Counted from the stretch's first letter, positions 1 to 64,000 are shown. The stretch is DNA of 64,000 nt from Myxococcota bacterium (GCA_041611735.1 JBFIML010000005.1:1-64000), one strand, 5' to 3'. Notes: a model not told the origin generated them from the letters alone. Translations and numbers: made by a program.

Positions 1-176
1 ACGGCGTCGAAGAGCGCTTCCTTGCTCTCGACGTAGAGGTAGACGGTGCCCTTGGCGACGCCCAGGCGCGCGGCCACGTCCGCCATCTGGGTGCGCCGGT
101 AGCCCTGTTCGAGGAAGACGGCGGAGGCGGCTTCGATCAGGACGTGGAAGCGGTCCTTGGGGATGGGGCGGGCCAT
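1..176 (-). CDS. TetR/AcrR-family transcriptional regulator (N-terminal part; runs off the window edge)
   Basis: Manual translation MARPIPKDRFHVLIEAASAVFLEQGYRRTQMADVAARLGVAKGTVYLYVESKEALF is a TetR HTH. Confidence 0.9.
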   Translation of the reverse strand, partial: MARPIPKDRFHVLIEAASAVFLEQGYRRTQMADVAARLGVAKGTVYLYVESKEALFDA

Positions 177-190
177 GGGGTCAGGATACA

Positions 191-209
191 TGACCGGTTA
201 AGTCAGTCA
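191..209. promoter_or_regulatory. Probable TetR operator (TGAC...GTCA inverted repeat)
   Basis: tgaccggttaagtcagtca, an AT-richer imperfect palindrome just upstream of the TetR start. Confidence 0.45.
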
Positions 210-567
210 ATAACCATTCGGGCCACTCTTTGACCCCCCCGGGGGCCGCCCCCCCCTCGGAGCGCCCGGGCCCCGCCGGAGCTGTCCCCGGGAGCGTCGA
301 CTCCCGACCTCGCGGGCCACAGGCTCGAGGGGTTGCCCTCGGAAGCCGCTTGTCTTCCTGCCAAACGCCGTGGGAAAATCCGCCCGGCCGACCCTTGGGA
401 AGGGGATCGTGCGATCGCGCCGACCACCGGCGCAACGCACCTCGTTCGATCGATCCGCCCGTCGCCGGTGGTGCTCCTGCCGAGCTTCCACGCGCCCGCT
501 TCCCGGGCCTGGCGGTCTTGTATCCGATCCCGTTCGGCACTCGTCGTGTCTCGAGGAAGGAGAGGCG

Positions 568-1989
568 ATGGTCGGGCGCAAACGATTCCCTGCGCGCGCG
601 TTTCCCCGCATCCAGGCCACGTTCTTCGCCATCGGCTGCCTCGTGCTGGCCGCCGGGCTCGTGCCCACGTTGCTCGCCTTGAACTGCGCCCCGCCCCCCG
701 CGGTGGAGCCCGACGACGTGCGCAGCATCGAAGACTTCGTGCGCTGCGTGAACGCCCGGCTCGCGGGCAACCCGAACGCCACCAGCGCCGACACCGTCCA
801 GTGCCTGCCGCCCAAGTGCACGATCACGCTCACCATGAGCAACATCAGCGCCCAGCCGGCCTGCTTCACCGGCGAGTGCCAGATGCCCCGCGTGCTCCTC
901 ACCTGCCCGGGCCCGCCGCTCTTCATGCCGTCCTACCTGCTGTGTCCGAGCGACGAGGGCAGTGAACGCATCGAGATCGGCGAGGCCGTCGACGTGGATG
1001 GGAACATGCGCATGGCCGACATCCACATCGTGCCCGGGCCCTTCATGGCCATCGACGAGACGGCGGTCATCAGCACCAACGACAGCAAGGGCTGCAACAG
1101 CAACGGGCTCACCTGCCACGTCTCGCACGGGCCCCAGCAGTACTCGGAGCCGATCGATCCCTTCGACGGATCCGAAGGCAGCAACGGCAACCCGGATTGC
1201 ATCATCGCCACCGACCGCTGCGACCAGGCCGCCATCCAGGAGGAGAAGGGCTGCTTCCCGACCAACGACGACCCGCGCGTGGTCCGGCCGCAATCCCTCT
1301 CCAAGGTGTGCGAGTGCATCCGGGAGGGCAACGACGATCCCCAACACGAGCTCTCCATGGAGGACCGGGGCCCCCTGGTGGAGGCGCTCTGCGACGCCCT
1401 CGAGGGCTATCAGAGCAGCCGCGGCGCCTGTGCGGTCGTCGGCTGCCCGGCCGCTTCCGGTCCGGAGTGCGACGACCTCCTGGCCCCGTGCGATCCCGAG
1501 ACGGGCGCTCCGCTGGACGTGGCGTCCGGATACCACTGCCAGGCGGTGGAGGAGGACCTCTTCCAGTGCGTGGCGGACTGTCCGTGCCGGGGCTGGGACC
1601 TGCTGGGCGGAGGCAAGTTCCTGGTCAACACGGCGGTCTCCATGGTGCGCCTCGAGCTGGACGGCCTGGTGCCGACGCCGGATCCCGGCTCGTTCACCGA
1701 TGCGGACGGCGTCACCGGCGAGCTCGAGGCCTTCAACTACCTGACCCGGACCCTGGTCCAGGCGGTCTCGTTCTCGTCCCTGGAGGCCACCCAGACCGGC
1801 GCGGACTTCTCCGCCAGCGGGACGGGCACTGCCCTGGTGAATGGCGTCCCCACGAACATCGCGTTCACCGCCACCCAGACCGGGACCGTGGCCACGTTCG
1901 AGGTCCAGGACGCCGACACCTCGGCGGTGCTGGCCGGGGGCACCGGAGAGGACAACCGGGCCGCCTTCCAGTTGACGGTGACGCCGTAG
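568..1989 (+). CDS. Secreted cysteine-rich hypothetical protein
   Basis: AAGGAG RBS before ATG 568; hydrophobic signal-like N-terminus; about 24 Cys; beta-rich C-terminus; strong GC3 bias. Confidence 0.8.
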   Translation: MVGRKRFPARAFPRIQATFFAIGCLVLAAGLVPTLLALNCAPPPAVEPDDVRSIEDFVRCVNARLAGNPNATSADTVQCLPPKCTITLTMSNISAQPACFTGECQMPRVLLTCPGPPLFMPSYLLCPSDEGSERIEIGEAVDVDGNMRMADIHIVPGPFMAIDETAVISTNDSKGCNSNGLTCHVSHGPQQYSEPIDPFDGSEGSNGNPDCIIATDRCDQAAIQEEKGCFPTNDDPRVVRPQSLSKVCECIREGNDDPQHELSMEDRGPLVEALCDALEGYQSSRGACAVVGCPAASGPECDDLLAPCDPETGAPLDVASGYHCQAVEEDLFQCVADCPCRGWDLLGGGKFLVNTAVSMVRLELDGLVPTPDPGSFTDADGVTGELEAFNYLTRTLVQAVSFSSLEATQTGADFSASGTGTALVNGVPTNIAFTATQTGTVATFEVQDADTSAVLAGGTGEDNRAAFQLTVTP

Positions 1990-2013
1990 CACGGGGTCCC
2001 GAAGGAGAATGCC

Positions 2014-2583
2014 ATGCTGCGTCGATCGCGAGGGGTGGTGGCGCTGCTGGGCGCGATGGCGTTGGTCGCCGCGAGCTCCAGCGCGCTCGCCCTCCCGCTG
2101 GTTCGCTACAGCGTGAACGATCTCGGTGGGGGGCTGTTCAAGTACAACCTGATCGTGGACAACCAGGGTGGCAGCGAGGCGCTGAGCGGCCTCAACGTCC
2201 TCAAGGGCAATAGCGTCTTCGGCCTGACCAGCGGGAGCGTGATCAACGCCCCGGTGGACTGGCTCTACTTCGCGCCACTTCCTCCCCTGATCGATGACCT
2301 CGACTACTTCTCGCTGGATCCCGGCGCAGACGTGCCCATCGACGGGGTGCTGGGCGGCTTCTCCTTCCGCAGCACCCGAAACCCGGACACCCTGGCGGGC
2401 GACGACTTCGCCGTGGAGGGGATCGGCGGCGACTCGGCCAGCCAGATCGACCTCGGCGTGGCGATCCTGGTGCCGGAGCCCGCGACGGCGCTCCTCCTGG
2501 GCAGCGGGCTACTCGGCCTCGCCCTGGGGCGGGGCCGGCGCCGGGTCCCGGCAGCGTGGCCGCGTCGAAGGCGGTCGGGTTGA
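2014..2583 (+). CDS. PEP-CTERM sorting-domain protein
   Basis: Signal peptide; C-terminal VPEPATALLLGSGLLGLALGRGRRR. Confidence 0.92.
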   Translation: MLRRSRGVVALLGAMALVAASSSALALPLVRYSVNDLGGGLFKYNLIVDNQGGSEALSGLNVLKGNSVFGLTSGSVINAPVDWLYFAPLPPLIDDLDYFSLDPGADVPIDGVLGGFSFRSTRNPDTLAGDDFAVEGIGGDSASQIDLGVAILVPEPATALLLGSGLLGLALGRGRRRVPAAWPRRRRSG

Positions 2584-2866
2584 AGCTCATCTGGAACCCC
2601 GAAGTGTGGACGAAGCTCGGCAGGCCAGGGGGCACCGGCTGGCCCGCAAAGAACGCCTCGATCGGAGCCAGGAAGAACGGAGTGATCAGGTCGAACGAAT
2701 CGTCTTGACCATCCGTAAAGTCGGTGAGGCCGATGGCGTCGTCCGAGAAGCGCAAGGTCAGATCCGGCGCGCCGTTGGGGCGATTCACCAACTGAACCGT
2801 GCCTCCCTCCACGAAGAAGCCGTAGGAGATGCCATTCGAGAAGACCGACGTCGAGGAGGGGACCTC
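2560..2866 (-). pseudogene. Fragment of a secreted/surface protein gene
   Basis: Protein-like frame EVPSSTSVFSNGISYGFFVEGGTVQLVNRPNGAPDLTLRFSDD...MSFNPTAFDAATLP with no proper start, running into the 3' end of the PEP-CTERM gene. Confidence 0.4.
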
Positions 2867-2888
2867 CTACTTCGACGGGTGGCGATCC

Positions 2889-3539
2889 TCAGCGGACGGC
2901 CCGATGCGCCCTCCAGACCCAGAGCAGCTTGAAGAGGCCGGCGATCCCCAGCAGTAGCGCCCCCACTGCGCTGCGCACGAACACGAAATCGAAGCGGGAC
3001 TTCACGGGGAACACCTGCGTCTTCTCGATCGATGCCCACTTGTGGACGACCACGTCCCGGGCGCTCAGCTCCACCGCCATCTCCAGCAGGTCGCGACGGC
3101 TGCGATAGCGCACCAGGGCCACGTCGTCCCAGACGTCGGCGCCCTCGGGCTGGAGGAAGGTGCCCGCCGGGGCGCCCAGGAAGACGGGCAGCGCCGCGCG
3201 CCGCAGCAACGCCGGAGCGATCAGCCGGTCGTAGCGGTCGGCGGCGGCTCGCACGTCGTCGTCGTAGTCGTAGCCCGGGGGATAGACGGCCTTCTCCCGG
3301 TAGCGCATCAGGTTCAGCATGAAGAACTCGGCACCGTCGTCCTGCTGGGCGAGGGCGCGAAGCGACTCCACCAGCTCGGGGTCGGCTCGGCCCCGCTCCT
3401 GGGCGTGCGACTCCATGGCGGCAAGCAGGGCCTCGGCCTCCTGTCGGGTCAGCGGCTCGCCGCTCCCGCCGTACCAGACCCAGAAGACCCCGAACACCGC
3501 CAGCAGAGCCAGCGCCACGACGCGCGGTCCCGTCCACAT
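2889..3539 (-). CDS. DUF1330-like membrane-anchored protein
   Basis: FFMLNLMRYREKA and WDDVALVRYRSRRDLLEM motifs; N- and C-terminal TM helices. Confidence 0.7.
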   Translation of the reverse strand: MWTGPRVVALALLAVFGVFWVWYGGSGEPLTRQEAEALLAAMESHAQERGRADPELVESLRALAQQDDGAEFFMLNLMRYREKAVYPPGYDYDDDVRAAADRYDRLIAPALLRRAALPVFLGAPAGTFLQPEGADVWDDVALVRYRSRRDLLEMAVELSARDVVVHKWASIEKTQVFPVKSRFDFVFVRSAVGALLLGIAGLFKLLWVWRAHRAVR

Positions 3540-3565
3540 GTCGTCTCTCCTCTCGAGTATGCTAG

Positions 3566-6016
3566 GTGGCGCGAGAGGCAACGGAAACCCTGCAAGAGGT
3601 CCGGTCGGTGCAACGCCCCGCCGCGTTCTACCTGGGTGTCTTCCTGATCACGCTCTGCACCCTGGTGCATCAGGTGGTGGCGACGCGCATCATCAGCGTG
3701 CTCACCTGGTACCATCTGGCCTTCCTCTCCATCTCGCTGGCGATGCTGGGCATGACGGCCGCAGGCCTGTACGTCTACCTGGGGGCTCCCGTCCCCAGCC
3801 CCCAGCGGACGCGTCGCGTCCTGGTCTCGCACTCGCTCTGGTTTGCGCTCAGCCTGCCGCTCTGTCACGTGGCATTGATCTCCCTGCGGCTTCCCGACGC
3901 CGTGCGCCCGTGGTCCGCCGACCTGGCGACCCTGGCACTGGCGGTGGGACTGGCCGGGCTGCCCTTCTTCTTCGCGGGCGTCGTGGTGGCGGTGGCGCTC
4001 ACGGAGACGCCGCTGCCGACCGGGCGTATCTACGGCTTCGACCTGCTCGGGGCCGCGCTCGGCTGCCTGGTCGCGGTCTCGCTGCTGGGCGTCCTCGACC
4101 CGAGCAGCACCTATCTCGCCATCGGCTCCGGGGCGGCCGTGGCGGCGCTGGCCTTCTCCGTGGGCGTGGAGGGCCGGGCGTCGCGGCCGGCCGCCGGGCT
4201 CGCGCTGCTGCTCGGCGCGCTCGCCGTCGCCAACAGCGCCACGTACCCCGACCTGATCTGGGTCTCGCGCATGAATGGAATGCCCGTCCCGACCCAGAAC
4301 GTCGTGCTCGACCGCTGGAACAACCACTCGCGCGTGGTCGCCTGGCAGGGTGAGGAGGCGGCGCCCTTCTTCTGGGGGCCGGGCCGGACGCTCGCCACCG
4401 GGCGCCTGCCCGAAGTTCGGAGCGTGTCCATCCAGATCGACGGGGCCGCGTATACCGCAGCGACCCGATTCGACGGCGACCCGAAGAGCGTCGGCTGGGT
4501 GCGCCACGACGTGACCAGTCTCGGGCACCAGATCCGCGGCCGGGGCGCGATCGCCGTGATCGGCGTCGGCGGCGGACGCGACCTGCTCACCGCCATCGGT
4601 TTCGGCGCCGACCGCGTCGTCGGGATCGAGGTGAACGGGATCCTCGTGGACCTGCTCCGAGAGCGACTCCGCGGCTTCACCCGCCTCGTGGACCGCGACG
4701 ATGTCACCCTGGTGCACGACGACGGACGCAGCTGGATGGCGGGTACGGATCAGCGCTTCGACCTGATCCAGATGGCCTTGATCGACACCTTCGCGTCCAC
4801 CAGCGCCGGCGCCATGAGCCTGACCGAGAACGGTCTCTACACGCGCGAGGCCTGGAACACGTTCCTGGAGCGTCTGAATCCGCACGGCGTCTTTGCGCTC
4901 TCCCGCTACTACCACCCGCGTCGCATCAGCGAGGCGGCGCGTGCTGTTTCGCTGGCCGTCGATACCTTGCTGGCCCGCGGCAGCGAGAACCCGTCCGACC
5001 ATCTGGTGCTCGCCACCGCCGGGGTCGTCTCCACCCTGCTCGTGGGTCGCGATCCGCTGTCACCTGCCGACCTCGGGAGGCTGCGCGCCGTGATCGAGCA
5101 GGAGGGCTTCACGCCCGTCGCCCTGCCCGGGCAGCCCGCGCAGGATCCGATCCTGCGCAGGATCCTCGAGGCCCGCAGCGCGGAGGGTCTCGCCGCCGCA
5201 ACCCGGCATCCCCACTTCGACCTGAGTGCCAGCAGCGACGACCGCCCGTTCTTCTTCAACATGCTCAAGCTCTCGGCCTGGCGCAGCCTGTCCGACGAGC
5301 TGATGGGCGGCGTGGTCGTCGGCAACCTGCGCGCCACCCAGACCCTGGTGGGCCTGCTGCTCGTGGTGCTGCTGCTGACGGCGGCCACGATCCTAGGTCC
5401 GCTCCTCGTGCGCGGACGGCGGCACGGACTGGAGACGCGGACCTTCGTGGCCTCCACCAGCTACTTCTCGCTGATCGGCCTGGGCTTCATGCTGGTGGAG
5501 ATCGGTCTGATCCAGAAGTTCTCCATCCTGCTCGGCCACCCGATCCGTTCGATGGCGATCACGTTGATGTCGATGATCCTCGCCACCGGTCTCGGCAGCC
5601 TCGCCTCGGATCGCATCGCGGCGGCGCCCGCGTGGCGACTGGCGTGGCTTCCCGCCCTGGCGGCGCTGTGCATCGCCGCCGGGGCGCTCGCGGTGCAGGG
5701 GGCGATCGACGCCACGATGGCGGCGCCGTTGGCGGTGCGCGCGGCGGTGGTGGTGGGCTTCACCTTCCCAATCGGCTTCAGCCTGGGCGCCTTCTTCCCG
5801 ATCGGCCTGGCGCGCCTGCGCAGCCGGAGCCCGGTGGTCCAGTCCTGGATGTGGGGCTTGAACGGAGCGCTCGGCGTCCTGGGGAGCCTGGGCTCGATCG
5901 TGATCGGCATGACGCTCGGGATCCGGGCCTGTCTGCTGCTCGGCGCGGCCTGCTACCTGCTGCTCTCGGTCCCGGCCTGGCACCTGTACCGCCGCGCCGA
6001 GGCGCCCGTGGTCTAG
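3566..6016 (+). CDS. Polytopic membrane protein with central spermidine-synthase-like SAM-dependent methyltransferase domain
   Basis: TM blocks flank VIGVGGGRD, GIEVN, DDGRS, FDLIQ, LTENGLYTREA and DDRPFFF motifs. Confidence 0.85.
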   Translation: MAREATETLQEVRSVQRPAAFYLGVFLITLCTLVHQVVATRIISVLTWYHLAFLSISLAMLGMTAAGLYVYLGAPVPSPQRTRRVLVSHSLWFALSLPLCHVALISLRLPDAVRPWSADLATLALAVGLAGLPFFFAGVVVAVALTETPLPTGRIYGFDLLGAALGCLVAVSLLGVLDPSSTYLAIGSGAAVAALAFSVGVEGRASRPAAGLALLLGALAVANSATYPDLIWVSRMNGMPVPTQNVVLDRWNNHSRVVAWQGEEAAPFFWGPGRTLATGRLPEVRSVSIQIDGAAYTAATRFDGDPKSVGWVRHDVTSLGHQIRGRGAIAVIGVGGGRDLLTAIGFGADRVVGIEVNGILVDLLRERLRGFTRLVDRDDVTLVHDDGRSWMAGTDQRFDLIQMALIDTFASTSAGAMSLTENGLYTREAWNTFLERLNPHGVFALSRYYHPRRISEAARAVSLAVDTLLARGSENPSDHLVLATAGVVSTLLVGRDPLSPADLGRLRAVIEQEGFTPVALPGQPAQDPILRRILEARSAEGLAAATRHPHFDLSASSDDRPFFFNMLKLSAWRSLSDELMGGVVVGNLRATQTLVGLLLVVLLLTAATILGPLLVRGRRHGLETRTFVASTSYFSLIGLGFMLVEIGLIQKFSILLGHPIRSMAITLMSMILATGLGSLASDRIAAAPAWRLAWLPALAALCIAAGALAVQGAIDATMAAPLAVRAAVVVGFTFPIGFSLGAFFPIGLARLRSRSPVVQSWMWGLNGALGVLGSLGSIVIGMTLGIRACLLLGAACYLLLSVPAWHLYRRAEAPVV

Positions 6017-6108
6017 CGGCGATTCAATCGTGTCCGCACCCGAGCGCGCTCCGGCCGAGCTGGAGTCCGCCTACCGAGTGCACGGGCTGGATTCTCTGAC
6101 GGTCAAGA

Positions 6109-6342
6109 ATGATGGTGGATTGGGCGAGCCAATCGATACGACCTTCGGTCGTCTCCGGCAAGATCGAGCTCGAAGGCGAACCCCTCGAGGAAGGCCACCG
6201 CGTCATCGTGCTGGTCCGCGACGAGAAGGAGAGCTCCGAGCTTCTCCCCGACCTCGAAGCGGAGCTTCTCGCCTCGATTGAGGAGGCAGATTCCGGCGCG
6301 CTTCTTGAAGGCTCCAAGGTCCTCCGTCAGATCCGCTCGTAG
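6109..6342 (+). CDS. Putative antitoxin partner of the downstream RelE/ParE toxin (start uncertain)
   Basis: Small acidic ORF (VVSGKIELEGEPLEEG...EAELLASIEEADSG) abutting a RelE/ParE gene. Confidence 0.6.
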   Translation: MMVDWASQSIRPSVVSGKIELEGEPLEEGHRVIVLVRDEKESSELLPDLEAELLASIEEADSGALLEGSKVLRQIRS

Positions 6343-6344
6343 CT

Positions 6345-6651
6345 GTGGCCTTGCCCGCCTCTGTTCCGGTCACCCGCCGAGCCAGCGCCGAGATCCGTGC
6401 CGCAGCCGAGTGGTGGCGTGCAAACAGGCCGGCGGCGCTGGAAGCTTTCGCCGAGGATCTCGCGGAGGCCTTTGCTCTCATCGCAGCTCAGCCCGGTATC
6501 GGGGTGCCCGGTCGCAACGCGAGGCTTGCCGGGGTCCGGCGGGTGTGTCTCTCGCGCCTCCGGTACTACCTCTACTACCGCGCAACCAGCAAACGGTGTG
6601 CATGTGCTCGCCTTCTGGCACGCCAGTCGAGGGACAAGCCCAGGCGTATAG
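6345..6651 (+). pseudogene. RelE/ParE-family toxin, frameshifted near 6590
   Basis: RRASAEIRAAAEWWRANRP...VRRVCLSRLRYYLYYR in one frame; the C-terminal VHVLAFWHASRG lies in another. Confidence 0.75.
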
Positions 6652-6686
6652 TCTCTTGAGCGGTCTAGGCGCTGCAGGACGGGGTC

Positions 6687-6895
6687 TTGGTCGTTCAGGT
6701 GCCCCTTCTTCAGGGATGCGTGAGCCAGGTGGCCACGCGCCAGGAGGCCCTCGCGAACGTCCAAGAGGCGATCGTGGCGTATTCGGAAGGCGTCAACCAG
6801 CGCGGCGAGCCGATTTCCCCCGAGCATCAACCAAGAGCTGGTCGACGTCTCTGTCTGAGCAAGCTTGCCATGATCTCGGGACGGGAAGCTGTGCC
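6687..6895 (+). pseudogene. HicB antitoxin and truncated HicA toxin remnants
   Basis: VPLLQGCVSQVATRQEALANVQEAI (HicB-like) followed by LSKLAMISGREAV (HicA N-terminus), then breaks off. Confidence 0.7.
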
Positions 6896-7016
6896 ATGCA
6901 GCTGAGCTCGCGATCCTTAAGGGCGGCACGAAGGCGTTGACCCGCCACCTCACGCGGCTACGCTTATGCCCGCCGGTTCCCCCCAATCGCCTTCACCGAC
7001 GCGAATGGAGGGGAGC

Positions 7017-7718
7017 ATGCGCCTCGGCATCCTGTTTTCGGTGGTTATTGCGTTCTCACCAGCTCGAGCGGTGGCCGCTCCGGTCGTCGTAGCAGGGTTT
7101 ACCTTTTCGGCGGGCGAAGAGGCTTTCGCCGACTACGCCGAGCTTGTATCCGGCTCGATTCGCTTATGCGGCGCGACAAATTCCATTGCTTCCGCGCTCA
7201 CGGGAAGCGATCTACTCGATTGCATCAACAGTGCAGACTCGGCAGGCGGCATTGTTGAAGTCTTGTTTACTAACAACGTGATCGTCAATGGCCCCGGGCC
7301 TGACCTGGTAATCTTCGAACTCTCCGGCCCGCTCGGCGGCGGCACGCCGGATGCAAGAGAGGTCTTCGGGGTCAGCGTCTTTGACGGCGCGTCCTTTAGT
7401 GCGTTTCAGACCGTTACTCCGGTCGATACAGGGTTTCGCACCACCGGCGGTGTCAATCCAAACGGCGTCTTCGCCGTGCAGCTCGACATGTCGACCTTCG
7501 GCCTTGCCGCCGATGCATCAACGGATCGCATCAGGTTACACATCTACAACGTGAACCTCGGCACCAAGTCGGGTGACATCACCGCCTTGGGCGCCCTGAA
7601 TTCCGGCGCGCCCATACCCGAGCCGGGTACGGCCCTGTTGCTCGTTCTCGGACTGATCGTACTGCGCCTGGCAGCCATCCAAAGGCGCTGGGCTGATGCG
7701 ACTGCTGATTGGCGTTGA
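7017..7718 (+). CDS. PEP-CTERM sorting-domain protein
   Basis: Signal peptide; NGPGPDLVIFE motif; C-terminal IPEPGTALLLVLGLIVLR; visibly lower GC than its neighbours. Confidence 0.88.
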   Translation: MRLGILFSVVIAFSPARAVAAPVVVAGFTFSAGEEAFADYAELVSGSIRLCGATNSIASALTGSDLLDCINSADSAGGIVEVLFTNNVIVNGPGPDLVIFELSGPLGGGTPDAREVFGVSVFDGASFSAFQTVTPVDTGFRTTGGVNPNGVFAVQLDMSTFGLAADASTDRIRLHIYNVNLGTKSGDITALGALNSGAPIPEPGTALLLVLGLIVLRLAAIQRRWADATADWR

Positions 7719-7939
7719 GCCAGGCCGCGTTAAGCCGAGGGATCCCCTCGACTCCGATATTGTTGAGGTGTCGCTCTTAGGAGTTGGGTGGCGTCAAGTA
7801 TGGCCATTTTGGGCGACGGCTTTCCCATGATTACGACGTACGGCTAATTTTCGGAGTCCTATGTGGCGACACCCTAAGAATCGAGGTGTGCGCCACCTGG
7901 GCAATCGATGGGGATGGGATGCCGCGCCTCCCTCGCGCT

Positions 7940-8081
7940 GCTGAACGGTGCGCACCAGCTGCGGCAGGTCTCGATCGACATTGGGGGGCGCCAAACGCGA
8001 TCCGATCGTGGCGCCGCTCACGTACGGCGACTTCCTCGCCGGTGCGGCGCGGTCGCCTTCGCGCTCATGCGCCTGTTCCTT
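7940..8081 (+). repeat. attC-like imperfect palindrome (degenerate)
   Basis: Left arm gaacggtgcgcaccagctgcg versus reverse complement of right arm gaacaggcgcatgagcgcg; AAC...GTT ends; about 140 bp. Confidence 0.45.
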
Positions 8082-8159
8082 CCCTGAAAAGTCGCTACCG
8101 CTTTCCCCCGCCCCCGGGTTAGGCTGCGCTCTCGCAATCGAACGGAAGGAGCCTTGAGG

Positions 8160-8576
8160 ATGACGACCCCGCTCTGGTGCCTGCTGGGATTCGCGGCCTG
8201 GGCCTTGTTCCTGACCTTTCTTCTTCTCGTCGTGCGCTCGTCGCAGGTGTTGAGCGGAAAGAAGAAGTCGAACGAGTTTCCGAGCGGCCTCCAGCACGGA
8301 AGCGATGCGGAGTGGCGACTCAACCGCGCCCAGATCAACACGCTCGAGTACCTGCCGCTGTTCGGCGCCCTGGTTTGCGTCGGCGCGTTGGCCGGCCTCA
8401 GCCACTCGACCTTCGAGACCGCCTCGCTGGCAGCACTCGTCGGTCGCGTGGGCCAGTCGACGACGCACCTGATCTCGACCAGCGTGATGGCGGTGAACGT
8501 TCGCGTGACGTTCTTCGGCGTCCAGCTGATCGCGTGGACGGCGATGGCCGTGATCCTCGTGCGCGCGTACGCTTAA
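8160..8576 (+). CDS. MAPEG family protein
   Basis: Four hydrophobic segments; RLNRAQINTLEYLPLF and GRVGQSTTH motifs. Confidence 0.88.
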   Translation: MTTPLWCLLGFAAWALFLTFLLLVVRSSQVLSGKKKSNEFPSGLQHGSDAEWRLNRAQINTLEYLPLFGALVCVGALAGLSHSTFETASLAALVGRVGQSTTHLISTSVMAVNVRVTFFGVQLIAWTAMAVILVRAYA

Positions 8577-8712
8577 CGGTCGCCCTGCTCTGGAATCGGT
8601 ACGCCCATGCGGTGCTGACCACAGCGCCCGCTGGCCGACATCACCATCAGGGTGACGACGGCGAGAACGACGGCCAAGACCAGCGCCAAACGCATTCCGC
8701 AACGGTACTTTC

Positions 8713-10257
8713 TTGAGCGTGTCCACGCGCGGCGGAGAGATAGAGCGGTCCCCTCTCGCCTGGCGCTGGTTGCTCGCGCTCACGGGGGCTCGGCTGGCCG
8801 TGTACGCGTTTGCGAACGGCTCGCGCGCGTACGGCTTCATGACGGACGAGTACTACTACCTCGACTGCACGGAGCATCTCGCGCTCGGTTACGTCGACCA
8901 TCCGCCTCTGTCCATCTGGCTGCTCTGGCTCGTGCGGGCGACGCTCGGCGACTCGATCGAGGCAGTGCGCTTGCTTCCCGCGCTTGCCCATTGCGTGACG
9001 CTGGTGCTCGCCGGCTGGCTCGCGCGCGAGCTCGGCGGTGGACGCCGGGCTCAGGCGTTCGCGGCCCTCATGACACTCACGTCTCCGCTGATTTTCGGCG
9101 TGACGGCTACGTACTCGATGAACTCACTCGAGTTCGTCCTATGGATGGCGGCCGCTGTGGTGATCGCGAAGCTGCTGCGCGGCACGACGACGTCCCGTTG
9201 GCTGAGCTTGGGGGCGATTCTCGGCCTCGGCCTGTTGAACAAGCTCAGCATGCTGTGGTTCGGTCTCGGATTCGCGGTGGGCCTGCTGGCGACCGATGCG
9301 CGTCGCCAGATCGCAACGCCCGGCCCGTGGCTCGCAGCGGCTCTGGCGGCATTGATCTTTCTCCCGAATCTCTTCTGGCAGCACTCGAACGGCTGGGCGA
9401 CCGCAGAGTTCATGCGCGCCACGGCAGTCGAGAAACAGCTGACGTACACGTCCCCGGTCGAGTTCCTGCTCGTGCAGCTCTTCATAAACGGGGTCCCCTT
9501 CTGGCCAATGGGGCTCGTCTGGTACTTCCGCGTGGCCGGCCGGCGACATCGGCTGCTCGGCTGGCTGTTCGGGACGGTCTTCGTCCTTCTGCTCGTCAGC
9601 GGCTCCGCGAAGCCCTACTACGCGGCTCCGGTCTATCCGATCGTCTTTGCCGCAGCGGGTGTCTGGTTCGAGGGTGTCGCGCGCATGCGTGTCTGGCTCG
9701 CTCCCGTCGCGGCCGCTGCGCTGGTCGGGATGGCCGTCCTCCTCGCACCGCTCGGGTTCTCTCTCGTACCGCCCGAACGCCTGGCTCGCGCGCTGGAGGA
9801 GCTGGGGGTCGGCGGTCTCACGGTCGACGTCACCGAGGCATCGCCTCTGCCCCAGCACTTCGCTCAGATGTTTCACGGTGAGGCGGTCGTGCGCGCCGTC
9901 GAGGAGGCCGCGACCACGCTGTCCGCGGACGAGCGGAAGAAGGCGTTCGTGCTCGCCGGACACTTCGGTGAAGCGGGGCCGATCAACTTTCACCGTCGCG
10001 AGCTGGACCTTCCGCCGGCGGTCGGAGGTCACACCGGCTACTGGCTCTGGGGCCCTGGCGACGCCACCGCCGACGTGATGATCGTCGTCGCCGAGCCGGG
10101 CTCGGCGCTCCTCGAGAACTGGAGGGAGGTGGTTCGTGTTTCCGCCATCGACTGCCTCTGGTGCATGCCGTATCTGACGGATAAGTCCCTCTACGTCGTG
10201 CGAGGACCCGAGCGATCCATCGATGAGATCTGGCCCGAGCTGAGGGACTTCGAATGA
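8713..10257 (+). CDS. GT-C fold membrane glycosyltransferase (GT39/ArnT-like)
   Basis: YGFMTDEYYYLDC..HLALGYVDHPPL, GLGLLNKLS, PNLFWQ, KPYY motifs. Confidence 0.88.
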   Translation: MSVSTRGGEIERSPLAWRWLLALTGARLAVYAFANGSRAYGFMTDEYYYLDCTEHLALGYVDHPPLSIWLLWLVRATLGDSIEAVRLLPALAHCVTLVLAGWLARELGGGRRAQAFAALMTLTSPLIFGVTATYSMNSLEFVLWMAAAVVIAKLLRGTTTSRWLSLGAILGLGLLNKLSMLWFGLGFAVGLLATDARRQIATPGPWLAAALAALIFLPNLFWQHSNGWATAEFMRATAVEKQLTYTSPVEFLLVQLFINGVPFWPMGLVWYFRVAGRRHRLLGWLFGTVFVLLLVSGSAKPYYAAPVYPIVFAAAGVWFEGVARMRVWLAPVAAAALVGMAVLLAPLGFSLVPPERLARALEELGVGGLTVDVTEASPLPQHFAQMFHGEAVVRAVEEAATTLSADERKKAFVLAGHFGEAGPINFHRRELDLPPAVGGHTGYWLWGPGDATADVMIVVAEPGSALLENWREVVRVSAIDCLWCMPYLTDKSLYVVRGPERSIDEIWPELRDFE

Positions 10258-10318
10258 CCGAGGAGCTTGGGTTGCGTGCCAGCGAGCGTTCAGGTGAGGT
10301 CGGGGCGCTCCTCGAGCG

Positions 10319-10385
10319 GCCGCCTACGGCCCGCCCAGCCCGATCTCCCCCGGGGAGTTGTCACTTCGGGGCTTGTCGGACCTCG
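10319..10385 (+). repeat. 67-bp direct repeat, copy 1
   Basis: gccgcctacggcccgcccagcccgatctccc...cacttcggggcttgtcgga; 3 mismatches to 12754-12820. Confidence 0.9.
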
Positions 10386-10508
10386 CTGGCCCGGAAGTTT
10401 GCCGAGCGCGTAAGCACGAAAGGAAAGCTTTCTATTTCGCCGAGGTCGCTCGCGGTCCGCTACGGGCCGATCCTGACGTCGCCGCGTCCCGATGGGAGGC
10501 CGGGGTAG

Positions 10509-10745
10509 GGCTGCTCCCCGCTCTGGGAGCCACGGGCGCAGCCGGACTCGCGGAGCAGACCAAGCATGACCATGCTCGCCTGCGCGATCTCGTGCGCGGC
10601 GCGTGGTCGAAGCACACGGTGGCCCAGCTCGGCGAGCTTCTCGAGAAGCACGTGCGCTTCGAGGAGCGCGTGCTCTCTCCGAGAGCGGAAGCGCTGCTGT
10701 TGGTGGCCGAGCTGAACTGGATCCGCGACGCCACCCCGAAGCCAG
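10509..10745 (+). pseudogene. Hemerythrin-like domain C-terminal fragment
   Basis: DHARLRDL...LGELLEKHVRFEERVL (H-xxx-EE motif); no credible start. Confidence 0.6.
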
Positions 10746-10814
10746 AAGGTCGCCGTGGGGCAGCCGCCGATGAAAGGACGGAACCGCAAGGCGGACACCC
10801 GCCGGCAGAGAGCG

Positions 10815-12149
10815 TCAGTTGCCGTCGGTCCGGCCCCCCAGCCCGTCCTCCGGTCCAGGCGCCGGCTTCAAGAGCCGTTCATAGACGGTCTTCGCAACGA
10901 ACCGGTGGCCCTCGCTGTTCCAGTGCGTATCATCGTGCCACCACAGCAGCCGGTTGGAATTCAAGTACAGATCGTTCGCGGCTATCGTCATGGTCGGCGT
11001 CAAGTCCAGGAATTCGATAGCGCGCGACCGGCAGAATCTCTCGACGATCCGCGAGAACCCCGAAGGCTGCGTCGCCGTGCTTTCTGGCGCGGTGTTATCG
11101 ATCACCCAGCGATAGATCTCTTCTTTGGACGGGATCAGAAGCACCTTGAACGTGGCCTTGTGTCGATCGGAAAGCTCCTTGATGGCTTCGAGCGTCAACA
11201 GGAGATTGGGGTAATTCTCGTGGCCGAGAAGTGCCTGCTCGGAGCGGCCGGCTCTCTTGTTGTAGGGTCCGTAGAACAAGATCTTCTTCCCGTCCCCGAG
11301 CTCCCTGACCAGAACCTTGTGCGATTCATCGCCCTGAATGAGCCGTTTAGACAATTGCGCGATCACGGAGCGCTTCCGATAGTTCGACAGCTTGACCGAC
11401 TGGACACCGACGAAACTTGCAACGCGCAAGTCCGCAGTATCGAAAGAGGGTCCGTAGGCTTCATCCAGGTCGTTGCCGGGGAAGAGTGCGAGTACGATGA
11501 TCGGGTTGGCCTCGTCGAGACGGGGCATTTCCATCGCCAGGTTGATGTAGCTTTGCCAGGGGCTGCCGGGAATCGCGAGGTTGTATACGTGCAAGTGATA
11601 CTCGCTTTCGAGCAGGCTGGCCCAGGTATGGTCCTGGGTCGTGCCGGTTCCCACGGCGAACGAGTCCCCGATCAGCAAGACGTCATAGGCCGCCTTGCCC
11701 GAACGCGACGGTTTGTTTCGGAATCCGTAGGGGTCCGTGACGAACACGATGTTCCGTGGCTGCCGGAGGCTCGGGTCGGTCGACATCGCGGCCAGATCGC
11801 CAAAGGTCTGACGGATCACTTGCGCATTGGGTTTGTAGCGGGAAACCAGGGGTAAGTATGGCCATCGTTCGATGAGCATCTCGTGCGGTCGATAATACAG
11901 TCGCTCTTGGTAGAAGTTTCTCGAGACAAGATCCGCGAAGACGCCACACGAGCCCACGGAAACGATGAGCAGCATGATGTTTTCGATCAGGACCGGCTTT
12001 CCGGACCGGACATAGCGCCACGCGACTGGCGCGATCAGTACTAGGATCACGAAGGCGACGAGTAGTGAGATGATTCCGATGACGAACAATCCGCCCAGCG
12101 CGAGCAGGGCAGCAGCACAAAGGGAAATCCGGTGCCCATTTCTCTTCAT
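10815..12149 (-). CDS. Membrane-anchored SGNH hydrolase-like protein (AlgX/AlgJ-type)
   Basis: LIGDSFAVG, GND and DDTHWN catalytic motifs; N-terminal TM helices; lower GC. Confidence 0.8.
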   Translation of the reverse strand: MKRNGHRISLCAAALLALGGLFVIGIISLLVAFVILVLIAPVAWRYVRSGKPVLIENIMLLIVSVGSCGVFADLVSRNFYQERLYYRPHEMLIERWPYLPLVSRYKPNAQVIRQTFGDLAAMSTDPSLRQPRNIVFVTDPYGFRNKPSRSGKAAYDVLLIGDSFAVGTGTTQDHTWASLLESEYHLHVYNLAIPGSPWQSYINLAMEMPRLDEANPIIVLALFPGNDLDEAYGPSFDTADLRVASFVGVQSVKLSNYRKRSVIAQLSKRLIQGDESHKVLVRELGDGKKILFYGPYNKRAGRSEQALLGHENYPNLLLTLEAIKELSDRHKATFKVLLIPSKEEIYRWVIDNTAPESTATQPSGFSRIVERFCRSRAIEFLDLTPTMTIAANDLYLNSNRLLWWHDDTHWNSEGHRFVAKTVYERLLKPAPGPEDGLGGRTDGN

Positions 12150-12753
12150 GGCGCTTCGTTGTGGCTGTTGCGGGTTGGGAGCGCGTGGCCTGTCCCGGCG
12201 GTCTCTTCGCCCGTGGCGCCATCGACGGATGGTTGATCGTCGGCAGTTCCCGGTGCGCCGCCCGGACGAATAGGATATTCCACAATCGCGACACCGGCTG
12301 GGCGCCGCCTGGGGTCGAACCTCCCCAGGAATTTGTCTGCACCGCGGGCACGAGGTCCCCGACGGGATCGAGTCCCGTCCGCCCCGCTGTCGCAAGAGGG
12401 CGCGCTCGCTCCGGGCGCTAGCGTGCGGAGAACACTCCTACGACATGGTTCACCCACATCGGGATCAGGGTCGCCCAATAGGCGACCATCCAGGTGAGGC
12501 CGACGAGACCGTCCCACGCGTCGGCGTCACGCGCCCGGTTCCTCAGGTGGAAGCTGAGCCTGCTCTTCGCCAGCGTGTATCTGCCGTGGCAGCTCATTCA
12601 CCTGAGCGTTCTGCGTTCGGATGCGAGGACGAGCGCTGAGACGGCCGAACCCGGCACGGGGGTGACCTGGAAGCGGCTGGCGAGAGGCCTGCGTCGATCC
12701 AGGAGGAGGACTTCCCTGCCAGCGAGCGTATCGACGGTCCCGTAGAGATAGGC

Positions 12754-12820
12754 GCCGCCTACGGCCCGCCCAGCCCGATCTCCCACGGGGAGCTGTCACT
12801 TCGGGGCTTGTCGGATCTCG
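12754..12820 (+). repeat. 67-bp direct repeat, copy 2
   Basis: Near-identical to 10319-10385. Confidence 0.9.
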
Positions 12821-12903
12821 GAAGCCTGCTTATTCGCCCTAGCCGCCGCAGCCCCCGCAACCCGACGAAGACCCAGGCCATCGAGCGTCGCCACTCTAGG
12901 ATC

Positions 12904-13206
12904 TCAGGCCGTCGCCTTGAGCTCGACCCTCAGACGAAATCCCAGCGCGTCGAGAAGCGCCTCCAGGCTACGCAGCTCCGGGTTGCCGTCCTCGGACAGC
13001 ATGCGGTAGAGGTGCTCCCGATTGAGCTGGGCAATCTCTGCCAGGCCCGCCAGTCCGCCCTCGCGGGCGCGAGCTACGTCGCGGAGCCCCAGGAGGAAGA
13101 CCTCCGGATTTTCTTCTCCGAGCGCGGCGTTGAGGTAGGCGACCGCTTCCGCGTCGTCCTTGAGAACCTCGTCCAGATGGTCTCGGTAGTCTCTAGCTCT
13201 TGCCAT
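12904..13206 (-). CDS. Addiction-module antidote protein (HI1420-like HTH antitoxin)
   Basis: AVAYLNAAL...LRDVARAREGGLAGLAEIAQLNREHLYRMLSEDGNPELRSL. Confidence 0.88.
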   Translation of the reverse strand: MARARDYRDHLDEVLKDDAEAVAYLNAALGEENPEVFLLGLRDVARAREGGLAGLAEIAQLNREHLYRMLSEDGNPELRSLEALLDALGFRLRVELKATA

Positions 13207-13209
13207 GGT

Positions 13210-13420
13210 CTTGACTCCGATAGTCGCGCCAGTACCGCGTCGGCGCGCTCGATGTCTCTCGCCTGCGATCGCTTGTCTCCGCCACAGAGCAGGATCACGA
13301 CGGTGTCGCCTTCTCGCCCGAAGTAGACTCGGTAGCCCCCGCTTCGAGTCGCCGGGGTTGCCGAGGCGGAGCCGACCGATCCGAGCCCGGATCCTGGCCC
13401 GCGCCGCCCCGGTCTCTGAG
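13210..13420 (-). pseudogene. Addiction-module killer (HI1419-like RelE/ParE) toxin, frameshifted and truncated
   Basis: ARARIRARIGRLRLGNPGDSK and GYRVYFGREGDTVVILLCGGDKRSQARDIERA lie in different frames; the intervening segment appears lost. Confidence 0.8.
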
Positions 13421-13608
13421 TTTCCTTTCCTACTCGACGTAGGGCTCGGCGCCGTCCGGGCGGGCATAGGCACCCGCGAAGGGTCGCCTTAAAGCTACAA
13501 GCCGCCACAGGGTCTTCGGCCCAGCGTAGGCGCACGTTGGCGACAAACCGGCGACAAGGCGTCACGCTCCGGAGTCCTTGTCTTCGGGGTCGTTAGGCCG
13601 CTCGCGGC

Positions 13609-13634
13609 CGGGTTCGATTCCCGCCGCCTCCACA
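13609..13634 (+). other. tmRNA (ssrA) 3'-end fragment, probable att scar
   Basis: CGGG-TTCGATT-CCCG T-arm + CGCCTCC-A acceptor strand (pairs with GGGGGCG, G3.U70); no 5' half found upstream. Confidence 0.7.
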
Positions 13635-13654
13635 AAATTTCGAAGCGGTTTCGA

Positions 13655-13775
13655 GGGCTTCCACCCCTCCCTCCGCCTGACGACGCCGAGGTCGGGCGAG
13701 TGGTGGGCCAGGTCGCCCGGCGCATCGCCCGGCTCCTCGAGCGCCGAGGACTCGGCCCCGAATCGGATCCCGTTG
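13655..13775 (+). pseudogene. IS91-family transposase internal fragment
   Basis: PPLPPPDDAEVGRVVGQVARRIARLLERRGLGPESDP resembles IS91-type transposases (recognition from memory). Confidence 0.5.
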
Positions 13776-13797
13776 TCGGCAGCGCTCGAAACTGGCT

Positions 13798-13883
13798 GCC
13801 TAACACGCCAGCTTCAGATCCGTCTGCGTCTGGAGCGGGTAGTTTCGCGCCCAGCGGCGCTCGCTCTGCGGCCATTGTCCGAC
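13798..13883 (+). repeat. attC-like imperfect palindrome (degenerate)
   Basis: GCCTAAC-acgcca-GCTTCAGA ... TCTGCGGC-catt-GTCCGAC. Confidence 0.4.
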
Positions 13884-14159
13884 AAGATGCTCGCCCTTGG
13901 CGATCGAGACTGTCGCCCCTTGACCTCTTCCTCGTAGGCGTGAGATAACGTTTGACGAAGAGCCGTGGGCCGGCTCAGATGAACTCAGTTCGCGGGGCGG
14001 AGTCGAAGCGAATCGCAGCTTGCGTGAGAAGGGGGATGGATGCGCGTTCCCTCTTCCCTGTGCCCGGGCATGCGCAGCGGGCAGCGCGGTCGATGCGAGG
14101 ACGGCTGAGACAACGATGAACCCCTTGAAACCGCGCAGTCGAAGAAGCGCGAGCAGCTG

Positions 14160-15146
14160 TTGGAGATGGGGGCTTTTCTGAACGAAACCAGGGGCAAGAA
14201 CGCGCCCCCGGGCCTGGAACGTCTGCAACAGCGCACGGGAGAGATCCGGGGCCGTTCGAGGGCCGAGCGTGCCGTTGGTTCTCGGAACGCGACCGCAAGC
14301 GGCGAGAATGCAGGCGGCGCGCAAACCGACGCAGATGGATTGGATCTCTACTTCCCGGTGAAGGCACACCGTGAGAAGTGGAAGGGAGACGGGAATCTGC
14401 TCGTAGCCTTTGCTCCGATGGGCGACGAGGTAGACGTTTCCGAGATCGTGGCCTACTCGGTAAAGAACGGGAAAAGAATTAGGCTCGATCCCGCAAGAGA
14501 GCCCGATCAGGCCGTGCTAGTGATCGCCATGGAAGAGCACGGCAGCCACGAAGCAGTCGCGCCTACGAAACAGGACGAACCCCAGGCCGCGGAGCGCGAG
14601 AAGCCCAACTTCGAAGGTGGCAACCCGCTTCAACCCGAGCGGGAGGCGATACCGAGCAACTCCGTGCATGGAATCAAGTATCTCAAGATCTTCGATGGCA
14701 AGGAGCCCTGGTACAAGGGAGATCCAGAGATCTACCTGCTCTTTGGACGGGCGCAGGGCAACAGCTGCGTCGTCGGGCGCTACGAATGCGCCGCCGTCAA
14801 CGACGAGAATCGTTGGTACGACCTCGACAGGTGGCATAAGTGCAAACCGCAACAGGTCGACGAGCGCCAGAGCGCTCTTTGGCCGGTACTGGACCCAAAG
14901 CGCGACAAGCTCGTTGTGTTCATCTTCGAAGATGATTCACGCTATTCGGATCGCGATGGTGTCTTCCTGGACCATTTCTATCCGGGAATCACCTGTGCCT
15001 GGCACAATGGCATCGTCCCATCTGCCCCCGACCGTGGCGACGATCTGGTCCAGCTGATCTGGACCTTTCGAAGTCTCTACCCGTACGGCTCCGACTACTA
15101 TCACCGGGTCGGAAACGCGTATTTGGTCTGGCGCAAGGATCCCTGA
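14160..15146 (+). CDS. DUF3103-like hypothetical protein (N-terminus uncertain or truncated)
   Basis: LVAFAPMGDE..IVAYS...LDPAREPDQAVLVI and KEPWYKGDPEIY motifs. Confidence 0.6.
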   Translation: MEMGAFLNETRGKNAPPGLERLQQRTGEIRGRSRAERAVGSRNATASGENAGGAQTDADGLDLYFPVKAHREKWKGDGNLLVAFAPMGDEVDVSEIVAYSVKNGKRIRLDPAREPDQAVLVIAMEEHGSHEAVAPTKQDEPQAAEREKPNFEGGNPLQPEREAIPSNSVHGIKYLKIFDGKEPWYKGDPEIYLLFGRAQGNSCVVGRYECAAVNDENRWYDLDRWHKCKPQQVDERQSALWPVLDPKRDKLVVFIFEDDSRYSDRDGVFLDHFYPGITCAWHNGIVPSAPDRGDDLVQLIWTFRSLYPYGSDYYHRVGNAYLVWRKDP

Positions 15147-15222
15147 GCTCCAGCCGGGAAGCGCTCTCGGCGGCGATTCGCTCGATTGTTGGAGAAATCG
15201 CTGAGTCACCATTGGAGGAAGT

Positions 15223-16335
15223 ATGAATCCCGACTCGATCTGCCGGCAGTCTCTCCTCGCCCATGGCACCGCAATCGTTCTCCTCGGCGCGATACAGTTG
15301 CTTGGGGCGTCGCAGGCTTCCGCACAAGAAGCCGACGCGTCGATGACCTACGAGTACTCGGAGCATCAGCCTGAGACGGCGGCCACCGAGTCCCAGGTTG
15401 CCACGCGGGGCGACGCGATCTTCTTCAAGTCCTCGACGGACCAACTGAGGGCCTATACCGGGGCTTTCCTGGGCAGAGCCGAAGGTGGCAACCAGTCGGG
15501 GCTCCTATTCGAGCATACCAATCCTCCCGGTCAGAATCAGAACGCGGTGATGACAGTCGTCGGAGACGGGGTCCAGATCGGCGCGTTCATCAAGGCTCCC
15601 TTCCACCCAAAGACGCGAACGAAGACGGGCCAGCCGAAGCTCACGATCTTCAATTTCGAAGACGGGGCCGGATGTAGAGACACGGCCTGCAGGCGCAATA
15701 CCCAGGCACTCTATCTGGAAAGCCAGGGTCCCTGGGCCACAGCCCACATGCAGAACAACAAGGGCAACGACGTCCTCTACGTCGCGAAGACCGCTGGCGC
15801 GGGCCGATACATCAACGCCAGGGACGAATCGAAGAAGCGCGATGTCTTCACCGTGGCGGGCGACGGCACGACGAAGGTGCTCGTCCTGGAGGTGATGGGA
15901 GGCGCTGACCTCGCAGAAGACTTCGCCGTCGCCACGCAGGGAGTAGATTCCGCGGCGGATCCGAAACCGGGGATGGTCGTGTCGATCGATCCGTCGAACG
16001 AGGGCAACATCCAGCTGAGCGGCGAAGCCTACGATCGTCGCGTCGCTGGCGTGGTCAGCGGTGCGGGGGGGCTGGCGGCGGGTCTCCTGCTCGGAGTCCA
16101 AGAAGGCATGCGGGAGAACCAGCGCTCCGTCGCGCTGAGCGGTCGCGTGCACGTGCGTTGCAACGCGTCGAGCGGAGCCATCCGCCCGGGCGACTTGCTC
16201 ACCACTTCCGATCAGCCGGGCCATTGCATGAAGGTCACCGACCACGTACGCGCCCAGGGCGCCGTACTGGGCAAGGCCATGGGAACCCTCGAGGAGGGCA
16301 GCGGGCTCATCCTCGCGCTCGTTACGTTGCAGTGA
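15223..16335 (+). CDS. Secreted protein with C-terminal peptidase G2-like (intramolecular chaperone / autocleavage) domain
   Basis: Signal peptide (ASA|Q); GADLAEDF, PGMVVSID, VAGVVSG, VALSGRV, IRPGDLLTTS, GAVLGKAM. Confidence 0.72.
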   Translation: MNPDSICRQSLLAHGTAIVLLGAIQLLGASQASAQEADASMTYEYSEHQPETAATESQVATRGDAIFFKSSTDQLRAYTGAFLGRAEGGNQSGLLFEHTNPPGQNQNAVMTVVGDGVQIGAFIKAPFHPKTRTKTGQPKLTIFNFEDGAGCRDTACRRNTQALYLESQGPWATAHMQNNKGNDVLYVAKTAGAGRYINARDESKKRDVFTVAGDGTTKVLVLEVMGGADLAEDFAVATQGVDSAADPKPGMVVSIDPSNEGNIQLSGEAYDRRVAGVVSGAGGLAAGLLLGVQEGMRENQRSVALSGRVHVRCNASSGAIRPGDLLTTSDQPGHCMKVTDHVRAQGAVLGKAMGTLEEGSGLILALVTLQ

Positions 16336-17699
16336 TGCGTGAGTGGATGCTTCCGGCGGCACTCGGCCGGCTCGCTTCCCGCTGTTCGCTGCTCTTCCTC
16401 GCCATCCTGTTGCCCTTGGAGGCCGCGGCGCAGGAGGCCTGGGCGGCAGGTCGCAGCCCCGTTCGAGCCGGCTACCAGGCTCCCTACCTCTACCTCGGCA
16501 ACAGCGCGGCCGACGACGACCGCGGGGGGCACTACGACCTGCTTCAGGGCATCGCCAACGGCCCCCGTCACTGGTACTTCTCGCGATACGACGAGCACCA
16601 GGGCTATCTCTACCGGGTTTCGTACAGTGAGCATCTGGGCCACAAGTTCAGCTTCGACAGGCTCGAACTGACGGCCGCCGTGGATCTCGGTCGGTACCCG
16701 GATTGCAATCCAGTTCGCGATTCTGGCGACTTCCGCGTTTCCTGCCTCCACCCTGGCGACATCGACTACCACGAGCAGGATGGTCGCGGATGGATCGTCG
16801 TTGCTCACGAGTGCGAGGTGTGGGAGAGCGGAAGGGGATCGTCGAAGATCCGGGATACGGCGTTGCTCGGCTTCTATCCCGACGACGCTTTCGGCACGCC
16901 CGCCGAGGCCATCGAGCCCCACGCCTTCGCGGTTCTGGACGGCTGGCAGCACAAGCTACCCGCTGTCGCGGTACGGAAGAACGGGGTGGTGGTTACCACG
17001 AACGGTGGCTCGAAGAGCCGAGACCTGATGCTGGAGTACGAGATTCCGTGGCGGGCGGTCGCCGCAGGCGGCTGCCTGAACGGTGAAGTCACGAGGATGA
17101 ACCCGGCCGGCCCCAAAGAGATCCGGCTCGTGCGTGAGGACGGTGCGAGTCCATTTCTTGCCGACGACTGGCGGCAGGGTTTCGACCTCAGCGACGACGA
17201 ATCCCTGCTGTTTCTCCTCACGGGGAAGAGCTGCATGGTGCAGAGCTGCGACGCCGCCAGGCTCAACGTGTTCGAGGCGGCCGGCGGGACGTGGAAGTTT
17301 CTGAGGAGATCGAGTCATCACGATCGACCCTTCTGGTTCAAGGTCGAGTGTTGTGGACAGGAGCCGGAGGGCGTCTCTTACTACGACCTCAGCAATGTCA
17401 CCGACCTGCACCCGCAGATGAAACGTGGACAGCTGCACGCCATCCTGTTGGGGAACAAATACGTCGGCGGAAAGCTGGCCGGCGCCAAAGACTCCGTCTG
17501 GATCAAGCATTTCACGAGCATCGTCGAGGTCGCGCGGGGCGAGACGCTTGCCGACGTGGTGAATCGAAAGTGGAAAAGAGAGGGCGTCTGGGACGGCTCC
17601 GTCCTCGCCCTGGAACGCGGCGTCTATTCTGGGCCGGTGACGCTCCGCAAGCGAGTTCGTGTCGTGACCCGGGACGGCCCAGCACTGATCGGCCGCTAG
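16335..17699 (+). CDS. Secreted hypothetical protein, probable beta-propeller (paralog A)
   Basis: ATG overlaps upstream stop; signal peptide; QG..HWY, HPGDID, QGF, QEPEG, GQLH, WIKH, WDGS motifs. Confidence 0.75.
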   Translation: MREWMLPAALGRLASRCSLLFLAILLPLEAAAQEAWAAGRSPVRAGYQAPYLYLGNSAADDDRGGHYDLLQGIANGPRHWYFSRYDEHQGYLYRVSYSEHLGHKFSFDRLELTAAVDLGRYPDCNPVRDSGDFRVSCLHPGDIDYHEQDGRGWIVVAHECEVWESGRGSSKIRDTALLGFYPDDAFGTPAEAIEPHAFAVLDGWQHKLPAVAVRKNGVVVTTNGGSKSRDLMLEYEIPWRAVAAGGCLNGEVTRMNPAGPKEIRLVREDGASPFLADDWRQGFDLSDDESLLFLLTGKSCMVQSCDAARLNVFEAAGGTWKFLRRSSHHDRPFWFKVECCGQEPEGVSYYDLSNVTDLHPQMKRGQLHAILLGNKYVGGKLAGAKDSVWIKHFTSIVEVARGETLADVVNRKWKREGVWDGSVLALERGVYSGPVTLRKRVRVVTRDGPALIGR

Positions 17700-17744
17700 C
17701 GCTCGGGCGTTGGGTCATGGGACGCATCAAAGCAGGAGGGGTCC

Positions 17745-18986
17745 ATGCTCTTCGGCGTGAAGATGGCCGCGATTCTGTTCGCCGCAGCCGTGGCTTTCGA
17801 GGCGAGCGCGCAGTCCGCTAGGTTTCCCACGAATGAAGCCTTTACGAGGTACCTGGGCGACAACCCGAGGGGCTTCGAGACGGATTGGAGCGAGGGGTTC
17901 AACGGCGTTTCCCACGACGAGACGCACTGGTATCTCACGCAGAGGAGATACCTCTATCGAACGCCGCTTTCGGAGCCTCTCAATCGAGATCTGAAGAAGA
18001 CTCACTATGCGCGTCTGAGGGAGATTTCCGAGCTCGAGGGCTACGACCACTTCGGCGACATCTCTGTCTATCCCACCACGGGGGCTGCGAAGTACGTCCT
18101 CGTCCCGGTCGATGGGGCGCCCAAGCGGGAGGCCAGGCTGGCTCTGTTCAGTGCGGACGAGAGGCTGAGGTTCCTGGGATCGGCGGGCTTTCCCGGGCAG
18201 CTGCACGAGAACGGAGACGGGCAGGCGGGCTTCGTCGCGGTGGATCCCGACGGACGCGTTTACAGCATGCGAAACAACGGTCTCTGCGAAAAGTACGCCG
18301 CCTCGCCAGAGGATCCGGGACGTGGCTCGTGTCTGCGCGCCTATCGGCCAACTTGGAGTCGAGTGGGAAGGGAAACGTTCGAGCTACACGTCGATCCGGA
18401 GATCCCGCTGCTCGACGAAGTTGGGAAGCCGATCTTCCTGGAGAACCTGCAGGGGGGTGCCATCACGCCGAGCGGCCGCGTGATCTATCTCTTGAACGGG
18501 TTGACTTGCCGTACGTCCAATCGAGGCCTTCACGCATTCGACCTCGAGACCGGCCGCCGGCTCGCGAGTTCGCGCACGGTGGAGCAGTTCAAGTTCGATT
18601 ACGATTGCGAGGGAGACCTCGGGAGCAGCACGGACGTAAGCTTGTTGTCCAATCAGGAGCCGGAGGGCATGACCGTCTGGGACCTCGATGTGCTGCCCAA
18701 CCCGGGCGGGATGCGAGGCCAGTTGCACGTCATGCTGATGGAGAACGAACCCTTCGATCGCAACTCGGACAAGCTCTGGTTCAAGCACTACACGAATCGC
18801 ATCTACGTGGACGCCAAGCGATCGGGCGGGGACGGCAGCTACGACTCGGCCTACGGAGACCTTTCCGAAGCCGCCGCTCGCGCCTGGGACGGTTCGACCG
18901 TCGTGATCCGGGGGCGCTACGACCGCCGCGCTCGCGTGAATCCGCGCCAGCCGATTCGGATCGAGTCCCAGCCGGGGTCACGCTAG
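17745..18986 (+). CDS. Secreted hypothetical protein, probable beta-propeller (paralog B)
   Basis: GGAGG RBS; signal peptide; same motif series NG..HWY, HFGDIS, QGG, QEPEG, GQLH, WFKH, WDGS. Confidence 0.78.
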   Translation: MLFGVKMAAILFAAAVAFEASAQSARFPTNEAFTRYLGDNPRGFETDWSEGFNGVSHDETHWYLTQRRYLYRTPLSEPLNRDLKKTHYARLREISELEGYDHFGDISVYPTTGAAKYVLVPVDGAPKREARLALFSADERLRFLGSAGFPGQLHENGDGQAGFVAVDPDGRVYSMRNNGLCEKYAASPEDPGRGSCLRAYRPTWSRVGRETFELHVDPEIPLLDEVGKPIFLENLQGGAITPSGRVIYLLNGLTCRTSNRGLHAFDLETGRRLASSRTVEQFKFDYDCEGDLGSSTDVSLLSNQEPEGMTVWDLDVLPNPGGMRGQLHVMLMENEPFDRNSDKLWFKHYTNRIYVDAKRSGGDGSYDSAYGDLSEAAARAWDGSTVVIRGRYDRRARVNPRQPIRIESQPGSR

Positions 18987-19221
18987 GCCTCACGTCCAGG
19001 ATCGATGATCGTGATGCGCGCTGGGCCCCCCACAAACCAGAGCGGTCAACCGCCTACACAGATGATCCGCATTGCTTCGTGCGGGGCAACTTTTGAGTCG
19101 GCAGCATACACGACCTCAGCCCGGCTCAATACGATGAGTGTATCTGCTCGCTCGATGCGATTGCCGCGGCGGACGGCGTAGCCTGCCCCAACTAGTCTGG
19201 GCAAACTCACGACGCTCGCCC

Positions 19222-22200
19222 TCATCCTGAAAGCTTTCGCCATCCTACACAAGATGTCGTGCAGCCGTACGGGAGCGGAGGCAAGCTGCCGCAGGTCGTG
19301 CCGGGTTTCGTCCCCGGCGCCTGCGGGCAGGGGTCGCATGCGTCGCCCATGCCATCTGCATCCGTGTCGATGGCCAGTGGGTCCTGCTGGCAGGTGTCCA
19401 TCAGCACACCCCACACGGGGTTCGACAGGGCGATCCGGTCACCGCAGTGGCCCAGTCTCAGCGAAGACTCCGGACAACTCCCATTCGCACCCTCGAAGAC
19501 GAAGGCATCGTAGTTGTTGGACGCCGCTCGCGCTGCGGCGCGCACGTAGAATCGCTCGCTCCCCGGTTTGATGCCGAACTGTTCCGGGTCCAGCAGGAAG
19601 CTGCCGACGCCGTGATACATCGCCTGTGAGTTGGCGACGGGCAAGCGCAGTCCAGGCCAGGGCCCGGTCGGCCAGCCGGTTGTCGGCCGGCGGAAGTAGC
19701 CCGGCGCAAGATGCCCATCTGGCGCGAAGGTTTCGTTCCGGTTTCCGACGTACAGATCGACGCGTTGGATCGGGCCGAACTCCGGAGTGGACCACCACTC
19801 GACGAGCACTGGGATTTTTTCTCCCGGGTAGAGGTGAAAGGTGGTCCCCATCTGGAAGTCTGTATCATCGATGAGGCCGTTGCGGTTGCGATCGATCGCC
19901 ACCCGCAGCGCTGGTCCGTCGGTCACGCTGAAGTGCCCTCGCTCGAGCGCATCGATGATCTGCCGGTTCGTATAACGCTTGACACCGGGGAGCTGCGCCG
20001 AGGGTGCTCCCTGTGGCGGTCCGACGAAGACGAGATTGCGTGGCTTGCCGATCGCCGTGTCCGTGACCGGGTTGTCCGTCCACTGCTCGAAGCGTCCCCG
20101 TATCTCCGCCACGCCCGCACCGAAGATTCCTCCCGATGCGGACGAGGGGTCGAGATCGGGGCGCCCGTGGCGGCGGTAGTTCAAGTCGCCGTGGCTGTCT
20201 GAGCCGCCTGCTGCGAACCACTTGCGTGGCTCGCCCGGTTGCAGCCAGGCAAGCCCCCGGGTCTGGTGGGGATCCAGTCCTTTGCGGAGGTAGACATCCC
20301 AGATGTAGGTGCCGTGGTACAGCTCCTCCCACAGGTGATTCGCCTTGCGCTCCACCGTCGGCCAGAACCAACCGGTGGGCCAGCGCTCGTACTCGCCGAC
20401 GCGCGCCGGAAAACCGAACGGAACACGGTAGTTGAAGGTGTTGGTGTTGGCTCCTCCGACCGGTGCAGAGCCCCCGTGATGGTACGAGTTGCGAAGCAGG
20501 CGATCGTTCTCGTTCCACAGCTGGAGTCCGAGGATCCCGGGCGACGCCCAGGCCTGGTCCAGTGACACGCGTGAGTAGGGGACCATGTTCGGACCGGCAC
20601 CGTTCGGCTTGCGCCCGCTGACCGGATGCGCGAGGAAGGCGCGGCCCTTGCCCGGGATCTCGCCAGCGAGGCTGCCGATTGTGCGCTGCCCGCCACCGAA
20701 CTTCCCCGTCGCGGCGTCCAACCAGCCAGCCGCGTTGTTCGGCTGCGCGTCGAAGGGGAAGTAGACGAGATGCTGTCGGGACGAGTACCGGCCAGACCCT
20801 TCGACCTCGAAGCTTCCGATGACCGAGGAGAGGAACTCGACGGTGTCCTCGATGACGCCGCCGTACACGGGAACCTTTTCCTCGATCGGCGCGCCCTGCT
20901 CGTCCAGGACGAGAAAGCGCCAGTCGATGCCCAGTGTCGAGCCCCTCTTCGAGATCTTGAGCGGCTTGCTCACGCGGAATCGCTGTCGCAAAGGAGCATC
21001 GACGATGAAGACCTGGTGGGGCCGCGCCCGGTCGACGCACTCCTGTACAGGGATCCCGCCGCACCCCGAGAAGGCACCACCGTCGGCCTCCGGGTGCCAA
21101 GCCGAATAGAGTGACTTGCACGCAGTGCCCTTGTCGGCCCAGCATCCCTCGACGTCCGCCCATGGGTAGCTCGCGCCTGCCCCGAAGGCGATCGCGTTGG
21201 CGCGCTGCTCTTCGTACGACATCTCGGGCCACGAGTCGATCTCTACGCCCATGAACACCTGGGGAAGAAAGCCTGCCTTGGGCCGCGCAAGGCCGAACTC
21301 GACCGCCTCCTTCACGATCGCCTCGTTGGCTCCGTCACCCGCATAGAGCGACTGCTTCGCAGCCTGGAAGCGCCGGATGTTGAGATCCCTGGCCTCTATC
21401 CCCTTGCGCCCACCCGCCTCGACGGCTCCGTCGATCTGCACGCCGCCGGACCCGTGATCGGTGGCGAAGACGAAGTCGAGCCCGCTCGCACCGAGGGCAC
21501 GTGCGACGTTGCGGTAGGTATACGCAGACTCGCCTTCGTTGTCGGTCATCTGGGAGTGGTAGTGAAGGTCCCCGTAGAGCCAGTGCTCCGAGAAGCGCGG
21601 GAGCGGAGCCTCGCCCGCATGCACGACGAGCTGGTTGATCCAGCGCCGCTTTTCGCCTCCGTACTCGGTCTCGACGGTTATGCGGAGCTGGATGTCCCGG
21701 CCCGGTGCAACGGGTCCGCGTGGCTTGTACCACAGCGCTGCGTGCCACTCCGCCGTACCCGAGATGTCCAGCCTGCAGCGGCTCACATCCACATTCGGAG
21801 TGCAGCGGTGCATGGGCGGCTCTTCGTCGACCGTCGAGATCCAGTCCTTCCACTCGATTTCGCGCAGCTGGGTTGGCGCGAACTGGGAAACCCACTTCCC
21901 GCGCTGGAGATCGGACTCCTCCACCTCGACGCGCACGAGCGAGCCCACATGTATGCGTTTCAGGAACACTGCCGCCTTGGTCGATCGGTGGTGATCAAAG
22001 ATCGCGTCGTGGAAGGCGATCGTGATCGGTATCCATCCGTATTCGAGCCCGCCTGTGCCGTGAACCGGCTCGATGCGCCACGGCGCGTCGATGGCGAACT
22101 CGAGCCCCACCTGTCCACCGATCGCGGAGGCGTCAGTGGCGACGAAGCCCAGGGCCAGGACAGCCACGCACACTGTTCCTGCCAGGCCCGCGGCCCGCTT

Positions 22201-22296
22201 CCGCGTGCGGCCCCGTGCCAGCGATGGCTCGCCATTCGAGATTCTCACTGCCCGCCTACGGTCGTCGTAGCCTGAGATCCCCCGGGGATTGGTCAT
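19222..22296 (-). CDS. Large secreted PHP-family (CehA/McbA-like) metallohydrolase with C-terminal thrombospondin type-3-like repeat
   Basis: GDLHYHS, ATDH, GVE, AHP, GGSDSHG metal-ligand motifs; DTDADGMGDACDPCP. Confidence 0.8.
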   Translation of the reverse strand: MTNPRGISGYDDRRRAVRISNGEPSLARGRTRKRAAGLAGTVCVAVLALGFVATDASAIGGQVGLEFAIDAPWRIEPVHGTGGLEYGWIPITIAFHDAIFDHHRSTKAAVFLKRIHVGSLVRVEVEESDLQRGKWVSQFAPTQLREIEWKDWISTVDEEPPMHRCTPNVDVSRCRLDISGTAEWHAALWYKPRGPVAPGRDIQLRITVETEYGGEKRRWINQLVVHAGEAPLPRFSEHWLYGDLHYHSQMTDNEGESAYTYRNVARALGASGLDFVFATDHGSGGVQIDGAVEAGGRKGIEARDLNIRRFQAAKQSLYAGDGANEAIVKEAVEFGLARPKAGFLPQVFMGVEIDSWPEMSYEEQRANAIAFGAGASYPWADVEGCWADKGTACKSLYSAWHPEADGGAFSGCGGIPVQECVDRARPHQVFIVDAPLRQRFRVSKPLKISKRGSTLGIDWRFLVLDEQGAPIEEKVPVYGGVIEDTVEFLSSVIGSFEVEGSGRYSSRQHLVYFPFDAQPNNAAGWLDAATGKFGGGQRTIGSLAGEIPGKGRAFLAHPVSGRKPNGAGPNMVPYSRVSLDQAWASPGILGLQLWNENDRLLRNSYHHGGSAPVGGANTNTFNYRVPFGFPARVGEYERWPTGWFWPTVERKANHLWEELYHGTYIWDVYLRKGLDPHQTRGLAWLQPGEPRKWFAAGGSDSHGDLNYRRHGRPDLDPSSASGGIFGAGVAEIRGRFEQWTDNPVTDTAIGKPRNLVFVGPPQGAPSAQLPGVKRYTNRQIIDALERGHFSVTDGPALRVAIDRNRNGLIDDTDFQMGTTFHLYPGEKIPVLVEWWSTPEFGPIQRVDLYVGNRNETFAPDGHLAPGYFRRPTTGWPTGPWPGLRLPVANSQAMYHGVGSFLLDPEQFGIKPGSERFYVRAAARAASNNYDAFVFEGANGSCPESSLRLGHCGDRIALSNPVWGVLMDTCQQDPLAIDTDADGMGDACDPCPQAPGTKPGTTCGSLPPLPYGCTTSCVGWRKLSG

Positions 22297-22394
22297 AGCT
22301 GGAGGTTCCCTCAAAAGCCCGCTTGGATCTACTATCCGTCGCTGCTTATCGCGTGTATGTCGCCGATTTCGACGCCGGAGACGAGAGCGCCGAA

Positions 22395-22640
22395 GCCCCC
22401 CATGCCCTCCGACACACCCGGGCGAGCCTGCACATGGCCCACGGGACCCCGATCAAGTGGATCCAGGGGCAGGGTGGCTGGGCCTCCGCGAAGATGCTCC
22501 TGGACGTATACGGCCCCTTCCTCAGGGTCGAGAGGCGCGGGTTCGCCGATGTGCTCGCGCGGCCCGGCGACTCCGGGCGTCTCTTTACGTCTCCGCCGGA
22601 GAAACGGGTGGCCAATGCCGAGCCCATCTTGCTGCGTAGG
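22395..22640 (+). pseudogene. Tyrosine integrase C-terminal remnant
   Basis: PHALRHTRASLHMAHGTPIKWIQGQGGWASAKMLLDVYG (HxLRH...W...Y). Confidence 0.8.
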
Positions 22641-22663
22641 TCCCCGCGCCAGCGGGAGAATCG

Positions 22664-22711
22664 GTGGAGCCGACGGCCGGATTCGAACCGGCGACCTGCT
22701 GATTGCGAATC
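22664..22711 (-). repeat. att site: duplicated 3' half of tRNA-Thr
   Basis: 37 bp identical, 46/48 overall, to 41733-41780. Confidence 0.95.
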
Positions 22712-22811
22712 TGAGCGTCGCCTCTACTCCCGCGGACGCCCCCTTTCTCCAACCTGCTAGAATCGCTCTCGAATCGGCGTTTTCCGTTGAGCCTCGAACT
22801 ACGCCTGCTTA

Positions 22812-22860
22812 TGCTTCCGGAAGCCCCGATTTGCTTCCGGATGCTTCCGACCTGCTTCCG
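22812..22860 (+). repeat. Four TGCTTCCG repeats (putative integrase arm-type sites)
   Basis: Copies start at 22812, 22832, 22842 and 22853; two more at 41672 and 41683. Confidence 0.75.
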
Positions 22861-22900
22861 AAATCCGAGGTCAGAGCGTCGCGGGGCGGAGGCGCCCGGA

Positions 22901-24085
22901 ATGGCGAAGCTCAACAAGCGCAGCGTGGACGCGGCCGCGCCGGGCCCGGGCGAGCGCTTCCTGTGGGACGAGGAGCTGCGCGGCTTCGGCCTGCGCGTCT
23001 TCCCCTCCGGCCGCAAGACCTTCTTCGTCCAGTACCGCGATCGCGTCCACGGCCGCACCCGCCGCTACGTGCTCGGCACCTACGGCGTCCTCACCCCCGC
23101 CGAGGCCCGCGCCCTGGCCGTGGAGGCGCTCGCCGAGGTCCAGAAGGGCGGCGCCCCCTCCGAGACCCGCCGCCAGGCCGCACAGGCCCCGACCGTGGCC
23201 GACCTCTGCGAGCGCTACGTCGCCGACTACGCCAAGGCCCGCAAGAAGCCCCGCAGCCTCGCCGAGGACGAGCGCCTGATCGACGACTTCATCAAGCCGG
23301 TCCTCGGCCGCCGCAAGGTGGCCTCCGTGAAGCGCCCGGACGTCGTGCGCCTCCACAACGCCATGGCGGGCACCCCCTACCAGGCCAACCGCGCGCTGGC
23401 CGTGCTCTCGAAGATGTTCAACCTGGCCGAGCGCTGGGGCCTGCGGTCCGACGGCAGCAACCCCGTGCGCCAGGTCGATCGCTTCCGGGAGCGCAAGCGC
23501 GAGCGCTTCCTCAGCAAGACCGAGCTCGCCCGGCTGGGCAAGCACCTGGCCGAGGCCGAGGCCGCCGGCACCGAGAAGGCCCCCACCCTCGCCGCCATCC
23601 GGCTGCTCTTCTTCACGGGCTGTCGTCTCAGCGAGATCCTGGGCCTGCGCTGGGCGGACGTGGACTTCGAGCGGCGCTGCCTGCGGCTCGCCGACTCGAA
23701 GACCGGCGCCCGGGTCGTCCCCCTGAACGCCCCGGCCCTCAAGGTCCTCGCCGACCTCGAGCCAGACGACTCGCCCTGGGTGATCCGCGGCCGCCGGCGC
23801 GGCGCCCCGCTGGTGAACCTCGGCAAGCCCTGGCGCCGCATCCGCGAGGCCACCAAGCTCGGCGACGTCCGCATCCATGACCTGCGCCACTCCTTCGCCA
23901 GCGTCGCCGCCGGCTCGGGGCACTCCCTGGTCGTGATCGGGGCGCTCCTCGGCCACCGCCAGGCCACCACCACGCACCGCTACGCCCACCTGTCGGACGA
24001 CCCGGTGCGCACGGCCACGGAGGTGGTTGGAGCGCGGATCGAGGCCGCCATGGCGCGGCGAGATGCAGGCGACGGCGACGAGTAA
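22901..24085 (+). CDS. Tyrosine integrase with N-terminal arm-DNA-binding domain
   Basis: WDEELRGFGLRV..SGRKTF; catalytic TGCRLSE, SKTG, HDLRH, LLGH, RYAH. Confidence 0.96.
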   Translation: MAKLNKRSVDAAAPGPGERFLWDEELRGFGLRVFPSGRKTFFVQYRDRVHGRTRRYVLGTYGVLTPAEARALAVEALAEVQKGGAPSETRRQAAQAPTVADLCERYVADYAKARKKPRSLAEDERLIDDFIKPVLGRRKVASVKRPDVVRLHNAMAGTPYQANRALAVLSKMFNLAERWGLRSDGSNPVRQVDRFRERKRERFLSKTELARLGKHLAEAEAAGTEKAPTLAAIRLLFFTGCRLSEILGLRWADVDFERRCLRLADSKTGARVVPLNAPALKVLADLEPDDSPWVIRGRRRGAPLVNLGKPWRRIREATKLGDVRIHDLRHSFASVAAGSGHSLVVIGALLGHRQATTTHRYAHLSDDPVRTATEVVGARIEAAMARRDAGDGDE

Positions 24086-24250
24086 GACGCCGCGGAGGCG
24101 CGGGTTCGGCAGCCGGGCGGTTGAAGGACTGACGCTTCGCTGGCAGGGGCTTGGCCGGGCGACGGAAGCTGGATCGGCCAAGGCTTGGGCCGCTCGATCC
24201 CTAGTCCTGCCTCGAGTCGATCGGATCCCCGGCGGGATCGCTTACGGCAT

Positions 24251-25492
24251 CTATGAGTTCGTCAAGGACCTCGGCAACGAGTTGCCATGGCTCGGGTTTC
24301 TCCCGTGGTGGTCAGTTGGTTTCGTTCCGCATGCGCGTGAGCGCGGCGCGGCTTCGCTTGGCAGCGCGCTTCTCGCCGGCGCATCGAGCGTGAACCCGGC
24401 CTCGGCGTAGACGTCGTCGAGGTTGCGCGGTGCCCGCGCGGCGCGATGTCGCTCGTGCTTCTGGAGCTTGCGCAGCTTGAGCCGCGTGCGCTCCACGGCG
24501 GCGTAGCGGTACGGCTGCTGGGTGGTGAGGATGTGCCAGACGATCACGATCAGCTTGCGCGCCAGCGCAGTGACCGCGATCTGATCGCCCTTGCGGCGTC
24601 GGATGCGGTGGTAGGTCGCCGCCAGCGGCGAGCTGCTCCGCGCGATCGTGTGGGCCGCCTCGATCGCCAGCCAGCGGGCGTTGCGCGAGCCGGTCTTGGT
24701 GATGTGGCCGTAGTAGGCGGTGCCGCCGGACTGGCGGATCTTCGGTACCAGGCCGAAGTAGGCGGCCAGCTTCTGGGGGCTCGGGAAGCGGTCGATCGAG
24801 CCGATCGCGGCGAGGAAGCCCATGGCGACGACGACATCGACGCCCGGGATGGTGACCAGGAGCTTCGCGTCCGGATGGAGGCGGGCCTGCTCGAGGAGCT
24901 CGCGATCGAGGGCCTGGAGGCTCTCTTGAACGTGGCGCAGGAGCGCGGCCTGGTGATCCAGCACCAGGCGCTCGGCAGGCGGTAGCTCGAGCTCCGCGAG
25001 CCAACGGTAGCCCTTCTGGCTGAACAGGAACCTCCCCGGGTAGCGCTGGAGGCTGCGGTTCAGCACGGCGTGGATGGTGTTCTTGGTGGCGACGGATTGG
25101 CGCCGCAGCTGGCGCCGATGGGCCATGAGCTGGCGCACGGCCCAGGTCTCCCGGCTCGGCATCGCGACCTCCGGCAGGAAGTCGAGCCGCAGGAGCTGCG
25201 CCAGGATGTGGGCGTCCACCTTGTCCGTCTTGATCCGCGCGTAGGCGATCGCCTTGAGCGGCGCCGGCTCGGCGACCACCACGCGGTCGACGTAGCGCTC
25301 CAGGATCTGGACCAGGGCCCAGGTGTGGAAGGTCGCCTCCAGGGCGACCTCGTCGCCGCGCTCCAAGCCCCGGGCGAAGGCCTCGACGGCCTCCGGCCGG
25401 CCGCCGACGCGGAAGTCCCGGCGCTCCTGACCGTCCTCGGCCAGGCCGCAGACCTGGAGGAACTCCTTGTGGACATCGAGTCCGTAGAACAT
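24251..25492 (-). CDS. IS110-family transposase/recombinase (possible frameshift near 24380)
   Basis: GLDVHK, LEAT, KTDKVDA (DEDD); TIPGV, YFGLVP, QSG, ALARKL; AGGAG RBS; alternative C-terminus AGEKRAAKRSRAALTRMRNETN in another frame. Confidence 0.93.
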   Translation of the reverse strand: MFYGLDVHKEFLQVCGLAEDGQERRDFRVGGRPEAVEAFARGLERGDEVALEATFHTWALVQILERYVDRVVVAEPAPLKAIAYARIKTDKVDAHILAQLLRLDFLPEVAMPSRETWAVRQLMAHRRQLRRQSVATKNTIHAVLNRSLQRYPGRFLFSQKGYRWLAELELPPAERLVLDHQAALLRHVQESLQALDRELLEQARLHPDAKLLVTIPGVDVVVAMGFLAAIGSIDRFPSPQKLAAYFGLVPKIRQSGGTAYYGHITKTGSRNARWLAIEAAHTIARSSSPLAATYHRIRRRKGDQIAVTALARKLIVIVWHILTTQQPYRYAAVERTRLKLRKLQKHERHRAARAPRNLDDVYAEAGFTLDAPARSALPSEAAPRSRACGTKPTDHHGRNPSHGNSLPRSLTNS

Positions 25493-25724
25493 GCACACTC
25501 TCCTGCGGAGAGCCTCGGCGAAGGGTAATTGGGAAGAACGACACGTATCTATTCGCGCTCACAGCGCAGCCGCCCGAGTCGAGGGGGGAACCCAGGTAAG
25601 ACATCGAGCTCGAAGCTCATGCGTTAGTCGGCCGTCCCCACAGATCCTCGGCGTCCGAGGCTCTCCCATTCGTCCTTCGCTTCCGCCGCTGACCTGCGCC
25701 CCGTGGCCGGCGCCGAGAGGATGA
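24253..25724 (-). mobile_element. IS110-family insertion sequence (ends inferred)
   Basis: DEDD transposase; structured 5' non-coding region; TTGACG near the 3' end; TCAT at both proposed ends. Confidence 0.75.
25507..25666 (-). ncRNA. Putative IS110 bridge-RNA-like structured non-coding region
   Basis: Perfect 12-bp inverted repeat (25507-25518 / 25655-25666) enclosing two hairpin-capped internal loops, directly upstream of the transposase. Confidence 0.65.
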
Positions 25725-26078
25725 CCCCGCGGCGCTCAGCGCACGAAGTGCGCGCAACCGGCGGGAAACATCATGCGCGGCAACATAAGGGCAAGTCACA
25801 GTCGCGCTATGCGTCCGGAATCCCCACGGTTTTCGTGAATGGTTCCGCGCCCGGCGCTTCACTTGTGACTTGGATCCGATTGCTCATCAACCGGGATCGA
25901 TTCGGCCGTCTCCCGACCGCCCGTTGACCACCTTGGTGACCGAGACGACGCCAAACCTTTCAAAGCACGTCCTCCGGCCGTCACCGCGGGCGTTGGGCTT
26001 CTCGGCCGGATGCGTTGCGCGGGCGCTCCTGGAAACCTCTCCTCATCGACCGGTCGGAGAGGTGACGCGGGCGTCCTC

Positions 26079-26792
26079 TCACCTGGAAGGGCGAGTCGAA
26101 GAGACGAGTACCAGCATGCCGAGTGCGCCAGCCACCACCGATCCGCCGAGGACTCCGGCCTTGGCGGCTTCGAGGCTCGCTCCTTCGAGGGCCAGGCCGG
26201 AGATGAAGAGCGCCATGGTGAATCCGATGCCGGCGAGGAGCCCGCCTGCGAGGAGCATCCCCCAGGTCACGCCACTTGGGAGGGTTGCGATCCCCGTCCG
26301 AACGACGAGGAAGCTCGCCACGAGGATTCCGACGGGTTTGCCCACGCAGAGGCCTACCGCTACGGCGATGGCGACGTCGTCCAGGCGCCGTGCCCGCCTC
26401 GCCACCCCCGCCCGCCACTTGCGCTGGTGGCGCAGGTAGCCGCGATCGCAGACGACGAGAGACGCGTCCTTGGCGAGCTCGAGGGCCACCGTATCGGGAC
26501 GGCCTCGCCGCAGCACCAGCTTGATCCCCCTCTCAGCCAGCGCCTCCGCCGTCTCCGCCAGGCCTTCGAGCAGGAACGCGAATGCACGCTCGCTGGCGTC
26601 GGGATAGCGATCGTAGAGGCCGAATCCAACCACCACGGACTGGTCGCGTTCGTTCGCCAGCCGCACGGCGTGCTCCAGCGCCGGGTTGTGAAAGGCCCGC
26701 TGCGACTGCTGCATCCAATAGAGGACGTACGAGCCCGAGTCGTCCGGAGGCTCGTCGCTCAAGCTGCGGATGCTTGGCTCTTCGACGCTCAC
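26079..26792 (-). pseudogene. In-frame chimera: class II CPD photolyase N-terminus + NhaA antiporter C-terminus
   Basis: YVLYWMQQSQRAFHNPAL...DRGYLRHQRKWR joined to GLCVGKPVGI...LAGIGFTMALFI..LA...AKAGVL.GS. Confidence 0.85.
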
Positions 26793-26879
26793 GGCCAGGT
26801 GTTCTTCTTCAGCTCGACCTTCGATCGGATCGCCCAGATCAGATGCCGCGGTTTTGTCTCCGACGAGGCCGACATGGTG

Positions 26880-27293
26880 CTAGCGGGAGCCCTTGAATGG
26901 GAGCCGCATCGCCAGCTCCTGAAGTCGCGCCTCCGCCACCTCGCCTGCGCCATCCGAGGCGACCACGAGAAGATCCGGTCCGCCGAGCTCGAGCGCGACC
27001 TGGAGGCACGCGCCGCACGGCCAGGTGAGCTTGCCAGCAGTGCGCGGGGAGACGAGCGCCAGCAGCTCCGGACGGCCCAAGCCCTGGGCAACGACCGAGA
27101 AGAGGGCGGCGCGCTCCGAGCACATCGCGAGACCCAGCGAGACGTTCTCGACCAGTGCCCCGGGGACGACCGCGCCACGATCTGTCACGACCGCCGCACC
27201 CATCTTGAAGCGGGAGTACGGGGAATAGGCTCGTTCGAGCGCTTGCTCGGCCTGCTTCAGCGCCTCTCGGGCGCGCGCGTCTCGGACTTGCAT
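26880..27293 (-). CDS. cdd: Cytidine deaminase
   Basis: AYSPYSRFKMGAA, VEN, CSER, PCGAC motifs. Confidence 0.88.
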   Translation of the reverse strand: MQVRDARAREALKQAEQALERAYSPYSRFKMGAAVVTDRGAVVPGALVENVSLGLAMCSERAALFSVVAQGLGRPELLALVSPRTAGKLTWPCGACLQVALELGGPDLLVVASDGAGEVAEARLQELAMRLPFKGSR

Positions 27294-27422
27294 GGGCGGA
27301 ATACTACTAGAACGAGCCGGGCGCTGCGAAGACAGGCTATGTTGGTGCCACGGCGCGTCGCTCGACATCGAAGCCAGGGGATCTACTTTCCCGTAGATCT
27401 TCACAACCATGGAGAGATCTCG

Positions 27423-27866
27423 ATGAGTTCCAACGATCAGGTCGTGACGGCTCTGTCCAAGCTTCTCGCCGATACCGACACGGTCTACCTCAAGACCCAC
27501 AACTACCACTGGAACGTGACAGGACCGATGTTCAACACGCTCCACACGCTCTTCGAGACCCAGTACACGGAGTACGCGCTGGCCGTGGACGAGATCGCCG
27601 AACGCATCCGGGCAGTGGGGGCACGCGCTCCGGGCAGCTACAGCGAATTCGCTGAGATCGCGTCCGTGAAGGAAGATCGTGGGTCGCCCCCGGCGATGCA
27701 GATGGTCGAGAACCTGGCCGCCGATCAGAAGACGATCGTCATGGCGGCGCGCTCCGTCGTGGAGGCGCCCGAGACCATTGGCGACCAGGCGTCCGCCGAC
27801 CTCGGCGCTCGTCGCATCCAGGTCCACGAGAAGAATGCCTGGATGCTGCGCAGCCACCTCGAGTAG
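27423..27866 (+). CDS. dps: Dps family DNA-protection ferritin-like protein
   Basis: KTHNYHWNVTGPMFNTLHTLFE, DEIAERIR, HEKNAWML. Confidence 0.95.
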   Translation: MSSNDQVVTALSKLLADTDTVYLKTHNYHWNVTGPMFNTLHTLFETQYTEYALAVDEIAERIRAVGARAPGSYSEFAEIASVKEDRGSPPAMQMVENLAADQKTIVMAARSVVEAPETIGDQASADLGARRIQVHEKNAWMLRSHLE

Positions 27867-27950
27867 CCCCAACACGCCGTTGCGATCGTCGATCGCGCAA
27901 CGTCGCGTGGGCCTCGACCGCTACGAGAAGGCTCGAAGCAGGGGGCGTCG

Positions 27951-28921
27951 ATGAGGAGCGGGCTGTGGCGCGACGACGCGACCCTTCGGGTGGGCATCTC
28001 CACCTGCCTCCTCGGGGAGGAGGTGCGCTGGGACGGTGGACACAAACGCCACCGCTTCCTCACGGACCTGCTCGCCGACTACGTGGAATGGGTCCCGGTC
28101 TGCCCGGAGGTCGAGATCGGCATGGGGATCCCCCGGGAGCCGGTGCACCTGATGCGACGTGAAGGGAAGATTCGCCTGCTCGGCACCAGGAGCGGGAACG
28201 ACTGGACCAGCCGCATGGAGTCCTGGTCGGTGCGCCGGGTACGCGAGCTGGAGGCGCTCGACCTGTGCGGCTACGTGCTCAAGAAGGACTCGTCGAGCTG
28301 CGGCATGGAGCGGGTCAAGGTGCGCAGCGAGAAGGGCATGCCGAAGAAGGAGGGCCGCGGGGTCTTTGCCGGAACGCTCCAGGACCACGCCCCGGCGCTC
28401 CCCGTGGAAGAGGAGGGGCGACTCAACGACCCCGCGCTCCGCGAGAACTTCATCGAGCGGATCTTCGCCTACCGGCGCCTGCGCTCGCTCTTCGCGGAGC
28501 GCTGGAGCCGGGGGCGCCTCGTGGCCTTCCACACCGCCCACAAGCTCCAGCTGATGGCACACTCGCCCGAAGCCTATCGGTCCCTGGGCCGTCTGGTGGC
28601 GTCGGCGAAGGGGATTCCCCCGAAGGCGTTCCGCGCGCGCTACGAGAGCGAGTTCATGGCGGCGCTCCAGCATCGCGCGACCGCCCGCCGACACGTGACG
28701 TGCTCCAGCACTGCGTGGGCCACTTTCGCAAGCAGCTCGAGCGGGAGGCTCGGGCCGAGCTCGGCGAGCTCATTGCCGACTACCGCGCCGGGCTCGTCCC
28801 CCTGATCGTGCCCGTCACCCTGATCCGTCACTACGTCCGGCACCTTCGGGTCGAGTATCTCGCGGGCCAGGTCTATCTCGAGCCCCACCCGAAGGAGCTC
28901 ATGCTGCGAAACCATGTCTGA
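27951..28921 (+). pseudogene. YbgA-family DUF523 + DUF1722 protein, frameshifted near 28695
   Basis: GISTCLLGEEVRWDGGH, CPEVEIG, SCG, EEEGRL in one frame; VLQHCVGHF...YLEPHPKELMLRNHV in another. Confidence 0.88.
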
Positions 28922-30407
28922 GGGTCCGGAGGTCGGAGCGAGCGATGGCGGCAGCGTTGATTCCCCCGCGAAGAGGCGCCTCACCATCGCCATCGCCGGC
29001 GCCACGGGCTTCGTGGGAGAGGCCCTGTGCCGGGCCCTCGTGCCCGATCACCGCGTGATCGGGCTCACGCGCTCGCGAGAGCGCGCCGAGAGCTCGCAGC
29101 GCGACGGAGTCACCTGGCGTCGCTGCGACCTCTTCTCCCTGCGCGAGCTCGAGCTCGCCCTCGAGGGCGCGGACTACGCGATCTACCTGGTCCACTCGAT
29201 GCTTCCCTCGGCGCGCCTCACCCAGGCCAGCTTCGCCGATCTCGACCTGCTGCTGGCCGACAACTTCGCGCGCGCCGCGCAGCGCTGCGGGGTGGGCCAG
29301 ATCCTCTACGTCGGCGGTCTCACGCCTCCCGAGGGGCCGCTCTCGCCCCATCTCGCCAGCCGGCTCGAGGTGGAGCAGACCCTCGGCTCCCACGGCGTGC
29401 CCCTCACGGCGCTGCGGGCCGGGCTGATCGTAGGGCCCGGCGGGTCCTCGCTCTCGATCCTCGTGAACCTGGTTCGGCGGCTCCCGGCCATGATCCTGCC
29501 CCGCTGGACCGAGTCTCGGACACAGCCCATCGCGCTGGCGGACGTGGTGCGCGCTGCGCGGCACTGCGTCGGCAACCCGGAGACCTACGGGCGTAGCTTC
29601 GACATCGGCGGGCCCGACGTGATGACCTACCGCAAGATGCTCACCCAGGTCGCGGAGGCCCTGGGGAAGCGGCGCTTCATGCTCGGGGTTCCGCTGTTCT
29701 CGCCGCGGCTTTCGCGCCTCTGGGTCACGGTCTTCAGCGGCGCTTCGGGGGCTCTCGTGAACCCACTGATCGAGACTCTTCGCCACGACATGGTCTGTGC
29801 CGAGAATCCCCTCCAGCGCTGGCTCGAGCCCGACGCCCAGGGTTTCGCGGCGTCTCTTGGTCGCTCGCTCGAGACGGGAGAGCTGGCCCCGCCGCCGCGC
29901 CACCGCCTGTTCCGGCTGGAGCGCGCCTCGCTACGGCGCACGAGCACGGTGCGTTCCGTCCAGCGGCTCGTGCTTCCGAAGGGCCGCGACGCACGCTGGG
30001 TCGCGGCGGAGTATCTGCGCTTCCTGCCGCGCTTCGTCGCCCCGCTCGTGGGCTGCCGGGTCGAGGGCGACCTCTGCCGCCTCACCCTGCGCGGTACGCC
30101 GCTGCTGCTGATGGAGATGCGCTTCGCGCCCGATCGCAGCAGCGACGATCGACAGATCTTCGACGTCGTGGGTGGGCTCCTGGTGCGCCGGGGCCCGGGC
30201 CCGCGCGGACGTCTCGAGTTCCGGGAGGTGCTAGAGCACCGCCACGTGGTCGCTGCCGTCCACGACTTCCAGCCGGCGCTGCCCTGGCCGATCTACAACC
30301 AGACCCACGCCAGGGTTCACCTGTGGGTCATGCGCGGGTTCGCGCGGCACCTGCGCCGGGTGGCTGAGGGCATGGCCGCGGCGATCCCCGCTAGTACCTC
30401 GGACTAG
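28914..30407 (+). CDS. NAD(P)-binding epimerase/atypical SDR with C-terminal extension
   Basis: AGATGFVG, YLVHSM, HLASRLEVE, LRAGLIVGPG, TQPIA. Confidence 0.85.
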   Translation: MSEGPEVGASDGGSVDSPAKRRLTIAIAGATGFVGEALCRALVPDHRVIGLTRSRERAESSQRDGVTWRRCDLFSLRELELALEGADYAIYLVHSMLPSARLTQASFADLDLLLADNFARAAQRCGVGQILYVGGLTPPEGPLSPHLASRLEVEQTLGSHGVPLTALRAGLIVGPGGSSLSILVNLVRRLPAMILPRWTESRTQPIALADVVRAARHCVGNPETYGRSFDIGGPDVMTYRKMLTQVAEALGKRRFMLGVPLFSPRLSRLWVTVFSGASGALVNPLIETLRHDMVCAENPLQRWLEPDAQGFAASLGRSLETGELAPPPRHRLFRLERASLRRTSTVRSVQRLVLPKGRDARWVAAEYLRFLPRFVAPLVGCRVEGDLCRLTLRGTPLLLMEMRFAPDRSSDDRQIFDVVGGLLVRRGPGPRGRLEFREVLEHRHVVAAVHDFQPALPWPIYNQTHARVHLWVMRGFARHLRRVAEGMAAAIPASTSD

Positions 30408-30438
30408 CGCGCGTTCACCCTGCGGTGAGGGTAGCTCG

Positions 30439-30966
30439 CTAGGACGCCGGCTTCTGGAGGGTCCGCTCCAACGGGGCGAGGTCGTAGCCCTTCGCCCGGA
30501 TGCGAGTCAGTATCCTCTGGTATAGCGCCTCGTCCAGGGTCGGTGTGCGTGAGAGGATCCAGAGGTACTCGCGCGCCGGGTGGCCCACCACGGCCCAGCG
30601 ATAGTCGGGGTCGAGCTCGATGATCCAGTAGTGGCCCCAGAACGGCCAGAAGAACTGGACGCGAAGCCTGGCGTTGTTCGGGTCGCCCTCCGCGACCCAG
30701 GCCACACCCTCGGCGCGGCGCACGTCGCCATCCAGGGATCCGTCGCGGCACTGGTTCTCCACACGGATCCGGCCGTCCTCGCGGCGCGAGTACTCGGCCT
30801 GCGTCGCGACGCAGCCTCGCTGGAAGTACTGAGGAAAGCTCGCGATCTCGTACCAGCGCCCGAGGTAGCGATCGAGGTCCACGTCCTCGACCACCATCAG
30901 GTTGGAGGAAGCCGTCTGGCAGCCAAGAAGGACAGCAACGAGCGCCAAGGGCGCAAGCCACCGCAT
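30439..30966 (-). CDS. blc: Bacterial lipocalin lipoprotein
   Basis: Lipobox LLGC; VDLDRYLGRWYEIA, VQFFWPF, YLWILSRTP. Confidence 0.93.
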   Translation of the reverse strand: MRWLAPLALVAVLLGCQTASSNLMVVEDVDLDRYLGRWYEIASFPQYFQRGCVATQAEYSRREDGRIRVENQCRDGSLDGDVRRAEGVAWVAEGDPNNARLRVQFFWPFWGHYWIIELDPDYRWAVVGHPAREYLWILSRTPTLDEALYQRILTRIRAKGYDLAPLERTLQKPAS

Positions 30967-31455
30967 CGGGATACCTCCGGTCCCGTTTCGCAACGGCCCG
31001 AATCGCCGACGCCGGCACGCCCGGTGAGACACAGGCGGTTGCGGGCGAAGGGTTGGCACGGGGCGTCGGGGCCCTTGCGCAGGCTGGGCCAGTGCGTCGG
31101 GACAGTCGCCGTCGGACAGGACTGCTATCTCCGCGGGAATTCGCGTCATCCAGCCACCTCGAGTCCAAACAGCGTAACCTGCTGCTCCAGGGCTTCCAGG
31201 CTCGGGATGCAGTGCCTCAGCGCCAGGGAGTCATTTCGGGACCGCTCCGCCGCGGGCAGCTCCGCTCCTGCGCTCCCCGCGACCGTCTAGCGCTGCCTGG
31301 CGGTCCCCAGCTCCCAGATCCTGCCGCGCCTCAACGGAGTTCATCTTCCGGTTGGATGGAGAAGAGGCACCAGGTAGGCTCCGCTCGCGGAGTAGAAGGC
31401 TTCTTCCAGTTTTCCCGACTTTCATTGCAGTCAGGACGCTGCGGAGGGCCGCCAA

Positions 31456-31481
31456 GTTCACATGTTCCTTCCCCAGTGAAC
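31456..31481. promoter_or_regulatory. GTTCAC-N14-GTGAAC inverted repeat, candidate operator of the MerR regulator
   Basis: Perfect 6-bp dyad ending 11 nt before the MerR start. Confidence 0.4.
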
Positions 31482-31492
31482 GAGGGGTGCCG

Positions 31493-32137
31493 ATGTCCAT
31501 GCAGAGCGGACCACAGGAACCCGGCTACGCGATCGGCACGGTCGCCGGCCTGACCGGCCTGGATCCCCACACCATCCGGGCCTGGGAGCGCCGCTACGGA
31601 GCCGTGAGTTTTCACAGGGACCCGCGCGGCGTGCGCCGCTATGACGATGCCGCGGTGGTGCGTCTGCAGCTCCTCAAGGCGGTCACGAATTGTGGCGGAT
31701 CCATCGGCTCCATCGTGCGCCTCCCGGACGCGACCCTGCGCGAGCGCCTGGGTCGGCTCGCCTGCATGGCGGCCGACGCAGCCGTGGCTCCGGGAGGCCG
31801 CCCGAGCACCTTGGCTCTTTTCGCTCCGGGCCTCTCCTCCCAGCTTGGCGCCGGAAGGTCCCTGGGTGGCCTCCAGGTCACCGTTTCGGAGACCGACGTC
31901 GCCGGCATTCCTCGAGAAGCTCTCGGACGCGGCGTCTTGAGGTCGTCGTGGCGGATCTCCTCCGCCTCGGCTGCGAGCCTCTGCGATGCCGCGCTGCACC
32001 GCTACCTGGGCGCGGCCTCCGCCTGCGTCCGACACGAGCTCGAGACGATGCTCGAGCGCGTCTGCGAGCACGAGGGCATCCGCGTATGGCGAGGAAGCTC
32101 GATTTGGAGACCGTCTGGATCTTCGGCGATCAGCTGA
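31493..32137 (+). pseudogene. MerR-family regulator; C-terminal part appears frameshifted or deleted
   Basis: YAIGTVAGLTGLDPHTIRAWERRYG...RRY HTH; garbled middle; overlaps next gene by about 50 nt. Confidence 0.75.
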
Positions 32138-33591
32138 ACCGCGACATCGCGAGCCTCGAGGGCGTGGAGCCCGGGGAGGCTCGCGTCCTCATGGTGGAGA
32201 GTCAGAGCAAGCTGCGCTCGAGGCGCTGGCACCACCAGCGCCTGCATTTGGTCGTTACCGCCATGCGTCGCTTCGCCGCCGAGCTCGAGGGGGCGGGCTT
32301 CGAGGTCGACTACCGGAAGGCGGCGACCCTGGAGAAGGGCCTCGCCTCCCACCGGCGCCGCTTCCGGTCGCCGAAGGTGCGCGCCATGGAGCCCAACGGC
32401 TTTGACCTGCGGCGGCGTCTCGAGGACCTCGACGTGGAGCTCGTGCGCTCGAATCTGTTCCTCTGCCACTACGAGGACTTCGCCGGGTGGGCCAAGGGTC
32501 AGAAGCGCCTGCGCATGGAGGACTTCTATCGCTGGCAGCGGACCCGCCTGGGCTACCTGATGGAGGACGGAAAGCCCGCCGGGGGCCGCTGGAACTTCGA
32601 CGCCGACAATCGCGAGCCCCCGCCCCAGGGCGAGCCGCCCTGGAGCGCCCCGCCAAGGTCGAAGCTCGACGAGCTCGACGCTGCGGTCGTCGCGGCGCAA
32701 CACCAGGATCTCATGGGCGAGGCGCCCAAGGGCCTCTGGGCCACCTCGCGGCGCTCGGCCCTCGCGCGCCTGCGGCGCTTCGTGAGCCAGGAGCTTCCCC
32801 GCTTCGGCCCCCACGAGGACGCGATGACGCGGCGCTCCTGGCATCTCGCCCACTCGCTCCTCAGCCCCTATCTGAACCTCGGTCTACTTCGGCCCGGCGA
32901 GGTCTGCGACGCCGTCCAGGCCGCCTACGACGAGGGTCGCGTTCCCATCGCTTCGGCGGAGGGATTCGTGCGCCAGGTGATCGGCTGGCGCGAGTACGTG
33001 TGGGGTGTCTACTGGCTCTGGATGCCCGAATACCGCGAGGAGAACGCCCTGGGCGCGAAGCGCGGCCTGCCGCCCGCCTTCCAGGACTCGAGTCGGACCC
33101 GAATGCGCTGTGTGGCCGAGACCGTGCGCGGCATCGAGGAGCACGGCTACGCCCACCACATCCAGCGTCTCATGGTGCTGGGCAACTTGTCGCTCCTCGC
33201 CGGCATCGAGCCCATGCAGGTCGTGGACTGGATGTGGGCCTCCTTCGTCGATGGAGCCGAGTGGGTGATGCTCCCGAACGTGCTCTCCATGGCGCTCTAC
33301 GCGGACGGCGGCCGCATGACGACGAAGCCCTACGCGTCCGGCGGGGCCTACATCTCCCGCATGAGCGACTACTGCGGGGCCTGTCCCTACGATCCCAAGC
33401 AGCGCGTGGGGGACGAGGCGTGCCCCTTCACCACGCTCTACTGGGACTTCCTCGCCCGCCACGAGAAGCGCCTCGCCGCGAACCCCCGGGTCGCTCGCCA
33501 GGTCCACGCCCTGAAGCGCCTGAGAGACCTGCCGGTGGTGCGCAAGCGAGCGCGAGAGATGCTCGAGCAGCTCGATCGAGGCGGGCTCTGA
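32086..33591 (+). CDS. Fe-S bacterial cryptochrome/(6-4) photolyase (PhrB/CryB type)
   Basis: GDQL, MEDFYR, GGRWNFDADNR, HSLLSPYLNLGLL, EGFVRQVIGWRE, HHIQRLM, KPYASGGAYI, SDYCGAC...CPF. Confidence 0.95.
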   Translation: MARKLDLETVWIFGDQLNRDIASLEGVEPGEARVLMVESQSKLRSRRWHHQRLHLVVTAMRRFAAELEGAGFEVDYRKAATLEKGLASHRRRFRSPKVRAMEPNGFDLRRRLEDLDVELVRSNLFLCHYEDFAGWAKGQKRLRMEDFYRWQRTRLGYLMEDGKPAGGRWNFDADNREPPPQGEPPWSAPPRSKLDELDAAVVAAQHQDLMGEAPKGLWATSRRSALARLRRFVSQELPRFGPHEDAMTRRSWHLAHSLLSPYLNLGLLRPGEVCDAVQAAYDEGRVPIASAEGFVRQVIGWREYVWGVYWLWMPEYREENALGAKRGLPPAFQDSSRTRMRCVAETVRGIEEHGYAHHIQRLMVLGNLSLLAGIEPMQVVDWMWASFVDGAEWVMLPNVLSMALYADGGRMTTKPYASGGAYISRMSDYCGACPYDPKQRVGDEACPFTTLYWDFLARHEKRLAANPRVARQVHALKRLRDLPVVRKRAREMLEQLDRGGL

Positions 33592-33607
33592 GAGCCCCAT
33601 CCCCAGG

Positions 33608-33895
33608 GCGCCTCGACGGCTGGTACGCCTACCGCGCATCGAAAGCCGCCCAGAACATGTTCACGCGTACGCTCGCCGTCGAGCTCGCACGGCCGGCGCA
33701 GAGCGCGATCTGCGTGGCGCTGCATCCGGGCACCGTCGACACGGATCTCTCGCGTCCCTTCCAGCGCAGCGTCGCGCCCGTACGACTGTTCGATCCCGAC
33801 CGGCCGCGCGCCAGCTCCTGGCGGTGAACGACGGCCTGACGCTCGAGCAAAGCGGGAGCTTCCTGGCCTGGGACGGCGCGCCGATCCCCTGGTAG
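33608..33895 (+). pseudogene. C-terminal fragment of a C-factor (CsgA-like) short-chain dehydrogenase
   Basis: GWYAYRASKAAQNM, LHPGTVDTDLSRPF, SGSFLAWDGAPIPW; N-half missing; frameshift. Confidence 0.85.
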
Positions 33896-33922
33896 GACGA
33901 AGGGACGGGTAGGTCCCCTGGG

Positions 33923-35155
33923 TCAGCGCGCTGACAGCAGGCGCACGCGGCTCAGGCGAACCCAGGAGGACGGCGACCTCAAAGCAGGCCAGGCCAGCTG
34001 ACGCGCGGCCCGGTGAAGACGCCGTGCAGCGGCGGGGGCGGCGTCCCGCACGGACCGCCGGTCGATCTGCGCCATCACCAGCTCGAACACCCCCTCTTTT
34101 GCGGCCGACAGCGGTGGCCCTGCCAGGGCGAGCTGCCCGGCGACCAGAAAGCAGGAGAGGTCGCCGAAGGAGACCAGGGTGGGCTTGCCGGCGGGGCGGA
34201 AAGGCCGCAGCGAGCTCGGGTCGAGAAGCCGGCGGACGTTTCGGGCGGCGTGACGTCCCATGTCGAGCGCATGGTAGGCCTGCTTCTCGAGAGGCGAGGG
34301 GAGCTCCGCGGCGTCGCCCGCGACGAAGACCTCCGGAGCGACCGCGCTCCTCAACGACGCTTCGACCGGCGCCCAGGCTCCCGGCTTCGGGGCGAGCCCG
34401 GAGGCGGCCAGCACGGGGGGCGCCGTGGGACCGCCCGTCCAGATCGTGGCCGCCGAGGGGAGGATCCGCCCCCCGGCAAGCGCCACGGCGCCGGCTTGGA
34501 CCTTCGAGACGGCCGCGCCCGTGTGGAAGTGAACGTCGAAGCCTCGGCACAGGCGCCGCACGTGCCGATCCAGGCTCGGAGGCGCTTCCGGCAGCAGGCG
34601 AGCCCGAGCCTCGACGAGGTGGATCCGGAATGCGCTGCTCTGGCGCCAGCGCCTCAGCATCTCTCCCAACGCCTCGACGCCCTCCAGGCCCCCTCCCACG
34701 ATCACGACCTCGTGCGGCCCGTCCTCGGTAGCCAGCTCCTCGAGCCGTCGGCCGATCCGTGCGCATTCGTCCACGGACTTGAAGAGGAGGGCATGGGTCT
34801 CGACACCCGGGACGCCATGGGTGGCGTTCACGCCGCCGAGGGCCACGATGAGCGCGTCGTAGGGGAGCGGCCGGCGATCCTCGAGGTGGACGCGCCGCTC
34901 GGCGAGGTCGATGCCTTCGACTCCGGCCCGCACGAAGCGGTGACCGGCATCGCGCACGATGCGATCGCGGGGGAGCCGGAGCAGGCGAGGCGTCTTCACG
35001 CCCGACACGAGCTCGTGGATGTTCGGCAGGAACTCGAAGTGGCGGGTACGGTCGACGAGCGTGACACGCCATTCAGCGGGTAGCTCGGCCGCGGCGGCGA
35101 GACCGGCGAAGCCGCCGCCGAGGACCACGACGCGGGGGGACGCGAGGCGTGTCAC
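33923..35155 (-). CDS. NDH-2-like FAD-dependent pyridine nucleotide oxidoreductase
   Basis: VVVLGGGFAG, YDALIVALG, VGGGLEGVE, VFVAGD. Confidence 0.88.
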   Translation of the reverse strand: MTRLASPRVVVLGGGFAGLAAAAELPAEWRVTLVDRTRHFEFLPNIHELVSGVKTPRLLRLPRDRIVRDAGHRFVRAGVEGIDLAERRVHLEDRRPLPYDALIVALGGVNATHGVPGVETHALLFKSVDECARIGRRLEELATEDGPHEVVIVGGGLEGVEALGEMLRRWRQSSAFRIHLVEARARLLPEAPPSLDRHVRRLCRGFDVHFHTGAAVSKVQAGAVALAGGRILPSAATIWTGGPTAPPVLAASGLAPKPGAWAPVEASLRSAVAPEVFVAGDAAELPSPLEKQAYHALDMGRHAARNVRRLLDPSSLRPFRPAGKPTLVSFGDLSCFLVAGQLALAGPPLSAAKEGVFELVMAQIDRRSVRDAAPAAARRLHRAARQLAWPALRSPSSWVRLSRVRLLSAR

Positions 35156-36144
35156 TCCGTGTCCCCGAGCATTCGTGCGCCCAGCGCGAGCCCACTGGTC
35201 CACGCGCTCTCGACCCGATCGCCCCCGCACCAGTCCCCGCAGGCGCCCAGGCCCGCGGCTTCGGCGTAGAGGTGCGAAGCGGGGAGCGGACGCGTGACGC
35301 GGGCGAAGCGCCAGCGCTGACCCGCCAGGTGCTTCACGGCGGGAAGTGGACGACCCAGTGTAGCCCCGAGGGCGGAGACGAGATCGCGCGCGAAGCTCTC
35401 CGGCTCGGTCTCGAGATAGGTCGCGCTCCAGCCGGCAGCCGCGTGCAGCACCCAACGTTCGCCTCCGCCTCGCTGGGGCTTGGAAGAGTCGCGGGCCACC
35501 CAGGAGAGCGGGCTGGCCTCGACGAACGCTCCGTCGAAGGCTGCCTCGACGTCGGCCTCGAAGCCGACCATGGCTGCCAGGCATGGCGCCATCTCGGCCT
35601 CGGAGGCGCGCGCGGCGAGCTCGGGCACTGGCGCGAGGAGCGGCCAAGCCTGGGGCGCCGGCGTGGCGACCGCCACGGCCCCGAACGGCCCGTGGGACTG
35701 CCCGTCCGCGTCGCGGAGCGACCAGCGCCCCGCTTCGCCTTCGAGCGCCTGGATGCGGACGCCGCAGCGCACATCGAGCGTGCGCGCCAGGTGCCGCGCC
35801 AGACTGCTCATTCGCGGAATGGCGACGAACCGCTTCGCGCTCGACGGACGCACGGCGACGCTCCCGCCGGCGAGATCCACGATGCGACCGGTCCACGGGG
35901 CGACGACGCTCTCCCCGACCCAGCCGTGGGCGGTCTTCGCGAACTCCGGATCCCGGGCGGTGAAGTACTGGGCGCCGTGGTCGAAAGCGCCGGCATCGCT
36001 GCGACGTGTGGAGATGCGACCGCCCGGCGCTCGCGCCTTCTCGAAGACTACGACCGCCGCGCCGGCCCGGGCCAGGGTGCTCGCACAGGCGAGTCCGGCG
36101 ACGCCCGCGCCAACGATCGCGACGCTTCGCGCCGTGCTCGTCAC
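35152..36144 (-). CDS. Renalase-like FAD-dependent oxidoreductase
   Basis: IVGAGVAG, GGRISTRR, FDHGAQYFT, CGDW, VESAWTSG. Confidence 0.92.
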   Translation of the reverse strand: MTSTARSVAIVGAGVAGLACASTLARAGAAVVVFEKARAPGGRISTRRSDAGAFDHGAQYFTARDPEFAKTAHGWVGESVVAPWTGRIVDLAGGSVAVRPSSAKRFVAIPRMSSLARHLARTLDVRCGVRIQALEGEAGRWSLRDADGQSHGPFGAVAVATPAPQAWPLLAPVPELAARASEAEMAPCLAAMVGFEADVEAAFDGAFVEASPLSWVARDSSKPQRGGGERWVLHAAAGWSATYLETEPESFARDLVSALGATLGRPLPAVKHLAGQRWRFARVTRPLPASHLYAEAAGLGACGDWCGGDRVESAWTSGLALGARMLGDTE

Positions 36145-36926
36145 AAGGGGTTGCCGCAGACGCGCTCGTAGGCCCCGCGCACGTCGTAGCTGCCGCCGAG
36201 GGCGCCCAGGTGATCGTAGAGGGCGGCCAGGTAGCAGCCGAGGGCCAGGAAGTTCGGGTGGAGCGACGCGCCGGCGTCGCGGCAGCGAACGAACACGTCG
36301 TGGAAGGACGTCTGGAAGCTCTTCGGGTCGAACTGCACCTCGCGTTGGTCGCCGTCGCCGAAGTGGTGCCGGAAGGAATCCCGCGCGGGCTCGAGTCTGA
36401 GGTCGGCGAGGGCCGCGTCGAAGAGCTCGTCGTCGCCGGAGTAGAAGCCGGCGTAGACCCGGCGTATCGCGTCGAGGAAGGACGCGTCCCAGCGGATCCA
36501 GTAGGGCCCTGGGTGCCAGACCAGGGTCTCACCGCCGCCCAGGAAGCGGTCGAGGCGCAGGTCGATCACGGCCGACTCGTGGGCCACGAGCTGCCCGAAG
36601 TAGATCTCCAGCACGCGCTGCCCGCGGGCTCGACGTCCGGAGTCGTCCAGGTCGCGGTGCGCATCGGGCTCGGCCGCCTCGCCCCCCGCGTAGAGCTCCA
36701 CCGCCACGCCTCGTCGCTCGAGCGCGGCCTCGACCTCCTCGGCGAGGTCGCGAAAGCCGGACCGGTCGGAGGCGTTGCCGAGCAGCTCGCGCCCCTGACG
36801 CAGCAGCGCCCGGGCGGGCATCACGTCGAAGAAGGAGGGCGACACGAAATCCGCGAGCTGCTTCCACTCCGCACCGCCCAGCGTGCGGCGGATCAGACCC
36901 TCGGCGCTGCGAGCCCAGCGGAACAC
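36141..36926 (-). CDS. Hypothetical protein
   Basis: Protein-like GC3-biased frame translationally coupled to the renalase-like gene; start inferred at GTG 36926. Confidence 0.7.
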   Translation of the reverse strand: MFRWARSAEGLIRRTLGGAEWKQLADFVSPSFFDVMPARALLRQGRELLGNASDRSGFRDLAEEVEAALERRGVAVELYAGGEAAEPDAHRDLDDSGRRARGQRVLEIYFGQLVAHESAVIDLRLDRFLGGGETLVWHPGPYWIRWDASFLDAIRRVYAGFYSGDDELFDAALADLRLEPARDSFRHHFGDGDQREVQFDPKSFQTSFHDVFVRCRDAGASLHPNFLALGCYLAALYDHLGALGGSYDVRGAYERVCGNPL

Positions 36927-37091
36927 ACCAACGAGGGTTCCTCCGGGTCGACCCCCCGTCAAGGTCTGGACAGCTATGTTCTTCTGGTGCCCAGGGAGCC
37001 GCAAGTCAGACGCGAGGCGGACCGTGTTGCCGCGGCCGTCGCCGGTCGCAGAGCCGAGCGCTGCTGCAAGTTCGAGCGCACGAGCCGCCTC

Positions 37092-37946
37092 GTGCTGGCT
37101 ACACTCATCGGCGTCGCTTGCCTGGCGGCCTACGCGGACGACGTCGCCCGAGGTGACGCGGCGTGGGCCGGCCGCGCGGAGGGCGAGCGGGAAGGGCGCC
37201 CGATGCCCGGGCCCATCCGCGAGGCCGTGCGCGCTTACGAGAGCGCGCTCGCGGCGAGCCCCGAGAGCCTGGAAGCGCGCTGGAAGCTGCTTCGCGCGCT
37301 CCACTTCGAGGGAGAGTTCGCCGCGCAGGAAGCGGAGGACAAGCGCACGGTCTTCGGTCGAGCCCGGGAGGTCTCCGAAGAAGGGCTGGGCCTGCTGGCA
37401 GACCAGGTCGGCGCCGGCGTGCGGCTCGACGACCTGGAGACCGGGGACGTCGCGAGTCGCCTCGCGGCCTCGGGCTTGCCGCCGACCGGGGTGGCACGGC
37501 TCTACTTCTGGTCGGCGATCAACTGGGGAGCCTGGAGCCAGCAAGTCGGCCTGCTCCGGGCGGTCCGGCAGGGAGTGGCGAATCGGCTGTACCGGTACAC
37601 GGAGATCGCGATCGCGCTCGAGCCCGACTACGACGAGGGAGGCGCCCTGCGTCTCCTGGGCCGGTTGCACGCCGAGCTGCCCCGGGTGCCCTTCGTATCG
37701 GGCTGGGTCGACCGGAGGCAGGCGCTTCCGCTGATCGAGCGAGCCCACGCCCTGGCCCCGAACAATCCCGGCAACCGCCTGCTCCTGGCCCTCACCCTCC
37801 TCGACCTCGCTCCCGAGCGGCGCGCCGAGGCGCTGGGGCTCCTGGAGCAGGTCCAGGAGCTGACGCCCCGTGCCTCCATGCGCGTCGAGGACCTCGCCAT
37901 GCGCCGGGAGGCCCGGGAACGCCTCGCCACAGAGCGGGGCGGCTGA
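37092..37946 (+). CDS. Secreted TPR-like helical protein (TatT-like); start uncertain
   Basis: Signal-like segment; YFWSAINWG, YDEGGALRLLGRL motifs. Confidence 0.65.
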   Translation: MLATLIGVACLAAYADDVARGDAAWAGRAEGEREGRPMPGPIREAVRAYESALAASPESLEARWKLLRALHFEGEFAAQEAEDKRTVFGRAREVSEEGLGLLADQVGAGVRLDDLETGDVASRLAASGLPPTGVARLYFWSAINWGAWSQQVGLLRAVRQGVANRLYRYTEIAIALEPDYDEGGALRLLGRLHAELPRVPFVSGWVDRRQALPLIERAHALAPNNPGNRLLLALTLLDLAPERRAEALGLLEQVQELTPRASMRVEDLAMRREARERLATERGG

Positions 37947-37960
37947 GCTAGACCTATCCC

Positions 37961-38836
37961 ATGAAGAAGGCCACGGCCCAGGCCGTCCTCTCGATCCCGG
38001 TGATCCTGCTGGTCGCGGCCGCCGTGGGCTGGGCGGGGAGCCAGGGCGGGCAGCGGTTCGGGGCGGTGCCGGTCTTCGCGCTGTGCGGCGCCTTTTGCTT
38101 CGCCCTGAACTGGCTGGTCTTCGTTCCCTCCTACGCCGCCCACACGGAGCGTTACTTCGACCTCACCGGCAGCCTCACCTACCTCGGAGCCATCGCCTGC
38201 GGGGTCGCCCTGGGAAGCCGTGATCCGCGCGCGCTGCTGCTGGCGGTGCTGGTCGGTGTCTGGGCGCTACGCCTCGGCAGCTTCCTGTTCCGGCGCATCC
38301 GCCGCGACGGCGTGGACCGTCGCTTCGACGCGCTCAAGGTCGACTTCACGCGCTTCCTTTTGACCTGGACGCTCCAGGGCCTGTGGGTCTTCCTCACCGT
38401 CTCGTGCGCGCTCGCCGCCATCACGGCAGCGGTGCCGACGCCCCTGGGCCCGACGGCGGCGCTGGGAGCCGCCGTCTGGATCGTCGGCTTCGCGATCGAG
38501 GCCATCGCCGACCGCCAGAAGGCAGCCTTCCGGGGGGATCCGGCGAACCGCGACCGCTTCATCGCCACGGGTCTGTGGGCCTGGTCGCGCCATCCCAACT
38601 ACTGCGGGGAGATCCTGCTCTGGATCGGGGTGGCGCTGATCGCCGTCCCTGCGCTCTCGGGCTGGCAGCTAGTGACGCTGATCTCCCCGGTCTTCGTGTA
38701 CGTCCTGCTGACCCGCATCAGCGGGATCCCGCTTCTCGAGTCGCGGTCCGATGCCAAGTGGGGCGACGACCCGGACTACCAGGCCTACAAGGCACGCACG
38801 CCCGTGCTGTGGCTCCGGCCCCCGGCCTCGAGTTGA
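37961..38836 (+). CDS. DUF1295 family (steroid 5-alpha-reductase-like) membrane protein
   Basis: FDLTGS, WALRLG, DRRF, EAIADRQK, GLWAWSRHPNY, SGIPLLE. Confidence 0.93.
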   Translation: MKKATAQAVLSIPVILLVAAAVGWAGSQGGQRFGAVPVFALCGAFCFALNWLVFVPSYAAHTERYFDLTGSLTYLGAIACGVALGSRDPRALLLAVLVGVWALRLGSFLFRRIRRDGVDRRFDALKVDFTRFLLTWTLQGLWVFLTVSCALAAITAAVPTPLGPTAALGAAVWIVGFAIEAIADRQKAAFRGDPANRDRFIATGLWAWSRHPNYCGEILLWIGVALIAVPALSGWQLVTLISPVFVYVLLTRISGIPLLESRSDAKWGDDPDYQAYKARTPVLWLRPPASS

Positions 38837-40176
38837 GCCCGACGACCGTCCGCCATCCCCCTCTCCGGCTCGCCACCTATGCGCTTCCCTCCCTGGTCAG
38901 CTCCGTGGCCGCGCTGCCCCTGGCGCTCTTCGTCCCGGCGTTCTACGCCGACGACCTCGGCGTGCCGCTGGCGGCCGTCGGCATGGCGATCGCCGCCTCG
39001 CGCCTGCTCGACGTCGTCACGGACCCGCTGATCGGCATCGCCAGCGATCGGCTGGCGCTCGGCTGGGGGCGGCGCAAGCCGTGGATGGTGCTCGGGACGC
39101 CGCTCTTCGCCGTGGCGCTGTGGCAGATCTTCGTGCCGGGCGAGACCGCGAGTGCGGGCAGCCTGCTCGGCTGGTCGGCGCTCCTCTACCTCGGCTTTAC
39201 GCTGATCGACCTGCCCCACAAGGCCTGGGGCGCCGAGCTCTCCCCCGACTACGACGAGCGCTCCCGCATCACGAGCTGGCGAGAGGGCCTCTCGGCCGTC
39301 GGCCAGGTGGCGCTCCTCGCCGTCCTCGTGGCGTGGGCCGCCGGAGGAGTCAGCGACGCAGCCGAGCAGCTGCGGGGCATCGCGCTGGTGGTCGTGATCG
39401 CGCTGCCGCTGCTGGTGGCCGCGGCAGTGATGGGTGTTCCGGAGGGCCCACGAGAGGGCTTCGCCCACGAGCGCCGTGGCATCTTCGAAGGTCTTCGCCT
39501 GGTCGCCCGCAACCCGGCCTTCCGCCGCATGATCGGCTGCGTGGTCTTCTTCGTATCCGGGATCGCGATCCAGGGCACCCTGCATCGCCTCGTCCTCGCC
39601 GATGTGATGCACGACGAGGGGCGCTTCCCGCTGATGCTCCTAGTCGAGAATCTCGCCACCCTCGCCGCGGTGCCGGTCTGGCTGCGCACCTCGCTCGCAA
39701 CGGGCAAGCACCGCGCGCTGGTGGCGGCCGCGCTGTGGCTCGCGGTCTTCAGCGTCCCCCTCGTCTTCCTGCGCGAGGGCGACACGGCGGCGTTGATCGT
39801 CCTCATCGCGATCCGGGGCTCGAGCTTCGCCTCGATCCTGTTCCTCGCGAACTCCATCGCTGCAGACGTGATCGACCTGGACACGCTCGCGTCGGGCGAG
39901 CAGCGCTCGGGCCTCTTCTTCGCAGTCTGGGGCATGACCACGAAGCTGTCCCTGGCCCTCGGCGTCCTGCTCGGGACGGCTCTGCCGGCAGCGTTCGGCT
40001 ACGACCCGTCCGTGGAAGGCGCAGCGCCCGCCGTCCAGGCCCGACTGATGGCGTTCTATGGCGGGGTCCCCGCGCTGCTCATGACGATCGGGGCGCTCTT
40101 CCTGCGCGGCTTTCCGGTCACCCGCGAGCGTCACGCCGCCGTGCGGGCTGAGATCGCGAGACGCACGGGCTCCTAG
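38833..40176 (+). CDS. MFS transporter, GPH/MelB-like
   Basis: DVVTDPLIG..SD, GRRKPW, ELSPDYDERS, ADVIDLD; many TM segments. Confidence 0.92.
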   Translation: MSPTTVRHPPLRLATYALPSLVSSVAALPLALFVPAFYADDLGVPLAAVGMAIAASRLLDVVTDPLIGIASDRLALGWGRRKPWMVLGTPLFAVALWQIFVPGETASAGSLLGWSALLYLGFTLIDLPHKAWGAELSPDYDERSRITSWREGLSAVGQVALLAVLVAWAAGGVSDAAEQLRGIALVVVIALPLLVAAAVMGVPEGPREGFAHERRGIFEGLRLVARNPAFRRMIGCVVFFVSGIAIQGTLHRLVLADVMHDEGRFPLMLLVENLATLAAVPVWLRTSLATGKHRALVAAALWLAVFSVPLVFLREGDTAALIVLIAIRGSSFASILFLANSIAADVIDLDTLASGEQRSGLFFAVWGMTTKLSLALGVLLGTALPAAFGYDPSVEGAAPAVQARLMAFYGGVPALLMTIGALFLRGFPVTRERHAAVRAEIARRTGS

Positions 40177-40230
40177 ACAAGCCGGTCGCCGTGTCTCGCT
40201 TCGAGCTTCGCGCGATAGTCGAGGTCTAGC

Positions 40231-40258
40231 GCTCGCGCCCCGCCCGGCGGCGCGAGCG
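40231..40258. terminator. GC-rich hairpin between convergent genes
   Basis: gctcgcgcc...ggcgcgagc stem; no U-tract. Confidence 0.35.
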
Positions 40259-40265
40259 GGCCGGC

Positions 40266-40673
40266 CTAGCGCGGATCCAGCCTGAGGAACTGTCTCGGCG
40301 CGAAGCCGGTGAAGACGTAGCCGACCAGCGGAAACCCCGACTCGTCGAGAAGGCGTCTGCGTTCCTCCTCGCTGACAGGGATTGCGCGGTAGTCAGTGAT
40401 CTCGCCCCTGCGGGTCACACTGACATCTGGATTCTTGAGCGCGCGGTGGTACCACGCGCGCGGCCAGTGGTTCGCAGAGACGTAGAGCCGACCGTCGTGG
40501 TCGAGGGGCGATAGGACCCGCTCGTAGGACTTCCCGTCCGTGCCGGTCGTGGTGATGACGATCGTCTCCACCCCGATGTTCTCCGGCTGAAACACGACTA
40601 ACGCGGTTATGCAGCCGGTGTGAGCAGCCGCGAGAATGCAAAGGCTCAGGGTGGCAACGTATCGGAGGTGCAT
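40266..40673 (-). CDS. Split-barrel nitroreductase/quinone-reductase-like (DUF385/DUF2255-like) protein
   Basis: DHDGRLYV, WYHRALKNPDV, LRLDPR. Confidence 0.65.
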   Translation of the reverse strand: MHLRYVATLSLCILAAAHTGCITALVVFQPENIGVETIVITTTGTDGKSYERVLSPLDHDGRLYVSANHWPRAWYHRALKNPDVSVTRRGEITDYRAIPVSEEERRRLLDESGFPLVGYVFTGFAPRQFLRLDPR

Positions 40674-40980
40674 GGTGCCTCTTGTGGTCCCGCCACAGTC
40701 TACCGCTCCGCCCCTGGGCGTTCTTCTATTGCGACGCGACCGTGGCTTGGCGAGCCGAGGCGAGGCCCAGCGCAGCGTTGGACGGGTGTCGGGATCGAGC
40801 TCGGTCTAGAAGCGCCTCTCGACGCCCAGGATGGGGGTGCGCTCGGGCTCGCTCTCCGCATCCTGTCCGGACGAGCGCCGGGCCGACCTGGCCGCTGCGT
40901 CGAAGCCGGCGAGCACCTGCCGGGTAAGCTGCTCCGTCCTCCCCGCCCGATAGGTCGCGGTTCCGGGGACGGCCATCGCC

Positions 40981-41235
40981 TTGCTGGGCTTCGGCATGCG
41001 CTCCTGGCGCTATTCGATGCTCGTGAACGACGGCAAGATTGAGAAGATGTTCGTGGAGCCTCTGCGCATCATGGACATCATCGAGGCCAGCGGGACCGGC
41101 TTTGCCTTCCCCTCCCAGACGCTCTTTCTCGGCCGGGACGAGGCCCCGGCGAAGCAGCGCGCGGGGGAGATCGCCGACGAGGTCAGGGCCTGGCGCGAGC
41201 GCAACGAGCTCTACCTCCCGGTCTTCCGGCGGCTC
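40981..41235 (+). pseudogene. In-frame chimera: peroxiredoxin C-terminal fragment + MscS channel C-terminal fragment
   Basis: [26 protein letters not shown] joined to [26 protein letters not shown]. Confidence 0.8.
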
Positions 41236-41279
41236 GGATCGCGGCGCTCGAGAACACGGTCCGGTTCCCTCCTCAGGGA

Positions 41280-41507
41280 TCACCGGACCACAGAGCCGGC
41301 TGACGCTCGGGCGGGAGCTCCCGGATCGGAGGTCGAGCGCCGGCGCGCGGCCTCGACGTACTGCTCCAGGTCCTCCGGGTCGTAGCGGACCGCGCCTCCC
41401 AGCTTGAGGAAGGGCGGTCCGTTGCCCTGGAGTCGCCACTTCTGCAGCGTGCGGACGCTCAGCCCCAGCCGCTGGGAGGCGTCGCGTTCGGTCAGCAGCT
41501 CCGCCAT
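41280..41507 (-). CDS. Excisionase/AlpA-like HTH protein
   Basis: [39 protein letters not shown]; next to the att site. Confidence 0.9.
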
Positions 41508-41733
41508 GCCCGAGGCCATCGCAAGCCCCGTGCCGCGCAAAGCCTGGGCGACAGCGGCGGAGGCGTCGCCGCAGCCCGGTTCGGGCCGATCCTGGCTGCC
41601 GCTGGCGCGGGCAGCGGCACCAAGGCGGCTTCGATTCGGGGCCCTTCCGCGCGTCCCAAGAGGCCGCCGATTGCTTCCGCCCTGCTTCCGGGCTCTGTGT
41701 CGCGAAATCGCGCCCGCGTAACTAGGCGAAATG

Positions 41734-41809
41734 TGGAGCCGACGGCCGGATTCGAACCGGCGACCTGCTAATTACGAATCAGCTGCTCTACCAGCTGAGC
41801 TACGTCGGC
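41734..41809 (-). tRNA. tRNA-Thr(CGT)
   Basis: GCCGACG acceptor, D-arm, anticodon loop TTCGTAA, GGTTCGAATCC T-arm, encoded CCA; 76 nt. Confidence 0.97.
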
Positions 41810-41931
41810 TTGGGACGCGTCGGACGACGCGGTCGCGAAGTCTAGCCGCGGGCCCGGGGCGCGCCAAGCAGCCGCCCCGGACCCCGCCGCCCGGGCCGGC
41901 AGCCCGGGCGGCGCGTGATACCTTCCGCCGC

Positions 41932-42879
41932 GTGGCGACCACGGAGCGACGCATCTGGATCGACGGCGAGCTCGTGCCCTGGGACCAGGCCACGGTGCAC
42001 GTGCTCTCCCACAGCCTGCAACGCGGCTCCCTGGTCTTCGACTACATGAGCGTGCACGAGACCCCGCGGGGGGCGGCCGTGTTCCGCCTGGACGACCACC
42101 TGGCGCGCTTCTTCCACTCGGTGCATCTCGTAGGCCTGCCCCTGCACGCCGACGCCGAGCGCCTGCGCGCCGGGATCCTGGCCAGCGTGCGCGCCAACCC
42201 CGGCGCCAGCGCCGTCAAGATCTGCGCCTACCTGCCCTCGGTGGAGGTGGAGCTCGTGCCCCTCGACGAGCGCGTGCGGGTGGCCATCGCCGCCTACGAT
42301 CCCCTGGGCGACGTGATCCAGCCGAAGGGCGTGACGCACCGCTTCCCGGAAGCCCTGCGCGTGCGCATCGAGCGGGTACGTCGCAAGCTCGACGCGGTGC
42401 TCCCGCCCCAGGCCAAGGCGGCGGCCAGCTACCTGGGCCCCATGAGCGCCAAGTGGGCGGCGCGCCGGGCCGGCTACGACGAGATCCTGCTGGTGGACGC
42501 GGCGGGCAACCTGGCCGAGGGGCCCACCACCAACGTCTTCCTGGTGGACCGGGCGGGCACGCTGCTGACGCCGCCGGTGGGCGGGATCCTGGAGGGGGTC
42601 ACGCGCCGCTCGGTGCTGGAGATCGCCAAGCACGACGGCCGCCCGGCCCGGGAGCAGACCCTCCCCCCCGCGGCGCTCTTCGAGGCGGCCGAGGCCTTCC
42701 TGACCGGGACCACCGCGGGCGTCTGGCCGATCGCCACCGTGGACGACCGGCCGGTCGGGGACGGCCGGGTCGGGCCCGTCACCCGGGCGCTCCAGGAGCG
42801 CTTCCGCGCCGTGGTCTCCGGGTGCGACCCGGACTTCGCCCACTGGCTCACGCCCGCCGCCGCAGGACCAACCGGGTGA
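41932..42879 (+). CDS. Class IV (branched-chain amino acid-type) aminotransferase
   Basis: IWIDGELVPW..ATVHVLSHSL, AKAAASY, EGPTTNVF, ILEGVTR, FLTGT. Confidence 0.9.
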   Translation: MATTERRIWIDGELVPWDQATVHVLSHSLQRGSLVFDYMSVHETPRGAAVFRLDDHLARFFHSVHLVGLPLHADAERLRAGILASVRANPGASAVKICAYLPSVEVELVPLDERVRVAIAAYDPLGDVIQPKGVTHRFPEALRVRIERVRRKLDAVLPPQAKAAASYLGPMSAKWAARRAGYDEILLVDAAGNLAEGPTTNVFLVDRAGTLLTPPVGGILEGVTRRSVLEIAKHDGRPAREQTLPPAALFEAAEAFLTGTTAGVWPIATVDDRPVGDGRVGPVTRALQERFRAVVSGCDPDFAHWLTPAAAGPTG

Positions 42880-42898
42880 GAGATCCGGCCTAGCACCG

Positions 42899-43870
42899 AT
42901 GCGCGTCCTCTCCGGCACGCAGCCCTCGGGCGAGCTGCACATCGGCAACTACTTCGGGGCGCTGCGCCAGTACCTGGCCTTCCAGGAGCAGCACGAGGCG
43001 ATCTACTTCATCGCCGACTACCACTCCATGACGAGCGTGCGCGAGGCTGCCGAGCGCCGCCGCCTGACCCACGACGTGGCGCTGGACTATCTGGCCCTGG
43101 GGCTCGACCCGGAGCGGGCCGTCCTCTACCGGCAGTCGGACCTCCCGGAGGTGTGCGAGCTGGCCTGGCTGCTCACCACGGTGACGCCCATGGGGCTCTT
43201 GGAGCGGGCCCACGCCTACAAGGACAAGGTGGCCCAGGGTCTGCCGGTGGATCACGGGCTCTTCGCCTACCCGGTCCTGATGGCGGCGGACATCCTGATC
43301 TTCAACGCGGACCTCGTCCCGGTGGGCCAGGACCAGAAGCAGCACCTGGAGATGACCCGCGACATCGCGGCCCGCTTCAACCACGTCTACGCGCGCGAGG
43401 TCTTCAAGCTGCCGGACGCCCACATCCTGGACGACGTGGCGGTGGTCCCGGGCACCGACGGGCGCAAGATGAGCAAGTCCTACGACAACACGATCGGCAT
43501 GTTCGCGGCGGAGAAGGCGCTCAAGAAGGCCATCATGGGCATCGTCACCGACTCGACGCCCGTCGAGGACCCCAAGGACCCCCAGCAGGCGCTCTTCCAG
43601 CTCTGGAACCTGTTCGCCTCGGAATCCGAACGCAAGGAGATGGAGGCGCGCGCCCGGGAGGGCGGGCTCGGCTACGGCGATCTGAAGAAGGACCTCCTGC
43701 GGCGTCTGCTCGAGCACTTCGGGCCGATGCGCGAGCGGCGCACGGCCCTGGCCCGACGCCCCGAGGCGGTGGAGGCGCTGCTCGCCGAGGGGGCGCGCCG
43801 CGCGCGGGAGCTGGCGCGGCCCGTGGTGGCGGCGGCGCGGGAGGCGGCGGGGCTCGGCCCGAGACGGTGA
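42899..43870 (+). CDS. trpS: Tryptophan--tRNA ligase
   Basis: HIGN, YPVLMAADIL, VPVGQDQ, KMSKS. Confidence 0.98.
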   Translation: MRVLSGTQPSGELHIGNYFGALRQYLAFQEQHEAIYFIADYHSMTSVREAAERRRLTHDVALDYLALGLDPERAVLYRQSDLPEVCELAWLLTTVTPMGLLERAHAYKDKVAQGLPVDHGLFAYPVLMAADILIFNADLVPVGQDQKQHLEMTRDIAARFNHVYAREVFKLPDAHILDDVAVVPGTDGRKMSKSYDNTIGMFAAEKALKKAIMGIVTDSTPVEDPKDPQQALFQLWNLFASESERKEMEARAREGGLGYGDLKKDLLRRLLEHFGPMRERRTALARRPEAVEALLAEGARRARELARPVVAAAREAAGLGPRR

Positions 43871-44463
43871 CGCCGCGCCCCTTCGTGACGCTGGTCTCGG
43901 GCCTGCCGCGCTCCGGGACCTCCCTGATGATGCAGATGCTGCGCGCCGGGGGGCTCCCGGTCCTGAACGACGACCTGCGCCCGCCGGACGCGCACAACCC
44001 GCGCGGCTACCTGGAGTACGAGCCCGTGAAGCGCAGCGCCCGGGACGCCTCCTGGGTGGCACGCGCCGTGGGCCGGGCCGTGAAGGTGGTGCACCTGCTG
44101 CTGCCGGCACTGCCCGCGGACCGGGAGTACCGGGTGATCCTGATGCGGCGCCCCATCGAGGAGGTGATGGCCTCCCAGCTCGCCATGCTGGAGGGGAGCG
44201 GCCGCTCCAGCGACACGGAGGGCGACGAGCTCGGCGGGCTCTTCGAGCGCCAGATGGCGGAGACCGAGTCCTGGCTGCGGGAGGCCTCCCACTGCCGGGT
44301 GCTCGTGGTGGACTACCCGGAGCTCGTGCGCGACCCGGCTCCCTGGGCCGCCCGCATCGATCGCTTCCTGGGCGGCGGCCTCGACACGAGGGCCATGGTG
44401 GCCGCCGTGGATCCGCTACTGCACCGCCAGCGCCTGCACGCGCTCCGCGTCCGCGACCCGTAG
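43867..44463 (+). CDS. Sulfotransferase-family P-loop protein
   Basis: VSGLPRSGTSLMMQML, NPRGYLE. Confidence 0.85.
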   Translation: MTPRPFVTLVSGLPRSGTSLMMQMLRAGGLPVLNDDLRPPDAHNPRGYLEYEPVKRSARDASWVARAVGRAVKVVHLLLPALPADREYRVILMRRPIEEVMASQLAMLEGSGRSSDTEGDELGGLFERQMAETESWLREASHCRVLVVDYPELVRDPAPWAARIDRFLGGGLDTRAMVAAVDPLLHRQRLHALRVRDP

Positions 44464-46443
44464 CGCCTCCCAGGTCCACACCACCTCCTGCAGGGCGGCC
44501 TGCTTCTCCTCGCGCGGGATGCGCAGCCGCTCCCCGTCCGGGCCCGTGATCTGGAGCCCGCCGCTGTGCAGGTCGTAGACCACGCTGCGGTCGAGGCGGC
44601 GCAGCCCCACGAGTTGCGGTTGCTCCATGCGGGGCACGTACTGGAAGATCGCCCGGGACGGGTCTGGCACGAAGCGCGCCCGCGGCCTCCCGGCGCCCGC
44701 GCCCACGTCCAGGTGGCGCCACAGGAGACCGCGCAGCTCGCCCAGCCCCAGGGGCTCCGGCCATTCACCGCCGAGGCCCCACAGGATGAGCGGCACCGCG
44801 GTCTGGTGCTCGTCCAGGGCCTGACCGTGACCCAGGAAGCCCGTTTCGTAGAAGGACTGTCCGTGATCGGCGGTCACCAGGATCACGCTGCGTCGTGACC
44901 CGAGGTGCGCCCACCACGCCTCCACCAGCGCCTCCACGGCGTGGTCCACGTTGGCGGCGGTGTTCAGGTAGGTCTCCCACAGGCGCCCGGTCTGGCCGGC
45001 CCGGATCCGGCTGCGCGGGATCGGGTCGACGCCGAGCAGGTCGTCGATCTCCCGGTGGTGGTACGGGAAGTGGGTGTCCACCACGTTCACGTACAGGAAG
45101 AGCGGCACTTCGGGGTCGTGGCCGTGGAGGAAGGCGAGGGCGCGCTCGTTCAGCTGCTTCCAGGAGACCTGCAGGCTACCGGGGCTCGTGGAGCGGGAGG
45201 TGCGCCGCGCCAGGTCCTGGCGCGCGTCGTAGAAGACGTCTGCCTCCGCGGTGCCGAGCAGCGGCTCGCTCTGACCGAAGGAGTCGTCCTGGCCCGAGAA
45301 CCACCCGACCCGATAGCCCCGGCCCTTGAAGTCGTGCACCAGCGTCCGCTGGCCGGGGTGCGGGACCAGGGTGCCGCCCAGGAGCTGGGCCCGGGAGGGC
45401 ACCGTGAAGGGGCTGTGCACGTAGGCGCGGCGGGAAAGGGACCCCTCCCGGGCGAGGCGGTTCAGGAAGGGCGTCACCTCGCGGCCGCGGAAGCGGGCGT
45501 CGAGCAGGTCGGTGCGGAAGCTCTCCAGGAAGATCAGCAAGACGTGGGGCGAGCCGGTGGCGCTGGCCACGGCGGGCGGGATCGTCCCGGGCGGCGCGAA
45601 GTCCGCCGGCAGGTCCCCACCGATCCCGTCCTCGTCGATCCCGTTGCCGGGCCGCTCCAGGGCAAAGGGCGCGATGCCCGCGTCGAAGGGGGCCGGGTCC
45701 CGCGGCCGCGAGAGGAGCCCGTAGCCGTCCCGGTCCACGTCGCTGAGCCGCTGCACGACCTCCGTCAGCAGCACGCCGCTCGGCCGGTTCACGAGGCCAT
45801 AGCGGATGCGGTCCAGCCGGAACGTCGCCACCAGCAGGATCCCGATGGCCGCCAGGGTGGTGACTGCGAAGCCCGCCCAGATGCGCCGCGCGGGCGGGGG
45901 GGCGAAGCGCCGGGGGTCCGTCGCCACGTGACGCTCGAGCCAGCCGGCCCCCGCCCAGACCCCCAGGACCCCGATCGCCCCGATCCCGGCCACGACCGCC
46001 AGCGGCGAGAGATACCCGGCCGCGTGGGAGGCCACCTCCGCGGAGCTGCGTCCGGAGACCTCCCAGAGCAGGCTGGCGCCCACCATGCGTCCCAGGATCG
46101 AGAGGATCTGGTAGCGCACCAGGTCGAACAGGAACGGCACCGCCAGGGTGACGAGCCCCGTCAGGCAGAAGACCTGGAGATGCCCGAGCGGGAGCACTCG
46201 CAGGGTCGGCACCAGCACGCTCCAGATGGCGAGGGCCAGGGCCGCGTCGAGGATCGCGCCGGTCACGAAGAAGCCGCCGATCACCGCCGGCGAGTCCAGG
46301 GAGACCGCGTTGTAGCCGCTCGTGAAATAGCTGGTGGTGAGCTCCAGGAGCGTCGCCTCGGTGAGGGCGGCGGCAGCCAGGCAGACGAGCAGCAGCACCG
46401 ACCAGGGGCTCGCCCCGTCTCGCGTCCCGAAGCGATGCCTCAC
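44416..46443 (-). CDS. Membrane-anchored alkaline-phosphatase-superfamily (sulfatase/LtaS-like) enzyme
   Basis: N-terminal TMs; FLESFR, FTVPSR, DTHFPY, TADHG, GHG; internal DVDRDGYG...GNGIDED motif. Confidence 0.85.
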   Translation of the reverse strand: MRHRFGTRDGASPWSVLLLVCLAAAALTEATLLELTTSYFTSGYNAVSLDSPAVIGGFFVTGAILDAALALAIWSVLVPTLRVLPLGHLQVFCLTGLVTLAVPFLFDLVRYQILSILGRMVGASLLWEVSGRSSAEVASHAAGYLSPLAVVAGIGAIGVLGVWAGAGWLERHVATDPRRFAPPPARRIWAGFAVTTLAAIGILLVATFRLDRIRYGLVNRPSGVLLTEVVQRLSDVDRDGYGLLSRPRDPAPFDAGIAPFALERPGNGIDEDGIGGDLPADFAPPGTIPPAVASATGSPHVLLIFLESFRTDLLDARFRGREVTPFLNRLAREGSLSRRAYVHSPFTVPSRAQLLGGTLVPHPGQRTLVHDFKGRGYRVGWFSGQDDSFGQSEPLLGTAEADVFYDARQDLARRTSRSTSPGSLQVSWKQLNERALAFLHGHDPEVPLFLYVNVVDTHFPYHHREIDDLLGVDPIPRSRIRAGQTGRLWETYLNTAANVDHAVEALVEAWWAHLGSRRSVILVTADHGQSFYETGFLGHGQALDEHQTAVPLILWGLGGEWPEPLGLGELRGLLWRHLDVGAGAGRPRARFVPDPSRAIFQYVPRMEQPQLVGLRRLDRSVVYDLHSGGLQITGPDGERLRIPREEKQAALQEVVWTWEALRVADAERVQALAVQ

Positions 46444-47078
46444 GGCGTGCAGGCCGCCTCGTGGTGGCGCCAGGCGGCGGCGAGCCAGGCGCGGGCAGCC
46501 TCCCGGGCGTCCTCGACCTGCACGGGCTCCACCTCGCCGTGGACGAGGAGCAGCGTCATCGGTTGCGTCCCGGACCGGATCTGCGCCACGGCGGACGTGA
46601 GCTGGGCCAGCCAGGGCCGGGCCACCGGTCGCCCTTCGTACACGAAGAGGTAGCCCGCCAGCTGCACCCGGCGACGGGTCTCGTCGGAGATCCAGTGGAT
46701 CGGGAGCGGCTCCCCGTCGGTCGCAAGCCACTCGAGCTCGTGGCGCTCGGGCTCCATGGCGCCGGAGACGAAGTTGGCGGGCCGCACGTAGAGTCGAGCC
46801 GGGTCGAAGGAGCGCAGCACCGTGAACTCGAGCCGGGGGGCGGTGGGCCCGCGGGGCGAAACGCGCCCCTCGGTCCACTGCACCACGTGCCGCCCCAGCT
46901 TCTCGCCCCGCTCGCGGACGCTCCCGGCGCCGGGAAGCCCGAAGGGATCCAGGCGATGACCCGTCCCGGCGCAGGTCTCCGGCTGGCGACGGTCGCCCGC
47001 ATGCCACGCCACGGGCACGAGGGCCACGCTCAGCAGGGCGGCCAGCGGCCAGGCGTAGCGGTCCGAGAGGCGGATCAC
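46440..47078 (-). CDS. EpsI-like exosortase-associated protein
   Basis: Signal/TM then periplasmic domain; coupled to the exosortase gene; YLFVYEGR and TLLLV motifs. Confidence 0.6.
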   Translation of the reverse strand: MIRLSDRYAWPLAALLSVALVPVAWHAGDRRQPETCAGTGHRLDPFGLPGAGSVRERGEKLGRHVVQWTEGRVSPRGPTAPRLEFTVLRSFDPARLYVRPANFVSGAMEPERHELEWLATDGEPLPIHWISDETRRRVQLAGYLFVYEGRPVARPWLAQLTSAVAQIRSGTQPMTLLLVHGEVEPVQVEDAREAARAWLAAAWRHHEAACTP

Positions 47079-48076
47079 GCGGCAGCCCTCCGGACGCGGC
47101 CGGGGTCCGCGATCAGGAACAGCAGGATCAGGACCGCCCAGAAGGTGGCCAGCCCCGAGGCCTCGTGGATCGGCGTGTCGAGCAGGCCGCTTCCGAAGCG
47201 ATCCACCAGCAGCAGCAGCAGCAGGACGCGTACCGCGTTGCAAGCCAGGGCGAGGGGGACGGCGGCCACCAGCACGGTGACGCGCCGGGGCACGGAGGGA
47301 GCGTAGAAGCCCAACACGATGGCCACCGCGATGGCGGCGTACAGGGTCGCGAAGCCGCTGCAGGCGTCGGAGATCACGAAGGTGCCCGACGCGAGCTCCA
47401 TGGCGGTGCCGCGGCGGAAGGCGCTGTAGCCGAGCAGGAAGAGCAGGGGCTCCACGGCGGCGGTGGTCAGGCTGCGCAGGTAGAGCTGCGTGGCCACCGC
47501 ATTCGGAATGGGAATCATGAACAGCCCCACCAGGAGCGGCACGGCCAGGGCGCGCGTGCGCCGGGGTCCGAGCCAGAGCAGCGAGAGCCCCGGCAGGCAG
47601 AGCACGAGACCGGCCGCCGCCAGGTACCGGGTGTGGATGGCGCTGTCCAGCACCGTGAGGCCGAGCCCAGCCCCGAGGAAGGCGAAGCCCCAGGCGCTGC
47701 TCTCCTCGGCACCCGCCGCCGGGTCGCGCCGCAAGGCCAGCCAGCCCAGGTAGCCCATCACGAAGGGGACGAAGATGCCGTGGGCGTTGATCCAGATGCT
47801 GGTCGTCCAGGAGCGGTAGAGCCAGGCGACGGTCGGGGCGAAGAGGGCCACGAAGAGCGCCGCCGTGATCCAGACCGCGAGCGACGGCATGGCCACGCGG
47901 GCCGATGGCGCTCCCGCCTGGCTCGGCTGCCCGCGACGCCACAGGAACACGCCCGTCGCCACCACCGCGCCCGCCAGCACCGACGGCCCCCACTCGTTGG
48001 GCGTGAAGGGGCTGACGGCGACCAGCGCGCCGATCAGGAGGGCGAGCCCGAGGTTGTTCCGGGTGGCGCGGGTCAC
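47075..48076 (-). CDS. Exosortase
   Basis: HGIFVP, FMIPIP, DACSG, NAVR, IHE (Cys/Arg/His triad). Confidence 0.93.
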   Translation of the reverse strand: MTRATRNNLGLALLIGALVAVSPFTPNEWGPSVLAGAVVATGVFLWRRGQPSQAGAPSARVAMPSLAVWITAALFVALFAPTVAWLYRSWTTSIWINAHGIFVPFVMGYLGWLALRRDPAAGAEESSAWGFAFLGAGLGLTVLDSAIHTRYLAAAGLVLCLPGLSLLWLGPRRTRALAVPLLVGLFMIPIPNAVATQLYLRSLTTAAVEPLLFLLGYSAFRRGTAMELASGTFVISDACSGFATLYAAIAVAIVLGFYAPSVPRRVTVLVAAVPLALACNAVRVLLLLLLVDRFGSGLLDTPIHEASGLATFWAVLILLFLIADPGRVRRAAA

Positions 48077-48227
48077 GAGGGAGTCTTCTGCTGAACGGGG
48101 GTCGGCTCCCGGGGGCTGCCGGTCGGGGGGCAGAGCGGAGCCCCCGGCCCTAGATGACCCGGGAGGCTAGCGCAGGCCGACCGGCGGACGGGCGAAACCC
48201 GCCGAAATCCCCTCGGGGCCCCTGGGG

Positions 48228-50819
<2,592 letters not shown>

Positions 50820-50880
50820 GGCGGAGCAAGACTAAGCACCTGCCCCGCCCGGGCAAGGCCCCCCAGGGTGCGCAGCCGCG

Positions 50881-52257
50881 TCAGGGCTCCCCGGTGCGGC
50901 CCGCAAAGGCCTCTAGCAGCTCCCGGTCCTCCCCCTCGCGCAGCCGCGCCAGCGCCCGCGCCTCGAGCTGCCGTGCCCGCTCGCGCGAGATCGAGAGCTT
51001 CTGCCCGATCTCCTCCAGGGTGTGCTCACGCTCGCCCTGGAGCCCGAAGCGCCAGCGCAGGATGCGCCGCTCCCGCTCCTCCAGGCGCTCCAGGGAGCGC
51101 GCGGCCACCTGCTCGAGGCGCATGCGGTCGTAGGCCTCGAAGCCGGCGATCGCCTCCGCATCCTCCACGAAGTCCTCGAGCCGCTTGCCCTTGCCCGAGT
51201 CGCTGCCGCGCACCTGCGCTTCGAAGCTCACCGGCTCCGTCACCAGGCTGGCGAGCTCCTCGGCGCGCTCCACCGGAACGTCCATCTCGGCGGCGATCTC
51301 CGCGGCGGTCGGCTCGCGCTCGAGGCGCGTCTCCAGGGCGTCGCGCGTCTGGTAGTACCAGCGCAAGGCGTCGTGATGATGGCTCGGCAGGCGGATCGTG
51401 CGCGAATGGTTCTGGATCGCCCGGATCAGGGCCTGGCGGATCCACCACACCGCGTAGGTCGAGAACTTGAAGCCGCGCCGCCACTCGAACTTCTCCACGG
51501 CGCGCATCAGGCCCGCGTTGCCCTCCTGGATCAGGTCCGAGAAGGAGAGGCCCAGGTTGCGGAACACCTTGGCCATCACGACCACGAGCTTCAGGTTGTG
51601 CCACACGAAGCGGTTCTTGTGCTCCGTGAGCCGGTCGAAGGCCGCGTCCACGCCCGCCACGCGCTCGAGGAAGCGCGGCGCCGCGAGGCCCAGCTCGGCT
51701 TCGAGCTCGACCCGGGAGGCGCGGCTGCGGCGGCCCTCGCCCATGAGCCGCTCGAGCTTCTGGCGCCGGGCCCGCAGACGCCGGCGCAGGTCGTCCAGGA
51801 GCCGGATGGAGAGGTCCGCCTCGGCGAGGCGCTCCGCTGCGCGGCGGTCCAGTCGCTCCAGCGCCGCGTCGTCGCGAGGCACGACCCGGGCCAGCCGCTC
51901 CCGCCGGCGCACCAGCCGCTCCACCGTGGCCAGGCGGGCATCCACCCGGGCCTCCACCTCCGCCGAGCCGCTCCCGAACCCCTCGGACATCCTGCCGGTA
52001 GCCCGGTCCGCGGCCTTCAGGCGTCGCCAGGTGCGCACCAGCTCCCGGGCGGTCCAGGGGATCGAGAGCAGGGCGGTCCGGTACTCGCGGGCGGCCGCCT
52101 CGATCTCCTTGGCGAGCAGGGTCTCCTCCTCGCGCGAGAGCGTGGGGATCGGCGCGATGTCCGCGAAGTAGGCGGCCAGGGGCTCGCGTTCCCGGGGCGC
52201 ACGCTCCCCGATCTCGGGTCGCGCCTTTCCCTGGCTCTCGAAATCCTTCCAGGCCAT
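50881..52257 (-). CDS. RpoD/RpoS-like sigma-70 factor lacking region 1.1
   Basis: [55 protein letters not shown]. Confidence 0.93.
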
Positions 52258-52469
52258 GTCACTCCGTCCCAGGGCCACCCAGGTGCCCCCACACCACACT
52301 CTCTTCGTCTGACGAAGGGGCCCGCCCGGACCTTCGTTCGGGAGACGCCTCCCGCCGGCGGCGTGCTCCCGGGGGGCTCGGGTCACTGGGGCTCTCGTTG
52401 GATGCCGCACAGGCGGTCCGGTTGCAGGCGGGCTGCCGGGGAGAGATGGCCCCGAGGGGCTTCCGGGGG

Positions 52470-53984
<1,515 letters not shown>

Positions 53985-54062
53985 CTCGTTCCCGATCCCC
54001 CCAGGGTTGCCGCGCCGCTCGGGGCGCCCGGTCGCCGCCTCCCGTGGCTCACGACGAGTGGC

Positions 54063-55469
54063 TCACGACAGCGGGACCTGCACATGGTACCGGGCCGGGC
54101 CCCGTTGAACCACGAGCAGGGCCCGGGAGCGTCCCCGCAGCTCGAGCACCGAGCTGCGCAGGGTCTCCTCGCCGGCCACGGCGCGGCCGTTGATGCCGAG
54201 CAGGCGGTCGCCGGCCCGCAGGCCGATGCGCTCCGCGCCGCTTCCGGGGCGCACCTTGGTGACCTGGAAGCCGCCGTGCGGATGCCCGGCGAGCCCGAGT
54301 CCGAGCAGGCGCTCTCCCAGGCGCAGGACCTCCGCTGGCGGAATCTCCAGGGCGCGCACGCGCAGCGTCCGGCGCGCACCCTCCCGCCACAGCTCGAGCG
54401 CCATCTCCTGGCCCGTGGTCGCTCGCTCCAGGATCTCGTAGAGCTCGCGCGGCGTACGGATGGGATGGCCGTCGAGGCCCACCACCAGGTCGCCTCGACG
54501 CACCCCGGCCCGGGCCGCCGGCGTGTCCGGGGCCACCCCGGCCACCAGGGCTCCGCGCAGCCCGGCGGGCAGCTCGAGCACGTCCTCCAGCGACGCGTCG
54601 AGACTCTGGAGCTCGAGCCCGAGCCAGACCGGCGCCACCTGGCCATGGGCGATGAGCTGCTCCACCACGCGGCGGGCGGTGTCGATCGGGATCGCGAAGC
54701 CGATGCCCTGGCCGTGGGCGTAGATGGCGGTGTTGATGCCGATCAGCCGACCGGTGGCGTCGAGCAGCGGCCCGCCGGAGTTGCCGGGGTTGATGGAGGC
54801 GTCGGTCTGGAGGAAGCCGTGGAAGACGCGGTCGTCGCTCCGGATCGAGCGGTCGAGGGCGGAGATCACGCCCGTCGTGACGGTGCTCGACAGGCCGAAC
54901 GGGTTGCCGATCGCGATCACCGGCTCCCCCACCATGAGGTCCGCGGAGCTTCCCGGTGCCGTCCAGGGCAGGGACTCCTCGCTCTGCACGCGCAGCACGG
55001 CCAGATCGTTGTTCGGGTCGGCGCCGACGAGCTCGGCGTCGTATTTCCGTCCGTCGGCGAGCGCCACCCGGATGCGGCTCGCCCGGGCCACCACGTGCTC
55101 GTTGGTGAGCACGTGGCGGGCGGCGTCGATGATCACGCCGGAGCCCAGGCTCTGGACCCGCCGCGAGACCCGGGGCTCGAAGAAGTCGCGGAAGAAGCGC
55201 TCGAAGAGCGGATCGCCTTCGAAGGGCGAGCGGAACGGCTGGCGCGCGGCCATCACCCGCTCGGTGGTGATGTTGACCACCGAGGGCCCCACCCGGCTCA
55301 CCGCCTCGACGGCCGCCGTGCGGCGCAGGAAGGGATCCGCTCCATGGGCTGCGGGCGGGACAGGGTTGGCGAGCCCACCGAGCAGGATGCCCATGGCGAC
55401 GAGGCCCCGCATGGCCTTGCGAGAGACGGGGATCGATGCGAAGGGATTCACCGTCCGGTCGGTCGCCAT
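54063..55469 (-). CDS. HtrA-family serine protease with PDZ domains (start uncertain)
   Basis: [25 protein letters not shown]. Confidence 0.93.
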   Translation of the reverse strand: MATDRTVNPFASIPVSRKAMRGLVAMGILLGGLANPVPPAAHGADPFLRRTAAVEAVSRVGPSVVNITTERVMAARQPFRSPFEGDPLFERFFRDFFEPRVSRRVQSLGSGVIIDAARHVLTNEHVVARASRIRVALADGRKYDAELVGADPNNDLAVLRVQSEESLPWTAPGSSADLMVGEPVIAIGNPFGLSSTVTTGVISALDRSIRSDDRVFHGFLQTDASINPGNSGGPLLDATGRLIGINTAIYAHGQGIGFAIPIDTARRVVEQLIAHGQVAPVWLGLELQSLDASLEDVLELPAGLRGALVAGVAPDTPAARAGVRRGDLVVGLDGHPIRTPRELYEILERATTGQEMALELWREGARRTLRVRALEIPPAEVLRLGERLLGLGLAGHPHGGFQVTKVRPGSGAERIGLRAGDRLLGINGRAVAGEETLRSSVLELRGRSRALLVVQRGPARYHVQVPLS

Positions 55470-55581
55470 CGGCCCGGCCGGGGCGCATCCCGGCGCGCGG
55501 GCCGGCATGGGCGGTGAAAGGTACGACGCCGTCCGGCGTGCGGCAACGGCTCCGGACGAGGGCCCGCGAGAAGGGGAGCGG

Positions 55582-56748
55582 ATGCTCGATGCGGCGGCGA
55601 CCTGGCTGCGGGAGCGGCTCGGGCGGGAGCCGGAGCTGGCAGTCCGGGCGCCGGGCCGGGTCAACCTGATCGGCGAGCACACGGACTACAACCAGGGGCT
55701 CGTGCTGCCCTGCGCCATCGACCTGGAGCTGGTGGCCGTGGGGGCGCGCCGGGCCGACGGCCGCTTCCGGGTGGCCTCCCGCCAGGTGGGCGAGCCGGCG
55801 GAGTTCGACGCCGCGGCCCCGACCCGGGGCCGCGGCTGGCTGGACTACGTGCAGGGCGTGGTGGCCGCCTTCCGCGCCGCCGGGCTTCCCATCGTGGGTC
55901 TGGACCTGGCGCTGGTGAGCTCGCTGCCGCGCGAGGCCGGCCTCTCGAGCTCGGCGGCCCTCGAGCTGGCGGTGGCCACCGCCCTGGCGGAGGCCGCCGG
56001 CCTGGGTCTGGACGGCGCCGCCCGGGCGCGTCTCGCCCATCGGGCCGAGACGGACTTCGTGGGGGTTCCCTGCGGGCGCATGGACCAGCTGGCCTGCGCC
56101 CTCGGGCGCCGGGACCACGCGCTCCGCATCGACTGCCGCGACGACACGGTGGAGGCGATCCCGTTGCCGGGCCACCGCCTGGGGCTGCTGATCGCCGCTT
56201 CGGGTGTGCGACGCCAGCTGGCCAGTGGCGCCTACGCGCGCCGCCGGACCGAGTGCGCGGAGGGCCTGGCCCGGGCGCGGCAGGCGGGTGCGCTCCCGGG
56301 GGCGGCGCGCGCCTGGCGCGACGCCGGATCCGAGCAGCTCCCGGTCCTCCAGCGGGCTCTCGATCCCGTGCGCTTCCGGCGCGCGCGCCACGTGATCCGC
56401 GAGAACCAACGGGTGGAGGAGACCTGCGCCGCGCTCCGCACCGGCGACCTCCCGCGCGTCGGCGCGCTGCTGCGCGAGGGCATGGCCAGCCTGCGCGACG
56501 ACTTCGAGGTCAGCGTCCCCGAGCTCGACCTGCTCTGCGAGCTCGGCGACGCGACGCCGGGCTGCTTCGGGTCGCGCCTGACCGGCGCCGGCTTCGGCGG
56601 CTGCACCGTGCACCTGGTGGCACCGGCCCGGGCCGAAGCCGTGGCCGATGCGCTGCGCGCCGGCTTCGCGCGCCGCTTCGGGCGCGAGCCGCCGGTCTGG
56701 CCCGTGGTCGCGGCCGACGGCGCGGCGCCCCTTCCGCTGCCGTCCTAG
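55582..56748 (+). CDS. galK: Galactokinase
   Basis: APGRVNLIGEHTDYN, GLSSSA, CGRMDQ, GAGFGG. Confidence 0.95.
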   Translation: MLDAAATWLRERLGREPELAVRAPGRVNLIGEHTDYNQGLVLPCAIDLELVAVGARRADGRFRVASRQVGEPAEFDAAAPTRGRGWLDYVQGVVAAFRAAGLPIVGLDLALVSSLPREAGLSSSAALELAVATALAEAAGLGLDGAARARLAHRAETDFVGVPCGRMDQLACALGRRDHALRIDCRDDTVEAIPLPGHRLGLLIAASGVRRQLASGAYARRRTECAEGLARARQAGALPGAARAWRDAGSEQLPVLQRALDPVRFRRARHVIRENQRVEETCAALRTGDLPRVGALLREGMASLRDDFEVSVPELDLLCELGDATPGCFGSRLTGAGFGGCTVHLVAPARAEAVADALRAGFARRFGREPPVWPVVAADGAAPLPLPS

Positions 56749-58133
56749 GGCGCCGGAGGGGCGGGCGCCGGTCGGGCGTGGGACGCCTCGCCGGCCCCGT
56801 CGCCTTCGGAGGCGGCCGGGGGCGACGGGGAGGCGCCGCGCTTCACCAGCAGGTACTTGGTCTCCTCGCCGCGCTGGGTCTCGATCAGGAAGCGGGCGCG
56901 GTCGGCCGCCCCGTCGATGGCCTTCCGGAAGTCCTCGAGGTCGTCCACGCCCTGGGTCTCGATGCGGCGGATCACGTCGCCGGGCAGCAGCCCCGCCTCC
57001 GCCGCCGGCGAGCCCCCGGCCACGAACGAGACGTAGGCCCCGAGCCGCGTGCCGAGCCGCTGGGTGCGGTAGACGTGCTCGGTGATCTCCTGGACGTGGA
57101 AGCCCACGTCCGTCTCCTGCTCGGCGGGGTCCACTTCGGGCTGCACGGCGAGGCGCACGCGCACCTCCTTGGGCTTTGCGTCGCGCAGCAGGGTGACGCC
57201 CGCTTCCTGGCCCGGCGGCACGCCGGCCACCAGGCGCTGGAAGCTGCCCAGGTCCTCGTCCTTCTCCGCCTCGACGCCCACTGCGTTGAAGTGGGTGATC
57301 ACGTCGCCCGCCCGCAGCCCGGCCTTGGCCGCCGGCGAGTCCGGTGTGACGCTGTTCACGATCACCCCGCTCGCCTTGGGAATGCGGAAGTACTCGGCCA
57401 GGTCGCGGTCCAGGGGTTGCATGGTGATGCCGAGCCAGCCGCGCTCGATGCCGCCCTCCTCGAGCTGGCGCATCACGTCCAGGGCCGTGTCCACCGGGAT
57501 CGTGAAGCCGATGCCGCGGCCCTGGCCGCGGGAATTGATTCCGATCACGCGGCCCTCGAGATCCACCAGCGGCCCGCCGGAGGAGCCGCGGTCGATCATG
57601 GCGTCGGTCTGGATGAAGTCGTTCAGCAGCTCGGGGATCTCGAGGTTGCGTCCCTTGGCGGAGACGATCCCGAACGAGACGGTGCCGTCCAGGCCGTAGG
57701 GGTTGCCCACCGCCAGGACCCACTGCCCCACCTGCACCTCGTCCACGTGCCCGAAGCTCGCTGCCGGGAGCGCGAAGTCCGGCTCGATGCGCAGCAGCGC
57801 GATATCGGTCTGCTTGTCGGTGCCCACCACCCGCGCCGGGTACTTCCGCTTCCGGCCGGGCACCGAGACGCTCACCTTCTCCGCCTTCTCCACCACGTGC
57901 TGGTTGGTGAGGATGCGCCCGTCCGGGCTGGCGATCAGGCCGGAGCCCGTCACCTTGTTGCGGCGGTCGTTCACCTTGACGATCGCCTCCACGTGCACGA
58001 CCGACGGGATCACGCGCTCCGAGATCTCGATGATGCGCTGCTGGAGCGTCTCCAGCTCCCCGGCGCTGGCGGCCGCGCGGGCGGCCCCCGGGAGCGTGAC
58101 GAGGCAGGCCAGCAGGAGGACGAGGCGCCGCAT
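56745..58133 (-). CDS. HtrA-family serine protease with PDZ domains
   Basis: TNQHV, DIAL, QTDAMIDRGSSGGPL. Confidence 0.92.
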   Translation of the reverse strand: MRRLVLLLACLVTLPGAARAAASAGELETLQQRIIEISERVIPSVVHVEAIVKVNDRRNKVTGSGLIASPDGRILTNQHVVEKAEKVSVSVPGRKRKYPARVVGTDKQTDIALLRIEPDFALPAASFGHVDEVQVGQWVLAVGNPYGLDGTVSFGIVSAKGRNLEIPELLNDFIQTDAMIDRGSSGGPLVDLEGRVIGINSRGQGRGIGFTIPVDTALDVMRQLEEGGIERGWLGITMQPLDRDLAEYFRIPKASGVIVNSVTPDSPAAKAGLRAGDVITHFNAVGVEAEKDEDLGSFQRLVAGVPPGQEAGVTLLRDAKPKEVRVRLAVQPEVDPAEQETDVGFHVQEITEHVYRTQRLGTRLGAYVSFVAGGSPAAEAGLLPGDVIRRIETQGVDDLEDFRKAIDGAADRARFLIETQRGEETKYLLVKRGASPSPPAASEGDGAGEASHARPAPAPPAP

Positions 58134-58143
58134 GGGGTCTCCT

Positions 58144-58797
58144 TCAGCCCGCGGCGTCGAGGGCGGCCCGCAGGGCCGCCGCCGCCGCGCCGGGATCGTC
58201 GCTGCCCAGGATCGCTCCGGTCACGGCCACGCCCGCCGCGCCCGCAGCCAGCGCCTGGGCGGCGTTGCTGGCGTCGATGCCGCCCTGGGCGAGCACGGGG
58301 ATGACCGCCCCACACGCCGCCGCCAGCGCGGCCAGGCCGAGCGGGGGGCGGGTGGCCGGCTTCGAGAGCGGGGCGAAGATCGGCGCGAGGTGTGCGTAGC
58401 CGGCGCCGGCGTCCGCCGCCGCCTGGACCTCCTGCGCGTCGTGGGCCGAGACGCCCACCCGCGCCGCCGCCGGCAGCAGCCCCCGCGCCGTCTCCGGCGC
58501 CAGGGCGTCGAAGCCCAGATGGACGCCGTCGGTCTCGGCCGCGAGGGCCACGTCGATGCGGCGATTCATCAAGATGCAGACTTTCCGTCCGCGTGCTTCG
58601 GCGGCCCGGCGCGCCGCCTTGACGACGCGGTCCGTGACGGCGAGCAACGCCCCGCCCGCCAGGTCCCGCTCCCGGATCTGTACCCAGTCCACCCCCGCTG
58701 CCACCGCCGCCGCCACCGCCTCCTCGAGGGGAGTGGGCGTCGCGTGGCGGTCCGTGACGAGGCAGAGCAGGGGGCGCGCGCGTTCAGAAGCTCGCAA
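58144..58797 (-). CDS. thiE: Thiamine-phosphate synthase
   Basis: VQIRER, DGVHLG, VSAH, GGI; in operon with thiG/thiS. Confidence 0.85.
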
Positions 58798-59557
58798 GTC
58801 CGTCCAACGGGCTCGAGGCCGAGGCGTAGAGCCGGCGCGGGATGCGGCCCGCCTCGTAGGCGAGCCGGCCCGCCTCCACGGCCAGGCGCATGGCGCGGGC
58901 CATCTTGACCGGCTCCTTGGCGCCGGCGATGCCGGTGTTCATGAGCACCGCTGCGCAGCCGAGCTCCATGGCCTCCGAGGCGTCGCTCGCCGTGCCGACG
59001 CCCGCGTCCACGATCACCGGCACCTCCACGGTCTCCAGGATGATGCGCAGGTTGGCCGGATTGCGGATGCCGAGTCCGGAGCCGATGGGCGCTGCCAGGG
59101 GCATCACCGCCGCGCAGCCTAGCTCCGCGAGCCGCTGGCAGGCGACCGGGTCGTCGTTCACGTAGGGCAGCACCGTGAAGCCCTCGTCCACCAGCTGGCG
59201 CGCCGCCTGCAGGGTCGCGGGTACGTCGGGGAACAGGGTGCGGTCGTCCCCGATCACCTCGAGCTTGACGAGGCCGTGGCCGAAGAGCTCGCGCCCCAGG
59301 CGGGCGGTGCCGACCGCGTCCTCCACGGTCTTGCAACCGGCGGTGTTGGGCAGCACGGTCGTCCCTTCCGGCAGGAAGTCGAGCACCCCCTGGCCGCGCG
59401 GCGCCTTCAGGTCCAGGCGGCGCAGGGCCACGGTCACGAGCTGGGCGCCGCTCGCCTCCACGGCCGCGCGCTGCACGTCCAGGGACGGGTACTTTCCCGA
59501 GCCGACGATCAGGCGCGACGTGAAGCTGCGGCTACCGAGGTTGTAGGAGCCGGACAC
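58784..59557 (-). CDS. thiG: Thiazole synthase
   Basis: [30 protein letters not shown]. Confidence 0.97.
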
Positions 59558-59560
59558 CGA

Positions 59561-59788
59561 TCAGCCTCCTCCGACGGCTTCCAGGATCTCGACGCGGTCG
59601 CCCGCCGCCAGGCGCCGGGAGCCAAACGCCGAGCGGGGCACGACCTCGCGGTTCACCGCCACGGCGATGCGGGCGCCCGCCACCCCGAGCTGGCGGACCA
59701 GGGCCGCCACGGTGCAGCCCGCGGCGACGCGCCGGGGCTCGCCGTTCACCCGCAGCTCCAGTTCGGGAAGGCCTTCGAGGTTGGACAC
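59561..59788 (-). CDS. thiS: Sulfur carrier protein
   Basis: Ubiquitin-like fold ending in VGGG. Confidence 0.95.
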   Translation of the reverse strand: MSNLEGLPELELRVNGEPRRVAAGCTVAALVRQLGVAGARIAVAVNREVVPRSAFGSRRLAAGDRVEILEAVGGG

Positions 59789-59974
59789 GGTAGGCGTCAG
59801 GCTCGCGCGCGGAACTGCCGAAAGCTACCGGAGGAGCCCGGGAGGGTCAAATCGGGCTCCCGATTTCGGCCAGATTTCCAAGGGGTTGGATGCGGCGGGC
59901 CGGGGCCGGGGAGGGCGGGTGAGCCGGCGAGAAGCGAGGCGGGCCGGGGAGCGGGCGCCGCGGGAGGCTCTCCC

Positions 59975-60757
59975 GTGAGCGTGGCCGCCGCGGTCGGGCG
60001 CGTGGGTGGCATGGCCCTCGACGCGGTGCGGGGCTTCGGCGGGGGCACCCTGCTCCTCGGGCAAACCCTGGGCCGGCTCCTGCGGCCACCCTTCGTGGCG
60101 CCCCGCGGCCTGCTCGAGCAGTGCCTGCGGGTGGGCGTCGAGTCGGTCCCCGTGGTGCTGGTGACGGGCGCCTTCACGGGCATGGTGCTGGCCTTCGAGT
60201 CCGCCATCGCCTTCCGGCGCTTCGGCTCCGAGGACCTGATCGCCACGGTCGTCGCCCTGGCCGTGACCCGCGAGCTCGGCCCCGTGCTCACCGGCGTCAT
60301 GGTGGCCGGGCGGGTCGGGTCCGCCATGGCCGCCGAGCTCGGCAGCATGCGCATCACCGAGCAGATCGATGCGCTCGTGACCCTCGCCACGGACCCCGTG
60401 CGCTTCCTGGTGGTGCCGCGCGTCCTGGCGGCCACCCTGATGCTCCCCTGTCTGGTGCTCTTCGCCGACGCCATCGGCATCGTGGGTGGCTGGCTCGTGG
60501 GCGTGAAGGCGCTCGGCAACAACCCGGTCCTCTACGAGAAGCGCACGCTCCAGTACCTGGAGCTCGCGGACGTGAGCGTGGGTCTGGCCAAGGCGGCCGT
60601 CTTCGGCGCGACCCTCGCCCTGGTGGGCTGCTATCTGGGCTACACCGTGCGCGGCGGCGCGCGGGAGGTGGGCGTCGCGGTCACCCGCTCGGTGGTGGTC
60701 TCGCTGATCCTGATCCTGGTGTTCGACTACCTGCTCACCGCCTGGTTCTTCGGATGA
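59975..60757 (+). CDS. mlaE: MlaE-family ABC permease
   Basis: RELGPVLT, AGRVGS, AELGSM.ITEQIDA. Confidence 0.93.
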   Translation: MSVAAAVGRVGGMALDAVRGFGGGTLLLGQTLGRLLRPPFVAPRGLLEQCLRVGVESVPVVLVTGAFTGMVLAFESAIAFRRFGSEDLIATVVALAVTRELGPVLTGVMVAGRVGSAMAAELGSMRITEQIDALVTLATDPVRFLVVPRVLAATLMLPCLVLFADAIGIVGGWLVGVKALGNNPVLYEKRTLQYLELADVSVGLAKAAVFGATLALVGCYLGYTVRGGAREVGVAVTRSVVVSLILILVFDYLLTAWFFG

Positions 60758-61533
60758 GCGCGCCGGCCGCGGCGCCCGCGGCCTCGGAGGCGGCGAGCTT
60801 CCTCCAGGTCCGCAAGGCGTACGGGGAGCGCCAGGTGCTCGACGGGCTGAGCCTCGTCGTCCCCGCCCAGCGCATCCTGGTGGTGATGGGGAGCAGCGGC
60901 GTGGGCAAGTCGACCCTGTTGCGGCTGCTGCTCGGGCTCGAGCCCTACGACGCGGGCTCCCTGCGCCTGCTCGGCCACGAGGTGGCCCGCCTCGGCCCCG
61001 AGGCCCACGCCCGTCTCATGCTGCGCGTCGGCATGCTGTTCCAGTTCGGCGCGTTGTTCGACTCGATGACGGTGGGCGAGAACGTGGGCTTCGCGCTCTC
61101 CCACGTGCGTCGCCTGCCTCGGTCCGAGACGCGTCGCATCGTGCGGGAGACGCTGCTGCTGGTCGGCCTCAAGAACGTGGAGCAGCTGCGTCCCTCCGAG
61201 ATCTCGGGCGGCATGCGCAAGCGGGTGGCCCTGGCACGGGCCATTGCCCACCGGCCCGAGGTGCTGCTGGTGGACGAGCCCACCAGCGGGCTCGACCCGG
61301 TGACGGCCGACGCCATCGGGCAGCTGATCGTCCAGCTGCGCAACCGCCTCGGCGTCAGCGTGCTGGCCATCAGCCACGACGTTCAGCTCGCCTTCCGGAT
61401 CGCCGATCGGATCTCGATGCTGCACCGCGGCCGGATCGTGGCGGAGGGGGCACCGGAGGAGATGAGGAGCTCGCCCAACGAGGTGGTGCGGCAGTTCCTG
61501 GCCGGACGGGCCCACGGCCCGATCCCGGTCTGA
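60754..61533 (+). CDS. mlaF: MlaF-family ABC ATPase
   Basis: GSSGVGKS, ALFDSMTV, SGGMRKR, DEPTSGLDP. Confidence 0.93.
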   Translation: MSAPAAAPAASEAASFLQVRKAYGERQVLDGLSLVVPAQRILVVMGSSGVGKSTLLRLLLGLEPYDAGSLRLLGHEVARLGPEAHARLMLRVGMLFQFGALFDSMTVGENVGFALSHVRRLPRSETRRIVRETLLLVGLKNVEQLRPSEISGGMRKRVALARAIAHRPEVLLVDEPTSGLDPVTADAIGQLIVQLRNRLGVSVLAISHDVQLAFRIADRISMLHRGRIVAEGAPEEMRSSPNEVVRQFLAGRAHGPIPV

Positions 61534-61542
61534 GGAGGCGGC

Positions 61543-62460
61543 ATGGGGGAACAGCGCGCCGAGCTCTGGGTGGGGGCCACCGTCCTGGCCGCCCTGGCGC
61601 TCTTCCTCTACGCCACCTTCCGGGTCGGCGGCTGCGCGTGGGTGGAGGTCCCGGGCCGCCGCCTGGTGGCGCGCTTCGACGACGCGGCCGGGGTCGAGCT
61701 GCGCACCGAGGTGACCGTGGCGGGCGTGCGCGTCGGCGAGGTGGAGTCCGTGCGCCTCGATGGCGGCCGCGCCCGCGTGACGCTCCGCATCGAGGAAACG
61801 GGCCTGGAGCTGCCGGTGGACTCCGTGGCGCGCATCCGCTCCCGGGGCCTGCTCGGCGAGCGCCAGGTGGAGATCGTCCCCGGCGGCTCGCAGCAGCTGC
61901 TGGGCGACGGCGACGTGCTGACCCGGACCGTGGATGCCGCCAACGTGGACCGGCTGCTGGACCAGCTGGCGGGGGTGGCCGACGACGTGAAGACCGTGAC
62001 TCGCACCTTGCGCCTGGTCCTGGGCGGCTCGGAGGGGGAGGCCCACCTGGCGGAGATCGTCCAGAACGTGCACGCCGTCTCCCAGGAGCTGCGTGGCTTC
62101 GTGGAGGACAACCGCGGCCAGCTGGCGGGCGCCATCGCGAGCTTCGACCGCTTCGCCGCCGAGCTGGCGCGCCTCACCGAGGAGAATGGGCAGACCCTCG
62201 ACCAGATGCTGGGCCGCTTCGCCCGGGTCTCCGGGGAGATGGAGACGGCGGTCGGGCGTCTCGCCGCGGTGAGCGAGCGCGTGGAGCGCGGCGAGGGGAG
62301 CCTGGGCAAGCTCCTGAACGACGAGGAGCTCTACGACTCCGCGCGCGACTCCCTGGCCGAACTGCGGGAAGCCCTGCGGGAGGTGCGTCGCGCGGCCGAG
62401 GACGCCCAGGAGCAGCTCCCGGTCACCGTGCTGGGCTCGATGGTCGGGACGCTCTTCTGA
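61543..62460 (+). CDS. mlaD: MlaD/MCE-domain protein with long helical extension
   Basis: VAGVRVGEV, GLLGE, GSLGKLLND.ELY. Confidence 0.9.
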   Translation: MGEQRAELWVGATVLAALALFLYATFRVGGCAWVEVPGRRLVARFDDAAGVELRTEVTVAGVRVGEVESVRLDGGRARVTLRIEETGLELPVDSVARIRSRGLLGERQVEIVPGGSQQLLGDGDVLTRTVDAANVDRLLDQLAGVADDVKTVTRTLRLVLGGSEGEAHLAEIVQNVHAVSQELRGFVEDNRGQLAGAIASFDRFAAELARLTEENGQTLDQMLGRFARVSGEMETAVGRLAAVSERVERGEGSLGKLLNDEELYDSARDSLAELREALREVRRAAEDAQEQLPVTVLGSMVGTLF

Positions 62461-63875
62461 TGGAGGGGCCCGCCCGGCGGCTCGTACCCCTGGTGGCGGG
62501 CCTGCTGGCGGTGCTCGCCCCGGGCGGCCCGGCCGCGGGCTTCGAGCTCTGGCCCCTGGTCGTCGGCGACGAGCGTCCCGTGGCCGGGATCGCGCGCCGG
62601 CGCGCCGCCGGCCCGCTCTTCGAGTCCTTCGAGCTGGCGGACGGGACGCGCGGCTGGATGCTGCGGCCGCTGCTGGGCGGGCTCGAGGCGGGTGGGCGCT
62701 CCCGGCTCGAGTTCCTCTACCCGCTCGGCGCCTTCCAGCGCGGCGAGCCGGGCTGGAGCCTGCGCGTGACCCCGCTCCTCGACATCCAGGGGGGCGGCGG
62801 CGACGGACCGGAAGCGGCCGACGGTACCGGGACGCGCCGCTCCGCCTGGACGGTCGGGCCCGCCTTCGGCGGCCGCACTCCGCAGGGGCAGCGCTACGGC
62901 GGCCTCTTCCCGCTGGGTGGCGTGGCCCGCGAGCGCTTCGGCCTGGCGCGCCTCGACTTCTGGCTGTTCCCCCTCTTCGCCCGCGCCCGCCATCGCGACG
63001 GGTTCGAGCGCACCTATCTGTTGTGGCCGTTCCTCTCCTGGGGCCACGGCGGCGGTCGCCGCCTGCTGCGCATCTGGCCCTTCTACGGCCACGACGTGAA
63101 GCAGGACCGCTTCGAGCGTCGCTTCGCAATCTGGCCCCTGGTGCACTGGCGCAACGAGGACCCGGGCGGACCGGGCCAGCGGCAGGTGCGGCTTTTCCTG
63201 CCCTTCTACGGCGAGAGCCGTTCCGCCCGCGCCCGCTCGCAGTTCGTGCTGGGTCCCCTCCACCTGGCCAGCGAGAACCAGCAGACCGGCGAGCGCTCCC
63301 GGGCCTGGTTGTGGCCGCTGGTTCGCTTCGCCCGGCGGCCGGCCCGCGACGGCTTCGCCGGGTCGCGGGAGCTGCGCGTCGAGCCCTTCGTGCGCCGGGT
63401 GAAGACGCCCGGCAGCACGCGCACGCGGTTCGCCCTGGGCGCCGTCGAGCGGTACGTGGCCGAGGACGACGACGGCACTCGCAGCGGCTGGCGCCTGCTC
63501 TGGATCTCACGCTTCGCCCACGAGCGGCGCGCCGACGCGAGCGAGGGCTGGAAGCGCGACCTCTGGCCCGTGTTCCGATACCGCGCCGAGCACCCCGCCG
63601 ACGCGCCGCCCCGGGGCCGCCTGGCGATCCCCTGGCTGCTGCCCGTGGGCGGGGAGGGCTTCCAGCGCCACTGGCTCGACGCCGTCACGGTCTACGAGCG
63701 TCGCTGGAGCGACGCAGAGTCCCGCAACGACTGGCTGTGGGGACTCGTGCGCAGCCAGGCGACTCCGTCCGGGGTCTTCCACGACGTGGCCGGCGTGCTG
63801 CGCTGGGAGCGGCCGCGCGCGGACGCTGGAGCCGTCGTCGGCGGCCCCTCCGCCCCGCAAGCGCAGGTCGATTGA
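62460..63875 (+). CDS. Hypothetical aromatic-rich exported protein
   Basis: Coupled to mlaD; signal peptide; recurring (L/I)WP(F/L) and LFPL motifs. Confidence 0.75.
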   Translation: MEGPARRLVPLVAGLLAVLAPGGPAAGFELWPLVVGDERPVAGIARRRAAGPLFESFELADGTRGWMLRPLLGGLEAGGRSRLEFLYPLGAFQRGEPGWSLRVTPLLDIQGGGGDGPEAADGTGTRRSAWTVGPAFGGRTPQGQRYGGLFPLGGVARERFGLARLDFWLFPLFARARHRDGFERTYLLWPFLSWGHGGGRRLLRIWPFYGHDVKQDRFERRFAIWPLVHWRNEDPGGPGQRQVRLFLPFYGESRSARARSQFVLGPLHLASENQQTGERSRAWLWPLVRFARRPARDGFAGSRELRVEPFVRRVKTPGSTRTRFALGAVERYVAEDDDGTRSGWRLLWISRFAHERRADASEGWKRDLWPVFRYRAEHPADAPPRGRLAIPWLLPVGGEGFQRHWLDAVTVYERRWSDAESRNDWLWGLVRSQATPSGVFHDVAGVLRWERPRADAGAVVGGPSAPQAQVD

Positions 63876-63926
63876 CGCGAACCGGGGCCGCCGGTACACC
63901 TGCCTCGTCCCATCGAGGAGGTTGCG

Positions 63927-64000
63927 ATGGCCCCCCGGACCCCGCCGCGCCGCGTGGCGCGCGCGCTGCTCTCGGTCTCCGACAAGATGGGCCTCGTGGA
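63927..64000 (+). CDS. purH: Bifunctional AICAR transformylase/IMP cyclohydrolase (5' end only)
   Basis: GAGGAG RBS; RALLSVSDKMGLV. Confidence 0.85.
   Translation, partial: MAPRTPPRRVARALLSVSDKMGLV

Follow-up and report, generated by a model that had tools for sequence, protein, structure and literature searches.

The window analysed here, a 64,000-nucleotide stretch of DNA from a Myxococcota bacterium, carries one copy of an IS110-family element, which lies on the minus strand from about 25782 to 24248. The whole is very probably best explained as an insertion sequence of this family that recombines under RNA guidance, with a bridge RNA of about 160 nt preceding the recombinase gene. A first-pass annotation of the same DNA had suggested an IS110 element with a two-loop guide RNA in its 5' non-coding region. 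The family assignment is borne out by two Pfam domains, PF01548 and PF02371, and the guide RNA by the way in which guides and flanking DNA vary together among relatives of the element.

The recombinase gene (24251..25492, minus strand) was assigned by Pfam and by alignment to ISCro4. Its open reading frame spans 24251-25498, with a likely ATG at 25492 that gives 413 codons. A ribosome-binding site, GGAGAG (25503-25498), precedes this ATG (25492-25490; both within 25490..25503), and relatives begin with MFYGLDVHK, which supports the choice of start. Pfam detects PF01548 (E 3.7e-19) and PF02371 (E 2e-21), showing the RuvC-like DEDD N-terminal domain and the C-terminal Tnp domain that characterize IS110. 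Residues 4-351 align to the ISCro4 transposase, for which a solved structure is available (entry 9t56; phmmer E 1.8e-9); against IS621, the C-terminal domain alone aligns. The DVHK, EAT, KTDxVDA and QSGG motifs are all in place when aligned to ISCro4, and we take these motifs to be the catalytic residues. Recombinases of the relatives measure 395-419 aa and those of intact close relatives 395 aa, compared with 413 in the window.

Upstream of the recombinase gene lies a structured RNA of about 160 nt (about 25666-25507). An nhmmer profile made from window positions 25665-25498 and run on the fetched loci gave 110 matches in 108 loci (98 distinct sequences), all upstream of a recombinase gene, and the RNA reaches relatives whose proteins are merely about 40% identical. 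We aligned 62 of these sequences (alignment A4), taking the structure from RNAalifold together with a bracket string of our own. The alignment displays two modules, each made of a basal stem, an internal loop and an apical hairpin. In it, 95.7% of cells are paired, a share that drops to 27-44% with slid partners; both sides have changed in 9 of 30 pairs, and the covariation score of 0.218 (0.108 shuffled) was reached by none of 500 shuffles. Most of the compensatory swaps in the stems divide a few clades, so they stand for few independent events. Many pairs, several of them invariant, are G·U, indicating that the RNA strand is the gene strand. Thus the non-coding end of the element holds a conserved two-module structured RNA, as expected of a bridge RNA.

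The entire RNA is enclosed by a 12-bp closing stem, GGAGAGCCUCGG (25655..25666) forming the 5' strand and CCGAGGCUCUCC (25507..25518) the 3' strand, both on the minus strand. This stem had been proposed from the window alone; its arms are 100% complementary, and it is kept in relatives, where at least seven sequence versions occur, including GGAGAGUCCCGA/UCGGGACUCUCC, GAGAGUCCGGCC/GGCCGGACUCUC and UGGCCUUUGG/CCAAAGGCCA. The longest helix between cognate arms averaged 10.66, compared with 8.09 for non-cognate arms (n=29; 0 of 300 shuffles), and the 45 AGAGG-type sequences gave no cognate-helix excess (6.44 vs 6.49). The segment CCUCGG may instead form a local hairpin with 25651-25646 (helix 1, 81% of cells paired). 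We considered the 12-bp stem as an artefact of this CCUCGG/CCGAGG hairpin, an explanation that the test of stem versions in relatives ruled out. When bounded by the closing stem, and with the stem included, the window RNA folds with z = -2.94; the RNA of a second genome of the same order, G146, gives z = -1.99, and a fold of 25490-25700, with wrong boundaries, z = -0.10. The two hairpins that had been drawn inside the stem, GAGC-UUCGA-GCUC and GCGC-UGUGA-GCGC, are both present.

Within the closing stem, CUCUCC is complementary to the 5' GGAGAG and to the identical ribosome-binding site. It may alternate between the two partners and so couple folding of the RNA to translation; as judged from this complementarity, such a translation switch is possible. 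A stronger version makes the upstream structure a mere 5' untranslated leader that controls recombinase translation by an anti-ribosome-binding-site switch and guides no DNA. This agrees with the pairing of CUCUCC with either GGAGAG, for which relatives have similar options, and with the position of the structured RNA, which abuts the start codon. However, a leader of this kind leaves unaccounted for the loop segments that follow outside host DNA and the two termini of the element, and a regulatory role may coexist with guiding; we consider it very improbable that the structure is a leader and nothing else.

The bridge-RNA reading rests on those loop segments. The first module (25585..25639, minus strand) would bind the target. 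Its basal stem (helix 2, 25639-25629/25594-25585) is paired in 98.1% of cells, with double-sided changes in 4 of its 10 pairs. The 5' guide of the loop (25620..25630) consists of 9 nt antisense to the right flank (25630-25622), followed by CA (25621-25620), which pairs with the core TG. The apical hairpin GAGC-UUCGA-GCUC comes next (helix 3, 25606..25618), with 99.7% of cells paired and a GC to AU swap in 16 sequences. The 3' guide (25595..25605) reads GAUGUCU, UA and CC, in which GAUGUCU is the left flank in sense orientation, UA takes the core position and CC is identical to the two bases that open the left end. Within the window's subgroup, UA stands opposite a TG core in the 3' guides of both loops, leaving an A·C mismatch.

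The first-pass annotation had named a test, whether loop segments covary with flanks in homologues, and the family passes it on each side. The 5' guide agreed with the right flank at a mean of 4.95 of 9 positions over 63 unique pairs, misses and three mis-picked junctions included (shuffled 2.75, sd 0.17), and the 3' guide with the left flank at 4.84 of 7 over 63 pairs (shuffled 3.12, sd 0.13). Neither mean was reached by any of 10,000 shuffles. Keeping one pair per distinct guide left the result in place, with 4.92 vs 2.65 for the 5' guide (n=53) and 4.78 vs 2.57 for the 3' guide (n=32). Loop 1 therefore covaries with the target flanks on both strands, a hallmark of a bridge RNA, and this agrees with the earlier assignment of loop 1 to the target and loop 2 to the donor. 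The particular match proposed for loop 1, between TAACGCAT and the element end GAACTCAT (6/8), is a chance one, the segment being the antisense guide for the right flank. The dinucleotide immediately behind the loop-1 3' core is identical to the one that opens the left end in 30 of 84 loci, where it takes five different states, and in a further 26 loci the two differ as UC vs CC; this dinucleotide mirrors the handshake guides of IS621.

The second module (25539..25581, minus strand, stem CGAC/GUCG) follows the element itself. It comprises a 5' guide GGGCGGC (25575-25569), a hairpin (25567-25555) and a 3' guide AUAGA-UA-CG (25552-25544), and its helices 4 and 5 are paired in 100% and 99.4% of cells. 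In 67 of 73 loci, the right end closes with the same 5 nt that stand before the core in the 3' guide, and these take the states AGAGG, ATAGG, ATAGA and ATCGA. Pairing between the 5' guide and the left-end arm includes one position that is A·T in 7 loci, G·C in the window and U·A in 2 loci, with a mismatched C·T in 4 loci. The loop is thus complementary to the joined ends of the element, again as in bridge RNAs, by the 67/73 agreement on one side and three compensated states on the other. Module 2 reads the joined ends, its 5' strand taking the left-end arm and its 3' strand the final 5 nt of the right end together with the core. No clear relation was seen between the 2 nt after the loop-2 core and the right flank.

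The match reported earlier between ATAGATAC (25545-25552) and ATAGATGC (24247-24254) does exist and is the donor guide; its description as a match to the insertion flank fails, since it is composed of donor guide, core and a single flank base. At one mismatch or fewer, the window contains the ATAGATAC 8-mer 17 times, where 15.2 occurrences would be expected. The match is weak by itself, and its meaning comes from the relatives, through the agreement of 67 of 73 loci.

Matches between loop 2 and the ends might also be DNA-level subterminal repeats bound by protein, with a fixed target set by the protein and no RNA pairing. Donor matches are indeed conserved within subgroups, and the target TATCT-TG-CRTTA is fairly constant in the window's subgroup. 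Yet flanks vary in step with guides across no fewer than 53 distinct guides, the matching segments occupy internal loops of compensated, G·U-containing helices, and at one locus (L050) a variant guide equals its own flank (9/9 by eye, 7/7 scored), so that a purely protein-set target is hardly credible. Because loop 1 tracks the flanks and loop 2 tracks the element's own ends, we conclude from these comparisons that the upstream RNA is a bridge RNA.

The ends of the element were fixed with the help of G146, which contains two copies that are 82% identical to window 25791..24247. The left flank of these copies is a repeat found at 10 places, 2 occupied and 8 empty. Empty sites read ..TTTATCT-TG-C[A/G]TTACGA.., in fuller form ..CCTTTATCT-TG-C[A/G]TTACGAT... 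TG is single in the 8 empty sites and stands at both ends of the occupied ones, indicating that TG is the crossover core. Since the empty sites carry TTATCT to the left of TG, this conserved TTATCT belongs to the target and not to the element. The window flanks show no similarity to the G146 target repeat, and no integrase lies beside the G146 repeats.

On this basis the left junction of the window copy reads CTTATGT-TG(25782-25781)-CCGCG-CATGAT, and the right junction TTGACG(24265-24260)-AACTCATAGA-TG(24249-24248)-CCGTAAGCG. On the minus strand, the left target half-site CTTATGT (25783..25789) is host DNA outside the element and is followed by the left copy of the core (25781..25782), assigned from the empty and occupied G146 sites. 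The right-donor arm CCGCG (25780-25776) and a -10-like CATGAT (25775-25770) together fill 25770..25780, and a leader that is less conserved in a further alignment (A3) runs from the -10 to the structured RNA (25667..25769). At the other end, a -35-like TTGACG (24260..24265) lies inside the right end, next to the left-donor arm AACTCATAGA (24250..24259). The last 5 nt of this arm are matched by the loop-2 3' guide, and the stop codon TAG (24253-24251) falls within it. The right copy of the core (24248..24249; G146 sites and core agreement) and the right target half-site CCGTAAGCG (24239..24247), again host DNA, complete the junction. An extent of 24247..25724 had been given previously; its 3' end stands, whereas its 5' end is 58 nt short (25782/25780, not 25724).

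Six near-identical copies in one genome have the ends ...CGTCG-TA-CCTGG-TATGAA and TTGACA-N10-TA. Our first model had an 'AT' core, with the left end at the conserved TTAT[C/G]TTGC and the element starting at TTAT. It was ruled out by this six-copy group, the guide alignment and the G146 empty sites, which place a T[A/G] core 5 nt inward. A left motif (core, 5 nt, [T/C]ATGNN) was found in 85 of 108 loci and a right motif (TTGAC, N11, T[A/G]) in 73 of 108, with both present in 63. Left and right cores are equal in 61 of these 63 (51 TA/TA, 10 TG/TG), a count to be read with the facts that the motif search itself demanded T[A/G] and that some loci are the same place fetched twice. Junctions were chosen by motif, and at least three right junctions were mis-picked and kept in the counts. 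By the G146 sites and the 61/63 agreement, insertion is site-specific, with a short core shared by both ends and no long stretch of duplicated target, as is typical of IS110. Crossover falls at the T[A/G] dinucleotide, which is TG in the window copy.

Joining the ends at the TG core yields TTGACG, a 17-nt spacer and CATGAT. The -35-like TTGACG inside the 3' end had been noticed before and is present at 24265-24260; the same annotation saw no clear -10, but CATGAT (25775-25770) comes to lie 17 nt from TTGACG when the two ends join. At this position the joined ends read TATGAA in 48 loci and CATGAT in 11, the window included. A circular or joined form would therefore place the right-end TTGACG 17 nt from the left-end CATGAT, a predicted promoter for the RNA. 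CATGAT is a weak -10, and about 100 nt separate it from the structured RNA, both of which count against the proposal. No circle junction or excision form of the window copy was found in the contigs of four sequencing runs, and contigs of runs X1, X3 and X5 cross 23800-26200 without joints. Likewise, we found no empty site for the window copy: among 192 other genomes of the order, none matched either flank.

The condition of the window copy differs from that of its family. Relative to all 12 aligned relatives, its gene has a 7-nt deletion at 24379..24383 (minus strand). Beyond about codon 368 the recombinase tail leaves the frame, the conserved tail ..PGEKRAAKRSRAALTRMRNE.. is lost from it, and translation continues to the right-end TAG. 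A frame break near 24380 had been suspected earlier, and it corresponds to this gap (12/12 relatives), on which contigs of X1, X3 and X5 agree; these are contigs and not reads, from three runs of two studies, and the window itself may derive from two of these runs. A relative in run X6 has 7 extra bases at the deletion site. The RNA carries a defect as well: G at 25591 creates a G·G in the target basal stem, found in the window alone among 62 sequences, and the sole unpaired cell in columns 39-82 of A4 is that of the window. A low-depth variant contig from run X1 has a pairing base at the 25591 position.

The flanks of the window copy fit its own guides poorly. The right flank fits 5 of 9 positions, which just 2 of 62 foreign flanks match. 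For the left flank the score is 3 of 7, a value that 30 of 56 foreign flanks attain too, so that this fit is no better than chance. A variant of the G146 target repeat, TG-CGTTA, would suit the window's 5' guide. The cognate target TATSTTGCNTTA has 0 matches in the window's genome, and the G146 repeat is likewise absent from it. From the frameshifted tail, the unique G·G, the poor flank fit and the lack of a cognate target in the host, the copy looks impaired; it is probably impaired or inactive, and likely a relic. The description of a programmable recombinase with assignable guides thus suits the family and is doubtful for the window copy, given its frameshift, its G·G and its flank fit.

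It is possible, though less likely than not, that the window copy is still active, the defects in tail and stem being tolerated and the insertion having come about by a half-matching, off-target-type event. The motifs aligned with catalytic residues are intact, some relatives (415-419 aa) read through to the same right-end TAG, and the right flank does fit 5/9, equalled by only 2/62 foreign flanks. Insertion at half-matches is reported for IS621 in the abstract of a preprint (10.64898/2026.08.31.748434). Against continued activity, the lost GEKRAAKRSRAALTRMRNE-like tail is kept in 12/12 aligned relatives, the element is single in a 95%-complete genome, and the host offers no match to TATSTTGCNTTA as a cognate target. 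We therefore favor an impaired copy.

In the window's genome (118 contigs, 95% complete) the element is present once. Contig C109 of the same genome carries another gene, with 29% identity and a TAG inside it, and no further copies of the element were found there. As to its surroundings, a tyrosine integrase gene is located upstream, with the element 160 nt downstream of it, and a tRNA-Thr lies at 41734-41809. A search of 22000-27000 against Rfam 15 (E up to 1) gave no match inside the element; outside it, there is a weak tRNA-like or tmRNA-like end at 22662-22743.

For the window's genome the result is a modest one, a single decaying copy. The RNA family, by comparison, is a well-resolved natural data set, comprising empty sites and more than 50 distinct guides, each with its flanks. 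Programmable recombination tools are being developed from bridge and seek RNAs, and the natural variety of these RNAs sets the design rules. Here, a T[A/G] core is shown together with guides of about 9+2 and 7+2+2 nt, and an unchanged loop geometry is seen to work where the gene cassette is reversed between the ends. This helps to separate features fixed by the ribonucleoprotein from those set by element layout, and bears on the origin of the IS110 and IS1111 arrangements from one another. Annotators should be warned that ends drawn from conserved sequence alone may err, as part of a 'conserved end' may be target.

The element family is a clear variant of known bridge and seek RNA systems. As far as the accessible parts of the literature describe IS621 and ISCro4, the family resembles them in its DEDD plus Tnp-domain recombinase, in an RNA that lies in the left end upstream of the gene, and in two pseudo-symmetric internal-loop modules, target and donor, in which every guide includes the core. 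The long guide is likewise by the apical hairpin and the short guide, with 2 handshake-like nt, by the basal stem, and the promoter, predicted here, is divided between the joined ends. Unlike in IS621 and ISCro4, the whole RNA is closed by a 12-bp stem and preceded by a leader of about 100 nt; the proteins are distant, and Rfam 15 has no match in the element. The core, too, differs, being T[A/G] here and CT in IS621.

The strand layout sets the family further apart. According to the portions of the IS621 papers at hand (PMC11208158, PMC11208160), the loop runs from a stem through LTG (nt 50-58) and a stem-loop to RTG (nt 77-80), LTG reading the left target's bottom strand and RTG the right target's top strand, and the left target adjoins the left end (also in the accessible part of preprint 10.64898/2026.10.21.760802). 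The 5' guide of IS621, so described, reads the bottom strand of the flank by the left end, whereas here it reads the top strand of the flank by the right end. We thus find no IS621-like strand layout: the right flank is matched in antisense by the 5' guide and the left flank in sense by the 3' guide. We propose that the geometry on the RNA side is that of IS621 and that the cassette of RNA plus recombinase is inverted between the ends, which would give the top-then-bottom strand order.

This order is known from IS1111 elements, where, in the text available of Siddiquee et al. (PMC11187229), it occurs with an RNA downstream. The IS1111-type seekRNAs described there (ISEc11, ISPa11, ISKpn4) resemble ours in having the top-strand-complementary segment 5' of the bottom-strand-matching segment, but their non-coding region is downstream of the transposase gene, whereas ours is upstream. 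The right end here has only about 10-70 nt past the coding frame and holds no downstream guide RNA of the IS1111 type, and IS1111 transposases, by the accessible descriptions, measure 330-350 aa as against 395-419 aa in intact relatives here. Subterminal inverted repeats of 7-17 bp are a further trait of the IS1111 type. The same portions of PMC11187229 give ISEc21, of IS110 type, an upstream RNA with the opposite order to IS1111. Its seekRNA is like ours in its upstream non-coding region and in short segments that match both target strands, and differs in that its top-strand match lies 3' of the bottom-strand match, here 5'.

Within the running text of the papers accessible to us, which leaves aside figures (Durrant's Extended Data Fig. 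10c among them) and bioRxiv supplements, no upstream RNA with top-strand-first order was found. Three hairpin strings typical of the family occur 0 times in the supplementary text of PMC11208160, an incomplete text, so that the family may be present there. Many divergent bridge-RNA models exist, judging by the available parts of Durrant et al. and of the 2026 preprint (10.64898/2026.10.21.760802), and the RNA family may thus already be catalogued. A bolder reading of the sequence comparison is that the family would be a third, undescribed IS110 arrangement, combining an upstream RNA, an IS1111-like strand order, an inverted cassette and a covarying closing stem whose 3' strand may sequester the ribosome-binding site instead. 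We put this forward tentatively, as a serious possibility that still falls short of an even chance. If true, it would mean that translation of the recombinase is tied to how its own guide RNA folds or is processed.

A second version of the bridge RNA was found in the same community, on a 158-nt low-depth contig of sequencing run X1 (record 7) that matches window positions 25566-25722. Compared with the RNA of the window, this version carries 12 differences and 3 gaps, and the differences are concentrated at 25623-25628, within the 5' guide of the target loop (loop 1). They also restore the stem pair at 25591, a position at which the window has a G·G mismatch in the basal stem of the loop 1 module. 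Within the window itself, positions 25518-25534 and 25664-25680 form a 17-nt inverted repeat that is 76% complementary. This repeat overlaps the 12-bp closing stem of the RNA (25655-25666 with 25507-25518) and cannot nest with it, and it may represent an alternative pairing or a chance match.

Among the relatives, locus L050 (941-1082 and the left junction) is one of six near-identical copies within one genome, and its left-flank guide carries a G-to-A change, reading GCCAUCGUA. The insertion site of this copy reads GCCATCGTA and fits the variant guide at 9/9 positions; unrelated sequence stands in place of its right end. The left end of another relative, L106 (640-700), displays a tandem duplication of ~20 nt that spans the -10 region (CTGATCATGTATTCCTCG x2).

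Near the left end of the window's element, at a distance of about 300-600 nt, two truncated genes are joined in frame into a single ORF on the minus strand (26079-26792). The first supplies the N-terminal part of a DNA photolyase, which spans residues 23-136 and aligns with positions 1-115 of a 164-position profile; the second supplies the final ~94 residues of an NhaA-type Na+/H+ antiporter, corresponding to positions 281-374 of a 374-position profile. A tyrosine integrase gene (22787-24085, plus strand) adjoins a tRNA-like 3' fragment on the minus strand (22662-22743), which gave a weak Rfam match and at which ARAGORN reported no tRNA gene. An intact tRNA-Thr(CGU) lies 19 kb from this fragment and integrase (41734-41809, minus strand).

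The genome of the window (G000) holds a second, distant IS110-family gene (L003, C109:2585-3670) that is 29% identical and contains one internal TAG. Genome G146, of the same order, carries at 10 places (L187-L196) a repeat longer than 100 nt that serves as the preferred target of the window's subgroup; within it, an internal direct repeat, GACTCCAAC, flanks the insertion point on both sides.
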